Source of the DNA: Asterionella formosa
Taxonomy: Eukaryota
DNA: 64,000 nucleotides
Reading direction: 5' to 3'
NCBI GenBank assembly: GCA_002256025.1
Contig: NKIB01012718.1
Location: 1-64,000, forward strand
Shown one piece after another: positions 1 to 64,000 of this stretch. The translations under genes and the position numbers were made by a program. Below the pieces are notes generated by a model. The model was not told the origin of the DNA and made no database searches. It worked only from the letters and a program-made list of their open reading frames with translations. Each line of letters opens with the position of its first letter. The first letter of the stretch is position 1.

Positions 1-1702
1 ATTGCACTTTTCAACCAATATTTTAGGAGAAACCAATTGCTATAAACTTATATCTAATGACATAGCCTTAAAGCGTACATGCTCAAGATTGGGATCGAAG
101 TTTTAAAATTAACAAATCTGCATTTGGGAGGGTCAAACCGTGTTTTTCTCTTGTTCAGTGGGTCACAGCGGTTCCAAATATTTTTTAGTGGGTCACAGCA
201 GTTTTTTACTGGTACCCAGTATGATGCATGCCAAGCATATATAATATTTAACGCTATACATACAGAATGTACAAAGTATATACAAGGTTTGTTGTATGTA
301 TGATGTGTTTCATGTCAAAAGCTAAGTACCGGTACATCTGATACATTATGCATCCGATTTCTTGACAAAATGTACAGTATTACAAATTTTATAAATTATT
401 TTTCGATTATCATGTTACTAAGTTAAAAGAGTCATTGAAAATTTAGTTAGGAAAAGTTTCTATCATTGATAGAAATTAATATTGATTTGCTACAAATTTA
501 GTCAAAAAAGTAATCCTGAGTTCCCCCGACTAACTCATTATGCATTTTCGGACACTTTTATGCAAAAAGTGTAATGGACCGTGAAGGTGATCCCAACTAC
601 CAGGGTACCGGTAGCTATTTTCCATATATCATAACTGTCCTGGGGTAGAGTGTCAGGTACCTGGTACCTGATACCTGACACCATGGTACAGCACTGAAAT
701 ATGTGGCCCTTGCCTCATACATTTCTATGCCACTACAGTGTGTTATTGGTGGTAATGACTATTTACTAGGGGCCCAGTGAACAGTTAACCCAAAATTTGC
801 AGAAATGCGAATTTTTAGTGGCTGCATGAGATGATGGGGCTGGGTGGGTTTAGGGTGGGTGTTATGAATAGAGACAAGGGTTGCGCGATTGCATTGAGGA
901 GAGCACTGAGCGTCTCCTGGAGCTACGCTATACTGCTGGAGAGCTTGTGTGCTGTTGGGAAGTCTTGCCAGTTTGGTTGAATGACCCAGTGGTGATTCAA
1001 GAACAATGGGATGATCCATTCAACAACCAGAAGTGATGATTGATGGTGTTCTGATGCATGATTGTTACTACATGTCAGAATTTGGTGTGCTTGCCCTGTG
1101 TTTGTGCTTACGTGGCACCATCCTTCCCTTCCCAGTCTACGGTACCCTGGTACCAGGTACCAAGTACTCTGGTGGTAACTTTATATCCCTGTATGCATAT
1201 GTACCCGGTACTCCAAGGAGTGCATAATTCATTGGACCCAGGACTGATACCCTGACGTAGTCCTTTCATCTGATTTTCGGCAAAACTTTTGAACCTCGAT
1301 ATTTATACCGTTATATCACTCTTTCAATGAGTTCTTAATCGCAATTCGCAATTCGAAAAGCCTTTAACAAATTTACAAATGCGCGGGTCACAAATATGAA
1401 ATCGGAGTATTTCATTTAAATATATCTTATTCCGATTCCGCCTTAGTCATCGAGGTCCGGTTCGATGTCTGCCACCTCAACGCCCACCAAACTTATTATG
1501 TACTGATGGCAGATCATTATATATGTTAAAATCCTTCCAGTTTGGGACTTTCGACTGATGTGGTCGGCACTAGATACTCCTACGAGGGTAACCCTAGTAA
1601 TTGGACAATTTTAATAAATTTTTTCACCCAAACCTTGACTTGACTACCAGGTAGCGGCAATCTACACAACATCAAACAAGCTGGACTACCGGTAGTGGAG
1701 AC

Positions 1703-3143
1703 ATGGCTGAGGCAATTAGAACCAGATCGAAGAAAACAGATGGAGCCTACGATTTCGACAGTGAATTGGGGCACCGATCAAACAAGAGTGAAAATAGGCA
1801 GATGATGACTGTGAGCGCACCTAAACCAGCCCATATAGCTGACGAGAGGGGTAAAGTCCCGGCCGGCACGAAAGACTGTGGATATAAGTCAACTACGCCA
1901 GGCGAAAATACAAAGGACGACAATACTGCCAATGAGCATGACAGGTCAATCCGTGACGAAACTATCATTCCAGTTGTTGTCGAGAATGCCTCAAGAAGTA
2001 AGTTTCCGTCATCCACTGTTTATCTGTATATTTAGGGTAAAGCTCTTCAGCTCACTTTCCCTGCCCTATTGACCTCCGCACATCTCCTCAATACTCTGGT
2101 CAGGTATCCTACCTTGGAGCTCAGTATCTGCCACCAGATTGTCTCCGCGTGAGGCTTTATACCAAGAATCCAAGAATACCACTCCAGCCCATCCTATGCA
2201 AGCAGCTCAGACCTTATTCCACTACGCCCAGAGTCAATTTGAAGCTGAGGCTCTGCAGTTATTACTCAAACGCCAGGTCACATCTGCCCTGGGCTCGAGC
2301 TCCTCAGGTGTTCTTGTTAGGTTGGCAAATACTCCTGCGTACGCTTCGCTACCTGTTCAATCGATGGGATCAACTGCCACCAACGCTGGATCCTTGACTC
2401 AAAGTCTCGCACATCAGTCAATCAATTTTCATCTTTTGGCGTATGGTCAACTTGCGAATAGTATTGCAATTAGAAAAGCCGATATGCTCCTGGCACAGCA
2501 AATCTGCCTTTCTGCTGGTATCCTGTTAGATCCCGCCATTTCTCAACAATTTCACGTTCAGTATCACGCTCCACATCAGCATGGAACGACCTTGCCTTCA
2601 ACTTCTGCTTCCAAACCGTCGCCCAGTAACTACTCCCAGCAACCCGCATCCTCCCCTGCATCTGGGATACTATTTTCAATTCAAGAAGGGCAAGCGACAG
2701 GCACTAACCGTAGATTGATCCTTTACATACCAAGCGACAATAATGTTCTTGCCGAAAACCAGATTACAATTAGACAAAACATCGAATTATTCGAGGCGAC
2801 ACAAGCGGATGTTGACACCTCTGTACCTGGTCGAAGGAAACCCCTAGTGGCTGGTCAAGTGGGTATTCAGTGTGTTCACTGTTCTCAACTGCCTGTCAAA
2901 AAAAGAAAGAAGGGAGCTAGATATTTTCCAGCCAAACTTGATGGGATTTATCAAGCGGCCCAGAACATGGCGTATTGCCATCTTCTACAATCATGTGAAC
3001 ACATCGATTGTAATGCGAAGCGCAAGCTACTTTCCTTTCAGAGATGCAGGTCGAATGGGCACGGTGGCAAGAGGTATTGGTCGCAGACAGCTATGGTACA
3101 AGGTGTAAGTGAGACTGATCGATTCGGTTTGAAATTCAACTGA
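1703..3143 (+). CDS. Uncharacterised diatom-type protein with a low-complexity N-terminus and a C-terminal Cys/His domain (putative Zn/DNA-binding); exons 1703-1997 and 2104-3143
   Basis: GTAAGT donor at 1998 and CAG acceptor ending at 2103 join ORF 1703 in frame to ORF 2139-3143. The C-terminal motif IRQNIELFEAT..GQVGIQCVHC..YFP..GIYQAAQNM..HL..C..GGKRYW resembles a family I recall from diatom proteomes. Confidence 0.7.
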
Positions 3144-3245
3144 GACGCACTACTTGAAGTGATAACTTCCAACGTACCGCGAGGAAAGCGCAACTTGAAA
3201 GCATGAGAAAAGCATAATCAAGAAGGGCCCTAAATATATTTTGAA

Positions 3246-5897
3246 TTATGATCTTGACTTCTTTCGACTTTCACCTTGATTCTCATCGCTGTGATGACTG
3301 GAGCAGAGTTGATGATAATGTGGCCAAGCCATCGTGCGCTTGCACGGTGCATTTGACATTGACATTAATTGCTGTCCTTGTGTTGAGAAACGTACTCTAC
3401 CATAATGATCAACTTCCAGTGGAGCAGGTATGCGATCATGTCGGTTTGCAACGCCCTGCCACCCAGAATGGTTCGCTGCCACACTCATTGCATCATTCAT
3501 GTACTTATTAGCTGCGATTCGTCTATCAATGAGCATTCGATCTAACATGCCATACTTCTCGAGAACTTGATATTCAAAGCATAGAAATTCAATGTCAGCA
3601 TTTGATGAAAAATCCATTGTCATTGGATCTTGGTACATGGCTGATTCCAAGTCGTCAACGTTCCCATCGAAGCCACCGTAGCACATGGCACTACATTCCA
3701 TAATTCGAAGTACTGCACATGCGTCTTCCAAAGTTACCATGTGCCTGTACATCAATCGAGCATGGGCCTGAGACAATCTAATCATCGACTCGAGAAATCG
3801 AACTGTAATTGGAATAGTGGAGCTGCCTGCCATTCTCATCTTCTCAAAGTGCCGTTCTAGGAGAAGCGCCGCACAGTCGCTAACGACCGGATGAAAGCGA
3901 TCCTTGACTATTGAAATATAAGCCCTCAGCTTTTCTATGGTCCACGGTATGACGCCTTCGGTGTCGCCCTTCCCAGCAGCGTCAAACCCAGCTCCCTGGA
4001 TGGCGCGATTGAGAAGGTAGGTGGAAATATTATTGTCTCTAGACGCGTCCGATGTATCCACGAGTTTGAAAATGATATCGAATCTTGACAGCAAAGGGGT
4101 GCCCAGTCCGGTATTCCTCGAAAGGCTGGCATGGTCATCGTACAAACAATCTTTAGGGTTCATCACTGCGATTATAGTTGCCCGGCAATTGAGTTTGCAA
4201 ACTATACCAGCCTTGGCCACAGACAATGTTTGCTGCTCCATTGCTTCGTGAATTGTTGTACGATCTTGAGGTTGAATGCATCCGAATTCGTCGATACAGC
4301 AGACACCCTTGTCAGCAAGGACCAAAGCCCCAGCTTCTAAAACAAAGTCTTTCCCGTTTCCTTCTCTGACCGCAGCACAAGTCAAGCCAGCAGAAGTAGT
4401 TCCTACGCCTGTTGTCAGAACAGAACGAGGGCACAAGGCAGCAGCAAATCGAAGAAACTGAGACTTTCCAGTTCCAGGGTCGCCAACCAAAAGCATATGC
4501 GACTGGTCTCTCCGGCGAGTCTGAACAGCGCCATTTTGCAACCTCCCATTCGTAACATTTCGCTCTTCTTCATATTCAAACGATACAGTTGACGGTTCCT
4601 CGTGCCTATCCTGAACTCTAAACTGAAAAGGGGCTGTATCGTCCTCGTTTTGGGAGGGGAAGCGTCTATGTGGCAATCTGTTAGGTCCTGTTTCACCATT
4701 CTTATTCGGTTCTTGATTTGGATGTGCATCAGACGAAACACCGCCAATAAGTGTCACCAGCAACCCAAGTTTCACCATGCTCATTCCATAGAGTTTCGGA
4801 CAAACAGCCCGGCAAATGAAGTCGCGAGCTGCGATAGGATTCTCTTTACTCCCAGAATCTTGCCAGTATGAGTCAAATTCCTTGCGCAGTTTTTCCAGTT
4901 CTCCGACGTTGTTGCTGCTTTCCTCTGATTTTTTCCATGCTGAAGCACCCTTTTCTTGCAGCACTCGAATGGAATGTGCCTTCAAGGCCATCCCGACGTT
5001 GCAGTCCGCATCTGGAGCAACTGATGATTGCCATTGAGCTAGCAACGAACCTACCAAAACAACTTCATCCCCAGGTTGACATTTATCTTGTGCCAAGTCA
5101 TGCTGAAGTTTGATCAAAAGTGACCTCGGAATATGACCTACGCTTAGCCTCGACGCGGCCTCTTGGATTTTGATTTCTTGAAAATCGGTATGAATACTGC
5201 CACCAGGAACGACCTCCATTTTCGTTCCTTTACATCGTTCTCCAGTATGGACCATCATTGGACAAGATTCTGGCGATACCAATGCATTGTGTTTCTGTTC
5301 CAAATCAGCATATATGACCACTTGTTTCCCACAACCATGTTTCCCAGAGCACTTATAAGTTCTTGCAGATTCGTACATTTGAACAGGAGACGCCCGAACG
5401 ACAGTACCAGAGACTTGCAATATTTTTCCTACATCTGACGCTTCCATTGATGCCAACGATGTCTTACAACAAAAAGGCGGCAAATGAACCAATCGAGCGT
5501 GCACCCGAGTAATGCTTTGCGCAGTCTCCGATTGGTCTCCCTTCACCACCCCGCCTCGAATATCGTCTGACGCTCGTAGCATGTGCTTTTGAGCATTTAC
5601 GATTGCATTTTCCAGGAGTGGCAGCAAAGTAGCAGGAAATCGTAGAAGTAGATGTCCGAGGACAGGATCCGCTTGCAGAAGATCAAAGGAATCAATTTCG
5701 AGAGAAAAATCTCTTGTTGTCGTCGATTGGGACGTGAGGAGCGCATGGAGCGACTCTTGGCAAGTTGGATTGGATATCAAATGATTCAAAAAGCGTTCCT
5801 CCACCTGATCTGGAGTTCCAAGATCTTTGTACGTGGCCCTGCATAAACGTTCAGCACTCCAATGGTCGACATCGTCAGGAGTACCTTGAGGTGTCAT
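3246..5897 (-). CDS. MCM9: DNA helicase MCM9
   Basis: MCM AAA+ motifs SHMLLVGDPGTGKSQFLRFAA, VLTTGVGTTSAGLT, LEAGALVLADKGVCCIDEF, IHEAMEQQTLSVAKAG and LLSRFD match MCM9-type wording; N-terminal Zn finger present. First ATG is at 5897 (the ORF track start at 5921 is GTG). Confidence 0.9.
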   Translation of the reverse strand: MTPQGTPDDVDHWSAERLCRATYKDLGTPDQVEERFLNHLISNPTCQESLHALLTSQSTTTRDFSLEIDSFDLLQADPVLGHLLLRFPATLLPLLENAIVNAQKHMLRASDDIRGGVVKGDQSETAQSITRVHARLVHLPPFCCKTSLASMEASDVGKILQVSGTVVRASPVQMYESARTYKCSGKHGCGKQVVIYADLEQKHNALVSPESCPMMVHTGERCKGTKMEVVPGGSIHTDFQEIKIQEAASRLSVGHIPRSLLIKLQHDLAQDKCQPGDEVVLVGSLLAQWQSSVAPDADCNVGMALKAHSIRVLQEKGASAWKKSEESSNNVGELEKLRKEFDSYWQDSGSKENPIAARDFICRAVCPKLYGMSMVKLGLLVTLIGGVSSDAHPNQEPNKNGETGPNRLPHRRFPSQNEDDTAPFQFRVQDRHEEPSTVSFEYEEERNVTNGRLQNGAVQTRRRDQSHMLLVGDPGTGKSQFLRFAAALCPRSVLTTGVGTTSAGLTCAAVREGNGKDFVLEAGALVLADKGVCCIDEFGCIQPQDRTTIHEAMEQQTLSVAKAGIVCKLNCRATIIAVMNPKDCLYDDHASLSRNTGLGTPLLSRFDIIFKLVDTSDASRDNNISTYLLNRAIQGAGFDAAGKGDTEGVIPWTIEKLRAYISIVKDRFHPVVSDCAALLLERHFEKMRMAGSSTIPITVRFLESMIRLSQAHARLMYRHMVTLEDACAVLRIMECSAMCYGGFDGNVDDLESAMYQDPMTMDFSSNADIEFLCFEYQVLEKYGMLDRMLIDRRIAANKYMNDAMSVAANHSGWQGVANRHDRIPAPLEVDHYGRVRFSTQGQQLMSMSNAPCKRTMAWPHYHQLCSSHHSDENQGESRKKSRS

Positions 5898-6414
5898 TGC
5901 GCTGCTTCGCGTTCGATGCACAAGCCCGCCCGATTTTATGTAGGTGAAATCCGACGAGATATGTATACCGGTAATAAGATCGCGAGGACGAACATATATT
6001 AACGCATTGTTATCAGAGTTGCTGTTAGGAAATATGGAAACTCATTTTACCTCAGATTAAAAATAATAGACAAAGGCACTGAGTGGATTAACGTGACAAA
6101 AAAGAAAAAGAAGGCCATGGCAAGACACAGGACCAATATATCCCTTCTTGGAACTTTTTTGACCTTGTTGGAAGGTCATTTTGACAAAATTTCCAGAGAT
6201 TGATATTTGCCGATCATGTAATTTCAGTCGTTCTTGATTTTTTGGATTGGGGTTGCGATAAATATAATTAATTTTTACCTCCAATAATAAGGACCAATGT
6301 TCCCCTTATTTTAATGATGGCAATTATTCTAGGGTTAAAGTTTTCATTATTGGAATCGAACTTCCAATGATGCCATGTATGATTCAGCTAATTGATCTAT
6401 TAGGATCTAATAAT

Positions 6415-6717
6415 TTTAAAGCCACATAAACAGATTTCCCCCGAATTTCTAGCCTTTTTTGCATAGTAAAAAACAGAAGTTCCTTTCTGCAGTTTCTCGC
6501 CAGATCCTATATCCTGACAATATATAGAGTGGACCTACACCCCTACTTTAACCGAAGACTGTATGTAAGCATATGGAAAGGGTATCTAATGGTGAAAGCT
6601 CCTCTGTTGAGCGTTCTACACGATTATTTTAGACGTGAAAAGTATGTGTTTGATTAGTCTGACTCAATTTTTATAATTTTATCCCTACCTCGAGCTAGGG
6701 GTTCAAATGCAGGAACC
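6415..6717 (+). mobile_element. Right-end fragment of a Kolobok-like DNA transposon
   Basis: About 270 bp highly similar to 12820-13100. Ends TAGGGGTTCAAATGCAGGAACC followed by TTAA (6718-6721), the inverted counterpart of the terminus at 10052. Confidence 0.7.
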
Positions 6718-7219
6718 TTAAGGGGCGATTTCAAAAGAGATAAAAAGTAGAAAATGTTGCTTTGCCCAATTTGTTGTATCTCACACGTCCGGGTGGTATG
6801 TTGCTTCCGTCAGTATTGCTGCAGATACAGTGTTGAGGTTGCTTGCGGCCCCGGCTTAACCCTAGTTTACAGTAAAACGTCGCTAGGGTTGTAAAGACAG
6901 CAGGGAACAAGGAGTTTGCTTCTATGATTTTTCATGATTTGGGTGTCTGTTTGAATATTTGAATTGGATAGGAATCAGTGCCAGACTGATATAGTTCCAT
7001 TTTAAACAAACAAAACTGATTTTAAAATGTTTAAATTACATCTTCGTTAGTGAATGTAGAAATAATTTTACTCCACGCAAAAACACATAAATAAATCAGG
7101 AGTATCCCGATATGTATTCTCACGGTTCTTGTTCAAACAAAAGATATTTTATCATTTCTACGTTTATATCAAATCTACGTTGCTGAATGTAGATTTATTA
7201 TTGGTCTACGCCCAAGAAA

Positions 7220-7222
<3 letters not shown>

Positions 7223-7251
<29 letters not shown>
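7223..7251. repeat. (AT)n microsatellite
   Basis: Uninterrupted AT dinucleotide run. Confidence 0.95.
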
Positions 7252-7255
<4 letters not shown>

Positions 7256-7258
7256 TTA

Positions 7259-7750
7259 CTCCATCTGTCCAATAACAGTTGGCCATTTTAACTCTTAGTA
7301 CGATTTTCTCCGGCTCAAATGCCCAACTGTGTGGCTTGCTTTAAGCTTCGGATCCATGTACAATACAAATGGTCCATGTAGGTGCAACAACCGCAGAAAA
7401 TATACCAAACGACAATTATTCTATTCATGTTATCATTATGAAAGTGGCTTGTTGTATTCGGTTTCCCGCAAATATTTGAGTGGCCGGCCGATGCGAGACA
7501 GCATTTGGCGACATGTACATGTATGCAATGAATATACATATGTTAAATTGGTCTCGATTAATTTATTTGTATGCTAAAAATTTAATTACATAAACAGAGT
7601 ATATGTTCACGACTATGGAACTCATAAATAATGTATTTTTTCGAGTAAGCCGACCCTCACATCGAAAGATGGTATGTTTGATACGTAATCCTTAATATGC
7701 AAGGAGTGGTGCCGGCGAATCGATGCAACTGTTATTGGACAGAACGGAAC
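7259..7750. mobile_element. Stowaway/mariner-type MITE, about 490 bp
   Basis: Terminal inverted repeats CTCCATCTGTCCAATAACAGTTG ... CAACTGTTATTGGACAGAACGGAA, TA at both flanks, no coding capacity. Confidence 0.7.
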
Positions 7751-9044
7751 TAGTTTACTGATTATGCTACATTACAACGAATACATGTGGTTCACGTGTG
7801 GCTGGTGTGATTTTACAAGACCGGCGGGATACTTCGGCGAATCTGGAGCAGGTGAGTGAATTCAATTCAACCAATCAGAATATGTGTAGTGATGCGGGAA
7901 CTTACCATGGAGTCTTTTTGAACAGAGAATTATGCAGGCAAATATACCTACGCAAGACTCCTATGTCTACGAGAACGTTTTCGCACGTACAAATTCCGAG
8001 TCCAATATTTTGGCGTCTATTAAAAAAGCCGATCGGGTCGACTTTTTGGAGGATGATTGCTCTAGATCTGTGGGGTTTCATGAAGATTAAAATAGATAGC
8101 CGTGCACCCTATGCATAATTTCAGGAGCTAACTTCTGGAGAGAAAGTGCAGCTATAAATCGTAGATATTTTTAATAGCTTGATAGCCCCCTTTTTTGATC
8201 ATCTTTAGCTAAGTCGACCAATGAATGTATCTAAGCATATGCAAAGTGGTCATATTGGCGAAAGCTAATTTACTTGTAACTATTTTATTTAGTTGTACGT
8301 AGTGTGTTGATTGAGGTTAATATTTTGGGGGGAAACCAGACCTCGCAATGTGTAACTGCAGGGCCGCAACGCTAATTTTATAAATTCAATCGATGTCATG
8401 TAATAAAATTAATCAACAAAGACATCATTTTTATCTCTAACATCAACAACGAAGAATTTTGGGAGGAGAGATCAACACTAGTTATCATTATTGCAACTCG
8501 TGCAATTATGGTTTCAGCAGATTCTAGCAACATTTACGAGTTGAATTGAACGTGCGACCGACAATGCAACGTTCCTTATTTTTTGATATCCCTGATGAAC
8601 GGAAGGGATGAGCCGATCGATCCACAAAATCCAAAATTCCATGGCGAGGATCTCTACTTGAGAACGACCACAAACAGAAGAAACACAAGAAGAATCAACT
8701 CGCCCAAATGCCAATGTTGCAAGATATAGTGGCATACATCATGGCCACCGATACCAACATCTCTAGCATTGGCCCCTGCGACTGCACAATGAAAAGTAGT
8801 TCCATCATCGCATTCGGCTTCACAATCTTTAGCTTTAAGTGTCACCAAACACTTGACGGCGTCTAAGATGCCACTCCCTAATGCCCAATGCAATAGTGTT
8901 GCTCAGTGAGAATCTGTTTCCAATGGATTGGCTCCACGTGAGAGGAGTAATTGAACTAAGCAAGTTGTATCGCTCATTTCGACTAGTGTATTGTGTTGTC
9001 CATGAGTTGTTGTCTTCCTTTTGACAAGCACTTACTACTGTATA

Positions 9045-9637
9045 CTTCATTGTTCTGGACCCCTATGGTTGCTGGACCCCACTGTACATTTTTCTCGGGG
9101 TGGAACCAAATACCCAATAATTTTCTTGTCATAGACAAAGTAACGTGCTATAATTCTTTTTGTCCTCGTAAGCACTAGTATATAAATTTTTAGCTACGAT
9201 TTAGCGATTCTTTTGTGCATACAAAACACAAGCGAAGACAGGTTGTGGCTGTGAGCAGCTGGAGAATCCTTCATCATGTTGTTGCAACCTTGACCATGAC
9301 GAAAATACGAATTATCTCCACGAAAATAGGGAACGACGCTTTGCTACTTGCTACCGGCATGAAGAACGACATGGAAAATACATCATAAAAGAAGTAAAGA
9401 AATAACACTAATAATGACAACGGAAATTGAGGTTGCCGATAACAACATGAAGTCGCGTTTTTCTTGCGAGGTGAAGAACTCTCTCATTTTTCACATCATG
9501 GAAATAATTGTCATATTGATACATCTTAGAAAAATGTGCGCTATCCTATGATAGAGCTACTGAAATTGACTTGGTCCATTATAAGGGAACTCTCTTCAGT
9601 CACAACAGTGTACATTGGAGGGTCCAGGACAATGAAG
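9045..9637. mobile_element. Non-autonomous TIR element (MITE), about 590 bp
   Basis: Left end CTTCATTGTTCTGGACCC and right end GGGTCCAGGACAATGAAG are inverted repeats; preceded by TA and followed by TTA. Confidence 0.6.
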
Positions 9638-10372
9638 TTATGGGTCAACATGGAAAGACAATATCACATGCTTCAACATGAGCGGTCTCAATGAATTTTT
9701 TTGTGTCATTGAATTTCGATTTGTCATTGTCATTTGAGTAATGATGATTGTCAGATAGGTTGTAATAATTGATGAAGTGCACATCATTGCTATTTTTTGC
9801 AGAATTTGATGTAAATGTTTGTGGAGACACGAAAAAAATGGCTAGCTGTTTTGCTGTCACTGGGGGGGGGAGTGAAATGTATCTCGGTAAAGATTCATTT
9901 TTTTGAATATATAATAAAAATGGGAAAAAGATATTTCATCCCCCTAACCCTAACCCTAGACTCTTCCATGGTAGAATCTGATGATAAGGGGTTAGGAAAT
10001 AGGGGGACGAAATATCTTCTTCCTAAAAATAATAATAAGTTATTTAATTAAGGTTGCTGCATTTGAAACCCTAGGCAAAATTTAAAATATTGCTTAGGGT
10101 TGCCAAAATTCCCTGGAATTAAGAATTTTATTAGCTATTTTTGAATGACGTGATTCCAATTTGAATTAATTAAATCAGTGGAAATTTGCGCGTACGTAGT
10201 ACATAGATTCCTTTTCGAATTCGCTAAAAAATATATATGAACAATCCCATCGCTGAATGTATATATACCCTATAATACGATCAACTTATGTGTGTCAGAG
10301 AATCAAGCTGGCAGCATGGCAAATATCGTTGATGACTATACTGGTAAGAAACAAAAAACGCAACAATCAACC

Positions 10373-10827
10373 ATGAGCGAAGTTACACATCATCATGACA
10401 ACAAGGGGGATGACACATTCAACTACAGTCATGATACCTGTCCAACATGTCAAGACCGGTTGATTGTAGAGTCGGATGTGGAGGGATGGCTGTGAGAGTC
10501 GCATCTTCTGCGAATGCTGTGATTTTGGTTGCCCTGAATGTCAGTGCCAATGGGCTGAAGTCGAAGAGGTGATGGAAATTTTCTTGGAAGATGATAACAT
10601 TCTCAGCAAACTGAAGGATGAAGAGATTACGGCGTCAAGAGCCCGCAACCTTCTCTACAAGTTTTTAATCACAATTTACTGTGGACCATTGGGAAAAAGG
10701 TGTTCGCATGGAACTTCCTGACTGTTGTTTGAAGGGGGTTCGATCCCTATTGAAAAGCAAGGACCGAAACGAAGAGTACACTGGCTTCAAACCTGTTTCT
10801 AAACGTTCTAAATCTAGTATTGATTAG
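10373..10827 (+). pseudogene. Frameshifted Cys-rich ORF resembling KolX / the P2X7 C-terminal ballast domain
   Basis: Correcting two frameshifts (about 10490 and 10697) gives CPTC..CECCDFGCPECQCQW..RNLLYKFLITIYCGPLGKGVRMELPDCCLKGVRSLL..EEYTGFK, matching the Y....G.LG.G.R..LP.C....R......Y.GF pattern. Confidence 0.6.
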
Positions 10828-11029
10828 TGTGTTTTAATATTTTCATTCACTTCAATAGAAATTTTACATCAATGCACCTAGTATGTATGATGTTTTAAAG
10901 TCATCATCTAGAAGTGAGGTGGCATGTACTCTTCTTGTTTTCTTTATTATTTTGTTAACGTTGTTCTATAATTTTTTAATTTAACACATCGGTAATAACA
11001 ACAGACAACATTGACAACTAAAGCAACAT

Positions 11030-12750
11030 GCCACGCTCCAGTGGTGGCCGTGTTTTGGCAGAAATTGGAGTTGGTGGTCATGGACATCGGAATATAGTCA
11101 ACGACGAAAATCAGAATTGGTAGTGTCCTACGCACAATCAAACAACCTCCTCCTGCAACAATCACATCTACCATTCAACCAGTTTTTCAGCAAAGCAGGA
11201 ATCAAGTCATCGATTATCCTTCATTGTCGACATTGCTACAGGAAAATGTGTTTTACAGAACATGTGTTAGTACATTTGTTGATGAATATAGTAAACAAAC
11301 TGTTCGTGCCTTTGTAACTTACCTACAAAACAATAGTGCCTACCACATTACAATGGCAGAGAAATGTGATTCTTTCTTGGAACAAGCCTTGTTAGAAAAA
11401 TCAGTAGTGCAACCGTTGATTGTTGTGTCATCAGAGACCTACGGGTTGGCAAGTGCCGTCAAAATAACATGTTTGACCTGTCAAAAACAGGTTGCTAAAC
11501 TCAAATCTGCAAGAAGCTGCAACAACGAAGATGAAGACCATGGTGAGATAAAGAAAAAAGAAGCAAAACAGTTTGCAATCAACCAGCAGTTTATTCTTGG
11601 TTGTCACGAAGCTGGATTGGGACCTGGTGACACTGACATTGTTTGTTCCGCAATGAACTTACGTCTTGCAGTTGGATTTTGGTCAACCCAAGGTAATTTC
11701 ATTGTGGTAGAAGAGAAAGTTGGTAAGGCGGAAGTGGCAACCACTGCTCTTGCTATGGAAGAGGCTTGTTGGGAGGAAATATATCAAGCACTGAATGTGC
11801 GGCCGTGAACACGGCAATTGGGCTGACAAAGGACAAGATTTCCAGTGGTGGAATAGTCTACCTGTTACAGAACGCATGTCTGTACTCAATATGCCACGAC
11901 TCACCATTACTTATTATATGGGATGGCAGCCCTGAACCAAGGTTTCTTTCCGATCCATCGCACAGGATCCGCATTCTTCTCCGCCCTGCCTCTCTAAAAT
12001 CCAATGGCCCAGTCTGTGTAGAGCGACCTTCCAAGAAAGCAGATTGTCTCCAACTAAAGTTATATTATGGAGCATGCATTAAAAAAACCGGAACCTCTCT
12101 CTAACCGAATTCACGGAGTCCTCCAAAGCCCAATCAACCACTTGTTTGGTTGCCACAACTACTGCTCTGAGTCATGGTGTCCTGTAAAGTCTGGATCATG
12201 ACAAGGAAAAGGAAACGAAATTATACAAATGGTTAATGAAAAATGAGGCAACAAAAGTCGAAGGAGAAAAGCTCCTTTCATTGTATCATTCCTTTGATAG
12301 AAGACCAAGATCAGAAGGCCACAACAAAGAATTGCAAATGCGCAATGCAAACATTGCGGCCGGAACAATCATCAGAGAAAAAGCAGCACACTCTGTCCAT
12401 TTTTTCAAGGCAAAGCGAATAATACTAGTACCAGTACTGGTATTACATGTGCATCCAGTGTGGCCGGCATAAGTTTGCAACGCCCTGCACATCAGGCAAA
12501 TCAAATGGATGTAAGTTCTATGTTGACCAATCATATTGTAAATGTGGAAGCGGGCACTTACAATGGAATTTGTTGGACAGGAGATTTTAGGGCTATAAAT
12601 TACGGCACATGACTACTATTCCGATGATGACGTTTCGGCTCATATTTATTCTGATTTCGATATTTTGGCAACTGTAGAAAGGCCGATTTAGTCGAATTTT
12701 TGGATGATGATAGCTCAACGTTGGCTGGGTCTGAAGGCGATTTAGATACA
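11030..12750 (+). pseudogene. Disrupted transposase (Mutator-like/Kolobok-type)
   Basis: GLASAVKITCLTC...FAINQQFILGCHEAGLG...VCSAMNL and FLSDPSHRIR fragments, broken by multiple stops and frameshifts. Confidence 0.6.
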
Positions 12751-13275
12751 TAGGTGAACTTTGAAATAGCATCAGTACATAATTTTTGGCGAGATCTTGC
12801 TTCGAATTTTTTTTACTATGCCAAATAATCAGATTTCCCCCGAATTTCCGAGTCTTTTTAGCCTAGTTAAAAAACTTAAGTTCCTTTCTGCAGTTTCTGA
12901 CCAGATCCTATATACTGACGATATATAGAGTGGACCTACACCCCTACTTTGTACGAAGACTGTATGTAAGCATTTGGAAAGGGTGTGTATTGGTGAAAGC
13001 TCCGTGGAGCGTTGTCCAATTTTGATTTATATGTGGAAAGTATGTGTTTGATTACCGGTAGTCTGAATCAATTTTTATCTTTTTAACCCTACCTCCAAAT
13101 GTACTGCTCGGGGGAGCACTTGGGATACCGGTATATATTATTCGACAGCTCCTTGACGTCCATATTTCTCCCTCGGTGGTCCAATGAAAGGTTAGCGCCA
13201 TTTGACCACTACATAACAATTAATTATTACAGCCTTCCATACACAGCACATCCAATTCATTTTCAAGAAAAGCCG

Positions 13276-15087
13276 ATGAAGATTGGTGTTTCAGCCTTAA
13301 CCCTCCTTGTACTCCTATTCCACCAACAAAACGCGTTTGCAGCCCCTTTTCTGCACGGCACGAAAGATAGTATGTCATCTTGGACTGTAAAGTGCACGGA
13401 CGTGCCTCAGTTTGACGCCCTTCAATCGGCTGCGGATCACTTTCTATGCGACGACCAGTTACACCTTCGAAATCTTTGCAATGATTCAGCTCGTTGCGCT
13501 GGATTGACTGCTCTGCATCTCTCGCCTGGATCCAGAAAAATAATTCTAGATTACAGTCGTCAGCAAGTGACAGGTGAAACTATGGAATTGCTCTTTGACT
13601 TGGCAGACGCAGTTGGATTTACAGACCGACGTGCTGCAATGTGGTCTGGAATGCGCATCAACACGACTGAACGTCGAGCTGTTCTCCATCACGTTCTTCG
13701 CATGCCGAAAAACTATAATATACCAGACCATCCCTTAGTTGCGTCCAAGCTCAAGGATGTGCACAGGGTAAGATCTCAAATTAAAGACTTTACTGACAAT
13801 GTACGCAATGGGCTACACATGAGCGTGACAGGAAAGAAATTCAAGAATTTTGTTTGCATTGGCATCGGAGGATCACAGCTAGGACCAGAGTTTGTTTACG
13901 AAGCCCTCAAGCCAGACCCCACTGCCGAAGCTGCAGCTGGAGGAAGAACCTTACGGTTTTTGGCCAACGTTGACCCAATTGACTTTCACTTATGTACACG
14001 AGATTTGGATCCTGCCGAAACATTGGTTATCGTTGTAAGCAAGACTTTTAGGACAGTTGAGACCATGTTAAACGCAAGACTAGTTCGCATGTGGCTCGTC
14101 AACTCGTTGGAAAATGAAGACCGACTCGAGGAAGATATCGTTGCCAGACACATGGTCGCTGTTAGTTGCGACGTGGAGCAGTGCATTCAATTTGGAATTC
14201 CACAGTCGAGAGTCTTTGGATTTTGGGACTGGGTTGGAGGTCGCTTTTCTGTTTGCTCTGCTGTAGGCTTGGTGCCCCTCTCGCTTCAATACTCTTATGA
14301 AGTCATGGAGAATTTCCTGGATGGAGCTTTCGACGTAGATGAGCATTTCTTTTTCGCTCCGCTAAGAAATAATATTCCCCTCATTCTCGGACTCTTGGGT
14401 GTCTGGAACTCAACCTTTATGGGATATGGTACAAGGGCTCTTCTTCCATATGCTCAAGCTCTCAAACGATTCCCGGCTCACATTCAACAAGTTGACATGG
14501 AAAGCAACGGGAAACGGGTTGCCTTGGATGGAACACCGTTGCTGCATCATAGTGGAGAAATTACTTTTGGAGAACCTGGAACAAATGGTCAACACTCCTT
14601 CTTCCAACTCATGCACCATGGACGTGTGATACCTGCGGATTTCATTGGCTTTATGGAATCTCAGCGACCCGTTGACATTGGACCAATAAGCAATCACGAT
14701 GAACTCATGTCCAACTTTTTCGCGCAACCCGATGCCCTAGCTTATGGCAACACAGTGACAGACTTGCTTCAAGAAGGAGTACCCGAAGAACTTCGAGAGC
14801 ATAGGGTATTTAGCGGAAACAGACCTTCCTCGTCAATTCTTATGACAAAGCTTGATGCTTTTGCGGTGGGACAGCTTTTAGCGTTGTACGAGCACAGAAC
14901 AGCTGTGCAAGGATTTATTTGGGGCATTAATTCATTTGATCAATTTGGTGTGGAATTAGGCAAAGATTTGGCAAAGCAATGCCGAGCGCAATTGATAGCA
15001 TCCCGCAACAATGGTGCGTCCGTGCAAGGCTTCAATGGATCAACTTCGTCCTTGTTGGAGGCCTACCTAGCTCATGGAAAACCTTAA
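13276..15087 (+). CDS. GPI: Glucose-6-phosphate isomerase, probably plastid-targeted
   Basis: [59 protein letters not shown] and FDQFGVELGK motifs. N-terminus MKIGVSALTLLVLLFHQQNA-FAAP looks like a signal peptide with Phe at +1. Confidence 0.92.
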   Translation: MKIGVSALTLLVLLFHQQNAFAAPFLHGTKDSMSSWTVKCTDVPQFDALQSAADHFLCDDQLHLRNLCNDSARCAGLTALHLSPGSRKIILDYSRQQVTGETMELLFDLADAVGFTDRRAAMWSGMRINTTERRAVLHHVLRMPKNYNIPDHPLVASKLKDVHRVRSQIKDFTDNVRNGLHMSVTGKKFKNFVCIGIGGSQLGPEFVYEALKPDPTAEAAAGGRTLRFLANVDPIDFHLCTRDLDPAETLVIVVSKTFRTVETMLNARLVRMWLVNSLENEDRLEEDIVARHMVAVSCDVEQCIQFGIPQSRVFGFWDWVGGRFSVCSAVGLVPLSLQYSYEVMENFLDGAFDVDEHFFFAPLRNNIPLILGLLGVWNSTFMGYGTRALLPYAQALKRFPAHIQQVDMESNGKRVALDGTPLLHHSGEITFGEPGTNGQHSFFQLMHHGRVIPADFIGFMESQRPVDIGPISNHDELMSNFFAQPDALAYGNTVTDLLQEGVPEELREHRVFSGNRPSSSILMTKLDAFAVGQLLALYEHRTAVQGFIWGINSFDQFGVELGKDLAKQCRAQLIASRNNGASVQGFNGSTSSLLEAYLAHGKP

Positions 15088-15114
15088 GCATCCTAGAAAA
15101 TAGCATAGTACTGA

Positions 15115-15295
15115 TCTCTGGGATCACCGGGACCTTCTGGAGTGGAGTCATTCAAGAGTAAAATCAACATAGTTAGTATATGGGGACATGGACTCTACTA
15201 CCTGTATTTCATCTCTGGGATCATCGGAACCTTCTGGATTGGAGTCATTCGAGAGTAAAATTAACATACCGGTACTATACAGGGACATGGACTCC
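15115..15295. repeat. Tandem duplication, unit about 97 bp
   Basis: ATCTCTGGGATCA.CGG.ACCTTCTGGA.TGGAGTCATTC.AGAGTAAAAT.AACATA...GGGACATGGACTC occurs twice, just after the GPI stop codon. Confidence 0.85.
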
Positions 15296-15846
15296 CGTCA
15301 CCGGTATTTGATTGTAGTCGATCAGGAATGTATGATGAATGTTATGGACCCAGGAACCTGCTACTCCTGGTACGCGGAGTACCTGGTGCTCCACAGGATC
15401 ACATAGGCAATACTCGGAGCACTTAATAATAGACCCACCGGGTACGTACCTGGTACCAGGGTACCAGTACCGGAATTATGTTCGAACACATTTTTGCCAC
15501 CACCGATAGGAATGCAGCATAATACCACGGAGTACCCGGTGCTGGTGCCAGGTACCTGGTACCACCTGGTACCTGGTACGATACACTGAGCAGGTACGGT
15601 AATATAATTCTCGTTCAATTTGTGGGGTTAGGGTTTTATCACAAAAGAATTATTACTACCAGTATGCGACCCCACATCATCATCATCGTCTGTCTGGATC
15701 GATCGAGATCTATCGACCAGAGGCCATGGCCATTTCCTGATCAATAGAACCTGGTACCTTGATACCAATTACCTCGCCAAAACCTGTTCCACAGAACAAA
15801 ACGGTGCTAGCTGCTGTGCGCTCCGTCCTAACGAAATTGAGTCACC

Positions 15847-16728
15847 ATGAAAGTCTTTCTGATTTACAGCGACAATGAGAATGAAGCACTTTTCAAGACA
15901 TTGAAAATCACTTTGCCGAAGTCTTGGAAGACTGGTCCTACCTCCAAATTGCTGGCTCAGTTTATCGAACACTACAATGAATCTTTGGGATTGAAACAAA
16001 ACTTGTTGGAAATTCGAGAAATGCATTTAGCTATTCGCCAAAACGAAAGCCTAGTCGCCTTGTGCTCAGATGCCGTTGTTATTGAAGTCATTCCTGACCG
16101 AGCAGATGTCTATGTTCTGCATGGTGCTTCAGTCACTCTTGCTGAGTCACAAGCGAATGCAGCAACTCTCAAGGCCCAAGCGGAACATGCAAAGGCAACA
16201 AATGTTGCATGTACTCACTTTGGATGTAAAAATCGTTTCCCCCCTGGTGGCCCCTACCCATCCTGCAAGTATCACAAAATGCCCCCTGTCTTTCACGAAA
16301 CAGTCAAGTTTTGGTCCTGCTGTCCCAGCAAGAAAGCCTATGACTGGAGTGACTTTGAAGCCATTCAGGGATGCTGTGAGGGTGCATGCACTGAAATCAA
16401 AGAAGAAGGCAAGCAATTCTTAGGCGGGACCGATCTTCGCCAGGAGTTGAATGGAGGCCCCAAACTCAAGAGTATTGATGATTTCAACATGGCACATGCA
16501 GCAGGAGGTGCGAATGCAGCGCCATTATTGGAGAAATTGCAATCTGTTTTGGAGGATTTGGGTGTTGAACGAGAGCTATTTGATCAAGTTGTTTCCGGTA
16601 TGAGGACTGAGTTGGAACCGCAAGTGGCAGGGGAGCCAGAGTTGCTACAGGCGATTGTAGAGCAGCTTGGAGGAAAACTCAAAGCAGCCATGAAGGCTGT
16701 GGCTGTAGATCAGCTAAGAATGAAATAA
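15847..16728 (+). CDS. Single CHORD-domain (Cys/His-rich Zn-binding) protein
   Basis: CTHFGCKNRF...CKYHKMPPVFHETVKFWSCCPSKKAYDWSDFEAIQGC follows the CHORD consensus; 293-aa open frame. Confidence 0.85.
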   Translation: MKVFLIYSDNENEALFKTLKITLPKSWKTGPTSKLLAQFIEHYNESLGLKQNLLEIREMHLAIRQNESLVALCSDAVVIEVIPDRADVYVLHGASVTLAESQANAATLKAQAEHAKATNVACTHFGCKNRFPPGGPYPSCKYHKMPPVFHETVKFWSCCPSKKAYDWSDFEAIQGCCEGACTEIKEEGKQFLGGTDLRQELNGGPKLKSIDDFNMAHAAGGANAAPLLEKLQSVLEDLGVERELFDQVVSGMRTELEPQVAGEPELLQAIVEQLGGKLKAAMKAVAVDQLRMK

Positions 16729-18159
16729 TCAACATGGCACTTGAGGCTGAAGTGAAAAGTACCTGACTGCATGGTCGTACCAGAATACGAAGTCAGTCAA
16801 ACTCGTCTCCTGAAATTCCTCATTTTTATCATAGCTTATTTGCCACTTGTGGTCAGTCCAGTCTGGACCTAATTATATTCATGATATGTTTGTGTCAACA
16901 ACGGTTATCACCAAGGATATGTTCCGGGCGACTCCTACCGGAAATAGCTTGTCGGCAGAAAACACTCCATGTACCAGTAAATCTACCTTGTGAGAGGTTC
17001 AGTGCACGTTCTCCTGGTACCAAGTAAAAGCAAGTACCTGGCACCGTAGAAATGGTGGTCCTTCGTTAGAATACGGTGTATTAGCCTTCTTACAGAAAAT
17101 AGCAAACTAAAAGGCACATGAAAAATCAGACTTGTCCTACCGGTATCATGTTTTAAAATAGGAACGCGTGATCTATATTGCTAGGGGTTAGGATGGCCAA
17201 TGGTAGTCAAGATATATGAACTATCAGTATCTAAAAAAGGCTAACTTATTCTATTAAATAAATGTTTCTAGCTTAATATTTCACCTCGCTTGTACCCCTG
17301 CTGCATCTATTACACCAACAGAGATTTGCATATACTGGAGAGTATCACAGAAACCCCAACAACCTGATCCATCAATCCCCATAAGCAAAGTGCTGACATT
17401 ATGACTTGCTGCCCTACCTAACTATACTGGTATCAGAAGCACCGGTCATCTAGTACAGAAATTAAAATGCAAATTCTTATTAGTTCCCATACTTCACCAA
17501 CCATAGTAGTGCACACAGGCAGTAAAAGGTGCTTCTTAGTTTGATCTGAAACAGCAAAGTTCCTGCATGTTTCATAGTAGATAAATTCTTCATAGGTAAG
17601 GTTCATTTCTGTTTCTAACTTGATCTACAAAATTTCATCCACTTCCTAATTACATTTTCGTCGATCTATATTCATGGGCTGTTGGGCCTAAATGCCCTTA
17701 ACTGAAGATTTCCTACATATTAGATGATGTGAATCAACAGTAGATCACATCTAGTTTGTTTTTGACTGTCCTTTGATTTATTGAAGATCTCTGTTCTAAT
17801 CTTTTCATTACCTATCAGCCTCCTTGACTACTGACACCAATATGCACATACAGCCCACTTCGAGACAATGGAGAATTAGCTACTTAGAAAAGTTGCTCAT
17901 ACATGCCTCAATAAAACAGTCTTTATACCCGTTGCCTTTGAAATAAAAACTCGGAGTGTCGTTTCAAGCAAAAAACTGGAGAAGAAAGTTTATAAGACGC
18001 TCATAAGTGGAATCAACAATCTACTTGTGTTACACCTTTACACAAAAGCTATTAGCTGAAGGCAATACACGGGTTTAATGCCTGCGAGTATACATGTGTA
18101 CTCGACTGGGATGACACTTTTAGGGTGACCTTCTTGCAGCATGGGTAACACCGGTGTAC

Positions 18160-19903
18160 TGCCCATCATTTAAAATAAATTTTATATATTTCATATGTTC
18201 GCATTTTGGCAAGACAACTGTCGCCAATTGCCCCTTGGTTTTCTAGCCCTGGGATTGCCGAAATCGGCAAGGGGTCTACTTAAGGAAACCATTCTATATG
18301 CTAAACAAACTTGATTAAATTATATCTAGTATTCACCTCATTTTTGTTTCTCGTCTGAAAAATGGAATCCGGCAATTCACCTTTTACCATGCCGATCATT
18401 GTCCATCATGCCCATTCAGCAGCGAAATGAGTTCATTGATGACACCAGTAGCAATTCGTTGTCAAACGGATGCGGTTGCTTGTTGGATTGTTTGTCTTCT
18501 CAAGGGATTCATTTAGTGCATAGTCCATGATATTTCGTCGGACAAACAATGATATCGGTACATCTGATGTTGGCGGCAAGGTTTTGCTCCGGTCATGTAT
18601 GTGATGCTTAACTGATATTCTAGTCATTAAGCCTACATACTTACGTGGTACTCAAAACAAACACGCAAGGTTTAAGCTAAACTTTAACGCTTCAATGCAT
18701 TGTTATAATATTCATGGTGTAGACTTGGTATTATCTTACAAGACTAGTATGTTAAATTATTTGCTTCACGTATTCATTGATTTTACGTATGCCCTATTTC
18801 ATCCTCAGAATTATTATAAATCACTCTACCCTGACTGCCGTAGCTCAATTTGGGCTTGAAACAGGAACTTTCGACTTCCTTTTGAGCCCATCGTCTGCTG
18901 TGTGTTACGCTTGTTAGAGCGGATCGGTGGGTACAACAGTGAAACACTGAATGTGACTGTAGATATTAATTTTCAAATTTGCGATTTGATTGCTTCCATG
19001 GTCCGTTTTGATCGCTTCCATCGTTGTTTGTCGTTCCACACTGCCTGTTGTTTTGATTCGATTGTAGCTATCTACACAAGGACCGATGTATGTATCAATG
19101 CCTACTCTTTGAAGATGTATTGTTGTTGATCTTATTTGTTGATTTGTATTGTTGTTGACCATGATGTCAAGAGCAATGTTGCCACCAAGCAATGCTTTTC
19201 TTGTAATGATGCGCTTTAATACCTTACCTTTCTACTACAAGTTCATATCACTAGCTACGTGTATTCAGCCTGAGGGAGTCAATAGTGCTGGAGCAGCCTG
19301 GCAATCACACTCGCTCAGAATGGAATGATCAGGATTGTTTGGTGGAAGGAATGACTGTGGCGGAAAGACTGCTACTGGTGTCAGGCTACTACATTGCTGT
19401 TCATGGTTGCAGCAATCAGATCATCTACACTACATAACGATGCAGGTCTAAATTGGGTTCACCTTTTTCTTCTTATTTTGGTCTTTGATTGTGTGGTGAT
19501 GGAAAGTCAATTGCGTGTAAGTACTACAATGTCACAATGCATATGTTTCCATTGAAACTCCTATTTTTTTCTTCATTTCTAACTCAAAATAATATTTTCT
19601 ATTTCTCATTTGATACTACTTATTACATCGCATTTCATACTTTGGTTGCTCCAAACGTCATGTTCAATTTTCATTGATGTAGCATGATGTTACAACCATT
19701 CTCATGTGTTTGACACTTGTTGTACCATTTTTATCTATATGACCATTATTCTGGCTGTCTTGCTAAAATCGGAAATTTTCAAGCTGAAAAATTTGATGTG
19801 CCCATTATTGCTACTAAATAAAAATTACTTAAGAAATTACTTAGAGCTTAAAAATCACTTAGAAGTACCCGAGTGGCATGATGATAGCTGGAGAGGGAAT
19901 TGC
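18160..19903 (+). repeat. Dispersed repeat family X, copy 1 (5'-deleted)
   Basis: Colinear with 55958-57962 and 58098-60070, for example CCCTGGGATTGCCGAAATCGGCAAGGG, CTCGCTCAGAATGGAATGATCAGG and TTACTTAGAAGTA.CCGA. Confidence 0.9.
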
Positions 19904-20935
19904 TATAATTACTGGTGCCATATGATGATGTGTGTAAGTGATTTATTAAAGGTGTTGGAGATTTTTACATGAGATATAAGGCAAAAGCAAACGAGGACAA
20001 ATGTGCAGACAAGCACACTCGTAAGTAAAATCTGACAATTTGCCCTGCATCACATCGAAGTCCTATGGTTGTGATGGTTGAAGGACTAGCCAAGTGGCAG
20101 GAAGGGTTTTAAAAATAAGGATTTGGCTCGGTTTAGTGATCTCATTGTTTGTGGATTCAATTCGACTTGGCCATGTGAAGGCTTCTATGCCATTCAGTAG
20201 GAACTACTAAATTGGAGTCCTACGAGTCTTTCCTCATCTGGGGTTACTTCTGGTACTTGGAACACAAATACTGGTAGTAAGTCACACTTCGTAACTTAGC
20301 TACACTTATTACCAAATTCTACGAGTACATTACTCAAATTAGTTATAGTAGTACAAAAAGGTATCACCATGCTATGCATGCATATATCTGACCACATAAA
20401 CGCAGTTACTGATGACTGAGGCGGGACCAGGGAATCTTGATTCGCAGAATTGAACAAGTGGACCTTCAGCATCCATGTAGACTCTCAACTCTCGACCATC
20501 AGTTTTCGACAGAAGAGCCTGGTCTCTTTTCTGCCCACCGGTAGGTATGGTACCAGGTACCTGGTATGATCTAGCGGCATATTAGACGCTAATATTTGTA
20601 AAAACAACCAGGTACCAGGTACCGAAGTCTACCGGTATACGGTACACAATAACGTGGTAGACAACCAGTACTGGGTACCAGTATAATCAGCCACATCTAT
20701 TTTTAGTATAATCAGCCAAATATATTTTTGGAAAACTAAGACGATACTACCTGGTACCCAAAACTCAACCTGGTAACCTGGTCCAGGTACCGGTACCAGG
20801 ATTTATACCAGACGGGTTTAGTTTATTTTTACTGACCGGTGAGGAGACTGGTTCTGGTACCTGGTAGACTACCGGTAGAACCCTGTGAGCCCAACCTCAT
20901 CTCGCTCATCGTTGACGATCGCAAGAAAGAAAGAA

Positions 20936-23900
20936 ATGACCACGGAAGAAACAACCGCGAATGTCAAGGCACTGGAATGTGGCCCTAGCCTGGCCGAGAT
21001 GGAACATGATACGGACAATGAACTCATTAACCACGTGCACTCCAGGTATTCTGTAGCAGCTGGTACTGTCAGCTCACTCCGAGATTCTTTGGCAGCTGAT
21101 GTTTTGACTACTACTGTACCCTTTGAATCGTTCACATCTCCTTTTGAAACTCCCGCGTCCATGAAATCAACACAGAAATTCTTATCCGTACCACTTGTCT
21201 ATTGCGACCAAACGGCATCCAATCGTCCTGTTCAATCCATTGAAGATTACGTGCAACAAACCTGTCTTCCATTCTACGGAAATACCCACACCAACACTAG
21301 TATTACTGGATCTCAGTCGACAGCCTTTGTTGCCGAAGCTCGACAGATTGTGGCGGAAGGAACAAATGCAAAAATTACAGGCAAGGCCAGTCTGGACGTG
21401 GTTCTCTTTGCGGGCAATGGAACGACAAGTGCTGTCGAGCTACTGATTGACTGCTTGGGACTGAAGTATGCTCCGCAAGGAACTAAACCAGTGGTATTTG
21501 TTGGACCATACGAACATCATTCCAATTTGGTACCGTGGAGGGAATCTGGGTGCGAAATTGTAATGGTACCTGAGCGAGAACACAAAGTTGACCTCCAGTC
21601 ACTGGCTGACTTGCTGCAAAAGGGGGAGTACGAATGCAGACTCAAAATGGGAACCTTTACTGCTGCTTCTAATGTGACTGGAAAAGTCAGCGACGTTGAT
21701 GCCATTGCAGCAACACTGCACCGCCACGGGGCCCTCGCTTTTTTTGATTATGCCACTGGCGCTCCCTACCTTCCGATGAATATGAACCCCCCTCCTTCAG
21801 TTCAATATCCATCACCTTCACTTATTGCCAAAGACGCCATTTTTTTTAGCCCGCATAAGATGCTAGGTGGTGTTGGAACACCTGGTGTATTGATTGTAAA
21901 GAAGACACTTGTCAATCAAGTGAATGCACCTTCAAGGTCTGGTGGAGGGACAGTATTTTATGTAACCAATAATCGTCATCGCTTTTTGAGTAATCGTATT
22001 GAAAGATACGAAGGAGGCACTCCAAATGTGGCGGGAATAATAAGGTGTGGATTAACTTTCCTTCTGAAACGAAAAACAGAGGAGAGATACCTGCTGGCAG
22101 CAGAGAAAGAAGGAGTTCCACCAACTCTATTAGAATACGAGTATTCGACATATCGCCAGGTGGTGAGAACTCTTAAAGAACGAGCACCAAATCTCCTCTT
22201 GCTCGGAGATGGGTCATCAGAGCACCTTCCCATACTTCCTTTTTTAATTCGTTGCGGTAGACGGTTTCTTCATTACAATTACGTTTGTGCTGTATTGAAC
22301 GACGTCTTTGGCATTCAATCCCGTGGTGGATGTCAGTGTTCAGGGCCCTACTCTCAGCGGTTGTTGGGATTGACGGAGATGACTCACGATGGCATTGAGG
22401 TCCCCAACGGAGTAAATGAGCAAGTTGAATATGCGTTAGTTCACTTCAAGGAACGAGCCGAGTTGCTACGACCTGGGTTTACTCGATTAAGTTTGCCTTT
22501 CAAGGGACTTCGTGATGAAGAAGTAGCCTATGTGGTGAAGGCTCTTGAGTGGGTTTCAAACCATGGGTGGGCTTTGATGTGCCAGTATCGCTGCAACCAT
22601 CGAACAGGAGAATGGAGACACTCTAATCGACAAGGGAAACCCTTAGGAACACAACGAAAGTGGCTTAGCCATTATGATATTTTGCCGACCGAGAAGCAAG
22701 ACACTCCAATGACAATTGAAAACAAACGAACAGTTCTTGAAGTGCTTAACCAGACAATGTTGAATGCCGATGCACTATTGTACGAAGCAAAACGAGACCA
22801 TCGCTTTATTGCCCAAGCCTTCAAGATGAATGAAGCCGGTGAGAGCCTTGGACAAGACGATGCCATGCTAGAGCAGCTCCGATGGTTTGTTTATCCCAAA
22901 GAGTGTTCGATATGGTTGACCCAAAAACTAGAATCGCCTCCGGAGACTCGCTCACATGAGATCCTTGGGGCCCTTAGACCACTCGTGATTGGTCTTGATG
23001 AAGTGGACCCGTTGGATGTCGAAAGCGTGAAGAGTGCGTTAAGCGGAGTTGAATTGCAGCAGTCGTATCAACGAAAAAGGAAAGCAAATAGTGCAATTGT
23101 TGACCCTCATGGTGACCATGTTACAAAAGGTCCTGTGGCACTCGTTGAGCCTGGGATTGCAACCCTTTTCGATTTCCAGGATGGGGAACATGGAGGTGCT
23201 GCTTCACTCGAGGAAATCCGAGCTGGCTTTGAGGATGGAGAAGTGTCTAGTAAATGTGTCATTTTTGATGCATTAAATGATAGTTGGCTCCCAATAGTCG
23301 AATTTTTTCTGGAAAAGAACAATGCGATACAGTTAACAACAGGTCCACTTCCAAGTAACGAAATGTTTGGGCCTGCAGAGCGGGTTCCTTCCTCAAACGA
23401 AGTTCATGCTTTCGGGCAAGTGAACGATACCAGAAATCAGAAGAAGAAACCGCCGCGGGACTGCTCTATGTGGGGACATGGTAATAAATTTAACCCTGTC
23501 AATTCAACAAATGCACACGGAGTTGAAGACGAGAAGAAAGAATCCAGCGAAGACGTGCACCTTAATCAGAATAATGCAATTTGGAAGCCATCGACGAATG
23601 GTTCTAAGGGAAAGGGCAAAAGGGGAAAGGGCATCAAACCTCCAGTGAAGCTGATGCGGATGATTACCCAAGCTATGGTGCAATGGAATATGATCGAAGA
23701 AGGTGATCGATTGCTGCTCGGTCTCTCGGGGGGGAAGGATTCTATGACTCTTCTTCATTGCCTGCTTGAGTTGCAAAGAAAACTTCCCATTAACTTCATT
23801 ATCGAGGTTTGTACTATTGATCCAATGACTCCATCGTTTGATCCCAGTCCACTTATTCCCTATGTTGAGTCTCTGGGTTTGAAATTTCATTACATCCGAG

Positions 23901-24736
23901 ATGATATTGTTGCGCGGGCAAATTCCAGTGGCAAGAATGGCAACGTAGTTTCATCACTCTGTGCTTTTTGCGCTCGGATGAAACGTGGAAATCTTTACAC
24001 TTGCGCCCGTCAAAATAGCTGTAACAAGCTCGTCTTGGCTCAGCATTTAGACGATTGTGCTGAATCCTTTCTCATGAGTGTGATGCACAATGGTTTCCTT
24101 CGCACCATGAAAGCAAATTACAGGATCAATGTGGGCGATATGTCGGTTATCAGACCAATGGTTTACTGCCGTGAAAGCTTAATGACTGAGTTCGCCAAAT
24201 CAGCCAATCTTCCTGTTATCAACGAGAACTGTCCTGCATGCTTTGAGGAACCCAAAGAGAGAGCGAGGATCAAAAAATTACTCACAAGAGAAGAGACTTT
24301 ATTTCCAAATTTTTATGATAATATTCGCAGGTCACTCATTCCTTTGATGCACGAGGACGCTACAGCAATTTTACGATGCTACACAGACGAGGCTATTTCT
24401 AAGAGTAAAAAGGAAAACAATAAGAAGATTTACCCGAATTATCCCGACAAAGTTAAGGTCAGTACCGATGAGAACCAGGCCTTGTCCGTTGATCATGTCG
24501 ACCATATAGGATCCGGCAGTGATGAGCACTACGAGAAACGCGCAATAGCCAGCATCTCCGAGGCCTCCGACGACGATTTGCTTATGGAGCTAGCCAGGCG
24601 AAAGGCAGATAAATTTCGACTCTCCGGTTCGATGCAGAAATCAAGAGATGATGGCTTGCCTTTGGACCCAACCGGCCAAGTTTGCTCTTTGAACGGAGGC
24701 GACAGAAGCATTCCTTGTCATGAGTTGATGGAGTAA
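20936..24736 (+). CDS. Fusion protein: class V PLP cysteine desulfurase-like domain + GYF-like linker domain + TtcA-type tRNA 2-thiolation PP-loop ATPase
   Basis: YCDQTAS, YGNTHT, GPYEHHSN, AASNVTG, FSPHKMLGG (PLP Lys) and QSRGGCQCSGPY. C-terminal LGLSGGKDS, CAFCARMKRG, LAQHLDD, IRPM and CPAC. One uninterrupted ORF; first ATG at 20936. Confidence 0.88.
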   Translation: MTTEETTANVKALECGPSLAEMEHDTDNELINHVHSRYSVAAGTVSSLRDSLAADVLTTTVPFESFTSPFETPASMKSTQKFLSVPLVYCDQTASNRPVQSIEDYVQQTCLPFYGNTHTNTSITGSQSTAFVAEARQIVAEGTNAKITGKASLDVVLFAGNGTTSAVELLIDCLGLKYAPQGTKPVVFVGPYEHHSNLVPWRESGCEIVMVPEREHKVDLQSLADLLQKGEYECRLKMGTFTAASNVTGKVSDVDAIAATLHRHGALAFFDYATGAPYLPMNMNPPPSVQYPSPSLIAKDAIFFSPHKMLGGVGTPGVLIVKKTLVNQVNAPSRSGGGTVFYVTNNRHRFLSNRIERYEGGTPNVAGIIRCGLTFLLKRKTEERYLLAAEKEGVPPTLLEYEYSTYRQVVRTLKERAPNLLLLGDGSSEHLPILPFLIRCGRRFLHYNYVCAVLNDVFGIQSRGGCQCSGPYSQRLLGLTEMTHDGIEVPNGVNEQVEYALVHFKERAELLRPGFTRLSLPFKGLRDEEVAYVVKALEWVSNHGWALMCQYRCNHRTGEWRHSNRQGKPLGTQRKWLSHYDILPTEKQDTPMTIENKRTVLEVLNQTMLNADALLYEAKRDHRFIAQAFKMNEAGESLGQDDAMLEQLRWFVYPKECSIWLTQKLESPPETRSHEILGALRPLVIGLDEVDPLDVESVKSALSGVELQQSYQRKRKANSAIVDPHGDHVTKGPVALVEPGIATLFDFQDGEHGGAASLEEIRAGFEDGEVSSKCVIFDALNDSWLPIVEFFLEKNNAIQLTTGPLPSNEMFGPAERVPSSNEVHAFGQVNDTRNQKKKPPRDCSMWGHGNKFNPVNSTNAHGVEDEKKESSEDVHLNQNNAIWKPSTNGSKGKGKRGKGIKPPVKLMRMITQAMVQWNMIEEGDRLLLGLSGGKDSMTLLHCLLELQRKLPINFIIEVCTIDPMTPSFDPSPLIPYVESLGLKFHYIRDDIVARANSSGKNGNVVSSLCAFCARMKRGNLYTCARQNSCNKLVLAQHLDDCAESFLMSVMHNGFLRTMKANYRINVGDMSVIRPMVYCRESLMTEFAKSANLPVINENCPACFEEPKERARIKKLLTREETLFPNFYDNIRRSLIPLMHEDATAILRCYTDEAISKSKKENNKKIYPNYPDKVKVSTDENQALSVDHVDHIGSGSDEHYEKRAIASISEASDDDLLMELARRKADKFRLSGSMQKSRDDGLPLDPTGQVCSLNGGDRSIPCHELME

Positions 24737-24890
24737 TCCTTACGATAATTCTTTCTATTCACTTGCATAGAAGGACCATCTAGCATATCAGTTGATCTAA
24801 TTTTGGGTGAACTCTTTTGTTCTGCTTGCACAGCACCGTATCTTACCAAACAACCTTTTATCTATCTCCTTTGTGAAACATTGCCATTTA

Positions 24891-26747
24891 CTACCTGTTG
24901 GACACGAGAATCGCCATTAAAATTACCAATGTGATTGTCGACACTACAATCAATACCATGAAGCCAATTTCCAACTTCGATCGCTGATAGATGGAACTGG
25001 GTGTAGAGATAGTTTCTTCTTTGCTTCGAAATTTCAAGGTGGGCATTTGAAAACCCATTTCCAAATCATTCGTTGTATAAGTAGCCTTGGTAGCATTCTC
25101 CCCGTCATCCTCGATCTGAGTGCCATCATACATTGTGGACACATCTTCTTGATCCACAAATGGAATGTTCACAGGTATCACCCGCATGATGAAGACATCA
25201 GCGGCAATCTCTTTGGTGATCTGTTGGTCAACGGTAGAGAGGTCGCTGGATGACGACGCGACATCAAACGACGTGACATATTGAACGTGTTCGAGTGCCA
25301 TAGTACTAATGTTGAGAAACGGTAGACTGTGTTCTCGTGGGACTGGAGGAAGAGGTCCCAAACAAGGTAGATTGTTCAATGACTTCGCAACTCTATTGCT
25401 TCCCGTCATCCTAGAATCACAAGTCAAGGGCGGTAGAATCACATCTTCGTCTTCGTGGACAGTACTATCGTAACTTGTTTCTTCAGATGTAAAACTTTCC
25501 GAATCTACTCGCTCGGAAGGGAAGCGCTGCAACTCTCGCTGAGAAGGTGTTGCAGGCCGTCTTGTGGGAAGATGTGGCTTTGAGCCAGTGCTATCAGCCT
25601 TGCTTTCAGACTTGCGTATAACCTTGCTTCCAGTAGTGTGTGGCAGGATCATGGTACCCCTTTCATGCTGGCTTGCTTCTTCTGAATTCGAACTTTTTGA
25701 ACCTGGACTCTCCGAGGCGGAGCTTTGCAACTCGCGTTGCGAAGGTGTTGCAGGACGTCTTGTGGGGAGATTTGGCTTTGAACCAGTGCTATCAGCCTCG
25801 CTCTCCGTCATACGAATGTTCTGGCTCCCAAAAGTTCTTGCTAGAGTCATTTTATCCCCTGCGTTGTGCATAGGCCACCCACGTCGTGTGCCTTCAGAAC
25901 GATCAGCATTTGAGGCACAGCTTGAGAGATCACCTGATCGAGAATTTGTGTTCAGGACGGACAACAAGGAACCATCATGCGATCCTGACTTTTGCGGTGA
26001 AAGATAGGTTTCTGATTCATCGGAATCGTAGGTCTCAGAAATATAACTCTCTGTTTCACCAGTGCTTAGGGTGAACGACTCTTCTCCACTAGCTTCACCG
26101 TCAGAATGGTATGTTTCAGACTCGCCTGTAATGAATGTTTCCAATTCGTCAGCGTCATCAGAGTCATAGCTACCAGATTCATACACTCCATCCTCTGCTT
26201 CTTTCACCAAGGTGTTCAAATCCGCGTTACTCTCTTCTTCGACGAGCGAAGTAACTTCAGTCGCTTTGCTTCCAGAGGTAGTCAGGCCAGTCTCGTGTGT
26301 AACCTCACTAATGGCGGAGCTGCCCAATGATACGTTTTCTCGTTTGCTGCTAGTGACCATCAGAAAGGCCTCATCAGAGCTATAGTCTGTTGATTGGGAG
26401 CCAGACCAACTTCCAGATCCATACTCGGTCGATTCCTCGGTGGAACCGTAGTCATGCCCGTCAAGAAGACTTGATAGAAGTTTGTTTCGACATGGTAGAG
26501 CCGCTCTTTTCACTGGAAGTTCCCCATCACTAGCATTCCGCAATCCCGACCCAGATGTGGACATAGAACCAATTGACTCAACAGATTTGATTGTGTACAA
26601 CTCCCGTGATATCGAGGACGAAAACTTTTGCCCCCGTTCGTTATCCAAGGATAGACTTTCAGAAGTGATTCTATGGGAGGCTCTAGCGGTTTCGGTTGGT
26701 TTCGGCATGGTGATATGAAATTTATGATCGTTCTCCTTTGTTGCCAT
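24891..26747 (-). CDS. Ser/Glu-rich low-complexity protein with a C-terminal transmembrane anchor
   Basis: 618-aa ORF ending IGFMVLIVVSTITLVILMAILVSNR. Internal repeat ADSTGSKPxLPTRRPATPSQRELQ occurs twice. Confidence 0.75.
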   Translation of the reverse strand: MATKENDHKFHITMPKPTETARASHRITSESLSLDNERGQKFSSSISRELYTIKSVESIGSMSTSGSGLRNASDGELPVKRAALPCRNKLLSSLLDGHDYGSTEESTEYGSGSWSGSQSTDYSSDEAFLMVTSSKRENVSLGSSAISEVTHETGLTTSGSKATEVTSLVEEESNADLNTLVKEAEDGVYESGSYDSDDADELETFITGESETYHSDGEASGEESFTLSTGETESYISETYDSDESETYLSPQKSGSHDGSLLSVLNTNSRSGDLSSCASNADRSEGTRRGWPMHNAGDKMTLARTFGSQNIRMTESEADSTGSKPNLPTRRPATPSQRELQSSASESPGSKSSNSEEASQHERGTMILPHTTGSKVIRKSESKADSTGSKPHLPTRRPATPSQRELQRFPSERVDSESFTSEETSYDSTVHEDEDVILPPLTCDSRMTGSNRVAKSLNNLPCLGPLPPVPREHSLPFLNISTMALEHVQYVTSFDVASSSSDLSTVDQQITKEIAADVFIMRVIPVNIPFVDQEDVSTMYDGTQIEDDGENATKATYTTNDLEMGFQMPTLKFRSKEETISTPSSIYQRSKLEIGFMVLIVVSTITLVILMAILVSNR

Positions 26748-28236
26748 TTACGGTCTCCTGTGCCGTCGAAGCGCCAATTATGTAAGTTGGATTGTTTGTC
26801 ATATTTGTGAGTAGTTTAGAGGCAGTAGCGGTGATGGAGCCAATTTTTCTAACTTACCGGGTTTTAACGTCCAACGCGACCGTTGAGATTTATTTTCGCT
26901 CGCACATGCTCCGTCATCATAGATCTTACATATTAATTCACATATGAATTTAACTGTCTATTACCTGGCTACTGTACCGTCATGTGAATAAAACCAGATT
27001 GAGATGCCTGTATGCTGTAGACTAGGGACACAGCTACAGTGGTATCCCGGTACCAGGTACCAGGTACCTGGTCCCAGCAAGGTGCGGTAGGAAGCAATTT
27101 TGCTGAAATGGACAACGTGACGCAGACAGGCGCTCAAAAAGACTACCGGTAAATTGAGAGCATCATCAACTCTCTCTTTGAATCAACAGAATCACGACTT
27201 GTTATTGACGTAAATGATTATTTCGTCTAAACACGGATCAAAACGAGAAAACACATGGAGCACTTGACATGTACTAATAGAATTCGGATGCCATGACTAA
27301 TAACATGTTTTGACCATTGGCCTGAAAATTTGTATACTAATCCTCTATCTCTCCTCCCTATTTGGCTGCTCCGAGAAATTAGGGGTATTGTTTTTGGTAT
27401 AGCGCAGTGAGATCTTGCTCAAATCAACGACTTGCTGGTCAGCACTTTCTGGGTGCCTTAATCCAATATCAAAATCACACACAGTCAGGAAATAGTTACC
27501 AGCAAGTCGTTAGATTGAGGATGTTCGTAAATCGGCTGCTCTGAGCAATCGAATTGCTTGCATAAATCATCATTGAAAAAATAGGTAAAAGTAAAATCCT
27601 ATGTAAATTGACAAAACCATGATGAAATATTTTTTATCTTGAATAGAAAAAATGGTGAAAATTTGTAATTATCGTGACAGATCGGCAAAGCAACAACAAT
27701 CTACCATGGCAGATGCAAATGGAAACCATTTAAGAGAAGAATTAGGAAAATGCTACTGTTCTACTGTACCAGAGGCCCATGCAAAGCGCCATGGCATCTA
27801 CTCTTGTGTTAAATGTGATAATTTTAGACTTTATTGAGCTTCTAAACCAGGTAGCCAAAAAAACCCAAGATGACTGTGGAAGGAGATTTCGTTGCTGTGC
27901 ACGCAATTTTGATGCTGATGATGGGGATCCAACAAGGCCTGTCACTACTAGCTATCTATGTTTCCTATTCATCCGAAAATCTAAAAACTACTCATTCTGG
28001 TTTGTTGCTGCGTGAGTAATATACATATTAATCCTCCAACAAAAAAAATCAAACCAATCAACAAAAATGTCAATTAAATTTTTTAGTACATTAAAGCTAT
28101 CCAATAATTGGACTCGGGCCCACCAAATAGATGGACACAATTAGTACCGGTTTTATTCGTCCGTACGGTACAACGGGACCTGTCTTTTCGTCAGCTGCAG
28201 CTCCCGGAACCCTAGGGACTACATGAAAAAGGCAAG

Positions 28237-28299
28237 TGGAGAATGCAGGAATCGAACCCGCCACCACAGTGGGTGTGCTAACCACTAAGCCATTCCCCC
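28237..28299 (-). ncRNA. tRNA-like Pol III unit or tRNA pseudogene with a shortened anticodon/variable region
   Basis: GGGGGAATGGCTTAGTGGTTAGCACACCCACTGTGGTGGCGGGTTCGATTCCTGCATTCTCCA contains an A box, a B box, a paired T arm and an acceptor stem, with TTTTT starting 7 nt downstream. Confidence 0.6.
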
Positions 28300-28939
28300 A
28301 AGCAAACCAATCAACAGCTGCCAGCCACCACCCATCCTCATCCTCAGCAGCCAGCCATAAGAAAGAAAGACCAAAAATGTTCATCAGCCCTTGCTTACCT
28401 ATCGGTTGATTGTTGCTTTGATGGACTTGTCTATCCAATGTATCTGTACAGAGAAAAGCTATTAGAGTGCAGCAGAAAGTTAATCAGGCAAAATATTTTC
28501 AAAACTCACCAGTTGCAGAGAACGATTGACTGAGCCACCATCATTGGCGGACTGAACTACACTGCCATAGACGCCAAATTGTGCTTCCTGGAGAAGCGTC
28601 GTCCGAATCGGAGCGAGGTGCTGCATGCCTGGATCAGCCTCAATAAAAAAGTCAAAAGAGTAAAAATAGAATGCAATGTCAATAATTCCATGGACACACG
28701 AGATGACACAATACAAACCAACTTACCGATTTGCCTTTGAAGAGCTCTTCCGTTTCCTTATGGTAAAAAATGGATTTATTGAACATTGCCTGCAAGCAAA
28801 TAATAGCGCAAAAGTGTTAGTGTCATTCACATGATTAGATGGTGTGGCATTGACAAAGTATTTGAGCCACCTACTGGCAGGGGTCAAGCTTGTGGATGCA
28901 TGAGCACGAGATCCGCAAACTAACGAACCGTTATTTCTC

Positions 28940-30452
28940 CAAAACAAATACCAAACAAGGGATTTATGTTTCCCCATGAAGATTCGTTTCGAGCAAGACA
29001 GTAAACAGGCATACCATGTAGTTATGAAAGACTTCTTCATTTTCTTGAAGAAGCTGAATGAAAGCTTACCTGTAAATGAGCTGGTTGGCACGGGCGTTGC
29101 AGCCTTTCCAGATGGTGAATGCAGAAGATATGTCCCGTCAGTGGAAATCCCTGTGTCTGGTGGCTCGTCTAGAAAGAGGACATGCTTTTGTCAATGCTGC
29201 ATGGTGGAAAGAGATTTAAGAGGACCCCCAGCCCAGCATGCCTACAGGTGTGCTCGTTGTGTAGTAGTAGACCTACAGCTTGATATATGCTATGATCAGG
29301 TTGTATGTGATACGTCCAACTTGACTGGCCAACATGAGCGCCGAGTTGATGTCGACTGCGAATACTACCCTAGTAGACCATTGTGGATGAATAGACAAAA
29401 TCTCTCAGGAATCATCCATGCTAGTCGATCCCAATCAAGTTGCAAAGACAGTAAATATTAAACATATTGATTTCATGAGTATCGGTAAAGGGGATGACAT
29501 CATTGGTGAGTACAACCAATTTCACATGACTGACATTTTAATAAGACCCCCTAACAGAGTACTTATATATGGAATGATGACCTGGAGGAACTACGAAGAT
29601 CACTACAAGAAGATATAGAAATCAAACAGAAAGTGGCAGGGATAAGGAGGGCTTTATGTAGCTAGAAACGAAGCTGTGACTGAGCTGGCTTTGATTACAG
29701 TCAAGCAAGCAATGCCATGCTTGCTTCCCTGTTCATGGCATGCCTCGCTATGGCAACGCCGAAAATGTCGAACCGACTTCGTTTAAACTAGCTATCACGA
29801 AGTTGTGATGGTTGAAGTGCTGGGAACGCTCACCAACCCTGCTTAATGCCTTTTCCCCTCTTTCTCAGGATAAAAATTGGTGGAAAGAGAAATTTTAACT
29901 CACACATGGGCAATAAAATATATAGAAGGAATAGATGCTGTTATTTGTTGCATTTTTGGCCAAGAATTGAACGAGAAAGAGCTGAGAACATCACATGAGA
30001 CGAATGCAGGGTTATTTTTTCAATGGGAAGAAAGCACGACAACCAAATATTGGGAAGTAATTCATTTTGCAGGGCAAGCGAAAGAATTTTTGGATGAAGG
30101 CATTGAAGAATTTCACACTCTCTGCGGTGACTTTATGGTTGAATGGGTCGCGTAGACAGGAACTCGAAATGTGACCAACTATGTGCACATGATTGGTGCT
30201 GGGCATCTAGTGTCCTGGCTAAAAATTTTCCGGCATCTGTTCAAATACTCAAATCAGCAGGGCTGGGAAGCAATGAATCAAAATCTCAAACAAGTTTACA
30301 TAAATGATTCTAAGCATAGAGGCAAATTTGGGAGGTGCCAAAATGTTGAAAAAAGGCCATGTTGATACTTTGTGGAGAGTTATCTTGCAAGGTCAACAAC
30401 AACGGTGTGGAAGACTGGGGAAGAAGCAGACGAATTCTTTAATCTACAGTAG
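28940..30452 (+). pseudogene. Decayed DNA transposase-like ORF, superfamily uncertain
   Basis: Broken colinear ORF fragments, including VTNYVHMIGAGHL...FKYSNQQGWEAMNQNLKQVY, resembling the C-terminal catalytic-Glu region of DDE transposases. Confidence 0.5.
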
Positions 30453-31350
30453 AATCAATCTATCATAGTGACTAATACTATAGCCTATTCTATTGTAGTC
30501 AATTTCATGCAAATATGATGAAGATTTTACAGTTAAGCAACTGTAGTTGCAAGCAATAATGCCGCATCTCATGTCATCACTGAAACTTCGCCAGTTGCAA
30601 CATCCTTCTCTGTCACCTACTTGTCGCTGCTGTTCAAACAGCCTACAACAATTTTAAAAACCCTACCATGTCTTAGATTGTTAAGATACTTACCATTAAA
30701 CAACAATAAGCCATAGGGAAGCGAACAAATGGTGTGACAATTCTATCGCCACCACATGATTCAACAAATCGCAGACAAACTCGTAAGATTAACATCATGG
30801 AGTCATACATGAAATCAACTCCACGGTAATTTAATTGCATCTTGACAGGGCCGGCTTGATTGTAGTTTGAATAGAACGGAAAAATAATTACTAGTATGTG
30901 CACTGAATCAAGTCTTCCAAGCCAAGTGGAAGAGAGGATGGTGTGATGCCTTGTGGGATTCAAATGTTGGTGCACAGTTGGGAGTGCCAATCCCAATGGT
31001 TCATCCAAAAGTCTCACGTAAATTCTGCATGTCAAGCTGTGATACTAAGCATATGTACTGCACATAGTTTGTTGTTGTATATACAACATGCACTGCCAGC
31101 TGTGCGGTAAGTTGCTTCTTGGAACGTTTGTAGGGGCCACTGATACCCATACATACTACTAGTAGCTAACTTGGATCATTGTCGCTTGTTCTTGTTTCGT
31201 TGTTTCGCCTCTGTACTTGATGCTCTACAAATTGCTGTTACACATACTTCCAAATTTGTTGTTTAACCCCATCAAAAGTTAGTATTACATTTGGGTAAAA
31301 AAGATCCGCCAGCTTGGATGATGAGACCTTGATGTGGAAAATGAACTCTC

Positions 31351-34047
31351 TGTTAGAAAATGTGGAAACGGACTCAACAGACTATAATGAAGGTACTGAA
31401 TGGATTCAAGTTTTAGGACTCATCAGACTATTATGAAGGAACTGAATGGATTCATATGACTAAAAAGAAACAGACCAAGGCCACGTCGTTGGCCAAGAAA
31501 GCGTCACCAACAAGGGTACCAAAATAGGTACCAGTTGCACTATGTAACATATGTGCTATGCTCATTCTTTTGTAGTTATCTGGTTCACATGACTAAAAAG
31601 AAACAGACCAAGGCCACGTCGTTGGCCAAGAAAGCGTCACCAACAAGGGTACCAAAATAGGTACCAGTTGCACTATATAACATATGGGCTATGCTCATTC
31701 TTTTGTAGTTATCTGGTTTACAGAAAAAAGCAGCAAGCCTCCCCTGTATTAGCTGCTGAGGAGTTTTAATTCGGCACTGCGGAAATGCTCCAAAATCAAC
31801 AAAATGGGACCAGACTCACTGCTATTATCAAGCAAGTCAAGAGCATGTATGTGAAACAGGGTTTTAACCTCACAGCATTACTGATGGATGGAAAATTTGA
31901 ATCACTACAAGGTGATCTAGCTAGTCTCAACATTACATTGAACACCGTAGCCAGCGATGAGCATGTGCCAGAGGTTGAACAATATATCTGCACAGTCAAG
32001 GAACGAGCACAGTGTGTATACAACATGCTGCCATTAAACAAATGTCTGCAAGAATGACCATTGAAATGATCTACTACAGTGTTTTCTGGCTAAACAGTTT
32101 CCCTCCCACTGTTGGAATTTACGACATGCTCAGCCCTCGTGCAATTTTGATTTGCTCCAAACTGGAATACACAAAACACTGTCAACTTGAGTTTGGCACA
32201 TACGCTCATGAAGAACATGACAATTCCATGGCTACTCGTACCACAGGCGCCATTGCTCTACAACCCACTGGTAATGCTCAAGTGCATACTATTTTTAGAG
32301 CTTAACTACTGGGCGAGTCTGCAACCGCAATCACTGGACAGCGCTACCAATGCCTGCAGAGGTTATTGACCGGGTTCATGTGCTTGCCCGTCGCACCGTT
32401 GGAGCGGGAGCTGCTGGACTAGCATTTACAGACCGAATTGGAAACCCTTTCATTGACCCAGCCAATGATGACAGCTCCAACAATGAGACATATACCCCTG
32501 ACACCTCTGACATGGATGACAATTATGATTCTGATGATGATGACACTGATAGTGAACAAGTAAACATGTCCAAGAAAGGAGGAAAACAAATCCTGTATGT
32601 TGATCTGAAGAAAGCCCTATATGGAACACTTCAGGCTGCCCTGCTATTCTGGAAGAAACTAACATCGCAGTTGGAAACATGGGGTTTCATTATTAACCCA
32701 TATGGCTCATGTGTCATGAATAAGATGATCAATGACAATCAGTGCACCATACTCTGGCATGTAGATGATTTAAAGATATCTCATGTGGAACATGAGGTTG
32801 TATCTGCAATAATCAAGCAACTGGAGGCAACATTTGGGCTAGAGGCCCCTCTAACAAAAACACGAGGAAAAATCCATGATTATTTGGGCATGATAATCGA
32901 CTTTAGCAAAAAAGGAAAGGTCAAAATATCTATGAAGGGTTACATTGTCAGGATATTGGCGGATCTACTACCTGAGATGGATGGGGATGCTGCTCCCCCA
33001 CTGGCATCAAATCATTTGTTCAAAGTAAATGAGCTTGACTCTATTAAGCTAAACACTGAAGAGGCGGTGCTGTTCCATCATACTGTGGCCAGACCACTAT
33101 TTTTATGCAAACGGGCTTGGCCTAAAATTCAAACTGCCGTTGCGTTCCTATGCACAAGAGTGAAATGTCCAGATGAGGATGACTACTACAAAAAACTGTG
33201 TCTTGTTATGAAATACTTACAAGGAACAATCAATATGCAGCTGACATTAGAAACAGACAACGTCAAGATCGTAAAATGGTGGGTTGACGCCTCGTTTGCA
33301 GTGCACCCAGACATGAAGAGTCACACTGGAGGACGAGCAATGACCCTAGGCAAGGGCATCACATATGGCACATCAACCCGACAGAAAATTTAAAAAAAAA
33401 GTTCAACCAAGGGTGAGCTTGTAGGGGTGAATGATGTAATGCCTCAAGTTCTCTGGACTAGGTACTTTTTGGAAGCTCAGGGATATACAATTTCTGACAG
33501 TGATGTAGCAGGATAACCAGATTGCAATCCTATTGGAGAAGAATGGAAAAGCATCCAGCAGCAAGCATACTCGAGACATCAATATTCGATATTTTTTGTG
33601 ATGGATTGGATTGCCTCTTGTGAGGTCTCTGTGCAATACTGCCCAGCTGAACACATGATTGCAGATTTTTACCAAGCCCCTTCAGGATGCAGTTTTCAAG
33701 AAATTTAGGGACCAGATTAAGAAAGTGGATCCTACAAACTCAAGCTTGCAGGATCACAGGAGTGTTTTAGAAAATGTGGAATCGGACTCATCAGACTATA
33801 ATGGAGGTACTGAATGGATTCATGTGACTAAATAGAAACAGAACAAGGCCACGTCTTCGGCCAAGAAAGCATCACCAACAAGGGTACCAAAATAGGTGCC
33901 AGGTGCACTTTATAATAATGTGGGCTATGATCATTCTTTTATTGTTATCTGGTTTACATCGATAAAGCCTCCCCTGTATGCTTGTATTCTGGACGTTGCT
34001 GTCTTATTTTTCACAACTGAACTCGAGTCACACTTGTGGATTTAACA
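31351..34047 (+). mobile_element. Internally deleted Ty1/copia (CoDi-like) LTR retrotransposon
   Basis: TGTTA...TAACA termini flanked by a CTCTC duplication (31346-31350 and 34048-34052). The 3' LTR (33763-34047) follows GATCACAGGAG. Remnants of integrase (EHVPEVEQYI), RT (KALYGTLQAALLFW, HVDDLK) and RNase H (WWVDASFAVHPDMKSHTGG). Confidence 0.92.
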
Positions 34048-35773
34048 CTCTCATCCAAATCCAAACACGTCCTTCGAGCAGGTTGATTTTTTTCATTTTA
34101 TGCATTATCATTCATAACTTCAAATAACTCTCCATCTTAATTCATGAACCTCTGGTAGAAAGCGGCGTTATTGATTCCATGGGGGGAGAATGCATGGGAG
34201 AATAATGCTGGTGAATGAAAACAGGAAGAATACTATGCCATGGGCATCATGTGATGGAACCCACAAAATCAACATGCTTGGAGAGACAATCAATTTCGAG
34301 ATGGCCAGATTCAGGAGGTGCTTGAGGGAAGTGTTGAATCCGAAGAAAGTTCTTGCTGATAACTTACTTCTGTAGGATCAACAAAGGATTTTCCATCTAA
34401 AAATCTACCGATTGACCTGTCCATGAGCCTTATGAACTCAAAAGAATGAAGGGTGATACCTAGTGACATTCATGTTTATCATTCAATCAGCCTCTGATTG
34501 ACTAGCAAATGTAGTTATAATATTTGCCTCATAATGCTTGAGTTGGTGCTAGCCTAGTTGTCTGGCCAGATTGAATGACAAGACCTTTTTTGCACAGGAC
34601 ATCAATTGTGCTCTTATTTTTCCATCAACATTGCATTTGTTTGCCCAATATATTGTGCTTCTCCGCTTTACCCACCAAACGACATATGTAATGTTTACAC
34701 AAATGAAATGATCAGAACATATTCATTAGGTTCTTGCTCATTTAGGGTTATCTCACAAACCATGATCCAAAACAAGTTGATGATCTTGTGCTGTTAGATC
34801 CCTTCTCACATGCTTGTTGAGAAGTGGTGCTTTTTATTGCGAGATGTTACAGCGGACATGATAGCCTCATCATCTGAAAATGCAGCTCCTCATATTCTAA
34901 AATGATCATGCTGGAAATGGAAATTGACTTTGATAGCAATTTTTCATCATGTTCTTCTTCATCGATGCATGAACTGTCACTTAATGAGCAAAAGCTCTTT
35001 GACCAAAAACAGTTCTATAAGCAAAGGCTTCATAGAAGTGCTTCTAATGTCTGCTCCCTATAGACAACCTGTGATCCTCCGTCAAGATGAAGGACATGTA
35101 GACTGTGTTGCTGCACCATTCTTTAGCCTCTGCAAGCAGCCTTTGCCCATTGTCTGGACCCCAGTAATTGGAATCTCCTACTTCGATTTTACAGAATTCT
35201 CCACTCTGCCACCGTTGATCGCAATGGTTGGAACCTTCTACATGCCTGCTCAGAGGGTTGCAAAAAATTTGAAACATACAATGATTCTGACAACAAGCTC
35301 ATAGAAACGATAAGGCAAATTCATCAATTGAATGGTCATTCCATTCGTCATGCGATTTTTTTTCTGATGACCCTTCAGCTCACTGTTTTAAACTTTGTGG
35401 AAGGCACTAATGAAGGTATCACTCTTCATGGTGTGACAGGATTCTCTGTCAAAGGGCTACAAAGACTACCTTACTCAAGTCATGGTTTCTCAGATTGTGA
35501 ACTAATTGTAATTATTTCTAAACTATCAATCTTACTGAATTGATCCTGCTAAATTCAATCTTATCAAATGCAACTCAAGGCTTTTACTCCAACTAAGTTT
35601 GATCCCACATTTAGTTCCATAAGTCATTTCACAATTTGACTCTTTAGACTCTCAAGATCACCCAGAGTTTCTATAACCTCCAACATTAGTTTCTATCTAT
35701 TATTGCAGAGATTTTTCATTGGTTGTCTCAGTAACTGCACCTTTCATAGTAAAATCAAATTCTACATAAAAAC

Positions 35774-37775
35774 CTAGCCCCCCAAAGGAGTGTCAAGAGA
35801 AGAGTATATCCACCGGCGGCGACTTGCATGGTACTTGTCTTGATCACCTGAACAGTTGTCCCAAGCTTCTTGCAACCGCTTCTTTGCAGTGCCGGCCACT
35901 AGTGACCCAGACTGAACTTCTGGGAAATGCTCAGAAAGAGTTCGAACAACATTTGGTTGAACTCGTCTCATTATATCGTTGCTGGTAACACTATGAATAG
36001 ACTCATAGCCCATGATTCCAGCGATTTCAGCTGCTGCTTGCACAGTTTTGCGGTGAAAATGATAAACACGGTTCGTTTTGATTTCAGGGTCTAAGCCATA
36101 CATAAGAGCTTTATCTTGTGTGGCGATCCCAGTTGGACATTTATTAGTGTTGCACTTGAGAGATTGAATACACCCCAAACTCAACATAAAAGCTCGTGCT
36201 GCACAGGTAATGTCTGCACCCAAAGCTATTGTTCGAACAATTGAAAATGCCGAGCTGATTTTTCCAGAGGCATTGATCTTCACTTTATCCCTGAGGCCTG
36301 CTCCAACTAAGAGATTGCGCACCAAAACAAGACCTTCTTCTAGAGGCAATCCAACACTGTTGGTAAGTTCTGGCGGGGCAGCGCCGGTTCCACTATTAAA
36401 GGATAAAATTAGACACATGCGAAAATAATGAAAACAGGACGTTTCAAACAGGTCTTACCCTTCTGCACCATCCACCGTGATAAAATCTGGTCCATTTCCA
36501 AATTCAAGCATGGCCTTGCAAAGGGCAGCCACTTCACCAGGTTGACCAACACACATCTTTATTCCGACCGGAATCCCACCAGCCGCTTCTCGTACATTGG
36601 CAATAAATTCCATCATTTCGTGAGGTGTATCAAATGCTGAATGTCGAGCAGGACTATGACAATCATGCGTAGGAGGATATGGAATCCTTCTAGCTTCAGC
36701 GATTTCCGGGGTGATCTTGTTTCTTGGTAACAATCCACCGTGTCCAGGTTTTGCTCCTTGAGATAATTTTATTTCAATCATCTTAATACGGCCATCTGCA
36801 GCCGCCACTGTATCAATCAATTGGACAGGATCAAATTTACGAGCATTTCCGTCTCCTGGTGTCCCACATCCAAAATAACCAGTCCCCACATTCCAAACGA
36901 TATCCCCACCTCCTTTCAAATGACATTTCGACACTCCACCTTCTCCAGTATTGTGATAGAACCCTCCCAATTTCGCTCCTTGATTCAACGCCAAAATGGC
37001 ATTGTCGGAAATGGCCCCATAGGACATGGCGGAGACATTGAGCACGCTGGCCGAATATGGCTTGGTTGTCCCATATTCCAAGGTCCCAATAGTATGCCGC
37101 TTCTTTGAATCTTCTTCTATCTCCTTAGGCCACATGGAATGGCAGGCCCATTCATGGTTCGTTTCATAGACGTTCCGGCGGGTCCCAAAGGGGATTGTGT
37201 CATCAATATTCTTAGCACGTTGGTAGACTTGGGCACGGTGGAGACGGTCATATGGGGCTCCTGAGGAATCAGACTCTATGAAATATTGGTAAATTTCGGG
37301 GCGAACCTGCAAAACGAAATAATTCAAGACATGTTAGGCTGTGTTTCCTAAGCAAACATCATTTGAACTGTTTTCATCCAGTACCAAGTACGGAATAGCT
37401 CACAGTTTCCAATATGTATCGAATGTTCCCTAGAACTGGATAATTTCTTCGCACCGCATGAGAGGTTTGATTAATATCGTTCAAGCCAACCACCCAGTAG
37501 CCTGCACTCAATGCTCCCAAGAGGACAGCTGGTACGATCAGGGCAGGTGTCACGGCAACCGCCCCTGCTCCCAGCGCCAACGTGGTGGCGCCCATTCCAT
37601 ATCCAACCTTCTTAAACTTATCCCTGTTCCACCCTTCGATGAAATCAGGAAAGGAATGGCCAACAAAGGCGTTGACGCCCTCTTTTTTCCAGTGATCTCT
37701 GCCGTCATGGACTGTTCGGACTGTGGGTCGTGAAAAGCATTTCAAGCGGAGAGCGGTAGATCGCGAACAGATCAT
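35774..37775 (-). CDS. Stand-alone FMN-binding glutamate synthase family protein (bacterial YerD-like), possibly mitochondrial; exons 37775-37404, 37306-36459, 36392-35774 (612 aa)
   Basis: NVSAMSYGAIS, HNTGEGG, IEIKLSQGAKPGHGGLLP, DGAEGGTGAAP (restored by splicing) and LGCIQSLKCNTNKCPTGIATQD. Two GT-AG introns keep the frame; Arg-rich N-terminus. Confidence 0.88.
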
Positions 37776-38379
37776 GGTGTTGCCGTTGCTGTTGCTGTTG
37801 CTGCCGCAGATTCGACAGTCGAAAAATGTATGATGGAATCGATGAATCAAGCAATCCTTGGTATCGTCGTAAGATTGAATAGGTAGCTTGGAAGATTAAT
37901 AAACCTTGTTAATGACAGCAAAACCACGATATGATTTCGACAAAGTCGAATTTTGACATCAGTGTGATAGATTTGGTCACATCTCGATACTACATGCCGG
38001 TACTGGTGAAGTAACATTGTGATGGATTCATGTCTTATTTATTCAGTACTGTAGATAATATGCAAGCACAAACACGACCGAGGGCGTCAGCCCTCGTACC
38101 AGGTACCACGGTACCAGTTGTACAGTAAATCCATAGAGCAGGTACATGTCCTTTTTTGGGCGGACCTTCCAGAACGACGACGAGGATCGTCGGGTAACCA
38201 ATTGAGAATTTCTGTGCTCCGGAGCGCTCCGGAGTGGAAAGATAAATCCGAAATCATCAGTACCACATATACCCCGGTATATACCAGGTACCGTACCCGG
38301 TATATGCTGGTAATTGAGCTGAAGAAACAATTAACTAAGATATACCGGTATATGTGCATGTACCGCATTTTTATTCGCA

Positions 38380-39519
38380 ATGTGTGATGGCAAGGAGCAA
38401 GGGATCTCGTCGCGACGCGACGAACCTTTTCAGGCTTTTCAGGAGACCATCAGGATCGACCCTTCACTGAAAAATAGTAGGGAACCGTCTTGTCATGACA
38501 CTGCTGCCAATTCTCATCATACTGCAACCGCTGTTCAAGCGCTTTGGGAAGCCTACCGATCCTTTGTGAGGCGACATCGATTTTTCCTCGATCTAGCCGA
38601 CGACGGCCTGGATCGATTCTTGTTTTGGATTCCCCATGATGTACGCGAAGATTGCAGTCAGTGGCGAGAAGTTGCCTATGGATTGATGTCACTACACCGC
38701 CTGGCAACTGATGTGGCATGTCAAGAGCGCATTGGCTCATCGTACGGGGCGACGGTGTCTGTGACACCGAACCTCCTGCCAGCCTCTGCGATGCGAATGG
38801 CTCTCGCCATCACTCACGCTATCATGCCTATGGTATTGGAGCTGTCGCGATCGAATCCCAAGCAACAATCCCGATTGAGGCTAGTCTTGGAACGAGTTAA
38901 ATGCATGCTGAGATTCATTTTACTCGGTAACTACTGGTTTCAATTGCAGAAGGGAGGCAACTTAGAGAATGCTGGCTTGTTGTGCAATGGAGGAATTTAT
39001 TCTCCTGGAGAAATGGAGGCGCCAACACTTGCCGATGTCGAACGTCAACAAGTGCGACGAGAGTACGTCGGAAGGAGGACAGGCCGAAGAGTGGTCAACG
39101 AGAAAGTATCACTGGTACCAACAGAATCACTAAGCAGATTCCAAACAATACTTCCAATAATAGTTGGGGAAGTACTCTACATATACCGGCCACTCCACTG
39201 GGCTCACGCAGAGAATCGAGGACCTCCGTCGCCTCGAGATTGGGTGACTACGTTGGCTTTTGACATTTTGTCACTCACATGTCTTTCGAAAACCGTTTCA
39301 AGCGACAACTTGCTGACTTGTAAAGAATTGAATCGAAGAAAGTTGAAACTCTTGTTGTATGTGCTCCGCAGTCCTATATGGGAACAATACACTCAACCAT
39401 ATTCTAGTCGAGTATCAAATGGATTGGCAAGAGTCCCTCTCATGGGAAGATTATTGAGCAATTATTTGATGGACTTTTTGCTGTACTGTAAGCATCCATA
39501 TGTCTCTGAAGAAGGATGA
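38380..39519 (+). CDS. PEX16: Peroxisomal membrane biogenesis protein PEX16-like
   Basis: YVGRRTGRRV, GEVLYIYRPL, ELNRRKLKLLLYVLRSP and RVPLMG motifs typical of Pex16. Confidence 0.75.
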   Translation: MCDGKEQGISSRRDEPFQAFQETIRIDPSLKNSREPSCHDTAANSHHTATAVQALWEAYRSFVRRHRFFLDLADDGLDRFLFWIPHDVREDCSQWREVAYGLMSLHRLATDVACQERIGSSYGATVSVTPNLLPASAMRMALAITHAIMPMVLELSRSNPKQQSRLRLVLERVKCMLRFILLGNYWFQLQKGGNLENAGLLCNGGIYSPGEMEAPTLADVERQQVRREYVGRRTGRRVVNEKVSLVPTESLSRFQTILPIIVGEVLYIYRPLHWAHAENRGPPSPRDWVTTLAFDILSLTCLSKTVSSDNLLTCKELNRRKLKLLLYVLRSPIWEQYTQPYSSRVSNGLARVPLMGRLLSNYLMDFLLYCKHPYVSEEG

Positions 39520-40410
39520 CATATGAAAGAGTATGATTTAATATATTTGGCTCTAGGCTCTACAATGTACTCCTTTACAAGTACTTAGACTCCTTGATAG
39601 TGAATGAATCCAAAGCAGAGTTGAATGCAAATGCATCTGTAGTCTTCATAGTTCTTGAATACACGAGCATTATTCCCAAGTGGATATGACAGCACTGACA
39701 AACACACCCAAAGAAGATACACGTGCATCAAGTGTGGCCAGAATAGGTTTGAAATGCACTGCAGATCAGGATAATCACATGGAGGTAAGTTATTCACATT
39801 GACCAATAATCATGTTTTACCGGTATATGATCTGGAAGTGGGCATGTACCGGTATACATGTACCACCTGTTACTGGTACGGTCCAGGTACCTCTGGTGCC
39901 CACCGCGCCGTATACCCGGTGCGCATAAATGTACTACATACGGTATACGGCACAATACCTGGTACAGAGTACCTGGTACTAGGAGTACCAGTGCCGGTAG
40001 TTAAAACACTTGCATTGGAGTACATAGCTACGAATACAGATGTGGCCATAAAGGTTGGACTGCTGATGACAGTTGATTATTTTTCGGGTATATTCGTAGT
40101 TTAGTATCATACCTACCGGTAGCTATAAAGATCATGCAGTATCAATTTTTTGGCAAAAAATTCTCTCTGTCCGTCACGACGTCAAAAGTTTTTAACTACT
40201 GGCGAGAGGCGCAACCAGTCAATTGTCTGTGATGTCCTTAACTCCCTCTAATATATCGGTACCTGGTATATGATGCATGGTTATTTCTCACGTTGTATCA
40301 TCGACTTCTTTTCTGGAACTGGCTGCTCGATCGGCCCCCATAAACAGTTGGTGCGACGTTCACTTTCCATGCTCTTACTGCCATCTCTTCTCTTCTTGTT
40401 TGCCTTGAAA

Positions 40411-41758
40411 ATGCCCTCCGACGATCCCTTTATTAACGCCTCCGACACGGGGGAGATTCCCTCTTTCAATGGAGATGCAAAGGCCAAGGCCACGGACTTT
40501 GCCAATTACTTTTGCTCCTACGCACAACTCTACCACCAAAAGCAGATGCTGGTGGATCACAATCGCATGGCTGCCTACCATTCTGCTATTATGGGAAACG
40601 CTGATGTTTTCAAAGACAAGGTGCGTTTGATATCGTGTTGGCGTGCCTCGCCATTAAAGTGAATTCACTAGCTCATGAATGTTTTTCGTATTCAACTTAC
40701 TTCAGGTCGTCATGGATGTCGGAACAGGATCTGGCATTTTGGCTGTGTGGGCCGCTCAAGCTGGTGCCAGAAAGGTATACGCTATTGAGTATACCAACAT
40801 GGCCAAGCACGCTGAATCGGTCATGAAAGCGAACGGTGTCGAAAACATTGTCACTGTCATTCAAGGAGCCGTCGAAGAGATCGAGCTTCCTATCGAAGAA
40901 GACGGTTTACTAGCGAATTTCGGAGACGAGTCCACCCAAGTGGTGGATATTATCATTTCGGAATGGATGGGATACTTTTTGTTGCGGGAATCTATGTTGG
41001 ACTCGCTGATTCGGGCCCGTGACAAGTTCATGAAACCTAGATTGGGTCTCATGTTTCCTTCGCACACTACGATGTACTTTGCTCCCGTGTTTGATGAAAA
41101 TGAACGCAAACATGCATCACAGGAGTATAGCAATTCCATGGCTGACTGGTACGAGTTCGCAGAATCCACAAAGTCCACGTATGGTGTCGAAATGAGTGTG
41201 TTGGAGAGCGAATTTGACCGCGAACAAAAGGAATACTACATGTTGTCTAGTCGATGGTCAGAGTTGGCTCAAGAAGCAGTCCTGGCAGAGCCGAAAATGG
41301 TCAAGTATCTTGACATGGCTACTTGTGATATTAACGATTCCCGTGGGATTCTCACAGGAGCCCCTCATTCTGACTTTGATTTCCTTGTGTCTGGGGACGA
41401 AGTAGCCGGGCCCGTCAGTGGATTTGCCGGATGGTTTACTGCTGATTTTAAGAGCCGCACGGATGAAGATGGCTTCGATGCTCCCAAACTATCGTATCCT
41501 GCCTTTTTGAGCACAGGACCCGAAAATGGTTACACTCATTGGGGACAGCAAACGTTCTTCTTGCCATCAAGCATTCCATTGATGCGTGGACAAACAACAA
41601 GACTACAAGGCAGTTTGGAAATGATGCGAACTAAAGAGAATTCGAGGTTGTACAACTGTCGGATAAGTTACACGACTTCACGAATCAAGGGGGGAGATGC
41701 CAAGGGGCCTGTGCTCATGAAGAGTGAGCTAGTCGAGCAAGTCTACCAGATTCCGTAA
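40411..41758 (+). CDS. Protein arginine N-methyltransferase, similar to plant PRMT10; exons 40411-40620 and 40706-41758
   Basis: DFANYFCSYAQLYHQKQML, VMDVGTGSGIL, IISEWMGYFLLRESM and THW loop. GTGCGT...TTCAG intron of 85 nt. Confidence 0.9.
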
Positions 41759-42470
41759 AAACATTCCAAATTACATCTTGTGAGCGGTGAAAATTTTAAT
41801 GGCAGCTTTAAAGCGATACTATTTATTCAAGGATCGTCTTACTCCCATCGCAGACATTTCCTCTAGTTTGACTGATGGAGTCGAATTTTTTCCCATTGCG
41901 CCTTATCTCAGCAATGTTATATCCTTGAAATGACCATGCCAAGATATTTCAATCATGGAATAAACGGTCCATGTTCAATTTGATCTTGAAATAATTGCTT
42001 TATTCTCCAGAATAGATAGATGACTTTGTTAAACTGTCTACGACCTTGAGTTAGTCTGTAATAAACTTCTGATCTCGTTAAGTTATCTGTGGTTACATGA
42101 CTAACATATCACTGAGCTTACCTTTAAGATCGATCAAGCTGAAAACTGTTTTTCACTTTTTCACGATGGCTATTGTAAAAGTCTATTTTTCTTCGTTTGA
42201 TGTTATCATAACGCAACCCATATTGGTAGGCTCACTCGCTTGGAAATATCCAAACGAGTCCTATTTACCCAGTTCCCAGAATTTCACAATATTCCTACTA
42301 TCCTAAAACCAGCGCTGCTGAATAAAGGCTATATTTTACATTGTCGAGCAACCCTTCAAGTTGTTTTCGACAGCAATTCCAAGATACACTGGTTTAATTA
42401 AACTAAAACCCCACGTCAATCAGATCTTGACTCATCTATTTATGAAACTCACTCAGCGTATATGACTCTA

Positions 42471-43570
42471 CTAAGCCTCTGTAATCGTCCAACGAAGATA
42501 GTACTCTGCACACTCAAGTGGCCAGAGCATTAAATTAAATGGGAAGGGCATATTGAAGCCCAACGAGAGTTGAAAGTAAAATCCAAGAGCCGCGAAAACA
42601 TAAGAAAAGACTTCGTCGATAGCGGTATCCTCGTGGTCGGTGGGCATGAGTCCTCCGAGAGTGATTTTACGATACACCAAGGCGTCGTAGGTCGCTCTAG
42701 CCATCATCAAGCCGCCGGTTGCAGCAGACGTAAAGGCACTGATTACACTCTGGATAAACCAGGCAATTGAAATGGCAATAGACTTCACTAACCAACCGAG
42801 AATGACGGGGACCCACTTTTTGTACTTATCTGGAGTAGCCATAGCAACGGTAGGAGCAATGTAACGATCAATTGGCTGTTTGAGAAAGTCGCTGATAGCA
42901 AGGGCCAAGGCGATCGTGCGAGCAAATTGGAGTGTCAAAACAGCGGCTACGGAGAGCCATACACGGTATATGGCTCCAATGGCATTGTCCACCTGTAGTT
43001 AGAGGAACAATTAGCGATGCGGGAAATCCATTGATAATTGACTACTTCTCGCGTCGTACCTTCTGCGGGTCCATCTTTGTAATAACAAGATTAAACTTTC
43101 GAAGCATCAGCTCCTTACTATCAATCTGATTTACATCCGCCTTTCCATCCTTGTCGTCGTCTTCCTTGTCGTCTTTTTTGGAGGCTTCACAACGTATGCA
43201 ACGCAGTCATGTCAGGATATGGAAATATTCACTACAAGTAGTTGAATTCACAGACTTGTCACTCACCCTCGATAACAATCATGGCTTCGTCAGAAATTTC
43301 CGTCAATGCATCAACCACTGCCTTTCGTCCTCCATGTTCGGCAGCTTGCACAGCAGCAAAGGTCACTGGGTAGAGCCCACCAAAAAAGCAAAAGATAAAT
43401 CCAGTAAAGAACATAATTGCATTCTTTGGCAAAGTCTTATAGAAGGCCCACGCTTTGCTCGAAACAGAAATGATAGATGGCAAAGCGAAAGTTAGCGCTT
43501 GTATGAGAGGGCGAGCCACCGCCTGAAGGGTTTCAGCGGCCTTATTACGCTTGCTATCTGCGTCTGACAT
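42471..43570 (-). CDS. Multi-pass membrane protein of unknown function; exons 43570-43267, 43184-43060, 42992-42471 (316 aa)
   Basis: Two GT-AG introns give one continuous frame with several hydrophobic helices and an acidic loop DDKEDDDKDGKADVNQI. Confidence 0.75.
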
Positions 43571-44141
43571 TGTCGAAGATCTTTGGTGGAAATTTTGTAC
43601 TTTCTCGTTGCAAAACGACATCAGAACATATTTTGGTACCTGGTACCACCTGGTAGACGAACTTACAATAAATGGTACAAGGTACGAGGTACCAGAGAGG
43701 AGTACCAGGTACAACAGTATAAATGTAATAGGGTCTACCTATATCTTATGATCATTACAGCACGTACCGGGATGCAAGTACCTGGTTGGCGATTCCGCAC
43801 AACTATTCATACACCTATATAGGGTTAGGGTTTCATAGATTATATCAGAACCCTATCAGGAGAGAACTCGACTAACACCTATTGAATACTTTGGTGTCAA
43901 CCTAGGAGAATGAGTTGCACAAAAGGATTAACTAATAAGCTCATATATTCAGCAAGTACTATTACTTCTAGTTAGATACTTCACTTTGAATTCAAAAAGA
44001 GTCCAATTATGGCTGGGTGCACCCACAAGTAGCTACTTCGGGTAGCCACCCGTACCTTGTAGTATGTTAGAAATTTAGTTTCACCAAATATTTGTTTTGC
44101 ATACATCAAAGAAGAGTCATCATATTAGACCTTTATTTCCC

Positions 44142-47050
44142 TTAATTAGAAATAGTTACTGGTTCATCATTAAATATTGATAATTCATCATCGTCGTCGA
44201 TGCTGATGACAAACTTAACAAACTCAAAGTCCATTGCACAACAATGAGTTCTGAACTTGCCAATCCACTTTTCAACTGCAACAGGTCCATGTCTGTCGCT
44301 TTGTGAGTATATTGCGTTGACTTGAACACTATCAGTTGCATGGTAAGCAATCAAATATTGTCTCGCTCGTTTTGCAAACTTTCTTATTCGCATCAATGTA
44401 ATCACATCGATCAACAAACATTTTCTAACTGCTTCTGTAAATTTGTCTTTTCCTTTCTTTTCCTTCAGGGATAGATTTCGATAGTGGTTCTTGGAGCATG
44501 CCCACATGTACTCAAATCCTTTGCCTGCAAGTTCTGCATGGTATTTTGGAGTTAGAATAACTTCCACTCCAACCTTTCGGAGCACATGGTCATCATGTGT
44601 CTTACGCTTGTAGAATTGTCAACGATTCCGAAATCGTCGTTCTTTCCAGTAAGTTTGTATTTTTCAATGCTCGTTTCATCGATGAATCCTCTCTCCCATA
44701 ACACCTGTAACAAACCCTTCGAATTACCCACCCAACCTTCTTTCTTTCTTTCAATTAGTTCTTTGGTTTCAATGGCATTCTTTGTAGTACATAGTTCGAC
44801 TAATTCTCTTTTGATTTTCCCTTTCGTGTTTACTCCTTTGCTTAGCAGGTCCATTGTCAATGACAGCCGATTTCGGTTACCACTTTTTCCCAATCACAAC
44901 ATCATGGCGACATAATTCAGCTTGAGAAGGGGTGAGCCAAATGGACCCTGATCTGATTCTTGTAGAAAAGTAAGGTGATGAGTATCGCCTGGATGTAGAA
45001 TTGAATTGTAAGTTCCCAGATATCCTTGTACTGTTTCTATTTTTTTTTCTCTCATCAACGTGTTCCTTCCTCCAAATGACTTGTTCATTCAGGTTGCATT
45101 AAGACCATCAGGGTGTTGCTTTGAGTGACCAGATGATTGGTCGAAGAGGAATACAAAATGGTAAGTGGGGTGTAGTATCTTGAGGACATCTACACAATCT
45201 TCGAACTAACACACCATGTGTGAATAATTCCAGTATCCCTCCTTACTCTCTCCATACTCAACGTAAACCAGAAAAGGAGATTTCTTTAGATCTTTTTTAG
45301 AACACGCTTCCAAAGACTTCTGTAGCAGCTTCTTCGTCAGCATACTTAGTAGAATGTAGTCTAGAATGATTGACTTGAGTTAGAAGATTAATGTCTAGTT
45401 CCCTAATCAGTCCATGTTCTCGACATATCAGGGAACTAATCATTAAACCGGAGCCCTCATCTCTAGGTAGAGGTGGTCTCTCACCATTAGGTCCAGTCCA
45501 CATCTTAGATGGCAGGAGGAATTGCTTGAAGATGGCCTCATCTTGGCCGGAAAAAAACCACAGGGTCATCATGGGGTATATGCTGGTCTATACCCCAAAG
45601 TTGTGGCCTTCTCATGACCATCTACAAAATAGTGTTTGGTCTGTTTTGGTGCCTGGATCCAACAATATGCATCCAGCGTACAATCGTAGACATGGATATA
45701 CACTTCAATCCATATCTCCTTAGATAGTAAGGTTCCTTTGTTGCTGCAGTCACGGAATTTTTCTCCAAATTGTTGTTGCTTGTTGTGTCTTCGTCAAATG
45801 CCTGTCCCAGACTCTTCATTGTCGCTGGAATCAAGCTATCATGCACATAGCTATGCATCAATTCGATGGACAGCTCCTTCAAGTGAAACACTCAATATCT
45901 TTTAAATGCATCCATAGTATCTGGGTTCTCCCAGAAAAATGGTGGCATTAATTGCTTGGCAGATGGTGCCTTCAAGAAAGTATTGCTGAACCTAGTAAAA
46001 ATTCGACCATGCATGCCATCGCTGTATTGGTCGCCGGCCCAGTTAGTGTAGACTTCAACATAAACATCGTTCATTTCACTCATAGATTGCATGATGCACT
46101 TCTTCCATTTCCATCTCATTCCAGCTTGTTCTTCATTTACAAACTTGTGCAATGCAATCACCAAATACATACATATTTGTCGAATCATAAATATATCATT
46201 GGAGCTGCATGTATTCTCCTTATCCCCTTCCTCAACAACAAGTCTCCAATTGCTTGAATTCTGATTCACTGACTCAAGGAGTTCAATTCTGTCCATGACG
46301 ATGTCCTTCACATTGCAATTATTGTTGTATTTGCCACATGGCGCAAAAAGGAGACGGGCATCGCCAAAAATCCACCAATCGACAAATCCAGGAACATGTG
46401 GTTGATTGCTGTCATTAAGTGAGTCAGAACGACGAAAATCATCTGCTGTATTGTCACTTTTCCTTGCTTCTTCACCTAAGTCGCATTTTCTTTTATTGGC
46501 AGAAGGTGTCATCACCTTTGTGAAAATTTCATCAATGACTACATTGCCATCCTTCCTCCCACCACACAATCGCCTTGCAACACATGTATTCACCCACAAA
46601 GATGCATTCTTTCCAGATCGAAACTCGGGCTTGTCTCCTCCTTCCATTGTCAGGTACACAAACTCATGTCGACCACTTCCTCTCTCATGATGACCATGCC
46701 GATACATGTCAACCAGAAGATTTTCTGCCAGAACCACTTTATTTGCCTCTCTTCCTGTCTTTCCATGAATTTTATAAATCTTTCTTGTCAACATATTCTT
46801 GGTGAACTTCATGTCATCTTCGACATTGAATCTCAGGTGCATGTGGTCACACAGGAGCTCGATTGGAATCCATTTCTGTTGGTAGGAACTTTCTGAACAG
46901 ATAATATTAAAATAGCTCAAAATTAAATGAGAATGAGTGCCCTTGCGGATCCATCGACTCATTCTATTAGTAAAGACGATTGTGAATCTCGAACCGGAGT
47001 TGGATCCGCAAGATCGCAATGTGGTAAAAAGAAAAGCTACGGTCAATGAT
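44142..47050 (-). mobile_element. Degenerate IS630/Tc1-mariner-like DNA transposon (transposase pseudogene)
   Basis: Fragments GQDEAIFKQ, FDQSSGH, KGLLQVLWERGFID and TPKYHAELAG.G.EYMWACSK in successive frames, interrupted by stops. Termini not identified. Confidence 0.7.
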
Positions 47051-47439
47051 GGCCATTGTGGACGCAAAACAACAAGATTTTTTGCGCGCAATCATAAATT
47101 TTGGAAGGGGTAGGGTTATCCATTGTACTACCGGTAATACTAGGTATACATGAGCCTCCTCAATGTCCTCAAAATTTGCACCCAGCCATAGTAGAACAAA
47201 CATTGCAATGTATAAAAGGGTTCCTGCTTTCATGCCATTGATTAAGCAGGATTACAAAGTATTGACCACCAAAAAAGGTTTGTTATGTGCCCGGAATTCT
47301 CACCTGCTTTACATTGAACTTGAGCAATTCATTAAAAGCAAACCATTCAAGAAGAAGAAATTTGTGGGAAAAAATGCTACTTAATACTCTGAGTGTTGTC
47401 AGCACTCATAGATTCAACCTCATTGTGAGTTGCATTCAA

Positions 47440-49520
47440 GAAATTCACAATTTTGATTAATTTTTCCCAATCGCCTTCTTTGGCTCAGTAGTTGAGGTTG
47501 CCAGAAACGTGATTCCTGGCTGAATAGTCTGTCTTCCTCGCTTACAAAGAAACATTCCTTTCATAAGAACAAAAGTATGAAATATCTTTGCCTTAGTAGC
47601 TATCATAATTGAGTTTCCTATATTTTTATCTACAGTGAACAGTTTATCTGTCCATGGAAATTTACTGACACCTTCAAGTTTATCTGGGAAATCTTCTATC
47701 ATGGATTTCACATATTTAGTCATATCCACTCTCAACACTCTTGGAAGAGAGTAATCTGGTGTATTTTCCAAGTAATCATTCCTATTTCCATACATGACCT
47801 TGACTTCACCAATTTCGTCAGAAGCGCATTTCTTCTTGAGCCATTCCAAAATTGATTGTTCACTTTGCTATCCACGTGAGCCAAGTAACTGTGTGCTGTT
47901 TGCCGTTAACAAGAATGCATTTTGCACCACACAAATCATAAGGAGCAAATGACCTTGAATCCAATTGACTCAATATCCTTCCGAAATTTCTTGTAATACA
48001 ACAATGATGACTGTAACATGCCATATACTAGTGCCTTGACCATCCTAACATATAGGATGTTGCTGTTTTCTTCATAGACGTCATAGTTTTCATAAGTCTC
48101 AGGCTGAGATCTATTGACATATTGACAAGTAAACCTCAAATCTTCATGATGATTCGTTCCCCTTATTCTTTCTTGTCAATATTCACTTGCTCAAATGCAT
48201 TAGGTATATCTGCTGTCATGAGATTGAGTCTTTCTTTTGTGTCACTTGTTGCAGTTATCATAACTGATTCCGTCATGGTGGTGGGACTAGCTGCCTCGTC
48301 TCTCTCCATATATTCTCATTGAGAACTGCCATTGGCACAAGCCCTGCCTTTAATATTCTTGCCTATCTTTTCAACCAAGAAAATTATGCTTTCCATTGGG
48401 CTGCGCTTTTCAATCTTTGTTAGGTTGTCAACCATAGTATTTGGTTCAAATCAAATCATTTGCTTGTACATGACATTCCTTCCTTTCTTGCCAAATTTCT
48501 TGAGACCTTTTGTTAAGCTGTATGATTGAAAAAATTGAAATGCTTCTTTGTTGATATTCATCTTGTTGATATAACACATTGTCATTGCAATCACTTTCGC
48601 ATTTTCAGGTGTGAATCCTTCTTGACTGTGAGCTTGAGCATGCAAATGATGTTGGGCCGTATTCAGTTTTGGGTGGCCTTGAGACCCTTCCAGACCTTGT
48701 AATTTTAACATTTGGATTTCTGTCATCCTCAGCGGTTGTTGGATTGACTTCTTCTATCAATGCTACTTTGTCTTCGGTTCATTTATAGGTTCTTTGTCCT
48801 CATCTTGTATTTCATCAGCATTTATTTCAACATTATTATCATTTTGGTCCTCAGTGTCAGGGTAATCCTCTTGGATATTTTCTTGTTTGAACTCTTCTGC
48901 TTCATTTATTTCATCCGGAGCCATTTCATTGTAGTCTTGTTTGAGCAGTTTGTCATTACTATCATCATCACTAACTTGTTATTGATCATTATAATCTTCA
49001 TCTTCTGCATCTTCAAAATTCTCATTGTCATAAGCCACCACTCTTGCAATCCAAGCACTATAAGTAAATAGTTGTCCTGTTCAATTAGATATCTTGAGAC
49101 TGTCTGGCATCTTTTCCTGCTCAGCAAGGGCGTGCACTTGCTTACTTTATGATTGCTGGAGTAAGTGGTAGGGGAGTGACTGTACATCTAATGATCAGCA
49201 AATTCTTTGGGAGGCATAGTAACTTCATGACATCCTTGCAAATTGTTGTGATGCGTAAACAAATGCAATCTAAGCTGCATGGTGCATTCGAGTTTGTAAA
49301 CACAGGTTCTTCATGTGCTTGGACATGAGTGCCAAATGCATGTTGGCAATGTTAAGCATAGTCCAAGTTTCGTTGATGTAGGATCATATGTGGAATGTAC
49401 TATGGAGAAATCCCAGTCTTTGCTGGAAAGAAATTCAGTTTCTTTGCAGATTTGGTGACTAAAATCTTAACCATTGCTCACTTGTGGCAAATGATTGTAG
49501 GGTAATTGGCGATGACTTGC
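47440..49520 (-). mobile_element. Decayed Ty1/copia (CoDi-like) pol fragment
   Basis: ILYVRMVKAL.YGMLQSSLLYYKKFRKDIESIGF, KGMFLCKRGR and YSLTKGLKKFGKKG RT-region motifs with many frameshifts; no LTRs seen. Confidence 0.8.
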
Positions 49521-49599
49521 ACATGTGCATAAAAGCTGTGGCGACACCAAGAATTCCAGTATCCAATCAACCATCCTTGAACAGGGACCTTGATTTCTC

Positions 49600-49950
49600 A
49601 GAATCTAGTATGACCCACAACTGCAAGTGGCTGGAATAAACACAACATCTTCTAGTCCAGCCTGTTCAAATTGGTCCATTCTGGATGACTCCTGGTTAGT
49701 GACATTCATGCCAACATGATGTCCCTAGTAGTAGTGCAATAAAAACACACCTTGAACTCGGTCGGAATTGATTGCTGACCTTGCTGAAAAGGAGCGAACA
49801 CCAAAGGTAGCTAAAAGCAATGCAAGCTTCAGAATATTTTTTCGTAGTATGAAATTGAAACTACAAGACAAGTAATATAAGTCAGCCAGGGAAGACTGGG
49901 ATGGCAAGGCGATGGGGTTAGTGCAAGTCTTTTGGGAAAGAGGGTCGATT
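49600..49950 (+). mobile_element. Second short fragment of the Tc1/IS630-like transposase family
   Basis: Translates to GPFWMTP ... ELIADLAEK ... WDGKAMGLVQVFWERG, homologous to GWVGNSKGLLQVLWERG near 44700. Confidence 0.55.
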
Positions 49951-52399
49951 GAAATAACTCGATGGCAAGATGCACATGAAATCGTCAACCTTGATTCAAG
50001 ACTTCTGGCGCTGACATGCGGGGAAGGGTGGAAGTTTAAACTCTCTTCGATGAGAGTAGGATCAAAGTGGTGCAAATGATGTGATGTATTGCTGCAGGGT
50101 CAGTTTTGCACTATGTCGGGAAATGGGTGAAGACAGTGGAAATCTTGGGTTGTGCTGTTTGTGGCAGTGATGGCCACACTGAGGTGTGACTTAACTCCAT
50201 TGGATTCATCATTTCGATCATCAGATAATCAACATGCTTGTTTGAGCAGAAATCCATGGAATAATTTGTATCGCTTAGAATATTGGGGTTTTGTCCCATA
50301 TTTACTCGATTTGCCCGTTTATAAATCTTTTAGATTGGTATTGAACGCTGTTTCTTGGTGTGATTGTGACGATGTTGTTGTGCACTGCTTGTTCTGAGAA
50401 ATATACTTACTACCAGTTATGCACTCTGATTGACTTTCATATGGCTCCGGAATAGTGGATTCTTTAAAGTCATTGGGGACTCTTGGAATAATGAATTGTT
50501 TTGCCTGATTCTCTCCTTGAGAGTGGAATCGAATGCTGGTTCTTGTGCTTGTGTCGTTGTTTTTCGCTGCTGGTTCTGAGAAGAATATTTGCCTGCAATT
50601 GTGCGCTCTGCTGGAGTGTCCGGTGGGTCTGCTGGTATAGCAGGGTTGTTGACATCTATGTTGGCGCTTGGAATTGTGAATTCTTTTGCTCTATTATCCT
50701 CCTTTAGAATCGAAATGAACTCTGGATCTTAGTATTGTTGTTCTGCAAATATGATGTTGCGCTGCTTCTTCAAAGCGTTTTCTTTGACAATTTCTTTTGC
50801 CTGTGCCAATTTGGCAGCGAATGCTTCTTGTTTTGATGCCATTGCAAGGTCGACTTCATCACGATCATAGTTACTAGATGCATTAATATAGGCTACTTTA
50901 CACAATTTACCTGTTATTGAATTGCTTCCTTTCACTCCATTGGAAACTCTTTTTTGTGTGTACACTGTGGCGTTCGGTTTACCGGAAGCGTCGCAGTTGC
51001 CGGCGTTCGAATGCGCTTTCGCCATTGTGATTTTGGGTGTTCGGAGATTTTCCTCCAAAGGGAATCCGGAAAACTTGTAGCTTTGCTATCAGGGATTCCT
51101 TGCTGCTCTCTAATTGTACTAATATAGGCTTTATTATGCTTGCTTTTGTACTTAGTAGTAAAAAAGTGTCATGTTCCAGAAGCAATCAAATACCTTGTAA
51201 AAAAGATGAAGGCTCATATGCATTGATGCATGTGCCTTGGAATTCGATTACAAGCTTGTAATTAATCTCAATTGATTGAGTGTAGTGTGATGGTAAATAT
51301 TACATAAATTCATGTATGTTTGTATTTATATTAACAAGCAATATTCTCTATGGAATAATTATTATACATATTAGATGATGTATTGATATTATATGATCAG
51401 ATTGTCATTATAAGATGCATCACACAAATAAGATGTTTTCTTTTTGCAGACCTACCACAAGGAATAAATATATATATTTTAAAAAAACTTCTAACTAGGA
51501 ATAATGGGGAAAAAACCCCAATAAGATGCCTACTTCAGAAATATACTTTTTTATTACTACAGTATCAGCTTGGAGTTCATGAGGAAAAGTATGCGGTTAC
51601 ATCTCAAGGATATTGTTGTTCTAGATATGCGGTTAATTTTACTAGTGAATTTTAGGCATATGTTACACTACATTAATTTTATTAGTTTTTTTAATTAATT
51701 TAATCTGATTAATATGTTTTAACAGATTGAATACATATTACTAACTAATGTGTTGTAAACGAATGAATTTTATATAATGAGAAGCGGGAGTTGCAGGCCA
51801 GGTGGGCATGATGATGAATGCAGTGTAGTAATGACAATCTATGCAAATAAAATACTGTCAAATAATAAAATACCAAATGCAATTAAATAGATCTATGAAT
51901 AGAGAAAAAGAGGAACTGAAGCGCAATAGACTGACAAAATGCATCTTGTAATCACAAATGCAGATTGCAAAGGAGACATCATGGTTTCCCTGGCTGTATT
52001 GGATCCAAACACAGTGTCCTTCCATACCAAACCAAGATCCCTCCTGTATTGGGTATCTTCATCTGGGTTGTATGCCAATAAATGGAAAGTTCATCCATAT
52101 TTAATAAATGTTTGACCAGACAAAAGGCCCATATATTGTGCATATGAGATCTATTTCAGGGTTTGACCAGTTTCGCTTGGTAAATGATGTTTGCTTCATG
52201 TACTCTGCTTAGTGTCCTTTGTTAGTGCTGCATCAAGGCTATGCCTCAACAAATTGAAGGAAATGTGATTGATCTTATGAAACTAGAATTCTACATAGAC
52301 CACACTCAAAAGATTAAATTAAAATATGTTACACAAAGTGGCCACCATGCACTACTGATCAATTCATTCATCTAAAGATCAAATCACAAAGATCTTTCC

Positions 52400-54067
52400 T
52401 TACTTGCGATTGGCCTTGTAGTAGTTGATCAATCCATTGGTGGACGAATCATGAGAAGTGACTTTGTCTTCACCAGCAAGCTCAGGGTAGATAGTCTGAG
52501 CCAACTGCTTTCCAAGTTCCACACCCCACTGATCAAATGAGTTGATGTCCCAGATGGCCCCTTGGGTAAAAATCTTCATCTCGTAAATGGCAATCAACGA
52601 TCCCAACGTTCGAGGGGTCAGCTTTTGGAATAAAAAGGAGTTTGAAGGACGGTTGCCTTCAAAGACCTTGTGAGGGACGAGTGCCTCGAGAGCAGCATCG
52701 TCCATTTTGCCAATGAGCTCGGCACGGACTTTCTCCGCAGATTTACCAAAGGCCATGGCCTCGGTTTGGGCAAAGTAATTGGACAACAAGATTGGGTGAT
52801 GGTCAACAGGAGCATTAATAGTTTCGGTCACCTTGTTGTGCGTTTCAATTGGAGCTAAGAAATCGCAAGGAATCAACTTAGTTCCCTGGTGAATCAATTG
52901 GTAGAATGCATGTTGTCCATTGGTGCCAGGTTCTCCCCAAATAATTGGTCCAGTCTCGAACAGGACCTTTTCGCCCTGCTTGCTAATGTACTTTCCATTT
53001 GACTCCATGTCTCCCTGTTGGAAATATGCAGCAAAACGGTGCATGTACTGGTCATATGGAAGGATGGCAACGGTCTGTGCCTTGTAGAAGTTGTTATACC
53101 ACAAACCAATCAAAGCGAGGGTCAACGGCAAATTTTCCTTGGAATCAGCAGCCAAAAAGTGTTGATCAACGGCATGAGCACCCGCATGCATCTCCATCCA
53201 GTTGTCAAATCCAATGGACAGAGCAATTGGCGTTCCGATAGCGGACCAGAGAGAGTAACGTCCGCCTACCCAATCCCAGAAACCAAACATATTGTTAGTG
53301 TCGATACCGAATGCAGACACCCCTGCAGCGTTCGTGCTGAGAGCAGCAAAATGCTTGGCTACCGCCGATTCGTCTTGGTGGGCGTCAACAAGCCATTGTT
53401 TGGCAGTACCGGCGTTGGTCATGGTCTCCTGAGTAGTAAAGGTCTTGGATGCCACTAAAAAGAGGGTCGTTTCGGGGTCGACCAGTTTCAGGATCTCAGC
53501 CACATGAGTTCCATCAACGTTGGAACAGAAATGCATGTGAAGGTCGCGTTTGGAGTAGGGTTTCAGTGCCTCGCACACCATGACAGGACCAAGATCCGAT
53601 CCACCGATACCAATATTAACAATGGTGTTGATAGGCTTACCAGTGTGTCCCTTCCACTCTCCGCTGCGGACAGACTCGGTGAATGCCTTGATACGAGCCA
53701 AAGTTTCATTCACCGCAGGCATCACGTCCTCCCCATCGACAAAAATAGGAGTGTTTGACTGGTTACGAAGAGCAACATGTAGGACAGCGCGGCCTTCTGT
53801 CGAATTGATCTTCTCACCAGTGTACATGCGCTTGGCCATTCCCATGACATCTTGCTGGTCGGCAAGCTTATAAAGAAGATCCATGGTCTCCTCAGAGATG
53901 CGGTTCTTGGAGTAATCCAACAAAATGTCTTCAAACTTCATGCTGAACTTGTCGAAACGGTCCGGATCCGATGCGAATTGATCTTTCATCTGAACATCCT
54001 TCGTAGACTCGAAGTGGGCTTCAAGCGCCTTCCAGGCATTGGTAGTAGAAACATCGAGCTTGGTCAT
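52400..54067 (-). CDS. GPI: Glucose-6-phosphate isomerase, cytosolic, E. coli/animal-like type
   Basis: [51 protein letters not shown] and [10 protein letters not shown] motifs; no presequence. Confidence 0.95.
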
Positions 54068-54699
54068 GGTGGTATAATATTGGTTTGTTCAAAGGTCTTG
54101 GTTTGTGTCCTCATTTTATCGTTAGTTTCGGTATTGCGAATCCTACATCAAAAGGAGCTACCGGTAGGCCGGTACGACAGACAATATCATAGGCAGATCT
54201 TCTTCTTGAAATGAGGGTAGACTACCAGGTACCTGGTACCAGTGACCAGGGGTACAAGATACCTGGTACCAGGTACCTGGTACCTGAAACAGAGTGTAGG
54301 CAGGATGCTGCGCGCTTAATGCAACGTTCTTTCCGGTCGTACGCACATGCACTGTTGCTTATGATCTGTCGTGCTATTTCTGAAAGATTTTCTTGGAGAC
54401 TGTACGTGCGTACGTGCTAGTGCACTGGAAGGTCCGGTAGCGCACGTTCTATGCGCACCTTTCAGTTTCGACGCACTCCTGCGTATGGATCATCTCATGC
54501 CTGGCAGACGAGATAGGCCAGCTTTCCATAAAAATAATATTCCTTAAGTAATATAAGGGAAATGTTACCGGGGTACTCTTATTGACCGATGACGATTTGC
54601 AGAATCAGTCTCTGAACACGAATCAGATTTGCTGACTGATTTACGTGTTCAGCAAACCGTCTTCTAGCTTTTGAATCAACATAGGAATCCTACCTTTCT

Positions 54700-54905
54700 A
54701 CATTTAGAACTTGCTGGCACCAACTGAATTTGCTGACAATTACTAAAATTTGCTGACAACAACAACTAGAACTTGCTGACAACAATGACTAGAACTTGCT
54801 AACAGCTACTTGAATTTGCTGACTACAACTAGAAACTGCTGACTAGTACGAATAGAAACTACTGACTAAAACTAGAAATTGATGACTACGACTAGAAGTT
54901 ATTGA
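54700..54905. repeat. Degenerate minisatellite, about 20-24 bp unit ACTAGAACTTGCTGACAAC/TAC
   Basis: Roughly nine diverged tandem copies are visible. Confidence 0.85.
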
Positions 54906-55957
54906 TTGGTGAATTCCATTAACAAACCCTCATCCAGTTGCTGAATACCATTACCAGCAGGAGTAGCTAGTAATGATTTCGAGTATCAGAAGATGACTTG
55001 GATTTAATGAATAATAATTTAACATTGAAGAAAGTTACTTAAGAGAGTTTGGAATGAAATGCCAGTCTATCTCGCCCAGTAGGCACGAGACGATCGCTTG
55101 GGAGTGAGTCGAAACTGAAAGGTGTGCATAGAATGTGCACTCCCAGTGCTTTGGAGAACCTGGTACCAGGTACTCAGAGTATCTGTTATAAATGGCTTTG
55201 AGCCACGTTATATTATACCGTTTTCCGCCTAAAATTCTAGATTTATGCTGAAATCGATCCCTTCTTTCACCCTTTGGCACGATATTAGTTAGTTCATTAA
55301 GCAACAGGAGATTTAGATCATTTTTATACCGGTACTTGAACATATATTTACCGAGATCTATCCAATTTAAGCAAAAGTGACAAAACTACTAGTCGAAGTG
55401 GCTCAAAGCCATTAATAAATTTTTTATCATACATGTAGTAATTTTTATAGGCAACTATTAGAAAATATTACATCGTTCACATGTTTTTTCGCAGTAGTTG
55501 CATCATTCTTAGACTGGTGGTGTTCCCATTTTATCTTGTTGGTTCCACCAAAGACTCCTCGCATTCTTTTCGCAGTAGTTGTTGTATTGCACCATATGGT
55601 AGTTTGCCATTCTTGTTAGGGAATGACGGCTTAAAGGTTTAGCACGTTGCCTTTGATCTGAGGTTGTGAGGTTTGATTTCCGCAATTTTTTTGAGAAGCA
55701 ATGGTTGGGTTCGACTCCCACACAACTCCTTACTGTCCCGCACGGTCTTGCCTGGTGTGCAAGAAATAGTGGGTTGCCCCCCTAGCTACCACAAGCAGCT
55801 TGTGCCGCCTTCCTAGATAGGCGGTCGGAGTTTCCCCTAATGCTGCGGCTAAGATGTCCTTTCGCGAAAGGTGGTTGGCGACTCATCTAGTAGCTAACAA
55901 AACCAGGGAAGCTCAGGTCCTGTCGGTAGGTAGCACAATGAATATTTGCCTAGCTCA

Positions 55958-57962
55958 TGCCTGCAAGTACACATGTACACGAGAAGGCTTGGAGCCACCA
56001 AGGAGGCCATTTTTGGTGAGGCAATTCACAATCCTTCCGCCATTCATTTACCTACTGCCCACTCATTGAGTGTAAATGTCAATTTTAGCTTGCTATAGCC
56101 CATCATATAATATCTTTTTGTATATTTCCTATCTTCACATCGAAATTTGCAATCAGTCTGAGCGATATTTCCCATCATTACAACATATCTTGTATATTTC
56201 ATAAATTACCATTTTGGCAATACAATTTACTCCAGTTGCCCCTCGGTTTTCCAGCCCTGGGATTGCCGAAATCGGCAAGGGGTACTATACATAAGGACAC
56301 AAATTTATATACTCCTCTACAGATGTAATTAAGATATATCTAGTAGTATTTACCTCCTTTTTGTTCGTCTCCTGAAAAGTTGCTGCAGCAATTCACCTTT
56401 CATCATGCCGATCATCGTCCATCATGATGCCCAGTCTGAAGCGAATTGAGATCATTGATGACACCTGCAGTGATTTGTCGTCAAACCGAGCGATGTGGCT
56501 GGTTGTTGGATTGCTCGTCTTCTCGTGGATTCATGTAATCGCATCGTTCATATTTCTTCGGATGAATGATGATATCGGTATATCTGATGTTGAGGGCAAT
56601 TTTGCACTGGTCATTGATGTTCTTAATGGATATTCTAGTCATGTAGCCTAGTACTTACATGTATGGTAAGACTAAAAAAACCATGCATGATTTAAGCTAA
56701 ACTTTACTCAGTACTTTGAACACATTATAAAATTTATGCTGTGGACTTGATATTATCTTTACGAGACCAGAAAGTTAAACTAGCTATATCCTCCACATAG
56801 CTAGTAGCTATTCATTCTTGATTTCGCGTATTCCCCATTTCGCAATCACAATTATAATTCTCATTTGATGCTGTCTTCCGTTGCTCAATTCGGGCTTGCA
56901 TCAGGGACCTTTGGACTTTCGATTGATCTCATCATCTGCTGCTTCTTGTTATGATAATCAGAGCGGATTGGATTGGTGAGTAGCTCTAACAGTGAAACAT
57001 TGCATGTGGAATGTAGATACTAATTGTCAAATTTGCGATTTGATTGCTTCCATTTTCCATTTTGATCCCTTCTGTCTTTGTTTGTTCTTGTTCCGTTCTG
57101 TCGTTTTGGTTTGATTGTATCTATCTGCACAAGGGCCAATGTATGTATCAATGCCTAATCTTTGGAGATGTATTGTTGTTGATCTTATTTGTTGATTTGT
57201 ATAATCATTGACTATTATGTCAATATTGCCGCCAAGCAATGCTTTTGTTGTACTAATGCACATTGCTACCTTGCTACTCAGAGCTCATATCATAAGCTAT
57301 GTATCAATATTCAGCTAGAGGGAGTCGATTGTGGAGCAGCCTAGCAATCACGCTCGCTCAGAATGGAATGATCAGGGTTGTTTGGTGCGAGGAACGATGG
57401 TGGGCGGAAGGAGGACTGCTACTTAGCTATGTCAGGCTACAGCTATTTTCATGGTTCCAGCAACAAGATTATCTTCACTACATACTAATGAAACAGATCT
57501 CAATTGGGTTCAGCTTTTTTCCGCTTTTCTGTATTATTTTGCTCTTCGATTGTGTGATGGAACAAGGTCAATGTTGCCTGTGTAAGTACTAAAATGCATA
57601 CATCTCCACCGAAACTCATGTCTTTTACTTCATTTCTAACCCAAAACAATTTTTTCGATTTCTCATTTGACGCTACTTATTACATAGCATATCATACATT
57701 GGTTGCTCCAAACATCATGTTCAATTTTCATTGATATTGTATGTTAAAATCATTCTCATGTGTTGGATGCTTGTTTTACCATTTTTATGTAAATTACCGT
57801 TATTCTTGCTATATGCTAAAATCGGCAATTTTCATGCCGAAAATTCGATGTACCCATATTGCCCCTACATTAATAACAATTACTTAAGAAATTACTCAGA
57901 CCTAAAATTTACTTAGAAGTAACCGACAGGCACGACAATGGCTGGAGCGGGACTTTCCTGAA
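55958..57962 (+). repeat. Dispersed repeat family X, copy 2
   Basis: Colinear with copies 1 and 3. Confidence 0.9.
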
Positions 57963-58097
57963 GGCAAAACATGCTCAAGGTGGTCTCTTGCCTGTGCGTA
58001 GCTATACATGTGTTCGAGGCTGTTTGGCGCAAGTAGGTTGACTGTACAAGTGGCGCCTCCGGCACTGCGAGAAGGTCACCCTATGAGTACCAATACA

Positions 58098-60070
58098 GCC
58101 GAGTACACATGTATACGAGAAGGTAAGTAGCCGCCAAGAAGGGTATTGTTGAGGCAATTCACAAACTAGCTATCATCGTGCCATTTGGCTGCTTACCTAA
58201 TACTGCCCACTCATTGAGCGTAAATGTCATTTTTAGCTTGCTAGTATAGCCCATCATATAAAACATATTTTGTATATTTCCTATCTTCACATAAAATCTT
58301 GCCAAAGGTTCGATATTGACCAACATTAGAATATATTTTGAATATTTCATTTGTTAGCATTCTGGCAAGAAAACTGACGCCAATTGCCCCATGGTTTTCC
58401 AGCCCTGGGATTGCCGAAATCGGCAAGGGTTATACTTGAGGAAACCATTTTCTGTAATATACAGATTTTAACAATTTATATCTAGAATTCACCTCCTTTT
58501 TGTTTGTCACCTGAAAAGTGGACTCCGGCAATTCACCTTGCACCATGCCGATCATCGTCCATTATGCCCAGTCTGAAGCGAAATGAGTTCATCGATGATG
58601 CCAGTAGCAATTCGTTGTCAAAGGGATGCGGTTGTTTGTTGGCTTGCTTGTTTTCTCGAGGGATTCATGTAGTTGCATTGTCCATATTTCGTTGGACAAA
58701 TGATGATATTGATACATCTGATGTTGGCGGCGAGGTTTTGTTCCGGTCATGTATGTGATGCTTAACTGACATTCTAGTAATTTAGCCTACATACGTACAT
58801 AGTACTCAAAACAACCATGCATGGTTTAAGCTAAACTTTAACGCTTCAATGCATCGTTATAACATGCATGCTGTAGACTTGGTATTATTTTTACAAGACT
58901 GGTATGTTAAATTATTTGCTTTCACATATTCATAAAATTGTAAAAAGATTTCATCCTTCACAATTAAAATAAAACCCATTATCCTGCCTGCCATTGCTCA
59001 ATTCAGGCTTGCACCAGGAACTTTCGACTTTCTTATGAGCAAATCTTCTGCTGCGTGTTACGCTTGTTAGAGCGGGTTGGTGAGTACAACATTTAAACAT
59101 TTCATGGGGAATGTAGATACTAATTGTCAAATTTGAGATTTGATTGCTTCCATGGTCTGTTTTGATCGCTTCCATCTTTGTTTGTTGTTCCGCACTGTCA
59201 TTTTGATTCGATTGTAACTATCAGCACAAGGGCCAATGTATGTATCAATGCCTACTCTTTGAAGACCATGCTGTATCGTTGTTGAACTTATTTGTTGATT
59301 TGTATAGGCGTTGACCATGATTTCAATATTGCCGCCAAGCAATTCTTTTCTTGTACTAACGCGCTTTGCTACCTTTCTACTACGAGTTCGTATCACAAGC
59401 TATGTAACAATACTCAGCTAGTAGGGGGAGTTGATGGTGCTGGAGCAGCCCGGCAATCACGCTCGCTCAGAATGGAATGATCAGGGTTGTTTGGTGGGAG
59501 GAATGCCTGTAGCAGAAAGACTGCTACTGGTGTCAGGCTACTACAGCGCTGTTCATGGTTGTAGCAACCAGATCATCTATGCTACATAACGATGCAGGTC
59601 TAAATTGGGTTCAGCTTTTTTTCTTATTTTTTCGGTTTTGGATTGTGTGGTGATGGAAAGTCAATGTTGCCTGTGTAAATACAACAATGTCACAATGCAT
59701 ATGTCTCCATTGAAACTCCTATTTTTGCTTCATTTCTAACCCAAAACAATTTTTTCTATTTCTCATTGATGCTACTTATTACATCATCGCATTTCATAAT
59801 TTGGTTACTCCATACATCATTTTTTTTCAATTTTCATTGATGTTCCATGCTTCAATCATTTTCATGTGTTGGATGCTTGTCTTACCATTTCTATGTTAAT
59901 TACCATAATTCTTGCTGTCATGCTAAAATCGGCAATTTTCATGCCGAAAAATTCGATTTACCCTGTATTGCCCCTTCATTAACAACAATTACTTAAGAAT
60001 TTACTTAAAGCTTAAAAATTACTTAGAAGTACCCGACTGGCAAGACGATGTATAGAGCGGGAATTCCTGA
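58098..60070 (+). repeat. Dispersed repeat family X, copy 3, tandem to copy 2
   Basis: Colinear with copies 1 and 2; appears closer to copy 1. Confidence 0.9.
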
Positions 60071-60355
60071 ACAGTGAACAGTTGTGAGCAAAAAGTACGC
60101 AGGATGTAGCCTATTAATCCTAATAATTAATATATATTGGAAAATATCAGATCTCCTGGATTGCAATGCCTTTCGCTCCGACGAAGGCTGTTAATTCAAT
60201 ATCGTTGAATTACTTGCCAATCCCGCACTCTCCCTTGTTTTATGAGTGACTTTATTGACTACAATAAAGTCTTTATTGACTACAATAAAGTCAAGAGTGC
60301 CGCCAATTGATCAACAGTACCTTTTAATTGAATTTTCAACAGGAACAGACCAGAA

Positions 60356-62203
60356 ATGCTAGCAAGATCCTCCTTTCGGCCGAATCGTGCCCTTGGTCGT
60401 CTCATGCAACAATCCTTTGTCAGCCAACGACAGTCTTCTTCGCTATTAGTCAAAAAAACAACCATCACTCGAACAAAAGATCTTCCTACTTTTTATCTTC
60501 CAGTGAGAATAGCAGCAAGTCAGTCGGATTGGAACGACGACAAGAGCACAAAAGTCACTGGCACTTCGTTCATCCCAGCACCGCGGCCTCCGTACAGTGA
60601 TCCTAGAGCCTGCTCTGGCGTCTCTAAGATTCTGGAAGATTTTGAATCCAGAGAGCGAACGAGACAAGTGACAAGCAACGACACGAATTCGAGGCACGAA
60701 CGCGAGCGGCGACTCCGAGCCGGACTAGCACTGTTTCAAGCGCTGGCTCGTGAGGGCCACCAGAAACGATACTTTTCGTCTTCAGATGACAAGAAATCGC
60801 CGCTACCAAAAACTGAAAAGGATTTTGAGGACTACCTCACAGGAAAAATAGAAGGGGAACCCTCGCTTGAAGCTTCAATTCGCAGCAAAGTCATGTATTC
60901 CCAACAGCAACAAGAAAACATTGTCCTACCTACCGACCAGAAGATCACCGACACAATTGAATCGTATGGAACAACCACTAGGGACAACCAAGTAATAAGA
61001 ATGGCTAAGAATCGTGCCAAGACGGTGTATAATGTCCGACGAGCCCTGATTGGCAACGTCTTCATTGCCGCAGCAAAGTTTGCTGCGTGGATCAGTTCGG
61101 GGTCGTCAAGCATGCTGTCGGAATTTGTGCATTCCTTGGTTGATTGTGGAAATCAAGCCTTGTTATTGATTGGTTTGTGGGACTCTAGCAACGTTGCCGA
61201 TCGGGCCCATCCTTATGGATACGGAAAATCCGTTTACTTTTGGGCCCTAGTTAGCGCGTTGGGGACGTTCTTTCTTGGGGCTGGTGTCTCGGGGACAGCG
61301 GCGATTGGAGAATTATTGAATCCTTCGTTTCATGCTGTTACCTGGCAAGTATGGGCTGTGCTTCTCTTTTCCTTATCTGTCGACGGTTACATTATTTCAA
61401 AGACGTTGGCGGAACTCATGGAGGAGAAACCACAAGGAGTGACCTTGTTAACCTACATTAGGAACCTTCGAGATCCGGCAACCTTGGCTATTTTATTGGA
61501 GGATGGAGCGGCTTGTTTTGGTGTGATTCTGGCGTCGTTTGGTATTGCCTTGACACATGCAACGGGTATGCCCATTTTTGATGGTTTAGCGGGAGTTGGG
61601 ATATCTGGCCTGTTGGCCACAATGGGAATTGTTTTGGTGCGAGTCAATCATCGATTCTTGTTGGGTCACTCTGTCGACAGTGAGATAACCAAGGAAATTG
61701 AAAAGATTTTGCTTGGCCGAAGAAGTATTGACCATGTGCATTCTGTCCAAAGTCAATGGACTGGACCAGAAACATTTTCTTACAAGGCGGAAGTTGATTT
61801 TGATGGGACCTATTTGGCAGCCAAGCTTATGCCTCGGTACCAAATAGAGTTTTTAGAAGTAAAGGACACATTAGATCAAGATCTACGGGTGCTGCTGAGC
61901 TGGTACGCCGAGGATGTCATGCGAACTGTCGAAAGAGAAGTACGGAGTATTGAAAATGACATTCGGAAGGTTTATCCAGGTGCTGAGTATATCGAACTGG
62001 AACCAATGAGCAAGGATTCCGATCGCTTTGCCATTGATGACGGTATGAAGGCCCAGCTCCGAAGAATTGAAATCGAGGCTCTGAATCGATATCTCAAGTC
62101 CCTCTACCATACCAAGAAAAAAGATGGAAATGTACATTCTACGACCGGAACTGCAAAAAAGCCAGTGACTGCTAGCGAACACAAATTTGACCCAAAGAAG
62201 TAG
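60356..62203 (+). CDS. Cation diffusion facilitator, ZnT9/SLC30A9-like, with a probable mitochondrial presequence
   Basis: SSSMLSEFVHSLVDCGNQALL, HPYGYG, AILLEDGAA and YKAEVDFDG motifs; Arg/Ser-rich N-terminus lacking acidic residues. Confidence 0.88.
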   Translation: MLARSSFRPNRALGRLMQQSFVSQRQSSSLLVKKTTITRTKDLPTFYLPVRIAASQSDWNDDKSTKVTGTSFIPAPRPPYSDPRACSGVSKILEDFESRERTRQVTSNDTNSRHERERRLRAGLALFQALAREGHQKRYFSSSDDKKSPLPKTEKDFEDYLTGKIEGEPSLEASIRSKVMYSQQQQENIVLPTDQKITDTIESYGTTTRDNQVIRMAKNRAKTVYNVRRALIGNVFIAAAKFAAWISSGSSSMLSEFVHSLVDCGNQALLLIGLWDSSNVADRAHPYGYGKSVYFWALVSALGTFFLGAGVSGTAAIGELLNPSFHAVTWQVWAVLLFSLSVDGYIISKTLAELMEEKPQGVTLLTYIRNLRDPATLAILLEDGAACFGVILASFGIALTHATGMPIFDGLAGVGISGLLATMGIVLVRVNHRFLLGHSVDSEITKEIEKILLGRRSIDHVHSVQSQWTGPETFSYKAEVDFDGTYLAAKLMPRYQIEFLEVKDTLDQDLRVLLSWYAEDVMRTVEREVRSIENDIRKVYPGAEYIELEPMSKDSDRFAIDDGMKAQLRRIEIEALNRYLKSLYHTKKKDGNVHSTTGTAKKPVTASEHKFDPKK

Positions 62204-62429
62204 CTAACCCCTCCCCCCTCTCTTCATGGAATCACATCAATCATCCTCACACTAAAGTACTAAGCGAGCTCTATTCAACCGAGCCACAGTTTACCGAGGG
62301 ATGTTTTTACGCAGTTTATCTCTTGCATAGAAAATACTTCTTTAACTTTTGTTCCATTAGCATCCTAGAAATATCGATTAAATGATTGTTATACCATAAA
62401 GGGGTCTGATACTGATGGAGTTTTACCTC

Positions 62430-63305
62430 TTACTTGGGAGCACCATTGATGACATTGAAGAAATCAGCCTCCAACGAAGCACCTCCAATAAGACCACCGT
62501 CAATATCAGGCATTGCAAGGAGATCCTTGGCATTGCCTCCCTTCATCGACCCACCATATTGGATACGAATCTTGCTGGCGACTTCGGGAGAGACGTTGTC
62601 GGCGATCCACTTTCGGATATCAGCGTGGGTGTCTTGTGCCATCTGAGGAGTGGCAGTGAGACCAGTTCCGATTGCCCAGACAGGCTCGTAGGCAATGGAC
62701 ACATTCTCGTAGTCGGCAATAGTCAATTTTTTCGCAAGAGGAGCCAGTTGAGCAGCGCAAACCTCCATGGTAACACCAGATTCACGTTCATCCTTCTTCT
62801 CCCCAACACAGAACATGACCTTCAATCCATTATCAAGAGCAACTTTGGCCTTTTCAGCGCAAAGTTCAACAGGCTCTCCAGCCATACCAAATCCCTCGCG
62901 ACGCTCGGAGTGTCCAATAATAACCCAGGTACAGCCAATATCCTTGAGCTGGTGTGAACCAATCTCACCGGTGAACGCGCCACACTTCGTATTAACACCG
63001 CAGTCCTGAGCACCGACTTGGATGTCGTCACGAAGCTTCTCCAAAACCATACCAATGTGGATGAATGGGACGCAAAGAACAACTTCAACGTTGGAAGGGA
63101 TAGGGCCCGCTTCGTTGAAGACTTTGCAACGTGCTTCGTTGGCTTCAAGAAGTCCGTTGCACTTCCAGTTTCCACCAATCAAGTATTTACGGCCACCTTC
63201 CGTGGCAGGGGCGGAAGAACCGACAGGACGGGTGCTCTTCTTTTTACTGTTTGATAAGTAAAGACCAGCGGTGACGCCAATGGCGGCCGCGGTGGTTGCA
63301 ATCAT
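62430..63305 (-). CDS. TPI: Triosephosphate isomerase with an N-terminal hydrophobic extension
   Basis: GGNWKCN, IIGHSERR, AYEPVWAIGTG, QYGGS and DGGLIGGASL motifs. First in-frame ATG at 63305. Confidence 0.93.
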   Translation of the reverse strand: MIATTAAAIGVTAGLYLSNSKKKSTRPVGSSAPATEGGRKYLIGGNWKCNGLLEANEARCKVFNEAGPIPSNVEVVLCVPFIHIGMVLEKLRDDIQVGAQDCGVNTKCGAFTGEIGSHQLKDIGCTWVIIGHSERREGFGMAGEPVELCAEKAKVALDNGLKVMFCVGEKKDERESGVTMEVCAAQLAPLAKKLTIADYENVSIAYEPVWAIGTGLTATPQMAQDTHADIRKWIADNVSPEVASKIRIQYGGSMKGGNAKDLLAMPDIDGGLIGGASLEADFFNVINGAPK

Positions 63306-64000
63306 CAGATTCTCGCTGCCATTAGGAACACGAGGAACACGCCGGGTGAGAATTGTGAAACGAATCTGTGAGTAGGCAAAGAAGTCACAAGGCCTCTTTG
63401 AGAGCTCGCTCGGAAATGAAGACAAGCTCAAAGCGAATGAGCATGTGCACCCATTCTGACAATGAGCAAAGCGACTCTTTCTGTAATGAAACGTTGCGAA
63501 CTCAAGGGACAAGTACGACTTCCACTTTTCGCCGCTTGCAATCTTTCTTCGTGATCGTGTCGTTAATATTACGTCCTCCACCACGAGATGCTGGTCCTAT
63601 GTAACAGGACATATCAGGGATCACTCAACGCTGACCCAGCCTCCTCACAATGTGAAATAGAAAACTGAAAGGCACTTACGAACTCATCTTCGTGTAAGGT
63701 CAACAAAATGGGAAGCCCTCAGCAGTTTGGATCTTTTTGCGGAAAGCAAGTGCGTTATTGCTTCTTTTGTTTCCTTACATACAATGAAATACACATTATC
63801 ATAGAGAGTACAGTACATAGTATTGCCGGAAATACAGAATAATGCATTCTAAAATACCGGTATGTATCATGCGTGTAAAGATAACCGCTGTGATAGGGGA
63901 ATGCTGGTACCAGTACCAGGTACATGGTCCATACAAAGGAGGTGTACCAGGTAATAACACGTGCTAGTACAGTACCATTGTACCAGTACCACGTAACACG

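Follow-up and report, generated by a model that had tools for sequence, protein, structure and literature searches.

Introduction

The closest described systems are the bacterial tRNA thiolase TtcA and a fusion protein from Aplysia. E. coli TtcA depends on ATP, on DTT, on cysteine together with a cysteine desulfurase, and on a [4Fe-4S] cluster bound by three of its cysteines; the Fe-S ligands Cys122 and Cys125 have been shown to be essential, the cluster is sensitive to oxygen, breaking down to [2Fe-2S], and cysteine desulfurases are described there as supplying both Fe-S assembly and thiolation (PMC4081106). In Aplysia, s2C32 was found on tRNA-Lys(UUU), which also bears mcm5s2U, and an IscS-TtcA-type fusion is the sole TtcA homologue reported from this animal; as the preprint of 28 September 2026 presents it, the link between fusion and s2C32 is correlative, made without genetics, knockout or enzymology (bioRxiv 10.64898/2026.09.27.754811).

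Here we describe a diatom gene from Asterionella formosa that is a member of this little-studied and recently recognised family of eukaryotic desulfurase-TtcA fusions. A first-pass annotation of the locus implied that the fusion was novel and knew of no characterisation. Neither view is supported, as the same two-domain protein is widespread among eukaryotes and the 2026 preprint already describes the fusion and associates it with s2C32 of tRNA-Lys in Aplysia (bioRxiv 10.64898/2026.09.27.754811). Our additions are a two-cysteine tail enriched family-wide, a GYF-like insert in the linker, and the finding that the closest bacterial kin of the thiolase half are standalone proteins of sulfur-oxidising Gammaproteobacteria.

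The gene and its transcript

Within the window, the whole 64,000-nucleotide stretch of contig NKIB01012718.1 that was analysed, a single open reading frame on the + strand runs from 20885 (GTG) to 24736. Its first ATG, at 20936, opens a coding sequence (20936..24736, 1266 codons plus stop, unspliced by the ORF listing and colinear RNA contigs) for a 1266-aa protein, P0001. RNA contigs have their 5' ends at 20724 and 20826, and from these to 20936 the sequence contains no ATG; 20936 is the first AUG of the RNA.

One contig of 6135 nt from the poly(A) metatranscriptome X2 spans 20826-25200, one of 4559 nt from X5, a poly(A) library of a different study, spans 21046-25200, and one of 3162 nt from X1 spans 20724-23885. 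No splice joint was found across the gene when RNA contigs were compared with the DNA in four of four runs. The single transcript that the first-pass annotation had wanted checked by RNA-seq is thus represented by contigs from the poly(A) libraries of two studies that cross the linker and both domains, colinear with the DNA; such contigs are no proof of a single molecule, and those from X2 and X5 also extend into the convergent neighbouring gene. The fusion gene is nuclear, unspliced and expressed. Just upstream of the start codon lie six CTGGTACC octamers (20549..20861), an element that occurs 34 times in the window (0.79 copies expected), clusters upstream of several gene starts and is a candidate promoter or transcription-factor motif.

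Domain architecture

All protein features below are encoded on the + strand. Profile searches bear out the earlier reading of PLP and PP-loop domains within one open reading frame: in P0001, Pfam places PF00266 (Aminotran_5) at aa 88-381 (E 1.4e-32) and PF01171 (PP-loop) at aa 926-1095 (E 6.5e-14), and NCBIfam places the SufS subfamily TIGR01979 at aa 84-375 (E 6.6e-31) and TtcA NF007972 at aa 904-1138 (E 1.1e-55). These E-values, together with hundreds of full-length relatives, put the two-domain assignment far beyond chance. The motifs picked out at first pass (SPHK, RGGCQCSGPY, SGGKDS, CAFC, HLDD, CPAC) are all present at or near where it had put them, and K308, C466, C468, SGGKDS, C1009, C1012, D1039, D1040, C1099 and C1102 are invariant in 64/64 diverse family members (alignment A3).

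The N-terminus is acidic (8 D/E vs 2 K/R in the first 40 aa) and carries a conserved acidic motif, LECGPSLAEMEH, with conserved Cys15 (20972..21007, alignment A1). Fifteen of the 64 members have the pattern [EF]C..[SE]L.E within their first 60 aa, all of them diatoms, Triparma, oomycetes or unnamed sequences, the motif being restricted to stramenopiles. Over the first 70 aa of P0001 no 12-aa stretch exceeds a hydropathy of 1.27; a segment resembling a signal peptide is therefore lacking, as the first reading had also held.

Residues 81-545 (21176..22570) have the fold of a SufS/CsdA-type (type II) PLP cysteine desulfurase, an assignment made from Pfam, NCBIfam, PDB and the predicted model. Desulfurase-type chains make up 42/44 PDB sequence matches (best E 1.8e-18), pLDDT is mostly >85, and Foldseek returns target TM-scores of 0.74-0.84 against SufS structures; the score against the SufS model is 107.6 bits, far under the cut-off of 475.1. 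Lys308 (21857..21859), in SPHK (aa 305-308, nt 21848-21859), aligns to SGHK of solved desulfurases as the Schiff-base lysine for PLP. The active-site loop RGGCQCSGPY (aa 463-472, 22322..22351) aligns to RAGHHCAQP of 8kg1, which places Cys468 at the SufS persulfide cysteine; the neighbouring Cys466 is likewise invariant. A family-specific extension follows (aa 546-690, 22571..23005; GEWRH, RxWL, LRWFVYPKE), predicted as mostly helical at pLDDT ~95, with G558, H562, R574, W576 and W650 conserved across the family and no Pfam match in P0001.

The linker holds long disordered stretches (residues 614-660 and 721-816 of the predicted model) and, flanked by two of them, a predicted GYF-like small domain of beta-beta-alpha-beta-beta-alpha order (aa 741-800, 23156..23335; pLDDT 85-95). 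Pfam found no match in aa 741-800 of P0001 itself; this stretch is 43% identical to one in P0095 that scores 28.4 bits against Pfam GYF_2, and GYF domains are five of its seven best PDB fold matches, all weak (E 0.09 or worse). Also in the linker is a conserved basic, proline-containing motif, KKKPPRDCSMWG (23441..23476, alignment A1), with the consensus KKPxRDSSxWG in diatoms and Triparma and disordered in the predicted model.

Residues 901-1163 (23636..24424) form a TtcA-like PP-loop ATP-pyrophosphatase / [4Fe-4S] thiolase domain by the TtcA model, alignment and predicted fold, the last of these confident. The first pass had called the C-terminal domain TtcA-type, and it scores as such rather than as CTU1/NcsA, TtuA or TilS: NCBIfam TtcA gives 189-193 bits, more than any other PP-loop family though under the equivalog cut-off of 272, and the 189 compare with 29 for NcsA, 25 for TtuA and 61 for TilS_N. 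Identity to E. coli TtcA is 33% over 224 residues (E 6e-42). The PP-loop SGGKDS (aa 931-936, 23726..23743), invariant in 64/64, would bind ATP and adenylate the target base. In CAFC (aa 1009-1012, 23960..23971, invariant) Cys1009 and Cys1012 align with E. coli Cys122 and Cys125; HLDD lies at aa 1037-1040 (24044..24055); and in the invariant CPAC (aa 1099-1102, 24230..24241) Cys1102 aligns with the second Cys of E. coli CNLC, the third Fe-S ligand. We infer that C210/C213 of the RefSeq sequence are C219/C222 of PMC4081106; in the alignment all three E. coli ligand cysteines are conserved in the diatom protein.

Between the TtcA domain and the C-terminus lies a conserved amphipathic helix, SDDDLLMELARRKADKF (24554..24625, alignment A1; model residues 1132-1151, pLDDT 61-71), and then a tail, CSLNGGDRSIPCHELME (24683..24733), with Cys1250 and Cys1261, conserved in diatoms and Triparma and predicted to be flexible (pLDDT <50). 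A C-x(2-10)-C pattern falls in the last 30 aa of 26/65 full-length family representatives, vs 24/560 control windows; tails with at least two Cys are rare in canonical TtcA (3/59), and among the closest bacterial kin of the thiolase half the tail is absent, with any Cys in 1/15. Two family members have instead a C-terminal thioredoxin domain (WCVPC or WCPPC), which fits the DTT requirement of E. coli TtcA in vitro (PMC4081106). The two-cysteine tail was not found in the oomycete, spider, Salpingoeca and Cryptosporidium members examined, some of them possibly truncated gene models, and so it cannot be universally essential.

Family and ancestry

Both Pfam domains occur in 104 of the 120 best relatives listed, and of 142 cluster representatives examined, 90 are chains of at least 880 aa in which a PP-loop follows the PLP motif. 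Named two-domain proteins come from diatoms, bolidophytes, oomycetes, labyrinthulids, alveolates, ciliates, Diplonema, a choanoflagellate, a sponge and a spider; MMETSP transcripts of other diatoms marked 'type:complete' also carry both domains. In a tree of TtcA domains those of 21 named eukaryotes group as a single clade (support 95/92), within which stramenopiles are monophyletic (100/98) and follow species-tree order, so the diatom gene was inherited rather than recently transferred.

Proposed function and alternatives

The reading we favour, and regard as reasonably likely, is that of a bifunctional desulfurase-TtcA enzyme, probably cytosolic, that would act as a self-supplying tRNA C32 2-thiolase; activity is judged here from sequence and predicted structure. 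The cytosolic placement draws solely on the absence of a presequence. Judging from conserved residues and fold, the SufS-type PLP domain would take sulfur from free L-cysteine and form a persulfide on Cys468. The TtcA-like domain would use Cys1009, Cys1012 and Cys1102 as ligands of a [4Fe-4S] cluster in which one iron site stays free. In a subset of cytosolic tRNAs the PP-loop would then adenylate cytidine 32 at C2, and cluster-bound sulfide would replace the activated oxygen to give s2C32, a step modelled on E. coli TtcA and the Aplysia correlation. Sulfur would move inside the polypeptide or its dimer in a self-contained relay, and a separate IscS/NFS1 donor would then not be needed; the flexible two-cysteine tail may carry persulfide sulfur or release it reductively. 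The RNA target had been left unknown at first pass; tRNA C32 is the likely substrate because the preprint connects this fusion with the s2C32 of Aplysia tRNA-Lys (bioRxiv 10.64898/2026.09.27.754811). Our literature search found no thionucleoside data for any diatom.

A rather unlikely alternative is that the PLP half serves to assemble or mend the oxygen-labile [4Fe-4S] cluster in the TtcA half of the same protein, the RNA sulfur coming from elsewhere or from the cluster. Diatoms are oxygenic. The E. coli cluster is sensitive to oxygen, and desulfurases feed Fe-S assembly as well as thiolation (PMC4081106). However, Pfam finds no scaffold-like domain in P0001, and desulfurases are fused to MnmA and ThiI thiolases also. 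Those two are classically regarded as cluster-independent, and the CIA machinery normally handles the maturation of eukaryotic cytosolic Fe-S proteins, both of which count against this alternative.

Somewhat less probable again is a target other than tRNA C32, be it another position, base or RNA. Since the domain scores under the TtcA equivalog cut-off and branches apart from canonical TtcA, its position or base specificity could differ, and other partners could be recruited through the GYF-like domain and the basic motifs of the linker; but TtcA is by far the best match among PP-loop families, the cluster ligands and HLDD are conserved, and in Aplysia, where the fusion is the only TtcA homologue reported, the preprint maps s2C to position 32.

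The idea that cleavage in the disordered linker turns a precursor polypeptide into a free desulfurase and a free TtcA was raised in the preprint (bioRxiv 10.64898/2026.09.27.754811), and the long disordered stretches would allow it. We consider it very improbable: the diatom linker contains folded, conserved modules, and the fusion is retained across very distant eukaryotes, which argues that the linkage itself is selected.

The modification mcm5s2U belongs to cytosolic tRNAs. Action on bacterial-type tRNAs in plastid or mitochondrion, suggested by the otherwise bacterial nature of TtcA and by plastidial plant SufS-type desulfurases (Nfs2, PDB 4q75, among the structure matches), can be given little credence against an acidic N-terminus that starts at the first AUG and lacks any signal peptide or transit-like stretch, a family that includes plastid-lacking oomycetes, ciliates, Cryptosporidium and animals, and an Aplysia s2C32 that the preprint places on the mcm5s2U-bearing tRNA-Lys(UUU).

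Comparison with known systems

As the preprint describes it, the Aplysia californica 'IscS-TtcA' (CsdA-TtcA, LOC101861551) is, like the diatom protein, one chain of ~1000-1300 aa with a COG0520/CsdA-type PLP domain followed by a TtcA-like one, sharing the PLP lysine, C-x-C (Cys448/450; diatom Cys466/468), SGGKDS, CxFC and CPAC; the family link was tested through the named protist, sponge and spider members. Its linker is called poorly conserved, whereas in diatoms the linker includes conserved motifs and a GYF-like module that is predicted to fold; the conserved two-cysteine tail that ends the diatom protein is absent from the preprint's description.

TtcA of E. coli and Salmonella shares with the diatom domain the PP-loop, the three-cysteine [4Fe-4S] site and the HxDD motif, and, as proposed for the diatom protein, receives its sulfur from a PLP cysteine desulfurase (PMC4081106). 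It is, however, a standalone protein of 311 aa served by the type I housekeeping IscS, whereas the diatom desulfurase is type II, SufS-like and covalently attached, and the diatom TtcA domain scores under the NCBIfam equivalog cut-off and falls in a different clade. The closest prokaryotic kin of the thiolase half are standalone TtcA-like proteins of sulfur-oxidising Gammaproteobacteria (loci L002-L017: Thiofilum, Acidithiobacillus, Halothiobacillus, Thiotrichaceae, Thiohalomonadaceae), ~260 aa long in the two loci read. They are 42-54% identical to it, vs 32-37% for canonical TtcA, share ENCPACF and AQHLDD, score 213-224 NCBIfam TtcA bits and group with the eukaryotic clade (99/94), apart from canonical TtcA. 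No PLP domain was fused or adjacent to these genes in the two loci read, and in five genomes of these bacteria nothing close to the PLP half was present, the best match reaching 30% identity.

YrvO-MnmA of B. subtilis and NifZ-ThiI are dedicated desulfurase-thiolase pairs and follow the same logic as the diatom fusion, a PP-loop thiolase being coupled to a cysteine desulfurase of its own. Natural fusions appear as Atlas clusters that serve as leads only (scores 0.82-0.86): PF00266 with MnmA in Myxococcota, with ThiI in Bacillota and with PAPS_reduct in archaea. The MnmA- and ThiI-type pairs and fusions differ from the diatom protein in thiolase family and in position (U34, U8). CTU1-CTU2 / Ncs6-Ncs2 with URM1, which makes cytosolic s2U34, is a cytosolic, PP-loop, Fe-S dependent tRNA 2-thiolation system, as the diatom enzyme would be, but it uses a ubiquitin-like thiocarboxylate carrier and the diatom fusion does not. 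Membership of CTU1/Ncs6 was rejected (NcsA 28.8 bits vs a cut-off of 500); in agreement with the first-pass annotation there are no CTU1-style zinc fingers, the cysteine list showing no CxxC pair ahead of the PP-loop.

Type II desulfurases usually require an acceptor protein, SufE or SufU. With SufS-SufE, SufS-SufU and CsdA-CsdE the diatom PLP half shares fold and active-site residues, but their loop is RxGHHC where the diatom family has RGGCxC, and the diatom family adds the conserved ~145-aa extension; the acceptor for desulfurase sulfur may be built into the fusion protein, in place of a separate SufE, SufU or CsdE.

Gene structure and expression

The fusion gene is real, intact and expressed. 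A single long open reading frame on the forward strand (20885..24736) has its first ATG at 20936 and from there to 24736 encodes P0001, a fusion protein of 1266 residues. The first-pass annotation had placed two domains, a cysteine desulfurase and a TtcA-type tRNA thiolase, in this one frame, and its structural reading is right: Pfam finds a class V PLP domain (Aminotran_5, aa 88-381, E 1.4e-32) followed by a PP-loop domain (aa 926-1095, E 6.5e-14), and the motifs it named are all present. The minus-strand frames lying within the gene, each of 85-128 aa, we put down to chance.

Transcription was checked in 4 of the 17 runs containing this stretch, drawn from three studies; the runs containing it are labelled lake or freshwater metatranscriptomes. 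A 6135-nt contig from a poly(A) metatranscriptome spans 20826-25200, a poly(A) contig from a different study spans 21046-25200, and a third RNA contig spans 20724-23885. These contigs are colinear with the DNA and joints occur in none of the four runs, so the gene has no intron and no interruption between its domains. The single transcript expected by the first-pass annotation is borne out to the extent that contigs allow, given that they are not proof of single molecules and that two of them extend into the convergent neighbouring gene. No ATG was found between the 5' ends of the RNA contigs and 20936. Other diatoms likewise have complete transcripts that carry both domains among the MMETSP entries. 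At position 21975 the DNA has G and all four RNA runs have A, so that codon 347 reads CAT (His) in place of CGT (Arg); His is what most relatives in the alignment have here. Either the strains differ at this site or the window contains an assembly error.

The surrounding genes are ordinary nuclear ones by their Pfam matches (MCM, CHORD, Pex16, arginine methyltransferase and a cation-efflux protein), and the best relatives of P0001, among the best 120, are diatom proteins of at most 75% identity. No tRNA genes were found within the 64-kb window.

Several features of the neighbourhood are recorded here in their own right. Two phosphoglucose isomerase genes lie in the same 64 kb (13099-15087, forward strand; 52400-54067, reverse strand), and one of them carries an N-terminal extension of ~150 aa ahead of the PGI domain that may be a targeting sequence. 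The convergent neighbour (24891-26747, reverse strand) is a serine- and acidic-rich frame of 618 aa with no Pfam match, with an internal repeat, SKADSTGSKP.LPTRRPATPSQRELQ, present twice, and a C-terminal hydrophobic segment; it is traversed by RNA contigs. A copia-type reverse transcriptase fragment at 32350-33393 on the forward strand (PF07727, 1.9e-09) is probably a decayed retrotransposon. Finally, the octamer CTGGTACC, with the palindromic core GGTACC, occurs 34 times in the window against 0.79 expected, a count reached in 0 of 100 shuffles. Its copies, at 20549-20861, 15450-15758, 27049-27063, 54233-54284, 38110, 1147 and 63904 among other places, cluster directly upstream of the starts of the fusion gene, the CHORD gene, the 24891-26747 frame, PGI and Pex16. 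We take the octamer as a candidate motif for a promoter or a transcription factor in this diatom.

The thiolase domain

On sequence similarity, the C-terminal half of P0001 (aa 901-1163) is nearer to TtcA than to other PP-loop thiolases or TilS. The best NCBIfam match of the C-terminal part is TtcA itself (NF007972, aa 904-1138, 1.1e-55, 189 bits), and by BLASTP the domain is 33% identical to TtcA of E. coli (E 6e-42). The SGGxDS PP-loop motif is present as SGGKDS (aa 931-936), and C1009 and C1012 align with Cys122 and Cys125 of the E. coli enzyme, C1102 with the second cysteine of its later CxxC motif. Three cysteines of E. coli TtcA are reported as essential and as the proposed [4Fe-4S] ligands in the accessible text of Bouvier et al. 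(PMC4081106), whose Cys 219/222 we take to be RefSeq 210/213, an apparent numbering offset of nine. The TtcA equivalog cut-off of 272 bits is missed both by the whole protein (189) and by the domain alone (192.6), E. coli TtcA as control reaching 513.8 bits.

The alternatives fit considerably less well. TilS is the nearest of them, at 61.2 bits for TilS_N (TIGR02432), below the cut-off of 93.6, and at 27.6 against 606 for full-length TilS. Models of the CTU1/Ncs6/NcsA and TtuA type fall further short, with 28.8 bits against a cut-off of 500 for NcsA and 25.4 against 450 for TtuA. Moreover, P0001 differs from the zinc-finger PP-loop thiolases in having no CxxC in the 80 aa preceding the PP-loop, as the first-pass annotation had noted for the Ncs6/CTU1 fingers. 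Its further view that this domain is of the TtcA type agrees with these scores and with a tree, lacking an outgroup, in which the domain falls in a TtcA-like clade beside canonical TtcA.

The desulfurase domain

The PLP half (aa 81-545, with an extension at aa 546-690), judged by its sequence, is a distinct eukaryotic subfamily of the SufS/CsdA type. SufS is the best NCBIfam subfamily match of the N-terminal part (6.6e-31) and CsdA the next, and 42 of the 44 PDB sequence matches of this half are SufS/CsdA/CsdB-type structures. SPHK aligns with SGHK, and RGGCQC with RAGHHC, in 8d8s and 8kg1, placing both the PLP lysine and the catalytic-Cys loop; Cys468 is aligned with the SufS persulfide cysteine. 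An AlphaFold model of aa 81-1266 (mean pLDDT 78.5, pTM 0.61) recovers SufS-type structures in Foldseek with target TM-scores of 0.74-0.84, and the entries listed among the top 50 ranks are all cysteine desulfurases or selenocysteine lyases. Curated cut-offs are missed throughout (TIGR01979, 107.6 vs 475.1; SufS equivalog, 75.6 vs 661; CsdA, 71.6 vs 607).

The extension, C-terminal of the SufS fold, comprises ~145 conserved and mostly helical residues (GEWxH, RxWL, LRWFxxP) without a Pfam match. Standalone relatives of the PLP half that include this extension appear as Atlas clusters of ~630-660 aa, with Streptophyta and Oomycota as the groups in which they are commonest (0.78, a lead only). 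A standalone paralogue is also described for Aplysia in the accessible part of a preprint on that mollusc (bioRxiv 10.64898/2026.09.27.754811).

A widespread eukaryotic family

We define the family by a PLP domain followed by a TtcA-like domain on a single chain of roughly 900-1400 aa, an arrangement that P0001 shares. Both Pfam families occur in the same PLP to PP-loop order in 104 of its 120 best relatives. Among 1.84 billion cluster representatives searched, 1185 matched with an E-value no higher than 1e-30, and 90 of the 142 cluster representatives examined have the PLP motif, then the PP-loop, in a length of at least 880 aa. P0314, from Vitrella, matches P0001 at 2.7e-142 in three stretches and itself has two-domain relatives in Chromera, Symbiodinium, Perkinsus, Amoebophrya, Cryptosporidium, Gregarina, Besnoitia, Blepharisma and Stentor, as well as in Diplonema, Salpingoeca, the sponge Oscarella, the spider Larinioides, several oomycetes and a labyrinthulid. 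In the ESM Atlas, two-domain clusters are commonest in Nematoda, Arthropoda and Oomycota (0.97-0.99). Shorter relatives of the TtcA part include diatom fragments among the matches listed, and Thalassiosira and Phaeodactylum are among the diatoms in which relatives occur.

The catalytic residues are invariant across the 64-sequence family alignment: K308, C466 and C468 in the PLP half, and SGGKDS (in 64 of 64 relatives), C1009, C1012, D1039/D1040, C1099 and C1102 in the thiolase half. Some members carry extra domains after or between the enzymes, namely thioredoxin (P0428, P0456), an NYN nuclease (P0083, Nitzschia sp.) or a Kelch motif (P0004); in some cases the gene model may have fused separate genes.

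Origin of the thiolase half

Among the best 80 of 569 confirmed prokaryotic stretches, the closest relatives of the TtcA domain are 16 loci with 42-54% identity, compared with 32-37% for canonical TtcA. Where a taxon below class is named, these loci belong to sulfur-oxidising gammaproteobacterial or Hydrogenophilales lineages. The two that were examined encode standalone TtcA-like proteins of 260 aa with no adjacent PLP gene, and these, at 213 and 224 bits, also score below the 272 set for TtcA equivalogs, with E. coli at 514. The 16 loci (L002-L017) form a distinct bacterial subfamily of short TtcA-like proteins, ~50% identical to the eukaryotic domain.

A tree of 44 sequences, comprising E. 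coli, 21 named eukaryotes that we chose and 22 loci from among the 80 bacterial ones, places all eukaryotic TtcA domains in one clade (95/92). This clade joins the sulfur-oxidiser group (99/94), separate from canonical TtcA (100/98), in a midpoint-rooted tree that has no outgroup and does not by itself prove orthology with TtcA. Stramenopile sequences form a monophyletic group within the eukaryotic clade (100/98) and branch in the order labyrinthulid, oomycetes, and Triparma with diatoms; this monophyly and branching order indicate that the diatom gene was inherited vertically. The sulfur-oxidiser subfamily may have been either donor to the eukaryotic clade or recipient from it. Derivation of both halves from that lineage was rejected with this query, since a PLP match was present in only 2 of 5 genomes from the bacterial sister group, the best an ordinary SufS-like protein at 30% identity; none of the five has anything closely related to the PLP half.

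Tail, linker and N-terminal segments

In diatoms and Triparma the protein closes with a conserved two-cysteine tail, which reads CSLNGGxGxIPCxELME in the former and FCTVDGTCEMFE in the latter and is disordered in the AlphaFold prediction. The wider family was checked for such a pair. A C-x(2-10)-C pattern lies within the last 30 residues of 26 of 65 full-length representatives, against 24 of 560 control linker windows. The pair is found, for example, in alveolates, Diplonema, ciliates, a labyrinthulid and a sponge, and is missing from the oomycetes, spider, Salpingoeca and Cryptosporidium members examined. In two members a thioredoxin domain with WCVPC or WCPPC replaces the tail. The end of E. 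coli TtcA ('...EEIPLQPACW...') resembles the diatom tail at first sight, and descent of the tail from bacterial TtcA was rejected: cysteine occurs in only 12 of 59 canonical tails, with two or more in 3 of 59, and any tail cysteine in 1 of 15 in the closest bacterial group, counts that exclude frames with no stop codon inside the locus, as well as five loci in which CxxC occurs less than twice. Pfam on the last 128 aa returned a chance-level match only (Orbi_VP2, E 0.05), and on aa 481-895 alone returned no match.

Between the enzymes, the diatom linker is modelled as a folded, GYF-like module of 60 residues (aa 741-800, pLDDT 85-95) flanked by disordered stretches. The P0001 module has no Pfam match at E up to 0.1; a repeat in P0095, a relative, 43% identical to the diatom module, matches GYF_2 (PF14237) at 28.4 against a threshold of 25.8. 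Modelled alone, the module has GYF domains as 5 of its 7 best PDB matches, all weak (E 0.09 or worse). An acidic cysteine motif near the N-terminus of stramenopile members, ECGxSLAE in diatoms and FCEELEE in oomycetes, is present in 15 of 64 family members.

Proposed mechanism and significance

By analogy with SufS, the PLP domain would take sulfur from cysteine as a persulfide on Cys468; by analogy with E. coli TtcA, the thiolase domain would adenylate C32 and then transfer cluster-bound sulfide. The fusion itself suggests that sulfur may be handed on within the same protein. We propose that the Cys tail or thioredoxin module could act as a sulfur carrier or as a reductive releaser, consistent with the requirement of E. 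coli TtcA for DTT in vitro reported in the accessible text of PMC4081106. A fuller version of this proposal, which we consider rather improbable, is that a sulfur shuttle or reductant is built into these proteins: the tail or thioredoxin would take up the Cys468 persulfide, or release it by reduction, and pass sulfide to the open cluster iron, giving a fully autonomous cysteine-to-s2C machine. A complex prediction with the PLP half (aa 81-660) and the TtcA half with its tail (aa 895-1266) scored 0.00 with its alignment unused, and speaks neither for nor against.

The N-terminus is acidic with no hydrophobic segment, in keeping with the absence of a signal peptide noted in the first-pass annotation. 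This, and the presence of the family in plastid-lacking lineages, points to a cytosolic location. If the autonomous machine described above exists, diatoms, which are major primary producers, would have an unrecognised iron- and sulfur-dependent anticodon-loop modification in cytosolic translation. The gene itself is ordinary within its family, and its mechanism is of somewhat more interest. We know of no genetic or biochemical study to date of this family proposed to make s2C, nor of experimental work on any eukaryotic member. Diatoms are transformable and ecologically important, and hold an expressed, intron-free and fully intact member that is vertically inherited within the stramenopiles, and are for that reason a convenient test system. 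Whether the fusion forms s2C32, on which tRNAs, and whether sulfur passes from a SufS-type domain to an Fe-S thiolase in one chain can all be tested there. Concrete hypotheses on mechanism and origin come from the tail-or-thioredoxin pattern and from the sister group in bacteria.

Comparison with the published fusion

To our knowledge, s2C was held to be absent from eukaryotes before a preprint of 2026. In our literature search for TtcA and diatoms, none of the titles or opening lines of abstracts dealt with tRNA thiolation, the matches apparently being to the DNA string TTCA, and a search for the desulfurase-TtcA fusion found no paper besides that preprint, on Aplysia. Dated 28 Sep 2026, it reports s2C32 on tRNA-Lys of Aplysia and describes in its accessible text a 1177-aa protein with CsdA and TtcA-like domains, found by BLAST and conserved in 28 molluscs, with birds and insects mentioned as data not shown; in that text the case for the fusion is made without knockout or assay (bioRxiv 10.64898/2026.09.27.754811). 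The novelty suggested in the first-pass annotation was thus overstated, the fusion being widespread in eukaryotes and already reported, and P0001 adds a further member, from a diatom, to a family already in print. Compared by the residues listed in the accessible preprint text, the lysine, C-x-C, SGGKDS, CSFC and CPAC of the Aplysia protein correspond to invariant columns of our 64-sequence alignment.
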